DNA of 64,000 nucleotides from the NCBI GenBank assembly GCA_965153285.1, contig OZ229111.1. The stretch is one strand, 5' to 3'. Under the pieces are notes generated by a model, which ran no database searches, was not told the origin of the DNA, and worked only from the letters and a program-made list of their open reading frames with translations. A program made the translations under genes and the position numbers. Shown in pieces: positions 1 through 64,000 of the stretch. Every line of letters begins with the position of its first letter. Position 1 is the first letter of the stretch. The stretch is from Podarcis tiliguerta. Lineage: Eukaryota.

Positions 1-3000
1 TGTTTACACATCATGTTTCTACAGGATTACGTGTACTTCTAGGAAGAACACACATAGGTTGGTTCATTCTTCAAAGTAAAGAGGTTGCAGACTTTGCATT
101 TTTAAGTAATGTTGCTTATTCTTATTCACGGATGAGAATGTGCCTTAGTATTGCAAGACAACGACCTTATCAGTGCAGTGAATCTGTGACTCATAACTTC
201 CCCAAAGTGTATGTGCCCACCTGTTTTCTTTTGGTGGGATCAAGGACACAGTTCCTCCCACAAGCTATTTGGGTGCTGGTGTTCTAGCCAAGGGTGGTCC
301 ACTCCACCTAACTATAATGCAGATGGGGATGCCCATTCTACAATCATCCTACAGCTCATGGAGACTAAGGAACATTGCTGGCATGGCATTCATTCTCTCA
401 CACTTTGCCATCATTCTTTCACATTAGAACACTTCTTTTTTAAATGGTCGGGGCAACATATATTACAAGCACTTGTTATTTCTGCCTTCTGCAAAAGACT
501 CGATTCCTTCCCTGAGTTATCTGGCATCATGTACAGAGGACTTGCCATAGGAGAGGGTTCTTCCTCTCCAGACACTTGTATAGCTTTGTGTGTCCTCTGC
601 AGCCCCACCCACCCTCCTGACCTTCTCTCAAATACTCTATGTACGTGAGAGAACTCGGGGGGAGAGGATCTTGTTTCATTTCCCTTTTGCAGGAAGCAGA
701 AGCAGTGTGATTCTCATGCATTGATCTGCTAATCATAAAACCAGTAGCCCTGTGTTCCCTGCAGTTTACAAATAACAGGCGCCCTGGAAAGAGGATTTGT
801 GAAACCCTGTCCTTGTAGTTAAGCAGCTCAATACACAACGTGAAGCATGGGCAAACTTGCTATGTAGATGTGTCTCTAACCTGCTGCTAATTATGACTGT
901 CTCATGCATACACATCACAAAGCAAAGGATCCTGGGCAGGAGTCAATGTCTCATTTTGTTGGAGGGAATTGTTATTTTTTTCCACTTTGCTCACTTCTCA
1001 TTAATATACACTGCTACAGTTGTATATTGTTCTGTGAGGCAACAGTTTAGAAATAAATGAGCTCTACTTGGTTTTAACTAAGACAGCTTAAATGGCCTCA
1101 TCTTCAAAGCCTTATCTGTAGGCCACAAAGACTCCCCATCCCATAAACCACAGTTATATTTAGATATAATTTCTATACCGATTTATATTTCTGGAAATAT
1201 CTCTATTCAGACTGCAGCAGATCTTAAGGCGTCATAAACACAGCATTATAAAATATCAAAACATTGCAAATGAAAATCAAATTTGCAAAATTCAGTCAAG
1301 ATCCACATTTAAAGCGGTATAATTAGCAACGAAACAATATCCTTTTGAACATCAAAAAACTTTACTGGTAAAAATAAAGCATAAAAATGCAATAAAAGTT
1401 CCATGTTAAAATATAATCTGCAGCTGAACAAAACCACTGAGGCAGAAGCTGTTGACAACAAGGCCATGCTGCCCCCCCCCCGCCCCCATGCACACACTCA
1501 AACAGAGACTTTTCTCCCTGGTGCTTGGTGTTCAGGTGGTGGTGCTGTGGTGGCAATTTAGAGAGAAAGTCTTGCGATCCATTTAGCTTCTGCTGTGTGT
1601 ATTCCTGTAGCAACTAGATTTGGCCTTTTCCTTATGCAACTGTGAACAAAGCTAATTCAGAATGAGGAAGATGTATTTGGACTAGGGATGGCCCTCACTC
1701 TGCGTTAGCTTTTTTTTCCTTTTGTATTGTTGTCATATCACTAAATCTTTCTGGTTGTGGTTAACTTGTTTGTTCAAACCACAGCAGCAGTATATTGGGA
1801 CTGTGAAGACTTTCTGTAAGAAACAAAAAAGGTAGACATTTGGGGAAATATTTTTGCCACCCCTTCATATTAAGTGTTTGTGAAAATTCAGTGTGGTGGT
1901 TATCCCCCCACTTCCTTTTGTCTACATTATATTTTTATAAAACGAATATTAAGGCTGCCTAGAATAAACCCAGACAGTTGCAGCCCCAAAAACAAAAACA
2001 AAACTCACAACAACTGACCTCCATTAAAAACTGTTCTAATCTGGTCAAGAATGTTGTCTTTGTGCCAAATTATGATGTTGATTCTTATGATGGGGATATT
2101 TTCCCACAAGAAAATTGAAATGAAGCCACCAGCTCCTTATACACGACCCACAGTGTATTTCTTGTCTTTTCTTTTTTTTGGACTCCAATGTAGGACACAT
2201 GAATCTGATGTAAAATTGGGAACAATGGCAACACATTGGCTTCCAGTTCTTAAGAAATGCAAGCAAAATATGCCTGGGCAGTTGGGAGTGAAGCAAAGCC
2301 ATTACTTACATTGCAAGTATTTTGTAGAAAACTATGGACAAAATTCTGGCTTCATTTGAAGCTCTTGGGAAATCTGTCTTTGAATTTTACTCTCAAGTGT
2401 TACCAAATTTGGGGGGAATGGGTTTCCAGTGCAAGTAAATAAACTTTGCAGCCACCCTTGGGAGACCACATGAATGAATCTGGGGCTATACTGAATTATA
2501 TCTTTTAATGTTTATAATTACTGGGCTTTTTGGGGCATGGTATAAATTAAATCATACATTTGCTTAAGAGACAGTACATCTGATTGGATGTAGCCACACA
2601 TTACTGAAAAAGTCATCAGCATATCTGGCATTTGTTTTCTAGCATTTTGTGCTCCATGCTCGATAACCATTTTGTTTCTTCTTTGTTTGTGCAGTCATTA
2701 GGCTCATTTGCCCACACTGCCATTCAATTCAGTTGGATCCCCTTGGATTGTGTTTACAAGCACTCCTGAAGTGATCACACCATTAAGGTCATCATAGCCA
2801 CTACGATTAAATGGCAGCTTGTCACAAATGAGGCCGATGCCTGTGAGGACAAAACAAGAGGAGGGAAATTGCACTGAAAAAGAAAACAGCAATGAAAAAA
2901 TGTAGAATAGTTGGGTATTGAGACACATTTTAACAGTCAAAAAGCCAACATGCAGTGAAGGTAAGTAGGCTTGACCTAGACATATCTGCAACCATCTTCC

Positions 3001-5142
3001 TAAGGATTAGGCTTCCCATCCAGATTTGGTTCTCAGTGAATGGCTTGTCATCAACTGGCACACCTAGTGAGTGCTTGTGGTGATGTGGAGATACGTTGGA
3101 GACTCGTTTTCTTAGAAATCTGGTACATGTGTCCTGCTTAGCATCTGGATGCAATTTTAGTTACCGTAGGGTAAGAAGCAGCCTTTACTGTGACTAAATG
3201 AGAATTCCAGCATTGGTTTGATCACTGATCTTCATGTACAGAAGGAAAGTTGGCTGAATGGTAATGTGTGAATGTGTGGGTGTGCTCTGTGTATACAGAA
3301 AGTCGCATTATTCCCTCAATGTAATAATGATTCTGTACAGTAGAAAAATCCAAGGGTTTGAAAAGGGGGGAAAGATCTTAATTATATCCTTTAACCATAA
3401 CATGTTTCTAAGTAACTGTATATTTTCCTGAGATAAGAATTTTGTCGGTTAAACATTATTCAGTATTAAATAGCTAAGCTTTCTGTGCATATTTACATAC
3501 TGCTTTCACAGCAATGTATTTGAATACAGGCCAAACCAAAAGCTGTGATAAGCAAAAGACTGCAGTTTCTGGCCTCTGTTAACAGGGATGTGCAATATTT
3601 GTAAATTTCTGTTTGAGTCATTTGTGTTTTTTTAAATAAACTTGCTTAAATTTATTATCAGCTGGTGACAATAATCAACTGGAAGTGCACCTTAAATTAT
3701 TGCTCTAATATGTGCTTTGCAGTGCTGACTTCTCATAAACTTAACTTCCTGGTAGCTTTCTCAACACAGCCGGCTAGAACTACTAGAAGGTTAACTCTGA
3801 TCTAATGCCTTTGTGGCATTTGGGAGGGGAAAACACTTCCTCCATCTTCACACTATGGCACATATCTTCCTTGCAAACCTATAGTGAAACTTAGGTTTTC
3901 GACTAGCCTTCACCAACTTTGTGCCCTCCAGGGATTGGGACTAAGTACTCAATTTTACCTAACAAACAGCCATGCTGCCTGAGGATGATGGGAGTTGTTG
4001 GCCAATGGCACTCGTAGGGCCACAGGTTCCCATTCCTGCTGCACTTGAATATCCATATGGGAAATGCACAAATCGTTTTGTGGAGAAAGACCTTCCATCT
4101 CAAACACCTATGAACTGATACCATGATCACTGCCTGGAGCTGATGAGAGGGCTCTAGGTTGGGGAAGTATATGTGTCAACCGGTGATTTGGAGTGCTAGC
4201 TTCCCCAAATTTGGTAAAAAAGTTTTCTAATTGCCCAGGTCAGATTATTTGGTAGATCTTCAACAGCACAACAACAAGCTTTTTTGCCTCCTTTCCCAAC
4301 TCTTTTTTCCCCCTGTTAGAGCTCTAGGATTATAAACCACAAGTATGTAGCAACACTGTAAAATTATCTGTATTCAGTACAGTGCACAATCTCTGTCTTC
4401 AGTTCTAACAGTGAAAGAAAATACTGTGTTCTCTTCCTTGTAGGAGCTTATTCACTCTACCAGTATGTGCTGTAAACCAATCCCACATTATGTGAGTAAA
4501 ATCAAAGAGCTTAAATAATACTGATAACTAAAGAACTCAAGATATTACGTTGGTGCCTGATTTACTGTCAATAAAGCAAACATATTTTCAAGAAGCAACA
4601 AAACATCTCTTTGTATGTTGGAAGGCCACTAGCCTAAGGAGTAAATATATTTTTCTTATTCATATTCACTTCTCCATGCACCAGGAGAAGGGCTAGCCAC
4701 ATGCATTGGTAGAGGACAGGCTTCACATGCAGGTCTAATCCCCAGCATTGCCAGGTCAGGCTGGAGAAAACCACTGTGAAGAAACGCTGGAAAGCTTCTG
4801 ACACTCCATGCTGTTCTCGGCAGGCTAATGATCTGACTTGGTGTTAGACAGCTCTCCATTTCCCCATGTTCAGCACCGTTTAACACCTGATTCTCTTTGA
4901 GAATTTCTGCAATTAATTTCAGAATGAGGCATATACAGTTCCTTCCATTTCGTGTTCCTTTTTTCGCCTTTGCAAGTAAACCACACCCATGAGTAATTCT
5001 GGCCAGAAAAGCAAGACCAGTTTCATAGTTCCATTCAACTCCAAGTAAGGAGAATCTTCATCCAAATGCTTGTCAAAATAGACTGACTGAAAAAAAGCTG
5101 TTTATGCAGCTCCAGTAACAGAAGACCATTCAGTATACTTTG

Positions 5143-5144
<2 letters not shown>

Positions 5145-5191
<47 letters not shown>

Positions 5192-5210
5192 CACACACAC
5201 ACACACACAC
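5145..5210. repeat. (AT)n(AC)n compound microsatellite
   Basis: Directly visible. Confidence 0.97.
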
Positions 5211-5917
5211 TCTGAAAAGAAATAGACATAGGGTATGAGGAATGGATGGTACAGTGTGTGTGTGAAAGAAAACATTTCTGAGCATTTTTTTTTAACCTTT
5301 TATTTATTCCCTTTTATTTAAAGGAAAAATGTTCCCTACTTTCACCTTTCACAAACTTTTCACACATCTCTTCATCATGAAAAGGTGGAAGCCAGGTTTG
5401 TCTTTTTCTGGCATGATGTTTCTAATTGGTCTGTTTATCCATGTGTCCCTCAGCAGGGAATTAACACAGCCCATATACAAGCTACAATTTAACTGGTGTG
5501 TTTTCCATAGAATAAAAATAAATGGTGTGTTATTGTACATAATTGTCCCCTGTGTATGGTTTACCTGCAAGGAAAAAAGATAGCACAAATGAGTAGCAGC
5601 AGCAGGAAGCCATATTAAGACCGTACTGAGCATGTGCAGCAGTCTTTACAAAATTCTGAAATCCAAATTGAATGAATGACAAGAAACTAACCCATTGGTG
5701 CTGCTCTTCAACCAGAACCAGGTATTCAAAAAAACCCCAAAAGTGGGGTAATATGTTTGAGGGAAGGGGACTTCAAACATTTCTTCACAACATTCTGGCC
5801 ATTAGTGACAAGCAGTCTTAGTTACTTGGATGTTACCCATATTATCCTCAGCTGCAAACTGATGGTGCTGTAGTAGATTGGTCCTTATTGGAACCTCCTA
5901 AACTAGGTTTCTAGTGG

Positions 5918-6320
5918 TAATTATAATAATTATAATTATAATACCCCGCCCATCTGACTGGGTTGCCCCAGCCACTCTGGGCAGCTCCCAACAAAACATA
6001 GTGAGACATCAAACATTAAAAGGTGCTGCCTTCAGACATCTTCTAAAAGTCAGGTAGTTATTTATCTCCTTGATGTCTGATGGGCGGGTGCCACTACCAA
6101 GAAGGCTCTCTGCCTGGTTCCCTGTAACCTCACTTCTCGCAGTGAGGGAACCACCAGAAGGCCCTCAGCGCTGGACCTCAGTGTCCGGGCAGAATGATGG
6201 AGGTGGAGACGCTCCTTCAGATATACTGGCCGAGGCTGTTTAGGCTTTAAAGGTCAGCACCAACACTTTGAATTGTGCTCAGGAAAGTACTGGGAGCCAA
6301 TAAAGATCCTTTAGGGCCGG
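5918..6320 (-). mobile_element. L2-clade LINE 3' fragment
   Basis: (TAA)-rich tail plus ataccccgcccatctgactgggttgccccagccactctgggc...aaggtcagcaccaacactttgaattg, typical of lacertid L2 3' ends. Confidence 0.75.
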
Positions 6321-7321
6321 TGGTAGAGAAATTTGCTGAGCTCTGTACTGAAGTGATAATTGTATTTAGAAATTGCACTCAAATATGTGCCTCTTTTCTT
6401 CTATATGAGAAGCCCACTATCCTATCTAAACTGGATAATCAAAGAAGACAGTGTACTACTGCTGGTTGCCAGGAGGGAGAGAGGGAGGACCAAAGTAGCA
6501 GGCAGCTTGGGATGGTGTGGGTACAGCAGTGGGAGACAGTATCAAGTGATCTTGACACCGCGCCTGCACCGTGCCAAGCTCTGTGCTGCCTTGCTCCCCC
6601 TTCTCTCAGTAACTGGCAGCAGTGCATAGCTTTGGGAAGCAAGGTCAGCAACACAGGCCTGCTCATTGCTACTGACGGAGGGCATGTTAAATGTACTTTG
6701 TATTAACACCATCTCAGTAGAAATTCAGTTTTTCATTTCTACCTGATTTATTGTGGGGCAGGGTGGTGGGGTTTGCTGTTGTCTTGTCTTACTGGCATTC
6801 CATTTGGCGTGGAAGAGGCAGCACTAGCACTTTGTGCTTGCCATCCTTTTAACAGCATGCTCACTTGGCTTTCCAGCATGCTCATTTACTCCTAAATGTA
6901 AACAGGGTATCATTTTTCACGATGCACACACATAGCACCAGAACGAACTGAAATAAAAGTTGTGGGCGTTAGTAGTTTGGAAATGTTGTTAGTTGTTTGG
7001 AAATATGAAAACGTAAGCAGCTGTGTGCAGTGAGGTGGCCTCTGTAGTTTGGAATGCTATTACTGAATGAGGCAAAGAGCCAAGTTTGCCAGCCAGGTAA
7101 TGACAAACCAGGTGTAATGGAGAGGCATAGCTGTGTGCACACATGTGTTTGCATGTGGATAAACAAACCTCCAGTCTTGTAGCAATTTTCCGGAGTTCCC
7201 AACATTTCCATTTTGTAGTTTCCTCTGATGCTACGAAAATTTCCCAAGCACCTTAAGTGTGTGTATCTGTCTGTGTTGTGGTTTCCTGTGTCTTGATGAG
7301 TTATCCGGTTCTGTCTTGCAG

Positions 7322-7432
7322 CCCTCAGAATCCAAGTCCAACGTCACCCCTTTCACCGTCCTGGCCTATGTTCTCCGCACCATCCAGCCCTATGCCCACC
7401 TCCTCTACGTCCAGCGACTCATCCCCCATCAG
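7322..7432 (+). CDS. ARHGAP26: ARHGAP26 (GRAF1) internal coding exon, Ser/Pro-rich linker (111 nt, phase 2-2)
   Basis: Translates PQNPSPTSPLSPSWPMFSAPSSPMPTSSTSSDSSPI, matching the recalled human GRAF1 linker. Acceptor tcttgcag| at 7321, donor AG|gtctgt at 7433. Joins in frame to the exon at 12926. Confidence 0.93.
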
Positions 7433-10400
7433 GTCTGTTGCAGGTTTGAGGGTTTTGTTTTGCTCAATTAAGTTGCCACTGCTGCTATCATATTTTACGT
7501 TTACAAGCTTCTTTTTCCCTGCGTTGCTTCCTCACTGTGACCCAGCTTGTTTTAGTTACCAGAGTGTCACAATCCCTCAGCTGCCGTCAGGTATCAGGAA
7601 AGGAAACTTTGAAACATTCCATGACCTCCAGAGGAGTGATTGGTTGAGTGATCTAAGCACTGTCTACCTTAGCTTTCTTCTTATCCCAGCTTTGGAGAAT
7701 CCTCTTCAGTTGTGTTTGACTTTGTTTTATATTTGCCAAATTGCTGGACTTGCTTGATACTCACTAAAACCATCTCTGCAGTAGGTAAGCTTTCATTTCC
7801 ATTCCCCAAATATGTATAGTTTCAGATTAAAAATGCATTATATCTTTTTTAAGCCTGACGTTTAACTACAGTCCAGTTTTCCTTTTTTCAGATTCAGTTG
7901 TGTCAGTGACAATAGAGGGTTTTTGAGGCAGTGAGGTTGTGACGTTTATGAGAACTGGAACATTTAATATGGGTGAATATATACTGACCATTTACAGACA
8001 TTCAAAAACTGTTTGACCTCTTAAAATTCAGGCCCATTCAGCCAAAGAGATGGATATAGTTGCAAAAGACCAATAGTATTACAGTCTTCATTGATTTCCA
8101 AGTGTGGTCCTATACATGTCTACTGAGTTCTGTGGGGCTTACTCCCAGGTAAGTAAGTACAGAATGGTAGCCACAAATGTTTGCCCAGCATTGGTTCCCA
8201 GGACTTGGGCTATCTTTACTCTTCTCATTTACAAGCTAAGCTTACATTTCAACAACAGTTGAGTAGCCCATGCTAGAAACATTGTTTACTAACAATTTCC
8301 GCTGGCTGTAGTTTTTCTAGCAGTTTTAATTCAGCAATAAACTCAAGGAGGATTGTTCAAGTGTACAAAATGCACAGAAAAAGTATCCCACCCCCAATTT
8401 TTAAAAATTGCGCAAAACAGTCCAGAGGAAGGGAGTCCCAAGTTGAAAATGAACTTCCTTGGGCCTTGATCCACTTTGGGGGAGAACTGCAGAAAATGCA
8501 AGAGCAGTCACAAGGACAAACTCAGCTAATGTATGGTCTCCATGATGGCCAGATGTGTGCCTTGATTAAGATGCCTGCATCCATGCATTAGTTTACTCTG
8601 CACTGCTAGGAGCATTTCCCCCTTTTTCAATTCAATACAAGCAAGCACCACTTCTGGAGCTGCCTTATTGATTCTTACATGAAAGGTGAGATGAACCAGC
8701 GAATGAACACATGTGAAAGTGACATAGAGCAGAAGTGTACAAATCCATCCAACCCTATATTGATTAGCTTCCACTCAACAAGTTGAGCCCAAAGTGGGAA
8801 GTGCTTCCTTTGATCTTAGTAGGTTTGATTCTTTGGGCTTGTTTGTATATTATATTCAAAATACATTTTGTTACATAGCTTTCTTACCTTACATTGACAA
8901 TAACTGGAGATAAAACCCCTTTACTAAGTGGCATAGTGTAGGGCTCATGATCATGAAGTTACACTGGACAGAAAACAGTTTTCTTTACAAGTAACCATGG
9001 CAGGATGCTCTGTGACAGCGATGGAAATCCACATACAATGTGCAATCACATGTCTGCTACCTGTGTAAAAGTTGTTACATTAGTTGCTTGTGATGCTGTA
9101 ATGTGTGTCCAGGATTCATCCTGAAACCTGATTTCAGTATCTGTTCTTCTGAGAATGTGCAGGATGTAATTGACTACTAAGCAACCACAGATATCTCTTT
9201 GGATCAGGGACAGAACTTCTGGGCGGCCTTGGCGCCTGGTATCGGTCAAAGGAAATTCATTGCTGTATGTAACCTTGAAATGGCAACACCCATCCTTACT
9301 CTGGAACACAATATGATGAAGACCTCTGCATTCCTTCAGATGTTTGCTAAGCAGTGGTGTTAACACGATGTCTTAAAATTCTTCAGGGTTAACCTTGAGT
9401 AGGAGTTCTACGCAATCAGCTAATAACCTTGTTCTTTTTCCTTATCTCTCTCTCTCACTATCTATCTCTCTCACTTGCTCACTTGGTTGCTTTTTACAGG
9501 GATGCATGGTAGACATTATAGTTTATTAACAGGGCACAGAAAAGACACATGCATTCTGGCCAGGGTATGGTAATTTTAACTGGAAGCCACTCACAAGCCT
9601 TATATCTGCAAATGTAAATACCCCTACAAGGTGGCTATGTCACATTTTAGTTTTGATACAAGGCTGCATCTAGTGTAACATAATCAGAATTGCTGTCATT
9701 ATGAGTCTGGGGTGTGTGCGCACACAAGGGAATCTCTCACTCTTCCCATAAACTGTACAAGGTCACATGGGCAAAACTCGACTGAGTGCTTTTCTGGCCA
9801 TGTGCCATGCTCAGAGGCAGAAATTAAAAAAAAAGAAGAAGCAGCCTGAACAGAAAGATCTAGGGCTCATTAATGCCCTTGGTAATCCAGGCTGGGCTAT
9901 GAAGGGCACTGCAGCACGAAAGGGAGGGCATTGCAGCACCATACACTAAGATAACAGCAAAGAAAAGGAACCAGGAAAAGAAATGGACCAGGCAGTGGCA
10001 ATTTATTGTTCAAAGCTGTTCTTGTAACTTGTATTAATTACCAATTAATGCACTGTCTTCCCCTGTGCACCCCCGCCCTGCCGGCTTTGCTTCCCATCTC
10101 CCTAAACTGTGTTTAATGTCTCTGTGGAGTTCCCCTTCTCATTTGTTTTCATTCCTGCGGGTGTTCTACAAATCCAGACAAACCGCTTGACCCAACATGT
10201 TGGTTTCATGGAACACATAAGCCATAATTGGTCATAGTGACTCAAGTAAAATGTTGTATTCTGAACATTTTTGGGGAGGGACCCTTCATGGAAGACTCTT
10301 GAATGCAAGGTTCGTATTAATTAATTTACACACACAAACATATTGCAATGGAAATGTTTTCAGGTGTTATGTTTTCCCATTATTCGTTGAATCCATCTGA

Positions 10401-11700
10401 ATGCTAAATATTGCTTTTGATTATCATATTCCTGTTAATGTGGTCTTCAAACAGGAATCCTAAATTGAATGTTCTGTGTAAGACTTTTGTTGTTGCCGAG
10501 GTGTGGTGGGTAAGATTCCATTAGAGAATCTGTGGGATGAGGGAAAAATTCTAAATAAGTGTGTCTTGTTCCTCGTCTCAAAGCTTTGAACAGGAAAGAA
10601 GGGGGAAGCCTGCAATTCTCACAATCTCTTTACGTAACTAGATGTTTTTCTTGGAAATGTTTTTAGTAAAGTGCCTCCTTTTGAAATTGCCTCCTTGTGA
10701 ATTTTATACCCAGTTTTGAGGCACTGAATGATTTGGTCCTAGTCATTAAGCAGTGCTGGGTGGGTTAGTCTTCCATTCATTAGGTTTGGATTTACAGACT
10801 TTGTAACAATCGCTGGACATGTTCAGTATGTAGCTTCCTGTTCCTAACATTCATTCACACTAATATATTTTTACTCTGCTGTTATGCCATGTGCTTGAGT
10901 GATTGTGTGCATTAAAACATCAGTTTTTATATCTAATCAATGGGAAGCTGCAGCAGTTGAATTTAAGGCTCTTAACCATCTTGATAATGTTTACAAAGAT
11001 AAAGTATCACTAATTAGTGCCAGAAAAGGACTAGGGTTTTTTCATAGTTTAATCTCAATTTAGACAAGAACCAAACAGGATGTGTTGTTAACATACACTT
11101 CTTTTTTTAAGCATCCACTAGTGGTGATAATTATTGTGATCACAGCAGGGAAAGAGGGAGAATTTAAACATATTCTCAGATGACAATCTCGCCTGAAATA
11201 TATTATTTGCATTAGGAGGAGGTCCCCCATTGGCCTTCCTTCTAGTTGAAACACTTGATAGATTATTAGATGGAGGTTCTGCTCAACTAGAGTTAATATG
11301 CAATAATTGTTGGCTGCTTTAAGAAACTTCCGTTGAAGATCTGGATTGGAATGAAACTTCTCTACCATTTTCTAACATTAATTATGCTGCTGGCCAGGTG
11401 ATCTGTTTTCCCCCTTTATGCATTTGTCAGCAAAGGATGTTCAAAGACTGTAAAGGCGCTCAAATTTAACAACTGTGCTTTTTGCTAATGGGGGGAAAAT
11501 GCTGTGTTAACGCATTCAGTCAGGCATATGGCAAATCTGCAAGGAGGAAAAAAATAAATATCAGAAACCAATGGAAGGAATTGTGTGTATCCAAATTCCA
11601 GAACAAAAGGTTTTTCAGTGGAAAATGGGGGGGGGGGGGAGAGAGAGTAAAGTATGGGACATTTCTCAATCCAAGAAAAACTAATAAAATCAATCCACCA

Positions 11701-11732
11701 TAATAATAATGATGATGATGATGATGATGATG
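11701..11732. repeat. (TAA)n(GAT)n microsatellite
   Basis: Directly visible. Confidence 0.9.
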
Positions 11733-12925
11733 CCTCTGAGCTCTCTGGTGGGTTACATTACTTGCTGTTTAGCAGTCCAATTGTCCTTTAAAATGCAGAT
11801 TAATCATACTGGTGAATGCCCTCTAAGCAACAGGGCATTTAACGCTTTGGGTTTTAAGGTCTCTCTAAAATGACTGAGAAAACAGGGCTTAGAAGCCTCT
11901 TCTTGAAAGGTGTCACCTTCTGCTAGCTCCCAGTTACAGTTAGGAAGCTGCCATAGCTCTACCAACCAGAGTGCCTCATCTAGGCTCCATCACTTTCACT
12001 CAAGCTTTTTTGACTGGGTGAAATCCCAGAACTGTCACAGCAGCAACTGTTGACTCCTGCAGGACCAGGAGCTTTGTTGGGGGAAATGTGTCTCATTCTC
12101 CCACTCTTCCCCTGAGGGAAAGAGATCACTCATGGGGCAGCATGTCCAGGGCTTAAACTAGCAGCTGCCACTCCAGATTGACAATGCTTTATTTCTCAAG
12201 CCTCTGTAACATGTGAGTAGGCAGGACTGTGGTTTGTGGCATGGAGGTTCCACTGCAGGTAAATCACTATAGCAAAGGCTTTCTCGGGGTTGGAAATTTG
12301 CATTGTACTGTTCAAGCAGATGCAGTCTTGGAACTAAGCTAGAGAGAAAAATTACCAACAAATCCTCAGTTCAAATGATTTACAATGCCAGGGAAAGATT
12401 GCTAGCAGAGTTTGGTTACGTCAGCCTCAACCAGGAGCCAGGCCTCTGGATTATGTTTCTTATCAGAAACTCTCTCCCTCACAAAGTTTTTCCAGCTGAC
12501 TCTTTAGAGTTGATTCCTTTTCTCTGCCTCTAATTCTTTTTTTTTTTTTTAATTGCCCATCACTCCCTGACATAGTATTGCTCATTCCATTGGGCAACCA
12601 TGGGCTTCCCTTGGTCACAAATGCAGCAGTTAATGTTGAAAATCCATAATAACGAAACTTGGTTTTGGAGAAGAAATGTTACCCCACTCTCTCTCTCTCA
12701 TCCTCTAAATATGCTTGGTGTTATCTTGAATATTATTCCTTTTATCTTTCCCTTGACCTGTGTTTCGTCTTTTCCTCCACATTTTGCCATCTGGCAGTTT
12801 TGATCCACGTTTCAAGGATTTTTCAGGAGAAAATACTTTAGAAATACTCAAGTCTGCATACACACACGAAAAGAAACATGTGCAAACCTTCCTGTGTGCT
12901 GATTCTTTTGTTATTATTTTTGCAG

Positions 12926-13017
12926 TTCTCCATTCCGCAGAGCCAGAGCACTCTATGCTTGCAAAGCAGAGCACGACTCAGAACTCTCCTTCACTGCAGG
13001 CACCATATTTGATAATG
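12926..13017 (+). CDS. ARHGAP26: ARHGAP26 penultimate coding exon, SH3 domain N-terminal half (92 nt)
   Basis: Translates SPFRRARALYACKAEHDSELSFTAGTIFDN (SH3 ALY...ELSF motif). Acceptor tttttgcag|, donor G|gtgagt. Confidence 0.96.
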
Positions 13018-13083
13018 GTGAGTATCCATATGTGGCCGGTCCTACATAATACAAAGAAGAGTGAATGGTGATTTCTCAAGAGA

Positions 13084-13147
13084 GAAGGCTTGTGTTTCCC
13101 ACTGAGTAATCTAAAAGGGAAGGCTTGTGTTTCCCACTGAGTAATCT
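13084..13147. repeat. Local tandem duplication, 35-bp period (similar two-copy duplications at ~21726-21770, 45553-45600 and 61396-61442)
   Basis: gaaggcttgtgtttcccactgagtaatct occurs at 13084 and 13119. Confidence 0.9.
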
Positions 13148-26657: not shown

Positions 26658-27313
26658 ATGACAAGTCATGCACCTAATAAATGCACTAATGCAACCTTTC
26701 CCAACCTGTTGGCTGCCAGATGTTGTTAGACTACAACTCCCATCAGCCCCAGCCAGTATAGCCGATGGTCAGGTATGATGGGAATTGTAGTCTAAACAGC
26801 TAGAAAGACCTAGTTAGCAGAGGCAGCACTAAGGAGATTTCACACCAGCAGTGACTGCAGATTGTTATGGAGAAATCTAAATTAAAATTGAAAATTAAAC
26901 AGGTTGGCATTTTGATGATGGCATGTGGATGCTGCAAAATCTTGTGCGCGCGAACAGCACAGATTTCACAACAAACCCGCATCTGGAAGCACCCTATAAT
27001 GTACTTCTATGTAGCTGTGACTGCCAAAAGCTTAAAACAAGACGGAGATTCCTTGTGTTGCCTTTGCATAATGTTGGCTGTGGAAATACAACAAAAGAAA
27101 GTTGAGCAATCAATCGATTTCCACATAAGAGATTCCTTTTTCCAAAGAGCAGAAGGCCTTGTGGCACTTCCCATAAACCTGGAATATCCTGAATATAATT
27201 GCAGCGTCTCCTGCAGGTGTGAGACAATCCTGTTTGGGGAAGGAGTGGGTGAAGAGACAACAGAGTTTGAAGAATCAAGAGAAATATTCTCAAGGGAGAT
27301 TTTCACTAGCAAT

Positions 27314-27599
27314 CAGGAGTGCCAACTTGAATAAAATAATGGGGTGGAGTAGGGGCAGGTAAGCCCTTCCCATGACACAGTGCACACACATCGTAATCTG
27401 GGTAACTGGGTTCGCGTCTCCGCTCCTCCACCTGCAGCTGCTGGGTGACCTTGGGCCAGTCATAGTCTCTCAGCCCCACTCACCTCACAGAGTGTTTGTT
27501 GTGGGGGAGGAAGGGAAAGGAGAATGTTAGCCGCTTTGAGACTCCTTAAAGGGAGTGAAAGGCGGGATATCAAATCCAAACTCTTCTCTTCTTCCTGTA
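27314..27599. mobile_element. hAT MITE (same family as 25779-25967) interrupted by a SINE
   Basis: Left end caggagtgccaacttgaataaaat. 8-bp TSD CTAGCAAT at 27306-27313 and 27600-27607. Confidence 0.7.
27391..27593 (+). mobile_element. 5'-truncated Squam3-like tRNA-derived SINE
   Basis: GGGTTCGCGTCTCCGCTCCTCCAC...GTTAGCCGCTTTGAGACTCC...CAAATCCAAACTCTTC(T)n, matching the recalled squamate SINE consensus. Confidence 0.8.
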
Positions 27600-30019
27600 C
27601 TAGCAATGCTGCTATTTGCCCTCGGTAGGGCTGTAGAGCTTTCCGGGTTGTAACTGTCCTTTTACAAATGAATGTTGGGATTGTAAAATTATCTGCATTG
27701 GCCCCACAGCCAGCCTTTGTGAAACTGAAAATAAAGTTGGCAGGAGCCCTCTAGGCAGACCAAGCGTAAATGCTAACCTGTGCTCCTTATTTACTGCTAC
27801 CTTTTCATTTGCTCGTCATGAGAATCGTGTGGTGAATCTGTGTGGAATGAATGTCATGCACATAGTGCTGTCTGTTAAGGACTTGGGAGAGAAGTGTGTC
27901 TCCCCTGTGATGAATGACTTCATTGCTCCACTTTTGGTCAGGTCATTCCTCGCAAGTGACGTCTGGCAGCTATCTGTCTGTGACATAGTCTGTTTACCCA
28001 GCTATGGAAATATTTAAAACAAACTGTAATGACATTTTCTTCCTCCAGAAATACATCTGGAGAGAGCTTAGCTATGTGGGCAGTAGGTGTAAACAAATAT
28101 TTGGAGTCATCCCGACCTCTTTACTTTCCCTTTCCCCACCCCCTCTTTTTCTGCATGTTCATGCAGAGAAACAACATTTTAGTCTACTGCATTGACTAAA
28201 AACACGGAATCCTGAAAATCGCCCATTTTCCTTTGGGGTGATAGCTGAGTGATGTGCAGGTGGATAACCTGAGCCATCCAAGCTGTGTGTGAGCAGCCGC
28301 CTCTTGAGTTGTTACTTCTGTTCTTAGATGTATTTTATGTACCTCTGCTAAAGAGCACTTTAGGTATTCCTGTGAGGGGCTCTTTAAACCAGCCGTATGT
28401 GAATCTTCATTGAACTTACGCCAACACCACGTTCTGGTTTGATCTGCGTTATTAATTGCTTATCAAAAAGGAAAGAGGTGACGGCGCACAAAGCAGAAAG
28501 TGCAGAGCATAAAGCAAACAGCGGAGCCAGTGACCTTTCCAAGCCCACAGCCTCTCTCCCTCTCCCTCTCTCTAATGCCACATTGATCAGGACCTTAAGG
28601 GGAACTGTGCTAAATGATGAGGGCAGCAAGGTCCTTGGCCATCTGCTGTTTCCCAGACAAGAGCACTGAAGGCTCAGATTATGCTGATCTGCATAATCCA
28701 TTATTATTGCTGTGAGAATTCGAGAGTGTGGTGCAGCTAACTTGCCTGCCGTTTGAGGCTTTTTCTTTTACGTTGCAGTGGCAGGAGAGGCATGGCCCGT
28801 ATCCTTGCAGCAGGACTGGGTCTGTGGCTTCCTGTTTGTAGGTGGGGGTGGGGGGCAGAGCGGCCATTTTGCCAGGGCCTCAATTTGGACCCGGGGGGGG
28901 GGGGGAGGATTTGATAAGTTTTGCAACTTGTTTTTGTGCACATAAGACAAAAATGTGGCACAGTCTTTCAGCTCGGAGCCACGACTTGAAGCAAATAAGA
29001 TATGACTTCATAAAATACATGCTTTTGCTTCAGTAATTAGTGTATTTGCACCAGAGAGGGATAGAAAAGCATTCAGTCAATAATTAAAAATAAAATAGAA
29101 TTGTGTGCTTTTCTTTTTTGTCTTGTTTTCCTGTGCTCTTTTTTTTAAAATAAATAAATAAATAAATTATTTTTGGTTATGCCTAAGGGACTTAAAACCT
29201 GGAAGTGGCCTGGACCTATGAGAAGGCCTGGTTGTTTGTGCAAGAACAATACCTCTTGGTTTGCTCAGCAGTGCATCCATTTTACATTCTGGCAAATGGG
29301 TCCGCTGCAGTATTGCACTAGACAGTGGTATCCCCGCCCTCCCTTTCCTCCCTCCCCGTTTAGAGAAGGTTTCTCAGCACAGAATGCAACCTTGCCAAGA
29401 AATATACAGTGCATGGGAATAGTTTAGAGATGATGTATCCAGGCTGAGGAAGCACTTGGATTCTTTCAGAGGGGAGCAGCTGAGAGGGAATTAGCCATCC
29501 AGAGAGAGAGTGGCTGCTTGTCGATCTCCCAGTGATAATACCGTAACTAAAATTAACCATGTCAAAGTCCAGCTGTCTAGCCAGCCTCTCCCTATAAATT
29601 GTTGTTTGGGTTGTGATAACTGCTGATAAAAGAGAAATGGAATAAGCTGACGCAACCCAGGCGACATAAGGGTTTGCTTTGGTGTACCTTAACAGGTGGG
29701 CAAATTGGGGTGGTCCATTTGCTTCACTTCTGCTTGTTTGTGTAAATGGCAACTTGTGTTCTGCCTGGCTGTTCCAACGGCGAGTGTGTTTTGTGTGAGA
29801 AGCATATAACCCTAAATGCTGACCACTGCAGGTATTGCGTGGACTTTGAAACCGCTAATTCCAAAGGGACTCAGTGTTTTGCAACAAGGTGTTTTGCTTG
29901 CTGATACTTTCTCTTTGGAGATGTGTCCTTGTTTCGAACTGGTGGCTTCACAGCTTGGGATATACCTCAGCCAGGGCCTGCCTTTGGTCTCGAGCATTTT
30001 GTGTCAGGCAAGTGGGTAG

Positions 30020-30151
30020 ATGATGATGATAACAATAATAACAATAATTTATTTATACCCCGCCCATCTGGCTGGGTTTCCCCAGGCACTCAGGCCAGCT
30101 CCCAACAGAATTTAAAGCACAATAAAACATCAAACATTAAAAACCTCCCTT
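30020..30151 (-). mobile_element. L2-clade LINE 3' tail fragment
   Basis: Same 3' motif as 5918-6320 (atttataccccgcccatctggctgggtttcccc). Confidence 0.7.
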
Positions 30152-31874
30152 AACAACAACAACAATCATATACCACCCTTCATCATAAGATATTAGTTCA
30201 CAGAATATAATACAAGATAAAAACACAAGTAAACAAAACAGAACAACAAAACAATACCCCCCAAGCTTCCGAGTCTGCTGCTGCCCCAGCCACTCAAATG
30301 AGCACTTTGTGGCCCCATGCCAGGAACCAGGAGCAAGCAGCACCCATTATTCTCAACCATTCTCAGAAGTATATGGGTCCCCACCCCAGCACTTTGGGCC
30401 AGACTTCCCCCACCTGATGACCTACATATCCCCCCATCTGTGACCAGCAGCCATGCCGGATGGGGCTATGGGGCTTTTCAGTCAGACACCTGGGGAGCGT
30501 CAGGTTGGGGGAGGCTGTTTGTGGCTCTTATTGATCCTAAACGAGGGATGGGGCAGGGGGGGTTCTTTCTGCATAAGGTCTGACTGAGCAGAAGCCCAAG
30601 GCTGCCCTTGCCACCACTACGCAGCAGCACAGAGGATCAGATGTTGAATGATTTCCTAGCTAACAGGAGGTGCTTCTGGGCCTCTTAATGCAACCTCACT
30701 TCACTCGAGATGGGTTTTGAGAATGTGCTCTTGCATGTTTTCATCCACAGCTATTCTCTGGAGGGTGGGGAAGAAACTCAGACTTAGCCTACAAAAAGTG
30801 TTCATTTCAAAAAATCCCAACATGGGCAGTGTAACACTGATTTATTTATTTATTTTTAACCAGCAGCTTCAAATGGTGGCAAATTTACATAGCTCCCCCA
30901 AAATCCTAACCCAGTGTTATGATTAGAAAGTGCATTGTGCGTTAATTACTTTAATGAGTGAAATAAGAACGCTTCAGGCAATTATAGCTTAATAGGCTTG
31001 TGCTAATTAGAAATTAATTTCAACAACTAGCAGGCAAATCCTTTCTCTGTTTTAAACCTGTGCTTTTCATTCTACTCCCTGGATACTGAAGCAAAGTCTG
31101 ACAAAGGAGCTTGTAATTTAACACAAGCCGTCTGGAGACTTGCAAGGCAGGACCCAGCAATTGCCTGTTGCAAATCCTCCCTTCAGCTAATGAAGTTTTT
31201 ACTAGCTTATAAACCTCACATAAAAATGGCATGGAAACGGCAACTATGCTCTAAAACTCACTGATGCACTAAGGAAGTATAAACTGTCGTAGGAGGGGAG
31301 GGTGTCTACTGCTAGGAAGGCTATTTCTCTTCGTGTGGAAAAAGGCAAGGGGAATGACATTTCTTTCAATCCTTCCCAGGTGTTCTGATAAAATAGCTTT
31401 TGTGGGACTGTCATACCTGATAGAAACCTCTCCCTTTACAAGGAGACTGCTCATAAAAGCCAAAATACTGAGATCTAAATTCAGAACTATCAAATCAGAG
31501 TGGTTTGGGATTTTTGACTTTTTGCCGGGATAGGGGCTGGCTGTCTTTTTGTGTCTGTTTTGTCTTTGCTTAAATGAAACACTTCCTTCAGATTTGTTTG
31601 GCGGAAGCAAGCTTCAAGCAGCTATTCTATTTTCATTTGATATAAATACCATCAAAGTGTTTGGGGCTTCTGTGTTTTTGCAGACCAAGTATCCAGTTTC
31701 CATGTGTTCAGTAGAGCTTAATAAACTAGTTTCTAAATGCTGTGGTCTCTCAGGACAGCCTGATAAAGTGTGGTCTCTCAATGTTTTCTGGGATTCTACT
31801 CCCCTCTCTGCCTTTTCCTTCAAAGGATCAGGATATCCTAAAAACAACCCCAAAACAACCACCATGCAAGGCAT

Positions 31875-31965
31875 TTATAATTTTTTATTATGTTTTTATG
31901 TATGTTGGAAGCCGCCCAGAGTGGTTGGGGCAGACCAGTCATATGGTGGGGTACAAATAAATTAT
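31875..31965 (+). mobile_element. L2-clade LINE 3' tail fragment
   Basis: ggaagccgcccagagtggttggggcagaccagtcatatggtggggtacaaataaattatt. Confidence 0.65.
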
Positions 31966-33506
31966 TTTCTGATTTAAGCTGCAAATACCAGCCCTTTCGG
32001 AGGAATCTAAGAAATGCAATTGAATTCCTTATAGGTTAAATAGCACTGCAGTATGTACTGGGCAATTTTAATCAGAAATTTCTTATTAGACATTGCCTTC
32101 ATCCAGATGAACCCACAGCCCAAATGCTTACCTGTTCATATTAATTTTGCCATATGAATTCAATAATCTCCCAAACTTCTAAACTGAAAAAAACTACAGT
32201 AATCAGAGAAGCAATCGAAGGAGTTGTCAGATGCAGGAAATAATCAGAATCAGCTTTTGAATTATGAGGGAGAATTCCTGGGGCCACTTAACAGAAGATG
32301 ATCTGGGCTTGGGAAGAAGGGGCAGTTGACTCTTCCATCACTCTAATACTGCCACAAGGCTCAACAAGGCCTGGTGACATTCTTTTGCTGCTGTAAGTAT
32401 CAGGCCAGTGAAGAAGTGAAGGCCTTGCCTGGCTCTCGTGAACCAATAACATTGTTTTAAAAATAGGTTAAAATATGATCAAATGATCCCAGTGGACAAC
32501 TTGTAGCATGGTAGTTAATGCCCACTGTGCATTGTACAGCATTAATAAGAAATTATGAGGTCAAGTAAAAAAAACCATTGGTGTGAACATTATGCAGTTC
32601 AGCACCTAAAGGAAATGAGAATGTTATTATGTAAAAGTTAGGAATCTCCATTTATTTCCAATCTGTTGCTTGCAATTGGCCTTTAAACATACTGGCTATC
32701 TTTCCCCCGTTGCTGTGCTTCATTCTTCAACCTTGGAGAGGTTTTCCCCCTTGCATGATTAAATTCCACTGGCTTTCTATACGAATTGGCAACACATCAA
32801 ATGCCAAACGCTGGATAAGGGAAAAAATTGTGCTGCTGAACAATGTTGCTAGTGATTCCATTATGACTTAACCCATATCTATATCGTTAAAATGCACACA
32901 CATACGCATCTAATATATAAATCACGAACATATAAATGTGGATGTGCAGCTGTTTTTATTCCCTCTGAATTTTTAGATAGCAAACTTTGAAATTGAGTGA
33001 AAATATGCTGTAGGAAAGAACTACTCAATACTTAGAATATAGTTTTGACCCGGATCATGACTTTATTGTAACAACACATTCTACACCAGTTATGAAGATG
33101 ATAATAAGAGTCAAAGAAATAATTTATGATTCATTCATCAGCACCCTCTAGTATAGAAGTAGCCAAAGTGGTGTTCTACAGATGTTTTTGAATCCAAACT
33201 CCCATCATCTGACCATTAGCCTTGCGGGCTGAGCTTGCCCAGAGTCTAGTAGTTAGTAGCAGGCATCATGGGTTGTTGTGAGGCCAAAACTACTAAAACA
33301 GTTTGGTAAACTTAAAATGCTCTTGCAAAAAAAATAGGAGAGTGCAGAGAATAGTACAAATGAGAAATAGTATTTTCCCGTAGTTCCATAATTTATAGGG
33401 TCCTTGTTAACAGCTCTGTGTGGCACCTTTAGATGTAACTGTATGCTTCAATCCTGTCTATAACATGAAGCAGTCCCCATGGAATTAAGTAGGGATTACT
33501 TCTGTG

Positions 33507-33992
33507 CAGGGTTGGCCCACCCATGAGGCATGGTGAGGCAACTGCCTCAGACAAGCAGGATCCACAAGGACAGCAGACCAGCCTCTAAGGAATGCATTGC
33601 CCACTGCTGCTGCCACAGTGGCAGCAACAGCTGTGGTGCGGTGTGGTGCACACCTTGGAGGCTGGATCTGCCACATCCTTGGAAGCCGCCCCCCCCCCAG
33701 CATGTCACTTCCTACAGTGGCCTCTTGGCGAAGTGCTGCTAGTCTCCTTTTACCCCCAGGGAGGAAATAGAAAGAGTTTTCTGGCGTCTCCTGGGGTCTG
33801 CACCCACCCCACAACAGCCTTTGATTCCCACTTCAGCCATTGGGTAGGGTTGGTTTGATTCCCACCCCTTGTTCCAAATGTAGGTCTTTATTCCTCCTTG
33901 TCCCTGATTTTCACTGCCCCTTCTTCCCTGGCAGATGGGGGACGCCATTTTGTGGTTGGCCTCAGGGGCCCAAATGTCTTGAGCTGGCCCTG
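33507..33992. mobile_element. Non-autonomous hAT element
   Basis: Termini CAGGGTTGGC...GCTGGCCCTG with a perfect 8-bp TSD CTTCTGTG (33499-33506, 33993-34000). Confidence 0.88.
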
Positions 33993-35833
33993 CTTCTGTG
34001 TAACGCACAGTTTCTTTGGCAGGAACCCACACAAAGTCCAGAATAATAATGCTCTTCACTAACCAGCTGCTAATAATAATTCAGAAATACTGGTTTTAAA
34101 AAATCACACCCAAGCGTGTGATATGTGTGTCCATGTGAATACTTAAAATTTATATTTTGGATGTGATCCAGTGATGTATAAGAACACACATTTATATCTC
34201 CAAGTTGTGAATTCCCGAATGCAAAAAACATGCCAGAAATGCTCAAGCTTCAAGGCTGGTTTCTAAAGAGATAGGATTCTTTTAAATCTCTTTCTCCCTC
34301 CCTCTCCCCTAAGCCTCTGGGTCTGAGGCACCATGACCCTCTCTTCTAGAATTGTCAATATTGGTTATCTGAAGTAATTCCAAGAAAGAACACATTCCCT
34401 GAACTAGTGAGTACATCTCTTTTGAGCATTTTTGTAGTGCTAGGTCATCCAGTCTTCTGCAAAACCCTGTAGATATATTCAACTGTATATAGAAATGGAA
34501 GAATAATGTGCTTACTTCTTCATTTGATTATTTGTTAAATATTGTAAATGTTTTAAATATGCCCATTTGCAGCTTATTATGCTCGCTGTTAATAATGTGC
34601 CATAAAAAATGGGCGCAGAACCCATGTGCTCATTCAGCGGTCTGTTTTTGTTGCTGAGTTCCTCAGGCATAGGATTACTGGGAAGAAGCATGAGTGGCAC
34701 CATCTTGGGCTTATTCTGCACCACTGTAGCACCCCTAGACTCCCCTGTCATTGAGTGCAATTCACTGGGGCAGCCCCTCATTTTTCCTGAGTTCCCAGCC
34801 ATGGAAGCAGGAGGTGGTGAAAGCAAGCCTGGCTAAAGTGAGCTGTGCGTAGCGATTTATCCATGACCTGGCAGAGAGCATCCTGCGCCACATGCACCAC
34901 AAATTGCGCAACTAGCGTGGGCTGTGGTGGCACAACTAGACAGTTTGTTGGCACAGACACAGGCCCACAATCTGATCTGTCTGTCCAAGCTGCACCACTA
35001 CCTGCTTGGTGCAATTCACAAGGGTCCCTATATTTCGTTTTGGAGCAACTACAATTTTAGGCCTGAGCTGTGGCATGCTGGATAACATGCCACCCCCAAT
35101 CTCCAGGGGGTTCTGGGTCTTTACCCAGGTCTGTTTCCTTTTGGAAAATAAGGCACAGTGGAGACTGTAGGGTCTTTCTGATACATGGTTTTGTTTACAC
35201 ACATATACAATCTGAGCCTACGATGGTGGTGTTCACAGCATTAACACTCCCAAGAAGTTCTTGCTTCTTCTTGGGTCCAAACAGAAATCTGCCATTGCTG
35301 TCTGAATCTCTTTTCAAGCTTGCTGTGTTTTAAAGATTGCCACCATTTTCCTCCAGCCCACATCATTCCAAACTGTAATCCTAAAACTCTCCACTCTGCT
35401 TTGTCTCTCAGAGTTCAGAGACGGACTCCATCCATTTGCTGGCTAGCAAAAAGACTTTGCTGATGGCCCATCTTCCCTGTATTTGTTGTCTGTTAATAGC
35501 CTATCTCTCAGGCGATCTCGTGAACATCGGAAATTGATTTGGCCTGTATTTTAACACTTTGCTAAATCCAGTGTCTGGCAGGCAATGTTAACACCCCAAA
35601 CATAATTACATTATCTATCAGACCCAGTAATGTAGGGGAATCTGGCACCACAAACCGTGGCACCTACAACTCATAACAATATTGTTGCTAATCACTTTTA
35701 GATGTTCCAAAGGAAGTGGTTCACAAATGGAATAAAATAAATAATGAGACCACAACTCCTAACTGCTCAGGTTTCATGAAGCGCTTTTTCTGAGAACTGT
35801 GAAAGAAGAGGAGGGGAGGACAAGCTTTTTACC

Positions 35834-35879
35834 AAAAAAAAAAAAAAGAAAAGAAAAAAAAGAAAAAGAAAGAAAGAAA

Positions 35880-35915
<36 letters not shown>

Positions 35916-35920
35916 AAAAA
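35834..35920. repeat. A-rich/(GAAA)n microsatellite
   Basis: Directly visible; explains the K/E/R-rich and F/S/L-rich ORFs here. Confidence 0.95.
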
Positions 35921-38077
35921 CCAGTTACTTTCCACCCCACCCATGTTACTTGTGGTGTCTAGCCTGTTACAAGGCATAGTCCTGAAGACTAGGTTTATAC
36001 TGGAAAAGATAGATATCTTAAAATACCCATGCAAATCCATTGTTACTTAAGTTATATTTCATAGTAAATTGTTCCTAGGTGTGATGATACATTATGCCTA
36101 AGGCCCAAGTACCTGCAAAGAGAGCTTTGTGGCTGGCACTGCAGTGGCACTGCTGTACCTGACTTTTCCCTGATTATTACAGAGGCAATGTAAATCGACT
36201 AGTTAGGGACCCTGGGCATGGAGTCCAGCTCACCAGCTTTAAAATTATTCAGGTTTACTAGTGTTCAAATCTGGTACAGCAGACGAAAGGAAAAGGGTTG
36301 GTCATTATATATACATTATATGTAAAGAAAGTGTATGTACACAACAAGGCACCTGTACATCAGTTGGTCAGCCAATGCTCAGCTAAATGTGAGATCTTTC
36401 TCAGATGATGATACAGAATTTCTATATTGAAATATCAATTTGTGATAGGTCCTTCACACATGCAGTCAGTGAATAATGATCATCCGTGTTGTGGCTTTTG
36501 CTTTGCTAATAAAGCATGCAAATCACCCACATATTGGCAATAGAGATTCTGGCTGGTGGCTAGTCTTATAAAATAACACCACTCCAATCCTATCTACTGC
36601 TTGATAATTGCCTTTCTCAAATTTCAAAGTGTCCATAATTTTTATCTTGTCAGATCCAGTAGAAGTTCTATCAACCCCAGGGTGACTCCTTACCCACCAG
36701 GTATTATTGGACTACAGCCCACAACCTCCTTGATCAATGGCCAATGAGCTGGAGTTCAATAACATGGCAGCCCATAGGTTAGTCACCCTGAATTTTGCTG
36801 AAATTGCATTCTGTTGCCTGTCAAAGCACAGCTCACTCCTGGCATCAGATCTCGTTCTCATAATGGCTGGTTTTATTTCATCCAAGAAGGCTAGGAATTT
36901 ACTGCTTAATGAACCTCTCTGTTCACTGGTCTTATCATAGGTTCTTCCATGAATTCAATCAACATGACTGGTTTTAATACATAAACATGTGCTTTCCAAG
37001 AATTGTGATAACCTTTTAATTAGTATTTAGTTGTGTGTGTCTGTTGGACAGACATAAAGTGTAGCCCAGCCACAACTGAAATAGATTCTGCGTAGCAACA
37101 TCTGCATACTGCTGGTGTACTATAGCATGGCTTAGAATAGCTACATTTGCTTCACATGGAGTTTGTTCCTCACTTCCAGAGGTTTCTAGGGGATGGTGGT
37201 GGTGCAATAAGGCTTCATGTGATGTGAGAGTTCACGAGGCAAGTTGTTCCACTCCCTCCCCACATTGCACAGAAAGATTAGCAGAGTGGGGAGACCTTGG
37301 GGAAGAGATGAAGCAATATAATCTGGCTCCCAATGGCTGCTGGTTATTAATGTGCTAATAGGAATGTCTGGGTGGAGGCTTTTAAGGCAGTAATGGTGAA
37401 CCTGCAGCTCTCCCATCTTACCCAAGCCATCATGGCCAATAATCAGGGAAGATGTGAGTTTTAGGGCACAGTGAACACATTGGCAAAAACGACTTCTTTC
37501 CCCAAATAATAAAAGAACCATGGAGCCCACTGCCTTATCAAGGGCTAATTATTGAATATTTATTTAGCATGGCATTAGTTGCTGTACTCAAAATGGAGCT
37601 GACAGATTGCGTCATAATTTAATCGGCCTTCAGTTGCTTTCCACCACTGCAAAATTCAGGACCCAACTCCTCCAAAGAGTGGGATGAAAGAGCAGGGCTT
37701 GGGATGCCCTTTCTTCCAGCAGGCGGCCTCCCTTCCATCTCTAAACAAGCTGAGCCTGGTGGAAAATGTAACCGAAGAAGTACTGATGAGCTTATTTGTT
37801 GTCCTTAGTTTACAGCTAAGAAGTCTTTTTTTTTTCCTTTTTTTTTTTTTTGTAAGAGGATTTGAACTTAAATAAAAGTCAAAGTTCAGTAGCAGCCCCA
37901 GCTGTGCAAGGAAATGAAGTGTAGGAAGGGGGAGCGGAAAGGAATACACAGGTCATGCTTGCCTGGAGTAGCTTGTTGGACTCTGGCTTGTTGTTGCTGA
38001 GGGTGTGGCCTTTTAGGATCATTGACACATGGACTGGATGAAGATTCTGCCTTGCCTCAAACAGAGGCTTCAATTTA

Positions 38078-38232
38078 GGGCTGCAGCTTAGTGATAGGGC
38101 ATCTGCAGGGTATTCTGAAGGCCCTCGGTTCAGTTCCTGGCATCTCCAGGTAGGACTCAAGAGAGTGTTGAGAGCTGCTTCTAGTCAGTGTAGACCAAAC
38201 TGAGATAGATTAACGGCTTGACTAGCTTTCCT
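38078..38232 (+). mobile_element. Old squamate tRNA-derived SINE (relatives at ~4690-4870 on + and ~23890-24030 on -)
   Basis: Degenerate A/B-box head (gcagcttagtgatagggcatctgc...ggttcagttcctggcatctccagg) and body agtcagtgtagac...actgagatagat. Confidence 0.6.
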
Positions 38233-39125
38233 CTGTCATTACCTAATGAGCATATTTTTAAAATGTATGGATAATTCTTATTTCAAAAATATTTTTTGTT
38301 TAACGACTGCATCTCCAGTCAAAATATTCTAAAGATCGGACAATGCTCATGACCCATATTCCAGAAAACCTGTTGTTTTTCAAAACTAGCCCTGACAAAG
38401 TGCCAAAATGCAGATAAGAGGGCCAAGTACATGGAATTTGTTTTAAAAGGGGAAGGTTGAAGGCAGCTTTTTGTATTTTATACTTGTTTTTAGAAGAGGA
38501 ATGCAGTTCATTTATTATGTCTGGTTCATCTACCAGGGTGCAAGTCTTTGGCTTTTTAGACATACCATACTAGGCAGAAGGAACAGCTCACATGTTGTTA
38601 CATTAGCACCGTACTCTTAGTGTTTGGCTTAAATGCTGTCTCAGCGGGCTTCTCTCAAACCATTCCATCTGGTTTTAGATAATCAACAAGAAGTCTTTTC
38701 CGGGAATGAGTCAGCTCTTCAGTTTGCATCTCCACACACCCTCCTCTCAAAGCCTAGTTAAGTCTTGAGAAACCACTCCTCTTATTGCAGCAGGATGTTT
38801 GAATTTGTAGCATGCTTTACAGATATTTCAAGGATCACTAACTGTGCTTTAGCTGACCTGATTGATTTTTCTGGGAGGGACTCCAAAATATTCTAAAAGG
38901 AAATTTAGAATTCAAAAGGAAATATTCTAACAATAAAAATAGCCCCTCCACTTATATCCTCTTCCACTAAAGACTTGCAAGATATTTTTAATTCGTTAAA
39001 TGTGTTTATATCCCACCCTTCCTGCAAAGCAGACAATGGTGGCTAACATATCGATACTAAAACAATACAACCAAAACTTCTAAAAAGAGTTAAACTCATA
39101 AAAGCAATCACCTACTATTATAACA

Positions 39126-39480
39126 GGGACGCAGGTGGCGCTGTGGGTTAAACAACAGAGCCTAGGACTTGCCGATCAGAAGGTCGGCAGTTCGAATCCC
39201 CGCAACGAGGTGAGCTCCCATTGCTTGGTCCCTGCTCCTGCCAACCTAGCAGTTCGAAAGCACGTCAAAGTGCAAGTAGATAGATAGGTACCGCTCCGGC
39301 GGGAAGGTAAACGGCATTTCTATGCGCTGCTCTGGTTTGCCAGAAACAGCTTAGTCATGCTGCCCACATGACCCGGAAGCTGTACGCCCGCTCCCTTGGC
39401 CAGTAAAGCGAGATGAGCGCCGCAACCCCAGAGTCGGTCACGACTGGACCTAATGGTCAGGGGTCCCTTTACCTTTACTT
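39126..39480 (+). mobile_element. Full-length Sauria SINE (lacertid/Podarcis-type)
   Basis: GGGACGCAGGTGGCGCTGTGGGTTAAA head, B-box GTTCGAATCC, (ACCTTT)n tail. TSD tactattataa/tactatcataa at 39113-39123 and 39481-39491. Confidence 0.93.
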
Positions 39481-39540
39481 TACTATCATAATTCATCATT
39501 TCAGGGTGCCCAGGGTCTTTCAGCCATCAAACACCAAGGC

Positions 39541-39676
39541 CAGGCATAGGCAAACTCGGCCCTCCAGATGTTTTGGGACTACAACTCCCATCATCCCTGA
39601 CCACTGGTCCTGTTAGCTAGGGATGATCGGAGTTGTAGTCCCAAAACATCTGGAGGGCCGAGTCTGCCTATGCCTG
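39541..39676. mobile_element. Palindromic hAT-like MITE (136 bp)
   Basis: ~58-bp near-perfect inverted arms CAGGCATAGGCAAACTCGGCCCTCCAGATGTTTTGGGACTACAACTCCCATCATCCCT. Degenerate relatives at ~3960-4040, 26690-26800, 33160-33240, 36690-36790, 52120-52255 and 60140-60260. Confidence 0.88.
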
Positions 39677-41350
39677 GCCTAGGTTAACCAGAATGTTTTG
39701 AATTTATGGAAATAGCAAAAATTATGCAGGGGCCTCTAGGAAAGAAAGCAGCAAGATTTCAGGAGGCTGGATGTAGTGGTTAGGAAGTAACGATGAATGG
39801 GACTAAAGGTCACACAAGCGACTCATAATGCTGATTTGAGAGGAAGAAATGTGGCACAAGGGCAAATGGACTTGAATGTCCAGCATTTTAAAAACAAGCA
39901 GTACTTGCAAAGAACACAGGATAGACAAGAACAAGATGATATGTCACTTCAAGAACATTTCCACGAAGCATGGGGATTGCAGAGACCTGGTAGAATCATT
40001 CTGATAAAGAGCTAGATGGTCACCTCTTCACACCACCATGATGTTTGCCTAATAGGGCGATTTTTACCAGCACACCTTTTGTATAGATTTTGAAACATCT
40101 GAATTGGCCTGAATCACTTTAGAGGTCCCCAACTTCAGTTCCGGTGCTTTGGAGAGATCCCCCTTCAGCTCAGACAAGCCTGAAATTTGTCCAAAGTGCT
40201 CCCACTTTTGGGGGGGATCTGTCTGAATCTGCTGCTCATGCCTGTCCTTTACAGGTCATTGGGTCTGACTCCCAGGTAAATGAAAGCCACTGCAGAGATC
40301 TCTGTGGAGGCTAAAGCAAGACTTAGGCTGCAGCCCCCAAATCTCCCAAGTTAATAGAATTTTTGTCATTCTTTTTATGCATTTCAGTGCAGGTGCTGCT
40401 CCAATTTAAATGCGGCATTAGCAAAGTTGAAGGCAACTGTTTTATAGATTTCACCAAACTATTTCATTAGAAGCGCAACTGCATTTGTCCACTTGTTTCT
40501 TTCTAAAACAAATTAAGTTGTTTTGCCAACTCACTTAGGTCATTAGCACGGTCTTTCAGCAGCTTTGGTTGCCTTGGTTCCAATCCATTAATTTAAAACT
40601 GTGGCTTCAGTGAGATTCTCATTTGTGACTTAATGCTTTTATTTTATCCAAGAAAGTCCTTTGTCTCATTCTGCAGTGAACCCTGCTGCTTTAACCCTGA
40701 CCGGAGGTTTTGTTTCACTTAGCTGGCAACGGAGCTCAGGTTCTGTCATTCACACACACACATTTCTTTTAAAATCCTGTTGCATGCCTTCCTCATTTAG
40801 TGAATTACTGTATTCTCAGGAGGCTATTTCAGGAGCAGAAAGCGCTCTATTTGTGTTCAATTTGGGGAATAAGCAGAATGGTTGCTCGTCTTTAATTCCT
40901 GGATTCTTCATCTGCCCCCACTGGGATAAGGAAGGGTGGGGTCAGGTCACTGCCGTCATATTTAAAAGGTATTAACTGCTCTCGGGAGGTATAAAACTGT
41001 TCTGTTCGTGCTTGTTCCCTCAACCCTCTTGGAAATTCCAAGAATCTGTCACCACCCTGATAATTCGGAGCGGGGAGGTGGGGAGAAGATGGTGGAGGGG
41101 TTTCGTGTGCAAGATAAAAATAAATTTTCAGTCAAGTTTTTGGCATGCTTCTGTTTGTATTATTTTCACTGACAGTACTCTAACGCAACCACACACAGAC
41201 TCCCAGGTAAATGTTTATAGGATTGCAGCCTTAATTTTTGTAGGTTAATAGAAGGCTGAACCTCCATCTGCAACGCACTGTACAAGAAACAAAACAAAAC
41301 GAAAAACCCTACTTCAAAGGGTATTTGAACATGTAATGGAAAAGCAGGTT

Positions 41351-41356
41351 TTTATT
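41351..41356 (-). terminator. NR3C1: NR3C1 distal polyadenylation signal AATAAA
   Basis: Minus strand reads CATAATAAAAACCTGCTTTTCCATTA, resembling the recalled human mRNA end. GGGTTTTTCGTTTTGTTTTGTTT follows at ~41287-41309. Confidence 0.85.
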
Positions 41357-44300
41357 ATGTCATTTTGTCCATTATTCAGCATTGCTGTAAATGGCTTACA
41401 TTTACTGCAACTTCTGTACAGACGTGTGGCTTTGAATTTAATAGAACAGCAAAATTTAAAATGAAAAATAAATGCTCAACAGTTCCACACAAGATTTTAC
41501 AATCCAACATTTCACTGTGTAGGTGAAAAGACATGGTTACTACAGAGTTATTCGGCATGAATAAAAAACTACAACTTTTTATTTTTAAACAGGAGTCACT
41601 TGTTTTAATTTTTTTTTACACTGTTTAAAATTACTGTGATAAAAATAACAAAAAAAGCTTTTTAATAATGCCATACACCAGCATAATATAGGATTTGTCC
41701 CCATTATATATCTTTTGTATAATATACAAAATAGAACGTTGACACACTACTGAATCCGTGCTATTAAGCCTGGGCTTGTATGGTTTTGGGGGGTTGGGGC
41801 GAAAGGAGGCTATTTTCACACACGCAGCCTTTTTACCAGCAAACAAAAGCCTCAAAAAGGGCCCTTCAGTGTTTTCCAATAATATGAGGCTTGAAAGTAC
41901 GGTTCCTACATTGACAGCAGTAGCATAAAAATGTGTGTACATTCAGGGCAATTGTGCCCAATTGGTTTTAATATTGACCAGGCAGTGGTGGATGAGGCTC
42001 AATTCTGAAAGAGGCTGGAGACTCTGGTCCCTTTCCACAAAGTACTTAAGCACATACTTTATCTTGCAGTGGGTTCAAAACGCCAGGGCCTTGCCACCCA
42101 TTCCTCAGATGTCTCAACCCTCCTACACTTGAGGGGCCAGAACTGGCCCCATGGGCTTGTCAAAACATGCAAAAGGTTTTCCCCTCCCCTGACATCGATT
42201 TCATTTGCTGAAAATCATGGGAGCCTATTGTTCTGTGATGTCAAAATACCACCCCATGTTTCTATGGGTGTTCCAAAAGGATTCGCTGACATGTCATGCA
42301 GGGCATAAACAGCCCCACTGTGATGAAAGCTTTGTGTAAGCACCACAACAGCAACTTAGTGCTGATGCAACAGTAAAGCTAAGGAGGCATTAACTACCCA
42401 AGTTAATTTTAAAATTTTAACTCTTATGTCCAAAAGCTTACACAGCACCAGGGAAAGCATTTGTGTAACAGTATGTCAGGTAGGTTCTATAAAAGTTCTC
42501 GGGCTTCTGCTCGACGAAGCGGAAGAACGTCTTTGGATTTATTTTCACTTTACTTTGGCACTAAAGTATATAACACTACTTGTCAACAGAAGACACTGTC
42601 TGCAGACACACCTGTAGCTCTGGACCCAGCTTTTCTGTTGGAGCGGGGGGGGGGGTGTGCATCTCTCAAAGAAGATGTTAAGAGCTGTAGAAATTACAGA
42701 CCTCCCCATCCCACCAGCTACCATCCACCTGTACATTTAATATGGTTTTGTAAATAGTACTTTAAAAAAAAAAAAAACTAAAACGGGTTCTGCCTGACAG
42801 CATTTAACTCATTCTTTGCAAGTGTAGAAGGGTTAAGTTCTTTGCATAATCAGCATCGGAATACACACTAGGTTGAAGAATTAAGGCCCCACTGAGTTTC
42901 TGCATGCTGAACAAAATGAAGATGTGCTATCCTATCTTGTGAGCCTGCATATTTGTAATCGCTCCACATGATGTGCGTATATGAATATGGTAAATGGGAC
43001 TAGCCTCGGTTCTCAGTTCTCCACCATCTGCTTTCTTCCCACCTCTGTTCCTAATACGCTGTTATTCTGTCAAGTTAAGTGGCTGTGTTTCTAAAGGTAG
43101 GCTGGCACTTGTTCCCCCAGTTGTGCGCACTTTCTCAGCCTCTGCTGTTTTCAAGGAAACTCAATGCTGCATTTTTGGTTTAATACGGTACGGCTGGCAA
43201 GATTGGCAAACCAATCCTAAGCACATTTGCCTGGAAGTCAGTCCCAAAGATTTTATAGGACTTACTTCGAAGTAAATGTGCTCAGGCTTAAGGCTAAGGC
43301 TCTCAGTTACTTTAGTGGTGTATAAGTGATAAAATTTCCTCTCTCCGCTTGCATGCCCTAACATATCCTATGAAAGGCCATTCCTATTAGTTTCCAAGTG
43401 CAATTCTAACATACAGCATGCATATCTGGGGCTACCCATCTTATTTCTGTTAGCATGTTGTGGCAAGGCACTGAAGAGACAGAAGTCAGAATATTCCCTG
43501 CTTTATTTGAAGTGCTGATTTTCCCCAGCATGAAAAAGACTAGCCAGACAAGAAACAACATACCTTTTGCTGATGCTTACGTACTTTAAATGGCTTGTAC
43601 TTATATTCTTAACAGCACATTTAAATTGAAAGATCTTTTCCAGAATCAGCATTTTTAAAAAGTGAAATCAAAGTCCAAAAACTGAGCAAAAATACATGAA
43701 ATCAAAAGAATTAGAGCCTCTTTTCCACCGCTGAAGTACTTGTTTGCACATAGTCATAATATTGATTTCTGTATACCTCACTTGTATAGGTAAACCACCA
43801 CACATACATTTGTCCATGGATGCAGTGCTAGCTTCCTTAAACTTGGACTAAAATGTTTACTACACATCAGTTCCCAAGTTCAACTTTCCAAATTTTCCTT
43901 TGAAATAAAGACAGGGTGTCATGATTTATCTTTTCAGGAACCTTTTTGAAACCAAATACTTGAGTCTCTTAGCATTAACTAAAATCAGGCAGAATACACG
44001 TTTTCATCCCAATGGTTTGCAAACTAATGTTAAAATACTCTCTGAAGCTTAGATTAACTGTTAAAACATACATACTTTAAAGAGCTTATTCAAGAAGAGA
44101 GACAGGTTTCTTACCTGTTTCTGGTATCCTTTGAGTGGTCATCTGTGCATAACACAACTGTATTCTATGCAGAACATGTTTAGAACCTTCCAGAGCCCTA
44201 GCCAGGGAGCTGGTGCTCCTGTGGAAAAGTTCACAGAGAGAAACGCAGGCAGCACATTCTCAAGGAGGTGGTGCTTGCCCTATCCCCCCTCCCCTCCCCT

Positions 44301-45481
44301 CCCCTCCCCTCCCCAGATAATTGCAAAGAGGCTCGCAGCACCAGAGGATGAGTTACTTGACAAAAGCTCTGTAAGGTTCTCAAGATGCTATGCATAGGTG
44401 CAGCACCCAATTGTGGGACTGCACAGAGATCAAAAAGAATGATTACTGTTATTAAAAGGTAGTATTTTACTTGAAAGTAGCTGGGGATTTCCATTTATGA
44501 GCTTAACGTTTGTTGTTGGTGTTGTTTTTTTAAAAAAAAGATTTAAAAACAGATAGTTCAGGTAAAAACTCCTATTTTACCAGGAGCATTTTTGTTGAAT
44601 AATTAGAAATGTATTTAGTAGATGGTGAACAACCTATGCTCTATTATTTACATATTGCTGGTACCTGTATGCATTTTAACTGCCAAATTTGTCTCACTGT
44701 TTTGCGGTGCTCTGTGAGGCTATATGTGAAAGTAACCCCATACATAGAGAAGTGTGGACATACGAACACACTACTTTATTTTTTGGGGGGTGGGATAGGG
44801 GGAAGGGTCAAATAAACCTGCACATCTGCTGCAGGTTTAGTCCTGGAATGTGAGGGGACCAAGCGCACGGGCTGGGCAATTAAATTCAACCTCCAGCTCC
44901 CGTGTTTTTCTTACAGCGGACTAATGGATTTAGGTTTCAGCCCGAGGAACTCCCACCGAATATGGGTAAGTGCCTTTAAAACAAAAAGGAAAGCAAAAGG
45001 AAAGGATAAAAACAAACAAACAATAGAAACACACCAAGTAAAACTAGAGTACCTCTTTAGATACTTCAGAACAATGCTGCCAGGATTAATACTTCCAGAC
45101 AAACCACAATTTGTATGGGTTACCATTTAACACATTTGTGACCCCTAGAAAAAATATATCACATGTCATGATAAAGCAATCTGTCATCTAAAAACCATTC
45201 TTATGATACACTATACAAGCTATTTTACAATAATTTGATAAATTGCTTTTAAAGCTGTAGTAGCCCTTCCTTCCTTTTCAAACTCTACCAAATGATATCT
45301 ATTTGAAAATATAACTAAAAAAATATTAGTAGCATCATATTACATTTGATTGTTAACTCCTGTTAAGTAATTAAACCCCCATTAATTTCTTTTTACAGAA
45401 ATATCCAGGCCACTTTGAACAAAAATATTTTTTCTTTCTTTCTTTTGAGTGGCGTAGCATTTACAATTTTCTGAGAATTCC

Positions 45482-45489
45482 TAAGGTGC
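45482..45489 (-). promoter_or_regulatory. miR-18 8-mer seed match GCACCTTA in NR3C1 3'UTR
   Basis: Exact 8-mer in the mRNA sense, inside a conserved-looking block. miR-18 repression of GR is established in mammals. Confidence 0.65.
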
Positions 45490-47225
45490 TCAGAGGATAG
45501 GCTACTACAGCTTGCAAATTGTTTTAAAATATAAATCAATGATGACAAGGAAAAATTCACAAGACTTACATGGTTGTAAATTCACAAGACTTATATGGTG
45601 GTTGTTTTTATGGCACACTAGTAGTTTGATGCAGAAGGGTTGGGAGACGTACAGAGACAAAGCTCTAGTCTACACCACTAAATCAGTAGCGGAATTTTCG
45701 TGTTCTCCAGGAAACAAGATAGGATTGTTTGGGTGACAAATGAAGTGAAAATGGGTGTGTAAGAACACAAGTTTAGGGTTTTTATTTTCCAGAAAAGAGT
45801 TGTTTCTTTCTGTAGTTTGGTCTATTTTATTTTCTGCATAAAGGTAAAAATCTTACTTGAAGTAAAATCTTTTAAGAATCATTATAATACTAAACATAAT
45901 ATATACTGGGCATAATTACATTTATTTTTGTAATTCAATGATATTTATGTATATGTGTTTATATAAAGTATGTATACGTGTACGTATATACACATATAGA
46001 GTTCCTGACTATTGAAGTCAACAGAAATGAACCATCAACCTAAAATAGAGTCAAGATTTTGCCCAATCCAGGGAGTGATCCACAAGCAGAAACTGGCTTC
46101 TTTCTACTTATTGTTCTGCTTTACTGGGGTTCAAAAAGCTGTTGCAAAGGTAGGCTTGGGTGTGTGTGTTCAGGACTCGGGGCACTACTGCACTGGTGAG
46201 GCATGAGCTGCAGTACTATCATCTCGTAAGGCAGCCTTGCCATCCTCCAACCCCTTCCCCATAGGTTATAAGAAGCGGCAGTGCCAATCACATCTTAGGT
46301 TGGAGGGAGCAGATTCTCTGGAATGGCAACACTGGCTGTAATCCAACAATTCTGAGAAACCCAAGGAGGCAATTGCACAGCTTTGCACTTGTGGGAAAAA
46401 AAGATGAACTGATCATCAATATTGTCCTCCAAATAATTTTAAAAAAGCACAGGTTTTGCTACTTCTTAGTTATGTCCAAGGAGAACAGCAGACATGCCAA
46501 TTTTGGTGCACATCAGTTTTGTTCTGCGTTATGACAGTTGCTCTGGATTGTGGCCACTGTATATATAATATACACTGATGCACACAGAAGTACACACTCA
46601 TATGGCAATAGACTGAGTATGGAAAAAGTTAATTTTTCCATGTAGAAGTAAACTTTTAAACAATTATGCATATTTTCCTGAAGGTTTCCTGATGGGCAGT
46701 CAAGACTGATGTTTTTACTGTCAATCCAGCCCAAGAATCTTACAATTATGGCTATCACATTAAATGTAAATATCTAGTATGCTTTGTTTTAAAAAAAAAA
46801 GTTTCTGTTGACAAACCTGTTTAAGACAGAGCTAGTTTGCAAGTAGCTCACAGAATCTTTGACCAATATCAAAAGTATGCATGTCCAGTGTTCAGGTTAG
46901 ATTTGGATTACATTTCAATCCCTCCCACCCCACCCCCGCCACTGAAGAAAGCTGATTTTTATAGGCCAAATTTAAAAGGTGACATCTAAAAGGTGACTAT
47001 GACAGTCTTGATCAGGTTAGAAAAGTCAACCTATATTCACATGAGTATACTTAAAAGATTAATATCTAGAGGTCATTAAGCTATGAGCTGCCCCACTTTA
47101 AAAAAACAGCTGTACAATAGGCATCTTGACGTTTTACAAAAATTATGTAAGAAAAAATGAGCAAGCTTAGTTCACTGTATATAAAGTTAAAGGAAATTGC
47201 TAAAACCAGACAGTAATAGCTATAA

Positions 47226-47232
47226 AAGGCAC
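47226..47232 (-). promoter_or_regulatory. miR-124 seed match GTGCCTT in NR3C1 3'UTR (further TGCCTTA sites at 47660-47666 and 47679-47685)
   Basis: Exact seed matches in the mRNA sense. miR-124 repression of GR is established in mammals. Confidence 0.65.
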
Positions 47233-47686
47233 AACTTCCCTTTTCCGATATACAGTTGTAAACTTTCTTCATGTTACATGCATAAATCAAAATGCTACCT
47301 TAACTATACAAAAAATCTATACCAAAACAAAAACCTAGAAAATTTTATCCAGCCAACTGCAGAAATTCCTAGCAGAATGTTGACAATGTAGATTCTGAAC
47401 TTGACACTGCTGTTTTGGTATATCCTATCCTGTGAATATGATGGTGTTTCTGGAGGGAAAATCCCAAATCATATTTCCTTCTTCCTGTAATCATTCAGTT
47501 TGAGGCATCTGCTTCTGAAACCTAGGTCTTGGCCCTCTGTAAACCACATGTAGTGCATAATTACAAAACAAAAACAAGAACACCCAATATAGTTGCAAGG
47601 ACAAAATTAACAAGTCTTTTAGTTTGTAAAAAAGAAGCTATAATTGACTTTTTTTTCCTTAAGGCATTATTTCTGTATTAAGGCAG

Positions 47687-47839
47687 TCACTTCTGATGAA
47701 ATAGGAGTTTCTTGATATTCCCATTTGAATATTTTGGTAACTGATTGCTGATGATTTCTGCCAACATTTCTGGAAATTCAATACTCATGGATTTATCCAA
47801 AAACGTTTGGAAGCAAAAGCTTAGAAGATTCTCAACCAC
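47687..47839 (-). CDS. NR3C1: NR3C1 exon 9 (alpha) coding part, helices 11-12/AF-2 and stop
   Basis: Translates [50 protein letters not shown]. Acceptor ttgcag|, TGA at 47687-47689. Confidence 0.98.
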
Positions 47840-48314
47840 CTGCAAATGATAAGAGAATAATTTCTTAAAGGGAGCCTGAATTATCAATACAGTGTAGCAT
47901 ATATAAAATGCTGCAAGACGTTAAATATATCACAGCACAAATTAAAACTGATAAAAGAATGCTGGCTTAAATCAGATTTCAAAGCTGTTTATGAGTAAAA
48001 CTCTTGTTATAAAAATCCACAATGAAATACTGACATATAAAATGCCATCAGGATCCTTCCCACAGGGCAGTTGGTGGAAGGGGCCCTGTGGGGGACGCAC
48101 TAATGTCTTCTTTGCCTGCATCCCTACTTACTGGAATACTTTACAATCAATGGCCTAGAAGGGGCAGTGGGAGTCCAGAAAGGTACCTTTCTGAAGAACC
48201 TTAGCTTTACAATCAGGAAAGCTGTGCCTAGATGGCTTTTTCATTGGCCAGGTTTCATCCACATTGGTACTATCCTCAAATTGCACAGAATCAATGTATG
48301 GAAGCAAAACTTAC

Positions 48315-48472
48315 ATCATGCATGGAGTCCAAAAGTTTTGTCAGTTGATAAAATCGCTGCCAGTTCTGGCTCGAGTTTCCCTCTCTCTTCACTATAGCTT
48401 TCCCCAGTTCTTTGATGTAGGTCATACGAATTTCATCAAACAGAGCCTGACTCCTCAAGCCCTCCTTAGGAA
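48315..48472 (-). CDS. NR3C1: NR3C1 exon 8, LBD (158 nt)
   Basis: Translates (I)[52 protein letters not shown]. Acceptor tttcag|, donor GAT|gtaagt. Confidence 0.98.
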
Positions 48473-49393
48473 CTGAAATATGGAGATTAGTTTTTAGATT
48501 ACCTGAGTTTGTAAGCGTCCTACAACAGGATGTTTCTATTTACCGTAAACCAAGACGAGAAGTTAGAATCATGGTTTTAAATTGCGGATATTTATGCAGA
48601 CAATTGCAGAGAGTTCAGAGTTTCTGCATAAAATAAGTATTGTGAATAACACCATTAAAAGGCCGTTTTGGTTTTGTAGTCTAAGACAGCATGTAGCACA
48701 AGGAAAACCAGTACCCACTCTTGTGCACAAACCTCTCAAATTATAGGAAATTCTAAGTGACCTTGTCCATAGACATAGTATGGTTGTAAGATTTTGCACC
48801 ATGGAGATTAATGTTTCCTGGATTCATCCATCAACCGTGTCTCCAAATGGTGGTATTTCCAGGAAGAAATAAATGGCTATTGATTCTGCTTATTCTTCTA
48901 GTGTACCTAGAAAAATAAAACTCCCTTCTACTGAAAAAGCTTCTGCAAATTTCTCCTCCACAGGACACTACTGGGCTTTGAACATACCAGAGACTCATAC
49001 CTATTATCAGAGTCGACTTAAGTCTGAACAGAGCTTCCTTGTCCAAGCATTTATGTGCAAACTTTCATCAGCTCTCCAGCTACCACAAAGCTTGAACCAG
49101 TTTAAGAATTGAACATTTTAGTTACTTCTGGTGGCAAAATCGGTTTGGTCCAATAGATATTGTGACAAATTGTTAATTTCAAAATAATTTTAACATGCTT
49201 TTTGGACTATCATTTATGAGGTACACAAATGCTGACCCAAGACTGACAAAATGTGGTGGCCACAGAACTCTCTAATAAAGTGGACCTGAGAGTTCTAAAT
49301 TCAGTTCCCAGATCAGTGTTGAAGGAGAACTCTTTAAAAAGTGGTTTTGGTTGTGTGTTTTTAAAAAAAGAGGAATCACCAATGTTCACGTAC

Positions 49394-49524
49394 TTGTAGA
49401 GAGAAGCAGCAAGGTTTTCATGCAGAGATATTCCTCGTATGAAACTTGAAGACGTGCTAACTCATTAGTAACCATCAGCAAACGCTTGCATTGTTCATAC
49501 ATACAGGGTAAATTCATTCTCTGC
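49394..49524 (-). CDS. NR3C1: NR3C1 exon 7, LBD (131 nt)
   Basis: Translates (E)[43 protein letters not shown]. Acceptor cctcag|, donor CAA|gtacgt. Confidence 0.97.
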
Positions 49525-49858
49525 CTGAGGAGTAAATAGAATATACACATCTGAATCAGTACAAAAGAAATTAATTTGTACCTTGTTTACCAGTAAGGAG
49601 ATGCCTCTATTTACATAAATTCCAGAAATTATAGGCTAGTAAGATATGCATACTTTTTCCAAATGAAGTTGCAAAGCAACGCCTTTAAATAAACTGCAGT
49701 TTTAATATTATTGTGAAAGGTTTACTCATAATAGTAAAATGGTATTTTATCATGAAGGGTAAAATAGATATTTACAGAATTTCCCTTCTGACCTTTCTGC
49801 TGTATAAGTATACAATCTTTTCCTTTTAAAACTTATTGGACTTATGGATTCTCCTATA

Positions 49859-49936
49859 CAGTGGACGCTCGGGTTGCGAACGTGTTCCATGCGGGATGCA
49901 CGTTCGCAACCTGCAGTGGCGCATAAGGTATGACTG
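49859..49936. mobile_element. Short internally deleted mariner/Tigger-like MITE
   Basis: TA|cagtggacgctcgggttgcgaacg...cgttcgcaacc...gactg|TA, with an internal palindrome. Confidence 0.6.
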
Positions 49937-50789
49937 TATTCCATTATTTACAAATCGTCTAGGCATAAGTTATTAACAAGGCAACACAATAAAAACAACA
50001 ACTAGACTTGTAGCCATAGATGACCAGGAAGGAATTCCATACCGATGACAGAGTGGGTTGGCAGAGGAGGAACAAAACCCTCTACTCCTTCTCTGATAAT
50101 CCATGGGATTGGGGATGGCATTGAAGGAAGGAAGCCAGTTTATTAGCGCTTTCCCTGATCTACTAGCCTGTTGAGAAGATATTTGAATTTCCAGACTGGC
50201 CACAAAGGAAGGTAGGTTACTAATGTAAGCGTCTCTCCTTTGTCTTTAGAGTTTAAGCCAATTCTTAGGACTTTATTTCACCTTATTAAATGTTTGGGCG
50301 GGATATTTTATATACTGGTATTTACTGATAAAATACTGATATTTTTTAATGGCTAAGAAAACAGCAAGATCAGTTCAATTTTAGAACTGCGTTTGTTGAA
50401 TTAATATTGCTTTTTTCTATTTTCAAATTTATATCCCTTTTGCACTTTGGCAACAGGGTGTAGCTAGCAGAAAGGCCCACACCCTGTGATATGTTTCTGC
50501 TTGAAGAGGATGTGGGGCGTAGCTTTGAGACTCAAGATGTGCTAAGCTGTAGGTCATATTTTAGATGCTTTGAAAGCCTGCAATTTTAGAATCCTGTATC
50601 ATTACTTGCCACAATTATCATGCAGTACACACTTTATGTGAGAGTAGTATAACTCCTCCCCAATACAAATGAACAGGGAGAGGTACTAGCACTTTCAAAA
50701 CATGGGGGTGATATCCATCCCTGTTAAACTGTTCCCACTATACCTTTCCTTGGTTCAATCCACCCAAAGCTGCTCAGACCATTGAAGAT

Positions 50790-51140
50790 CCTATCAGCCA
50801 CAATGGCTAAATAGAACCTCTTTGTTCAGAGACAGCACACCTATGAATACCAGGTGCCAGTGACATCAACTGCCATAATGCCTTGCTTGTAAGCTGCCCA
50901 GAGCCAATTTTCTGGCCACTATTGGAAATAGACTGCTGGAGTAGATGGAGACAAGTAACTTGCATTGAACTTATTTAGTAATCTTGGGCAGTTACTTATT
51001 TCAGCTTAGGTCAGCTGTTTGGAGCATGGTGCTGATAACAGCAATGTTGCTTATTCAATCTGTGTATGGTACAGCTGCATATACCTGCATTGCAGGGGGT
51101 TGGACTAGATCCCTTGCAACTCCAAAATCCTTTGACTCTG
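50790..51140 (+). mobile_element. CR1-type 3' fragments
   Basis: atcagccacaatggc...ctggccactattggaaatagactgctggagtagatgg and ctgcattgcagggggttggactagat motifs. A similar tail lies on - at ~61796-61858. Confidence 0.55.
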
Positions 51141-51844
51141 TGACCCCACATTTGTAGGAAGAAGAATGTGACAGGAGCTGCTATGACCTCCTGATCCTGG
51201 GCACATTTTCTGGCTCTGCTCTCAGATTTGGTTTGAGGAGGACTTGCTATTTGCCCCAAGGCTGCCAGAACCTGAACAAACACCAGGTGCAGGGAGCTGG
51301 ACCTTGCAGAGTCTCTTGTAAATGGCATTATGTTTGCAAACCACCTTGAATGATATCCTGCCTTTCCACCTTTAGGCAATCTTTTAAAATCAAATCAGTC
51401 AACACTAAAAGCAGAGGAAGAAGTAATTTGCTGAAGGTTCCATCTGAGCCCTAAACATAAAATCCACAAAAAAAATCCCTTTCCAAAAGTTCCAACTACT
51501 GGTCCAACATATGTCGCACTGCTCTAGTGTTCTTTGTGCTGAACTGTGTTTCTAAACTCAATGCAAAGTGTTCATTGATATATTTAAAGCCCCAAACAGC
51601 TTAGTTCAATATTATTCAAAGAACCGCCTGCACCCATGTAGTAGTGTCTATATCTTAAAATCTAGTTCAGAAGGCCTGCTTCAGCACCCACCAGATGGGT
51701 GAGGATATGGATTGATGGTAGTTAACTGGGGTAGGGTCAAATCATTTCTGTGTTCTGCTGGTTATTTTAATGTTACTGTTTATTCTAATTTTATGTATTA
51801 TTGACTGCAAGAAGCTCCAGCTGGCATACATAACACCGGAAGTC

Positions 51845-51946
51845 AGTTATACCCAAGTTCACCCAGTAAGCTTCATGGCTGATTACAGATTTGAAAACTG
51901 CTATACCGGGTCCTAATCCTGCACTTTATCCACTAGACCACACTTA
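51845..51946 (-). mobile_element. MIR/CORE-like SINE fragment
   Basis: Minus strand agtgtggtctagtggataaagtgcaggattaggacc...cagccatgaagcttactgggtgaacttggg. Confidence 0.55.
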
Positions 51947-52779
51947 ACAGCTGCTTTTTTAAGAAAAACTTTTATGAAATATGTAAGATGCTTTGTGAAG
52001 GATTTTCTCAAAAAGCAGAACAAGCATATCTCCAATAAAATAAATTATCAGATGCTAGGGACAACCAACATGAAAAGCCTATTTCCTTCATGGCCATCTT
52101 ATGAGTTTCCAGAGGGATGGTCTCCAGAGATCTGATGGTCTCCAGATCTTTGGCTCTCCCAAACTTTCAGCAGCTTCAGCAAGCATGGCCAATAGTCATG
52201 GACGATGGGATCTGAAGCGCAAAATATGGGGAGGACATCAGCTTGGGGAAAGCTGGCAGCTAAATTTAATGGGTAGCTTTTGTTTTAATGAGTACTTTGA
52301 ATTTGGAGAAGTGTTTGATTATTGTTAAGTTTCATCAACCAATGTTTCCTAACCAGTTGATATTGACCATTAAATTGTGCTAAATAGCTGCACTGTGCAA
52401 TTAAGGAGCACTGGGAATAGGGACTACTTGTAACTGTGGCCTTAAAGTGCACAAGTGAGAATTATATAAAATAAGCATGAACAGTGAGTAACATTCCTAC
52501 AGCTAACCTTCTCTTCTAGGAAAATGAATAATTAGTAATGATATGGTGCTACAGCAAATCTGCAGTGTAATTACATTATAACTACGCCGCAATTACAATT
52601 CCCACTTCCTCCCTGTGGTATATGTTATGTGAATACACTTGCTCCTATTCTGAGTATGTATATTTATTTTTGAATAGCTTAGACTATGGGTTCCTAAGCA
52701 GAGCTATCTATTCAGAACATAAATATAATCTTGGTGGTCCAATTTTTCATTCTATAATTGCCTTACATCTGCTTCAGCT

Positions 52780-53220
52780 AACTTGCTATAGCCATAGGTT
52801 GGTAACCTACCACTCAGATTACTGCAATGCATTCTGCACAGATCTACCCTCCAAAACAGTCTGGAAGCTTCAGTTGGTCCAAAACAGGTTGACTAAGTTA
52901 TGGATGGGGAGCTGCCCAGAGTTGTTCAGGCAACCCAGTCAGATGGGCGGCATATAAATGAAGTAGTAGTAAAAAAATGAATGAGTGAGTGAGTGAATGA
53001 ATGAATGAATGAATGGGACCCTATAAATATAATTATATCATACCAGTGCTTGATCATCTGTAGTACCTTGTAGTCAGTTTCCAGTTCCAATTCAAAGTGC
53101 TGGTTTTAACGTTTAATAACCTAAATGAGTTGGGGCAAAGCTACTTCTGCAATGCCTCATCAGAGGTCATTCTCCAGGTTCCCCTACCTAATGAACTGAG
53201 ACGGATGGCTACTATGCAGG
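52780..53220 (+). mobile_element. Degenerate L2 LINE ORF2/3' fragments
   Basis: LVTYHSDYCNAFCTDLPSKTVWKLQLVQN resembles the L2 motif LVTSRLDYCN..GLP..KLQLVQN. Followed by an L2 tail and (GAAT)n. Confidence 0.7.
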
Positions 53221-54689
53221 CTCCTTGAGTCATTTTAGTTTATGAGGGCTACAGCTTTTTTGGTAGAAGAGGTTATATAAAGCCCTGTGTATTATTATTT
53301 TGCTAGATAAATTACCTGAAATTATTTTTTGCTTAATAGATGAGAGGTCATAGATAATTTCCATTAGTAAACTTATTGGTTAACTAACAGTTATCCATAG
53401 GTGTGAAATTAAATTAGCAAATGGGAGGTGGAAAAGATTTACACCATCACTAATGGAAATTTATATTGTGCAATACAGAATTTATGCAAGTCAGGCTGTA
53501 CTACATGCCACTTGCAAGTCTCATAAGATACAGTAGCCTACCAACTTGTATTTCCTGTTTCTCTGTTAAGGGATTTTAGCAAACAATACTTGGCTGGGAG
53601 ATAAGCTCTGATATTGCATCCATGACTGATTAAAGCAAGACATTATGGACTGATACAGGAATTAGGAGTTCAGAAATAGCCACATTTTCATTGTGCAATT
53701 TATACCTTAAACCGGTACACTGACGTTAAGAAAATTGAAATGCTCAAATATTCAGGGAAATGAGCAGCATTCCAAGGAGTAAAAATTACTGGGAAACTAG
53801 ATTACTTCTTCCACAGAGGTCTGTCCCTCCTCCCAAGCTCAAGTGGAAGTGCCAGCCATACGCCTGAACTAGTGCCAATACATCTGTTCTGCATTCCCAT
53901 TATAGTGAAAGTCTGAAAAGGCAGATACCCTCCCGTAATACACAAACTACTCTGAGAAGCACCTATATTTCTCACAACTTCACTTATCAGATGCTTCATT
54001 TAACCTCATTAAATGAGACTAAAAGTGGCGAACCTTTAATTCATGTATCTCTCCGTTTCTCACTTATTCCTAGACCTTTACTTCAGAGAACTAGAAGTGC
54101 ATAGATATCCATCAAGCTGCATAACAAGGACTATGTGTGTGGAGTCAGCAAAACAGCACAGGCAAATGGAGCTGGCTAAGACTACAGTCTCTCTGCATGC
54201 AGTTTCCTGTCAGCTGGGTAAGCAGCACCTCATAGTCTCTTGTAAATGTAGATGCTGACTAAAAGGCTGCAGCAGTATTTTCTTGGAAATAATGTTAATG
54301 AAAGGTGGTGGGTATTTTTTGAAGCATTCATTTATAGATAAATAAATGCCCTCCCATATTACGATACTTCCTGTTATTTAACCTTTTATGTGTTTTTGTA
54401 GTATAATATATTCCTTTTTGTTTGAAGTTGCTACCCTTATCAATTTTATACCAGTGAAATCCTTGGTATTTGCAGATGATCGTGTACTTTAAAACTATAT
54501 CCCTGTAGCATTAATGGGTAGGCAGAAAAAGTGGATTGTGTTAGCTCTTATGGTGGCTAAGAGACTTCTACTTCGAGATTGCAAGGACAAAAATCCATTA
54601 TTTATTACACTATGATCTGAAGAGCTCATTTCATACAGGCATCAATCTTCTGTGGAGGGTTTATATTAACTTATATGCTTTATTTAAAT

Positions 54690-54780
54690 GCCATCTAAGT
54701 TATGAAGTTTATCCTGTGAACTGCCCTGAGACCTGCAGGTATAGGGCGGTATACAATTTTAATAATAATAGAAATAAATA
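54690..54780 (+). mobile_element. L2-like 3' tail
   Basis: tgtgaactgccctgagacctgcaggtatagggcggtatacaattttaataataata. Confidence 0.6.
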
Positions 54781-54825
54781 AAACCATTTTGATTGGTATA
54801 GGCAGTTTCCTATGTTCCTATATAT

Positions 54826-54908
54826 GGAAGGGGACACCTGCCTAGCCAGCCAAATCAACGCTGGTGATCAATGGGGTGACAGATGTCACAGCCAGATCGC
54901 CCTCACAT
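54826..54908 (-). pseudogene. RN7SK: 7SK snRNA 5' fragment retrocopy (tailless, internal 9-nt deletion)
   Basis: Minus strand ATGTGAGGGCGATCTGGCTGTGACATCTGTCACCCCATTGATCACCAGCGTTGATTTGGCTGGCTAGGCAGGTGTCCCCTTCC matches 7SK nt ~3-94 as recalled. Flanked by ATATATGG direct repeats at 54820-54827 and 54907-54914. Confidence 0.92.
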
Positions 54909-55730
54909 ATATGGTGGGTTAACCAGAAAACCTCAGCATCAATAATCAGAATCAGGAAAAGCACAGTATATCTCAGTAAGCTACTTTTTCAGCTTCCTTC
55001 TCAATCCACATAACAGAATAAAAAACAATAAATTTAACTATGATAAATTTATCACTCAGGTTTGTTTTTTAAATCACTGTTTGCATTCAATACAGCGACT
55101 GATATAGAATTTCCAGATACTGTGTTTCATATTTCAAAGTATACAGGTGGTTATACTAAGCCACTATTTTTGACGCAAACAATTTCAATCTGATGCATTG
55201 TTTCTTTCAGGTCAAGATTGGGTTAATGAAGGATAAAACAGTCAAAATGCACTGTAGCAAAAGAGAAGAAGCCTCACAGTAGAAGAAATTATTTGTCCAC
55301 TAAAGCAAGTAATGAAGATTACAGTGCAGTAGGTCAACATGCAAGACAGGCTTCTTCAGGGAGGAACAAAGTCATTAAGGATGAGATCATAGTCCATCCT
55401 TTTTGTAGTTGCTCAATAGAATTTGATACAAGTTTTCTATTTGGGTGACTAGAATAACACAACACTTGAGAAAGCCTTTTTTTTTTTTTTTTTTTAACAG
55501 CCAGGTCAAGTTCTGTTCATCAAGATCCTTGTAGGGCATCGAGGTTTGCCGTAAACTGAATCTACCTATGTTGTTACAGTACGTAATTTTTTCATGAAAC
55601 TGCACCAAGTGTCTACAGAAAGTGGTGAGAACATCCCACAACTGACTATTCTGGCCCTGCTGCAGAAAACATCTACCACCATCAGAAATGTTACAAAAAT
55701 GTAAAAAGGCTTGCTTTTGAGGAATAAATA

Positions 55731-56565
55731 CCGTATTTTTCGCTCCATAGGACGCACTTTTTCCCCTCCAAAAATGAAGGGAAAATGTGTGTGCGTCCTA
55801 TGGAGTGAATGCAGGCTTTCGCTGAACCCTGGAGAGTGAGAGGGGTTGGTGCGCACCGACCCCTCTCGCTCTCCAGACTTCAGGAGAACCCCAGCGCCAG
55901 CCCCACAAGGTCGGGGGACAGCGGGGAGGCGGAACGCCGCCATCCCGCTGTCTCCCGATGTGGTTTGGAGGCTGACGGCGGGGAGACGCGTGCTTCTCCC
56001 CGCTGCCTGCCCCGCAAGCTCCGGGGACAGCAGGGAGGCGCAGCGCGTCTTCCCGCTGTCCCCAGACCTGGTCTGCATGCGATGTGGTTTGGAGGCTGAC
56101 GGCGGGGAGACGCGCGCTTCTCCCCGCTGCCTGCCCCGCAAGCTCCGGGGACAGCTGGGAGGCGCAGCGCATCTTCCCGCTGTCCCCGGACCTGGTCTGA
56201 AGGCAGGCGGTGGGGAGAAGAGGGCTTCTCCCCGCTGCCTGCCCCGCAAGCTCCGGGGACAGCTGGGAGGCGCAGCGCGTCTTCCCGCTGTCCCCGGACC
56301 TGGTCTGAAGGCAGGCGGTGGGGAGAAGAGCGCTTCTCCCCGCTGCCTGCCCCGCAAGCTCCGGGGACAGCTGGGAGGCGCAGCGCGTCTTCCCGCTGTC
56401 CCCGGACCTGGTCTGAAAGCAGGCGGTGGGGAGAAGAGCGCTTCTCCCCGCTGCTGGCCCCACAAGCGCCTGGGGGGGGGGGATAAATTTTTTTTCCTTT
56501 ATTTCCCCCCCAACAAACTTGGTGCGTCCTATGGGCCGGTGCGCCCTATGGAGCGAAAAATACAG
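55731..56565. mobile_element. Non-autonomous Tc1/mariner-superfamily (Tc2/pogo-type) MITE with GC-rich internal minisatellite
   Basis: 27-bp TIRs CCGTATTTTTCGCTCCATAGGACGCAC (2 mismatches between ends). TA target duplication at 55729-55730 and 56566-56567. Confidence 0.9.
55992..56455. repeat. 108-bp GC-rich tandem repeat (three 108-bp units, one 124-bp unit, one partial)
   Basis: gcttctccccgctgc recurs at 55992, 56116, 56224, 56332 and 56440. Confidence 0.95.
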
Positions 56566-58112
56566 TATACAGACTGTTCTCACACAAAATACAGAAATAA
56601 CAGATGTGTTAAAATTTAGCACTTAGTTACTTATTGTTTCAGAGCTTTTTTCAGTTGTGCAATGTTACAGTGCCATGCAAATACCATTACTGTGTTACTA
56701 GGATTCTGTGCTACAGTATCACATGTATTAGAAGTGTCACCATTTATTATGTGAAACACTGTCTGCAAAGGGCATCTGAAGGGAAGAGTTTATTTGAGTG
56801 GAAGGAACATTTAATGCTCTTAACTTATTATGACAAAAGGATTCACATATGCAAAAACAAGGTCAACGTAGCCAGACAATATCAGTTCATAGTTGTCAAC
56901 AAATAATGTTAAGACAAATATAGAGGTATGATAATGGAACTATTATTATTGTGGTGTCAGTAAGCTAGAGCATTTCAAAATTAGAATTAAACATGCACTA
57001 TGAAAGATGGTTGTTTTAGAATGTGAGAAGCGGAGTCTGTGGAAAAATCTCACAGGTCAAAGGGAAAGAGTGAAATTAGTCTCCAGAGGAGTGTATCCTC
57101 TGTGGCCTTCAGCCTTTATCAATTTGTATAATTTCAGTAAAAGGTCAATGTTATGCCATTTCAACCCGCCTGTATTATCCTTTGTTCTACTATCTGCCTA
57201 CCCTCCCCCATTTTGGATTCTCAGCACAACTGTGCATAGGACCAGAAATAGCACCAGTTATTTCATCTAATAGTGAAATGCAGGGTACCCAAATAGCATA
57301 CTGCTATAACGAGCAAAAGAAAAGCCTAAACAGTAACAAACAAATCTAAATATATTCTTTGCTTAGTTGAATATTTATTAATAGTAGACAGGCACTCTAA
57401 TAGATATATTTGACCAATCAATTGAATTGTGGCCTAACCCTAGTACTCACAAAAGTAACCTTGTTAATATATTCAAAGCATCATAAAGTGGAGATGGATT
57501 GTGCATATATTCTAACAACTATTTTACTGGGAGACATCTCTAACATATTTTGTGCCCCCCCCCCCCCGACTACTACCATCCTGCTGTGGACACCATCACG
57601 ATGCAAAACAAACCTAATCAACCCTACTCATCATTCCCCACCTCACCTTTGGCTTGCTTCTGGTAATTTAAATTTAGCCAAATTAGGTTGTCAACTAACA
57701 TATGCACATTAGGGTCTCCTTATGAGCTTCATGCTGAATTGAACATGGGTGCCCCTTGTCATAGTATGACACTTCCTAACTATTGCACCACAGTGGCTCT
57801 CATCCTGCCAACTTATGTTGCACAGGAAGAACACCACTGTGGTGTTATCATTTTCAACAGACAGATGTAGTTATGCATTATTAAAGTAAAAGACCAAAGA
57901 GATTTTTTTAATACCTTCATTTCTACTGTTCTATAAGCAGTACAAGTTACTGAAATATTCAAATTCAAAAATAAATAAGGAATTGTTTTTTTATAAGCTA
58001 AGTCTTTATACAGAATTATAGTACTAATTGTGCACCTAAGTTATAAGAACACATTTCTAGAAGTGTAGCCAAGCTTTAGAAACACAGGGAAAAGGACTCG
58101 AATACTACTTAC

Positions 58113-58257
58113 TCATTGATGATCAAATCTGGTGCAAAACACAATAAACTTCCATTAGCCTGTTTATATGATCTCCATCCTAGGGCAAAAGCCATCAGAA
58201 ACATCCACGAATACTGCAGAAGTGTCATTTGGTCATCCAGATGCAAGTTTCTGAAAC
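58113..58257 (-). CDS. NR3C1: NR3C1 exon 6, LBD (145 nt)
   Basis: Translates [48 protein letters not shown](E); part of ORF 58109..58324. Acceptor aatcag|, donor GA|gtaagt. Confidence 0.98.
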
Positions 58258-58740
58258 CTGATTGGAAATAAAAGGTACAAGATCTAGCACATTTCCTGTT
58301 GTAATTAAAGTACTGCTTGTCCAAAGTGTTATTTTGAATCTTAAAGTTCAGAATGACTTCTTAAAAGGGTCCAGAGTCAAAATGCACCAAAAATTCAGTA
58401 AAGGGACATAAAATTCAAAATAGTTTTATGAAATAGTAATGCTAAATAGCAATAAATGTTAATAAGAGACATATTAATATCTACAAATATGCAAATTGCA
58501 GTTGATATACTGCAGTGAAATGTAACCAAGCTCTCTCCTTTGTATAATGCTCTTTGGAAGAGGCGATTTCCACTGGAAAAGGAACATTAAGGAAAAGAGT
58601 GTTTAATCTTTTCCCTGCCAGGGAAGAAGTTGATGAGACTTTCCAATCCTAGTATTAGTTCTTGTTTCATTTTTTTCCTTTCATGGCAACCCACAACAAT
58701 TAACAGTAAGGGAATAATTTATCTCTGCGTCATTTTGGAG

Positions 58741-58965
58741 GTAGGTACCTTGGGTTACATACGCTTCAGGTTACAGACTCCGCTAACCCAGAAATATTAC
58801 CTTTGGTTAAGAACTTTGCTTCACGATGAGAACAGAAATCGTGCTGCGGCGGTGCGGCGGCAGCAGGAGGCCTCATTAGCTAAAGTGGTGCTTTAGGTTA
58901 AGAACAGTTTCAAGTTAAGAACGGACCTCCAGAACAAATTAAGTACTTAACCTGAGGTACCACTG
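58741..58965. mobile_element. Tigger/mariner-like MITE
   Basis: Right end ttaacctgaggtaccactg|TA and a degenerate left end ggtaccttgggttac, with internal ggttaagaac repeats typical of this squamate family. Confidence 0.75.
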
Positions 58966-59756
58966 TATGCTGTTACAAAATGGAAACCAGGAAACCGAAC
59001 CTTTCTCTATGGTGGAAGATAAGAAGCCCGTGATTTAGGGCTGGACAATGTTTGGTTTTCAACATCACAATCTGGTGATAAACCACGATTGTGAACTATG
59101 CTGCTTGGCCCCGGCCCGCAATGCACAGGGTGAAATTGCTGCAGCTCTCGCCATGGGAGCGGAGGCACTTTCACCCCAGTGCCTCACGGGCAGGGACAAC
59201 TCCGCTTGTTTGTGCTGTTCAGCTGGGGGCCCCACCCGCGCAGGCCGGAGGCTTCTTTCTCCTGCTTGCCCCAAGATGGAGGGAGCCTCCGTTCGCAGAG
59301 CTCCCTCAAGTGTAACGGAGCCCCAACCTTGCCTCCAGCTTGCGCGAGCTGGAGCTCCTTTAAAATTCTCCATTCAGGGGCAGGCAGTCATTAAGTAGAG
59401 AAGTTTAAAGGAGCTGCCTACCTGCATGGGCAGCTGAGGGAAGAACAAGCTGCATGACGGCCAGAGCGCAATGGCTGATTCACCTGGCAGCATGTTGCAG
59501 GTGAAATCACTGCTGCTGCAGAGACCCACTGTGGCTTGTTCCTCCCTCTCACACTGGGCGCTGACAGCAGAGAGACTCGGCAGCAGAAGCGGCTTCACCC
59601 ACAATATACCACTGGGTATATTGGTCCTCATACCGGTCCTGGGCAATGTACTGATTCATCATCCAGGCCTACCATGGTTAGGAGCAGAATGTGGCCTTAC
59701 AAAACACACTTACATTAAGGAAGTATAGTCTATATTCATGTAATACATATACAAAC

Positions 59757-60035
59757 CTGGTATTGCCTTTGCCCATTTCACAGCAGCAACCACTTGCCTT
59801 CCTCCTAGCATATTGAGAGTGGACATAATACGCCAAGTTGTGTCTGGTACTGTGCTGTCATAGCCTGAAAACATCACTTCTGGTTCAATGACTTCCAGTA
59901 GGGAAACCAGAGTAGGCGTTAGCTGTGGCAGGGAGGCAGGAACAACAGCCTTATTTGTGGGACTTTCTGCAGTCTCTCTTCCTGCAGCCGCACTAGATTG
60001 CTGGATTCCTTTTATCTTTTTCTTTGTCTTTCGTG
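59757..60035 (-). CDS. NR3C1: NR3C1 exon 5, NLS/hinge and LBD helices 1-3 (279 nt)
   Basis: Translates (A)[92 protein letters not shown](G). Acceptor tctag|, donor CAG|gtttgt. Confidence 0.97.
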
Positions 60036-61164
60036 CTAGAAATTTTTAAGAAAATAAAGTCAACATTAAAAAATAAAACCAGAAAGCATTGCTAACACAA
60101 TCAATGCAATCTTCTATGCTGCAGGCATACAATAGACTCCTTATGGCAGGGAATCCTGTGGCCTCCTAATCTTGTTGGAATGACAACTCTCATCATCCCC
60201 AAACGTTGGCCATGCTTGCTGGAACAGAGAGGAGTTGGGGGCCACAGAAATTTCCTGCCCTTCCTTTATGGTTTTATTTGTATGAACAGAAAATGAAACC
60301 TTGGATTAAATGTGAAAAGGAAGAGAAAGCAATAGTGCACCTGGGGGAAATGACTAAAAAACTTATTCCATTTACAGCTTTGGAATGGAATGGTTTCAAT
60401 GAGGCCTTTGCATTGCACTAAAACCAAGACAACAGAACTTGGCAATGGACGAACAAAACTACATATACACCATGGAATTATGCCTACATGCACATAGAAT
60501 CATAGAATGCATTACTAGACATGAATCACCATAGCTAGGATTTTTTTTTTGTTGTTTCTTCTACAGCTGGACCAAAAAAGATATTTTTTTCTGACAACTG
60601 CTTGCCATTATAATTAAACTATGGAATACATATGCCTGATAAACTGCTTAAAATACACTTCTCCATATACTGTTTTTATTCACATTTCCACAGTATCTAT
60701 GCTGCCTGCATACTTTTTTACTTATATGAACCATATATCCTGAAAATTTTGCAATACTGTATATAAAATCTATCTTACAGTGGAATTACAAAAATGGACA
60801 AAATAGAGTACCAGATAATGAACAGCAATTATAAAGTTAATACTGGTCCCTTCCAACTTCACAATTCAATGAGTAGCAAAGAGCTGTAAAGCACTTAGCC
60901 AACTAGGACTTTGAAAAGATAGCAAAGGGCCAGATCACGTGCATGCAGCAGTGCTTCCATGTGGTGCTATACACTTGATGCCTCCAACTGCAGCAGTGCT
61001 TTTGGCAGCAGCTGCCGTTACAGAAATCACAGCAAATGTAAATCATGGAGGCACTTGTGAGCTTACCAGTGACCTTGCCTACTCCATACCTGAGTTAGCA
61101 CGCAATTAGAGGTGTTTTTGGAGACACATACATGCAATAACATACAAAATCATTAGTTGTGTTA

Positions 61165-61400
61165 TTAGCTATTGGCTGCCTATTACCTACTGAGATCGAG
61201 GTGATGTGGTTGACATTTAAAGTACTAAACAACTTGGGACTATTATACCTAGGTAGACTGCCTTCCCCAGTACAGACCAAGTTGATCTTCCAAGGAGACT
61301 CTGCTGGTTGTTCCACAACCACCAAATTGCCATTTGGTGACAACGTGGAAGTGGGTCTTCTTGGTGATAGCATCCACACTCTGGATTGCCCTTCCTTAGA
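61165..61400 (+). mobile_element. Degenerate L2 LINE ORF2 fragment
   Basis: LLPTEIEVMWLTFKVLNNLGLLYL resembles the L2 motif HWLP..FKVL.LTFKAL.GLGP.YL. Confidence 0.5.
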
Positions 61401-62119
61401 TATTTTGTAAGACAGAGATTTAGATGTTTTGTAAGACAGAGACAAAAACGTATACAAAAGCACAAGCAGCCAAGTATTTTAGTTGTTTGTCCAATTAAAT
61501 TTGTTATCTGCAAAGGCCTAAAACATACCGCCTCTAAATTAAGTTTCTGGTAAAGACATTCTATTGTTAGACATAAGGGCTTAAAATAATCGAAACACAT
61601 CATATTTCAGGGGCCTCTAGAATTATATCGTCACAGCATTATTATGAAATTGCTGTAATAAATAGCAATGTTTACAAAGTTTGAATGTGGGGGGGGGGAT
61701 GAAAAATGTCTTTGCTCCTAAATATAATGCCACATGGAGCAGCAGAGACAGATCACAACGCAGGCTGGTTTGTCTCCCTAACTACTGAGCTCGAAATTAC
61801 AGAACTGCTGGGTTCGAAGGGACCCCGGGGATCATCTAGTCCAACGCCAGCAATGCAGCACCTGAGCAGCACCTGCACTCTATCTAATAGTAAGGCCAGG
61901 CCAGTTTTCCTATCACACAACTGGAAGTCTTCATTCTGCCAAACACTACTAACATTGCTACTACAAGACTTCCTGGACTGCAATGACAAGCCTGCAACCG
62001 TTACCTCTCCTCAGCCAGAAAGGACCAAACATGTGAATTTGCTCATTATGAATTTGCCATACAGTATTACTGAATGTTATCACCTATCCATACTTTAAAA
62101 GTTTCATATTGTTGCACTC

Positions 62120-62215
62120 AACCAGGTGCTACTCAGAGTAGACCCACTGAAATTAGTGAACAGAAGTTAGTGGTGTTGATTAACTTCAATGAGTAACTCT
62201 GAGTAGAACTGGTAT
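62120..62215. mobile_element. Short palindromic MITE-like element
   Basis: ctactcagagtagacccactgaa...ttcaatgagtaactctgagtag inverted arms. Confidence 0.6.
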
Positions 62216-62586
62216 AGAATACCGCCCGATGAGTCAACATTTTTGTTTCTTCCTGATTTACATTCAAGCTGTTGTACACTCAAAGTGTGGGGTTTTCCCA
62301 ACCACAGTATTTACTGAAAAAAGGAGTGCACAAATACGTGAAATCGGAAAGTGAAAACAAAAAGAAGAGAAACGGAAAAAAGAGATTAGCATGCATACGA
62401 ATCATACTACAGTAACACTTCAGTGCAAAATACAGTTCTTGTGAGAGTCTGGGAAAGATTGGAAATGCATGTTGAAAGAAATATCTAAGTTCTGCCAAGA
62501 AAGACGTGCATATGTTAAACATATACAGTGATAAATAGTTATTCAGAAAACATTAAACAACTGCATATATTGCCACTAACCCACTT

Positions 62587-63204
62587 AAATAAGTTGGAGT
62601 CTTTGTTATTAAATATACCAAGAAAAAAGCACACCAAGAACTCAGGCCAATGCAAGTTTCAATAGTGGGAGTGGTCCCTACTCAGAATTGAATAGTCAAT
62701 AGGACAGGAACAGGGCCATGTTTCAATGTATTCACCTTCATCAGCTAATTTTTAAGTTTGAAGTTTGAAAGTTTGAAGATTTTCAGATAAATATATCCTG
62801 TTATATATTGATATATAGAAAATAACAGGATATATCTATCCGAAAGTCTTCAAACTTACAAACTTAAAAATTTGCTAACGAAGGTGAAGACATCGAAACA
62901 GAGCCCTGTCCTGGTGTCCAATCAATAATTGACTTCTGACTTCTGCTCTATGATTGAAACTGAGTCTCCATCTGCAAGCTGATAAATTATAAGGATCAAC
63001 ATTATTGTCGAGTGAAAAAGAGAAAATCTTTGTAACGAATTATTGTGTTATACATATCTCTTTGAGTTTGTAATCTCTGTTAGAGTTTATAATCTCTATT
63101 TGAGTTTGTAATCTTTATTATAATACATAGTTTTGAATGGATTAGTTTTTGTTACTATTGACTATTGAATTGTGAGTAGGGACGACTCCCACTATTGAAA
63201 CTTA
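62587..63204. mobile_element. Penelope-like element remnant: inverted pseudo-LTRs with minimal hammerhead motifs
   Basis: Inverted arms ~62649-62805 versus ~62822-62912 and 63155-63207. Each arm has CT(G/A)A(T/C)GA...GAAAC...GT(C/T). A 13-bp direct repeat CACTAACCCACTT lies at 62574-62586 and 63205-63217. Confidence 0.72.
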
Positions 63205-63522
63205 CACTAACCCACTTCATGCATTATTCCAGTGATGGGATCAATGTGTAGAATGAAGCAGAGGGACTAGGCCACCAGTCCTGCACTCAACATCATGCAG
63301 CTTCCCCCACCCCTGATGTTCACATATTAGGCATGGATTTTTGAGTCTATGGGTACAGGCTGCCATCACAGCTGCACATCATAGGAAAGGCCAGGAAAAA
63401 GATGTGTGGCATCGGATGCAACGTGTCCCCACTGTCCTTTTCTATATTTGGGACATCTTCATATGAGTAATGTGCAAAGAGGCTTTCCATCTTTTATATA
63501 TGCAAAAATGAAGGATTTTCTA

Positions 63523-63696
<174 letters not shown>

Positions 63697-64000
63697 TTAT
63701 AATTATGAACATTTAATTTCTAACATGCACTTGTTGGGTTGGGGAAGAGAAGAAACAAATGGACTTATCTATCCTATCCATGTACATCAGGATGGTCTAA
63801 CGTGTGGGGACACCCCTTGCCCCTGCAGCCCTTGTACTGCCTTCCCAAAGCCAGGTAAGCGAGGTGCTGGGCTTTGGAAAGGATTCATGAGGGCTCCAAT
63901 AGGGTTCTACAGCCCCCCCCCCTTTCCCAAAGCCTAGTTAGCTCTTTCCCAGCTTTCAGAAGATGGGTGGGCTCTAGGACCCTGCCAGAGCCCTCACACC

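What the first reader, a model, noticed from the sequence alone, without database searches (positions are those of the whole stretch)
45241..45520. Long-range ~20-bp RNA stem in the GR 3'UTR, apparently conserved lizard-to-human, flanking the miR-18 site
Seen: in mRNA sense, AAGCUGUAGUAGCCUAUCCU (45513-45494) pairs with AGGAAGGGCUACUACAGCUU (45271-45252). That is 14 perfect Watson-Crick pairs and 19 of 20 positions paired, enclosing ~220 nt of AU-rich loop, with a further UUGC/GCAA pairing outside. The miR-18 8-mer GCACCUUA (45482-45489) starts 4 nt inside the 5' arm. Recalled, not verified: the human UTR has AAGCTGTAGTAGCCCTTTC and GAAGGGCTACTGCAGCTT at similar spacing, i.e. substitutions that keep pairing (A-U to G-U). 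Inference: a selected structure (Staufen-type duplex, localisation or stability switch, or control of miR-18 access). I know of no description of it.
Basis: partly seen in the sequence, partly recalled or inferred. Interest (0 to 1): 0.72.

Follow-up and report, generated by a model that had tools for sequence, protein, structure and literature searches.

The report
Long-range stem in glucocorticoid receptor mRNA
Two matching 20-letter stretches in the untranslated tail of this animal's glucocorticoid receptor gene are predicted to pair across a 222-letter loop, likely forming a docking site for double-stranded-RNA-binding proteins that would help set the message's lifetime, while the neighbouring miR-18 site is broken in a close relative and so is likely not what the stem serves.

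Summary
Arms 45513-45494 and 45271-45252 give 18 Watson-Crick pairs, one G-U and one A·A mismatch. They lie 2.2 kb past the stop codon of NR3C1. The core is predicted paired at p about 1.0. Shuffles rarely match it (7 of 1500), but real genomic DNA has a helix this strong about every 9 kb, 13 of 25 repeat-like. This one is single-copy.

Stranded RNA reads of a relative cover both arms as mRNA. They list one substitution in the surrounding 715 nt, and it breaks the miR-18 seed match. The stem does not change the energy needed to open that seed site (3.49 vs 3.50 kcal/mol), so a miR-18 switch is unsupported.

No mammal or bird orthologue could be fetched, so lizard-to-human conservation and covariation are untested.

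Best reading: a constrained long-range 3'UTR duplex with Staufen-type geometry that likely affects GR mRNA stability (0.4). It is a new candidate of a known kind; ten literature searches found no description. Interest 0.4.

The parts
47687..47839 (-). last coding exon segment of NR3C1 (glucocorticoid receptor; ends ...KKLLFHQK) with TGA stop at 47689-47687
   Evidence: best PDB matches are glucocorticoid receptor, E 1e-26; the four other genomic matches are 42-57% identical
43400..47686 (-). NR3C1 3'UTR, at least 4.3 kb; 3' end lies beyond 43400 and was not mapped
   Evidence: stranded bulk RNA reads of related organism C in 30 of 30 bins of 43400-46900, one direction only, no joints; continuity from the stop codon to 46900 is inferred
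45494..45513 (-). 5' arm of the long-range stem
   Evidence: core pair probabilities 0.92-1.00 at positions 2-15 in four folds
45252..45271 (-). 3' arm of the long-range stem
   Evidence: arm duplex -31.4 kcal/mol
45272..45493 (-). 222-nt AU-rich loop (28% GC), predicted multibranch. Inner helices: 45453-45448/45414-45409 (p 0.98), 45309-45301/45283-45275 (0.90), 45297-45294/45289-45286 (0.97), 45493-45489/45475-45471 (0.68)
   Evidence: prediction only
45482..45489 (-). 8-mer match to a mir-17-family (miR-18-type) microRNA encoded in this genome; altered at 45486 in organism C
   Evidence: 11/11, 14/14 and 2/2 reads carry the other letter
45243..45246 (-). weak outer extension pairing with 45517-45514 across a 5-nt bulge
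   Evidence: p 0.68-0.89 in the short fold, 0.30-0.41 in longer folds
45023..45737 (-). 715-nt low-divergence block containing the stem
   Evidence: 1 listed substitution and 1 listed single-base insertion versus organism C, against 17 substitutions in 397 nt at 46000-46396

Best explanation
The two 20-nt arms lie in the transcribed 3'UTR of the glucocorticoid receptor gene and are predicted to pair into a 19-bp symmetric duplex, which likely is kept by selection and likely serves as a Staufen-type double-stranded-RNA-binding site that would compact the UTR and slow GR mRNA decay. Shown: sequence, complementarity, single copy, mRNA-sense transcription in a relative, and low divergence of the surrounding block in that one relative. 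Predicted: duplex formation and the multibranch loop. Inferred by analogy only: protein binding and the direction of the effect on stability. The miR-18 site is a neighbour, not the purpose.
For: Pairing and coordinates. The core stays at p 0.92-1.00 in 296-901-nt contexts and at 30 C; the next-best non-repeat long-range helix in 43400-46900, apart from a distal inverted repeat, is -12.9 kcal/mol. Rare in shuffles: 36 of 3000 and 7 of 1500. Single copy, no target-site duplication, and the 14-mer occurs only 11 times in 1.46 Gb, unlike the 13 of 25 strong background helices that are repeat-like. Transcribed in mRNA sense at about 11-18x around both arms. One substitution in 715 nt, scan p 0.008 under uniform placement. 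The human NR3C1 3'UTR is flagged 'Strictly_conserved' in PMC6581050 Supplemental Table 2 (gene-level, not this stem). STAU1 long-range duplexes have a span peak at 252 nt, median 20 paired bases, symmetry and few bulges, and go with low degradation rates (PMC10164587 passages).
Against: No covariation evidence: no distant orthologue was obtained, and zero changes in 40 nt is expected by chance (p 0.59). The whole 715-nt block is constrained, so the arms are not shown to be specially constrained. Equally strong helices occur once per about 9 kb in this genome, 12 of 25 with no copy in the 260-kb sample, and also downstream of two of three paralogue stop codons. The antisense strand pairs nearly as well (-30.4 vs -31.4), so sequence alone does not single out RNA. 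Only 9 of 19 pairs are A-U, whereas long-range STAU1 duplexes are described as AU-rich. NR3C1 is not named in the main text of the STAU1 atlas (supplement unreadable). PMC6581050 reports that strictly conserved 3'UTR elements tend to be unstructured in vivo. The uniform-rate null is naive, and only 40 of 76 difference rows were displayed.
Confidence: 0.4

Rival explanations
1. The complementarity is incidental. The arms sit in a block conserved for linear protein or microRNA sites; the helix may form but is not itself selected.
For: Real-genome rate of about 1 such helix per 9 kb; the constraint covers 715 nt, not just the arms; no covariation shown; linear motif matches (recalled consensus patterns: ARE, QKI, Musashi-type) occur in the block, one inside the 5' arm.
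Against: Rare in shuffled sequence. Many background helices come from young repeats, and this one is single-copy and in slowly evolving sequence.
Confidence: 0.27
2. The duplex is real and selected but works without Staufen, for example as a scaffold that presents the AU-rich loop to other RNA-binding proteins, as a localisation element, or as an ADAR substrate.
For: Well-defined predicted inner helices in the loop; low divergence of the loop as well as the arms.
Against: No editing-type difference is listed in the arms. That test is weak: 3 or more reads were needed at 11-15x depth, and 3-4 T>C rows per bulk run were not displayed. No positive evidence for any given protein.
Confidence: 0.17
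3. The arms are a DNA-level feature: terminal inverted repeats of an ancient miniature transposon, or inverted transcription-factor sites of an enhancer overlapping the UTR.
For: A roughly 260-bp AT-rich element bounded by inverted repeats is MITE-like, and such elements are common in this genome; both strands pair about equally.
Against: No target-site duplication for lengths 2-10; single BLAST match in the genome (a lower bound); 14-mer count near chance.
Confidence: 0.1
4. The stem is a switch that controls access of miR-18 to its site.
For: The site is 4 nt from the 5' arm; opening a full 23-nt footprint costs 22.1 kcal/mol with the stem and 9.4 without; miR-18a is listed among GR regulators in PMC5808749 (passage).
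Against: Opening the 8-mer costs 3.49 with the stem, 3.50 without, and 3.39-3.53 in 12 arm scrambles. Predicted 3' pairing needs a 12-nt target bulge. The seed match is lost in all 27 covering reads of organism C while no arm change is listed.
Confidence: 0.06

Closest known systems
STAU1-bound long-range 3'UTR duplexes (hiCLIP atlas, PMC10164587; passages read)
   Same: 3'UTR location, span over 100 nt and near the 252-nt peak, about 20 paired bases, symmetric internal mismatch, no bulge, uninterrupted run over 12 bp
   Different: No binding or crosslinking evidence here; only 9 of 19 pairs are A-U; NR3C1 is not named in that paper's main text and its supplement was unreadable
ARF1 3'UTR Staufen-binding site (named in PMC10164587; its roughly 19-bp stem is recalled, from no call)
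   Same: A strong stem of about 20 bp with G-C pairs closing a long loop in a 3'UTR
   Different: ARF1 is experimentally proven; this one is predicted only and has a longer AU-rich loop
[quoted passage not shown]
   Same: Long-range complementary pair of at least 10 nt, below -15 kcal/mol, within 10 kb
   Different: That catalogue excludes all annotated exons, so a 3'UTR pair like this falls outside it; its functions concern splicing and intronic polyadenylation
miR-18a site of the NR3C1 3'UTR (PMC5808749 review passage)
   Same: An 8-mer match to this genome's miR-18-type microRNA is present
   Different: Whether it is the same site as in rodents was not tested; it is lost in a close relative and not gated by the stem in silico

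Membership tests
STAU1-type long-range 3'UTR duplex | lies in a transcribed 3'UTR | tested here: met
   (reads from a relative, not the window's own species)
STAU1-type long-range 3'UTR duplex | span over 100 nt, about 20 paired bases, symmetric, uninterrupted run of 12 or more | tested here: met
   222-nt loop, 19 of 20 paired, 1x1 mismatch, 15 contiguous pairs; criteria
STAU1-type long-range 3'UTR duplex | A:U-rich stem | tested here: inconclusive
   9 of 19 pairs A-U; no numerical threshold seen in the passages read
STAU1-type long-range 3'UTR duplex | duplex forms in cells and is bound by STAU1/2 | not testable with these tools
   hiCLIP and PARIS tables not readable
Evolutionarily conserved RNA structure | pairing kept across distant species with compensatory changes | not testable with these tools
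   no distant orthologue retrieved
Evolutionarily conserved RNA structure | arms more constrained than surroundings in close relatives | tested here: inconclusive
   0 listed changes in 40 nt (p 0.59); the whole block is constrained; one relative only
miR-18 accessibility switch | seed match to miR-18 present | tested here: met
   the name miR-18 for the L027 microRNA is recalled, the call gives only family mir-17
miR-18 accessibility switch | stem changes seed-site accessibility | tested here: not met
   3.49 vs 3.50 kcal/mol
miR-18 accessibility switch | site retained together with the stem in relatives | tested here: not met
   45486 changed in 27 of 27 reads of organism C
MITE / DNA transposon relic | target-site duplication | tested here: not met
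MITE / DNA transposon relic | multiple genomic copies | tested here: not met
   (search counts are lower bounds; ancient-repeat libraries not available)
PCCR (Kalmykova catalogue) | intronic location | tested here: not met
   contiguous mRNA-sense reads, no joints; definition
Rfam families | match at the gathering score | tested here: not met
   2 weak matches in 44000-48500, both far below gathering and outside the stem
ADAR editing substrate | A-to-G differences in the stem in RNA reads | tested here: inconclusive
   none listed; depth 11-15x and 36 of 76 rows not displayed

The most novel reading that the evidence does not exclude
The arms close an amniote-wide, roughly 260-nt multibranch RNA domain in GR mRNA: an unrecognised cis-regulator that sets glucocorticoid receptor dose through double-stranded-RNA-binding proteins, possibly hormone-responsive, and older and more constrained than the well-studied microRNA site inside it.
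Probability: 0.17. Interest if true: 0.72.

Novelty: new member of a known kind. Interest (0 to 1): 0.4.

Why it matters
GR level sets stress-axis feedback and steroid-drug response. The review passages read here (PMC5808749) treat its 3'UTR as a set of microRNA sites, and the term 'secondary structure' does not occur in that text. A selected long-range duplex would add a compact, directly mutable control element, and reporter constructs holding only one arm would miss it. It sits outside intron-only catalogues of long-range pairs. The loss of the miR-18 seed in a close relative is a small natural experiment separating the two features.

Tried and rejected
Orthologue hunt, all empty.
- Exact 24-mer in metagenome contigs: 0.
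- Exon peptide in metagenome contigs: 2 loci from 526 pattern matches. One ends at the match with no UTR, the other is interrupted by stops and unrelated; both dropped.
- Arm-plus-seed pattern in prokaryote and viral contigs: 0. Plasmid blastn: no match.
- Arm motifs in paper texts: 21 papers, 20 listed, none on GR by title; the two 5'-arm terms had 0 hits among those listed.

Supplements.
- PMC8728028: 5 files, 0 hits.
- PMC5538553: 0 hits, but the main data files were not searched.
- PMC6581050: gene-level row only; table cut when stored.
- PMC3650559: one NR3C1 chimera with miR-421 elsewhere; file cut.
- PMC4674787: 3 files, 0 hits. PMC10573301: no files held.
- Seven look-ups by recalled id found no paper.

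Other.
- The run index gave 'no RNA holder listed'; not used as evidence.
- The depth dip over the loop and the missing contig of run X5 were not used (the tool states holes prove nothing).
- Earlier-findings look-ups were empty.
- Rfam, pre-miRNA and MITE readings were rejected.
- timed out and was rerun smaller.

Full report
Gene and place. Six-frame translation shows glucocorticoid-receptor exons on the minus strand, ending ...KKLLFHQK with TGA at 47689-47687. The 50-residue last exon matches PDB glucocorticoid receptor chains best (E 1e-26; mineralocorticoid receptor about 1e-12). The genome holds four weaker paralogous exons. The 5' arm begins 2173 nt past the stop.

Observation. The arms are exactly as stated: 14 Watson-Crick pairs, U-G, A·A, then 4 Watson-Crick pairs, with 222 nt between them. 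The 296-nt fold gives -72.2 kcal/mol, z -4.35, 0 of 200 shuffles; the window was chosen around the stem, so this overstates significance. Positions 2-15 stay at p 0.92-1.00 in 296-, 621- and 901-nt contexts and at 30 C, while the outer UUGC/GCAA extension falls to 0.30-0.41. The miR-18 8-mer lies in the loop, 4 nt from the arm.

Chance. A perfect helix of 14 bp or more within 300 nt arose in 36 of 3000 block shuffles of 3.27 kb of UTR. A helix of -31.4 kcal/mol or better arose in 7 of 1500 shuffles of 3.5 kb. Real DNA is richer: 25 distinct loci in 229 kb (17 arbitrary 10-kb stretches plus the rest of the window), 13 with copies elsewhere in the sample. Within 5 kb of the stop, two of three paralogues also had a helix this strong. 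Strength alone is therefore not exceptional. What sets this stem apart is that it is single-copy, has no target-site duplication, has a 14-mer found only 11 times in 1.46 Gb, two being these arms, and lies in slowly evolving sequence.

Transcription and relatives. Four of the 24 runs listed were laid on 43400-46900: two bulk and one single-cell raw RNA run of related organism C, and one contig set of organism B. Bulk reads (522 and 637) cover 30 of 30 bins in one direction, consistent with a minus-strand transcript, with no joints. The organism B contig did not reach the stem.

Divergence in the relative. Forty of 76 difference rows were displayed. They end at 46396 and include rows at depth 8, so a fixed arm difference at depth 11-15 would probably have shown, but that is inference. 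Between 45023 and 45737 there is one listed substitution and one single-base insertion, against 17 substitutions in 397 nt at 46000-46396 (scan p 0.008 under a naive uniform null). No change in the 40 arm bases is expected anyway (p 0.59), so the arms are not shown to be more constrained than the block. The listed differences predict 0.72 of 31-mers intact against 0.65-0.67 in the index, so a few differences are unlisted.

miR-18. This genome encodes mir-17-family hairpins whose first eight bases complement the site (the name miR-18 is recalled). The single substitution in the block, 45486, falls inside the 8-mer in 11/11, 14/14 and 2/2 reads from two studies, raising the predicted hybrid energy from -18.7 to -14.6 and leaving the stem unchanged. 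Opening the 8-mer costs 3.49 kcal/mol with the stem, 3.50 with the 3' arm held open and 3.39-3.53 in 12 arm scrambles. Only a full 23-nt footprint is affected (22.1 vs 9.4), and predicted 3' pairing needs a 12-nt target bulge. The switch idea is not supported.

Deep conservation. The only fetched support is gene-level: NR3C1 is marked 'Strictly_conserved' in Supplemental Table 2 of PMC6581050. The same paper's passages say strictly conserved 3'UTR elements tend to be unstructured in vivo, which cuts against a structural reading.

Mechanism. Shown: sequence, transcription in a relative, block-level constraint. Predicted: a 19-bp duplex closing a multibranch AU-rich loop. Inferred: binding by a double-stranded-RNA-binding protein. 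PMC10164587 (abstract and passages) describes STAU1 long-range 3'UTR duplexes with a span peak at 252 nt, median 20 paired bases, symmetry and few bulges, correlated with low degradation. The geometry fits, though the stem is only 9/19 A-U and many unbound duplexes could fit too. I put this mechanism at 0.4, incidental complementarity at 0.27, a selected duplex with another reader at 0.17, a DNA-level relic at 0.10 and a miR-18 switch at 0.06. No editing-type change is listed in the arms, but depth makes that inconclusive.

What is in print. Ten full-text searches of the held library found no description of this stem; most were judged from listings and abstract starts. Passages were read in PMC10164587, PMC8052449, PMC5808749, PMC5516038 (NR3C1 as a transcription factor only), PMC6581050, PMC10573301 and PMC3708107 (a 5' variant). 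Supplements were term-searched in PMC8728028, PMC5538553, PMC6581050, PMC3650559 and PMC4674787. The hiCLIP atlas supplement, the main data files of the vertebrate conserved-structure screen PMC5538553, and the original hiCLIP and PARIS papers could not be seen and may list this duplex. Subscription journals are largely missing from the library. PMC8052449 excludes exons by design.

Verdict. A real, single-copy, robustly predicted long-range stem in a constrained part of the GR 3'UTR. It works like a Staufen-type duplex by geometry; membership is untested. New candidate of a known kind; interest 0.4. One amniote alignment would move that score substantially either way.

Noticed in passing
window 44165-44397 (minus strand): A second, longer imperfect inverted repeat (59-nt arms, 71% complementary, helix -41.9 kcal/mol) in the transcribed distal UTR, single-copy in the genome. 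The relative's change at 44191 breaks or shifts a predicted G-C pair.
   Followed up: partly
window 45486: Natural loss of the miR-18 seed match in organism C: the only listed substitution in a 715-nt block. The direction of change was not polarised by any search.
   Followed up: partly
window 43400-44450: mRNA-sense reads continue at about 20-50x in most bins to the end of the laid stretch, so the GR 3'UTR is at least 4.3 kb. AATAAA at 43507-43502 and ATTAAA at 43184-43179 are candidate distal signals.
   Followed up: no
window 39532-39683: MITE-like hairpin with a 35-bp perfect helix; copies at 9 other places in a 260-kb sample.
   Followed up: partly
window 55907-56475: GC-rich 108-bp tandem array (3.6 copies, 94% matches) with internal inverted repeats, in a GR intron.
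   Followed up: no
window 62640-63215: Nested long inverted repeats (up to 60 nt) in a GR intron, with no other copy in the 260-kb sample.
   Followed up: no
G000:C25:20232591 and G000:C24:11426484: Two near-equal matches (42% identity each) to the GR last exon on separate contigs, perhaps a duplicated or haplotype-split steroid receptor gene.
   Followed up: no
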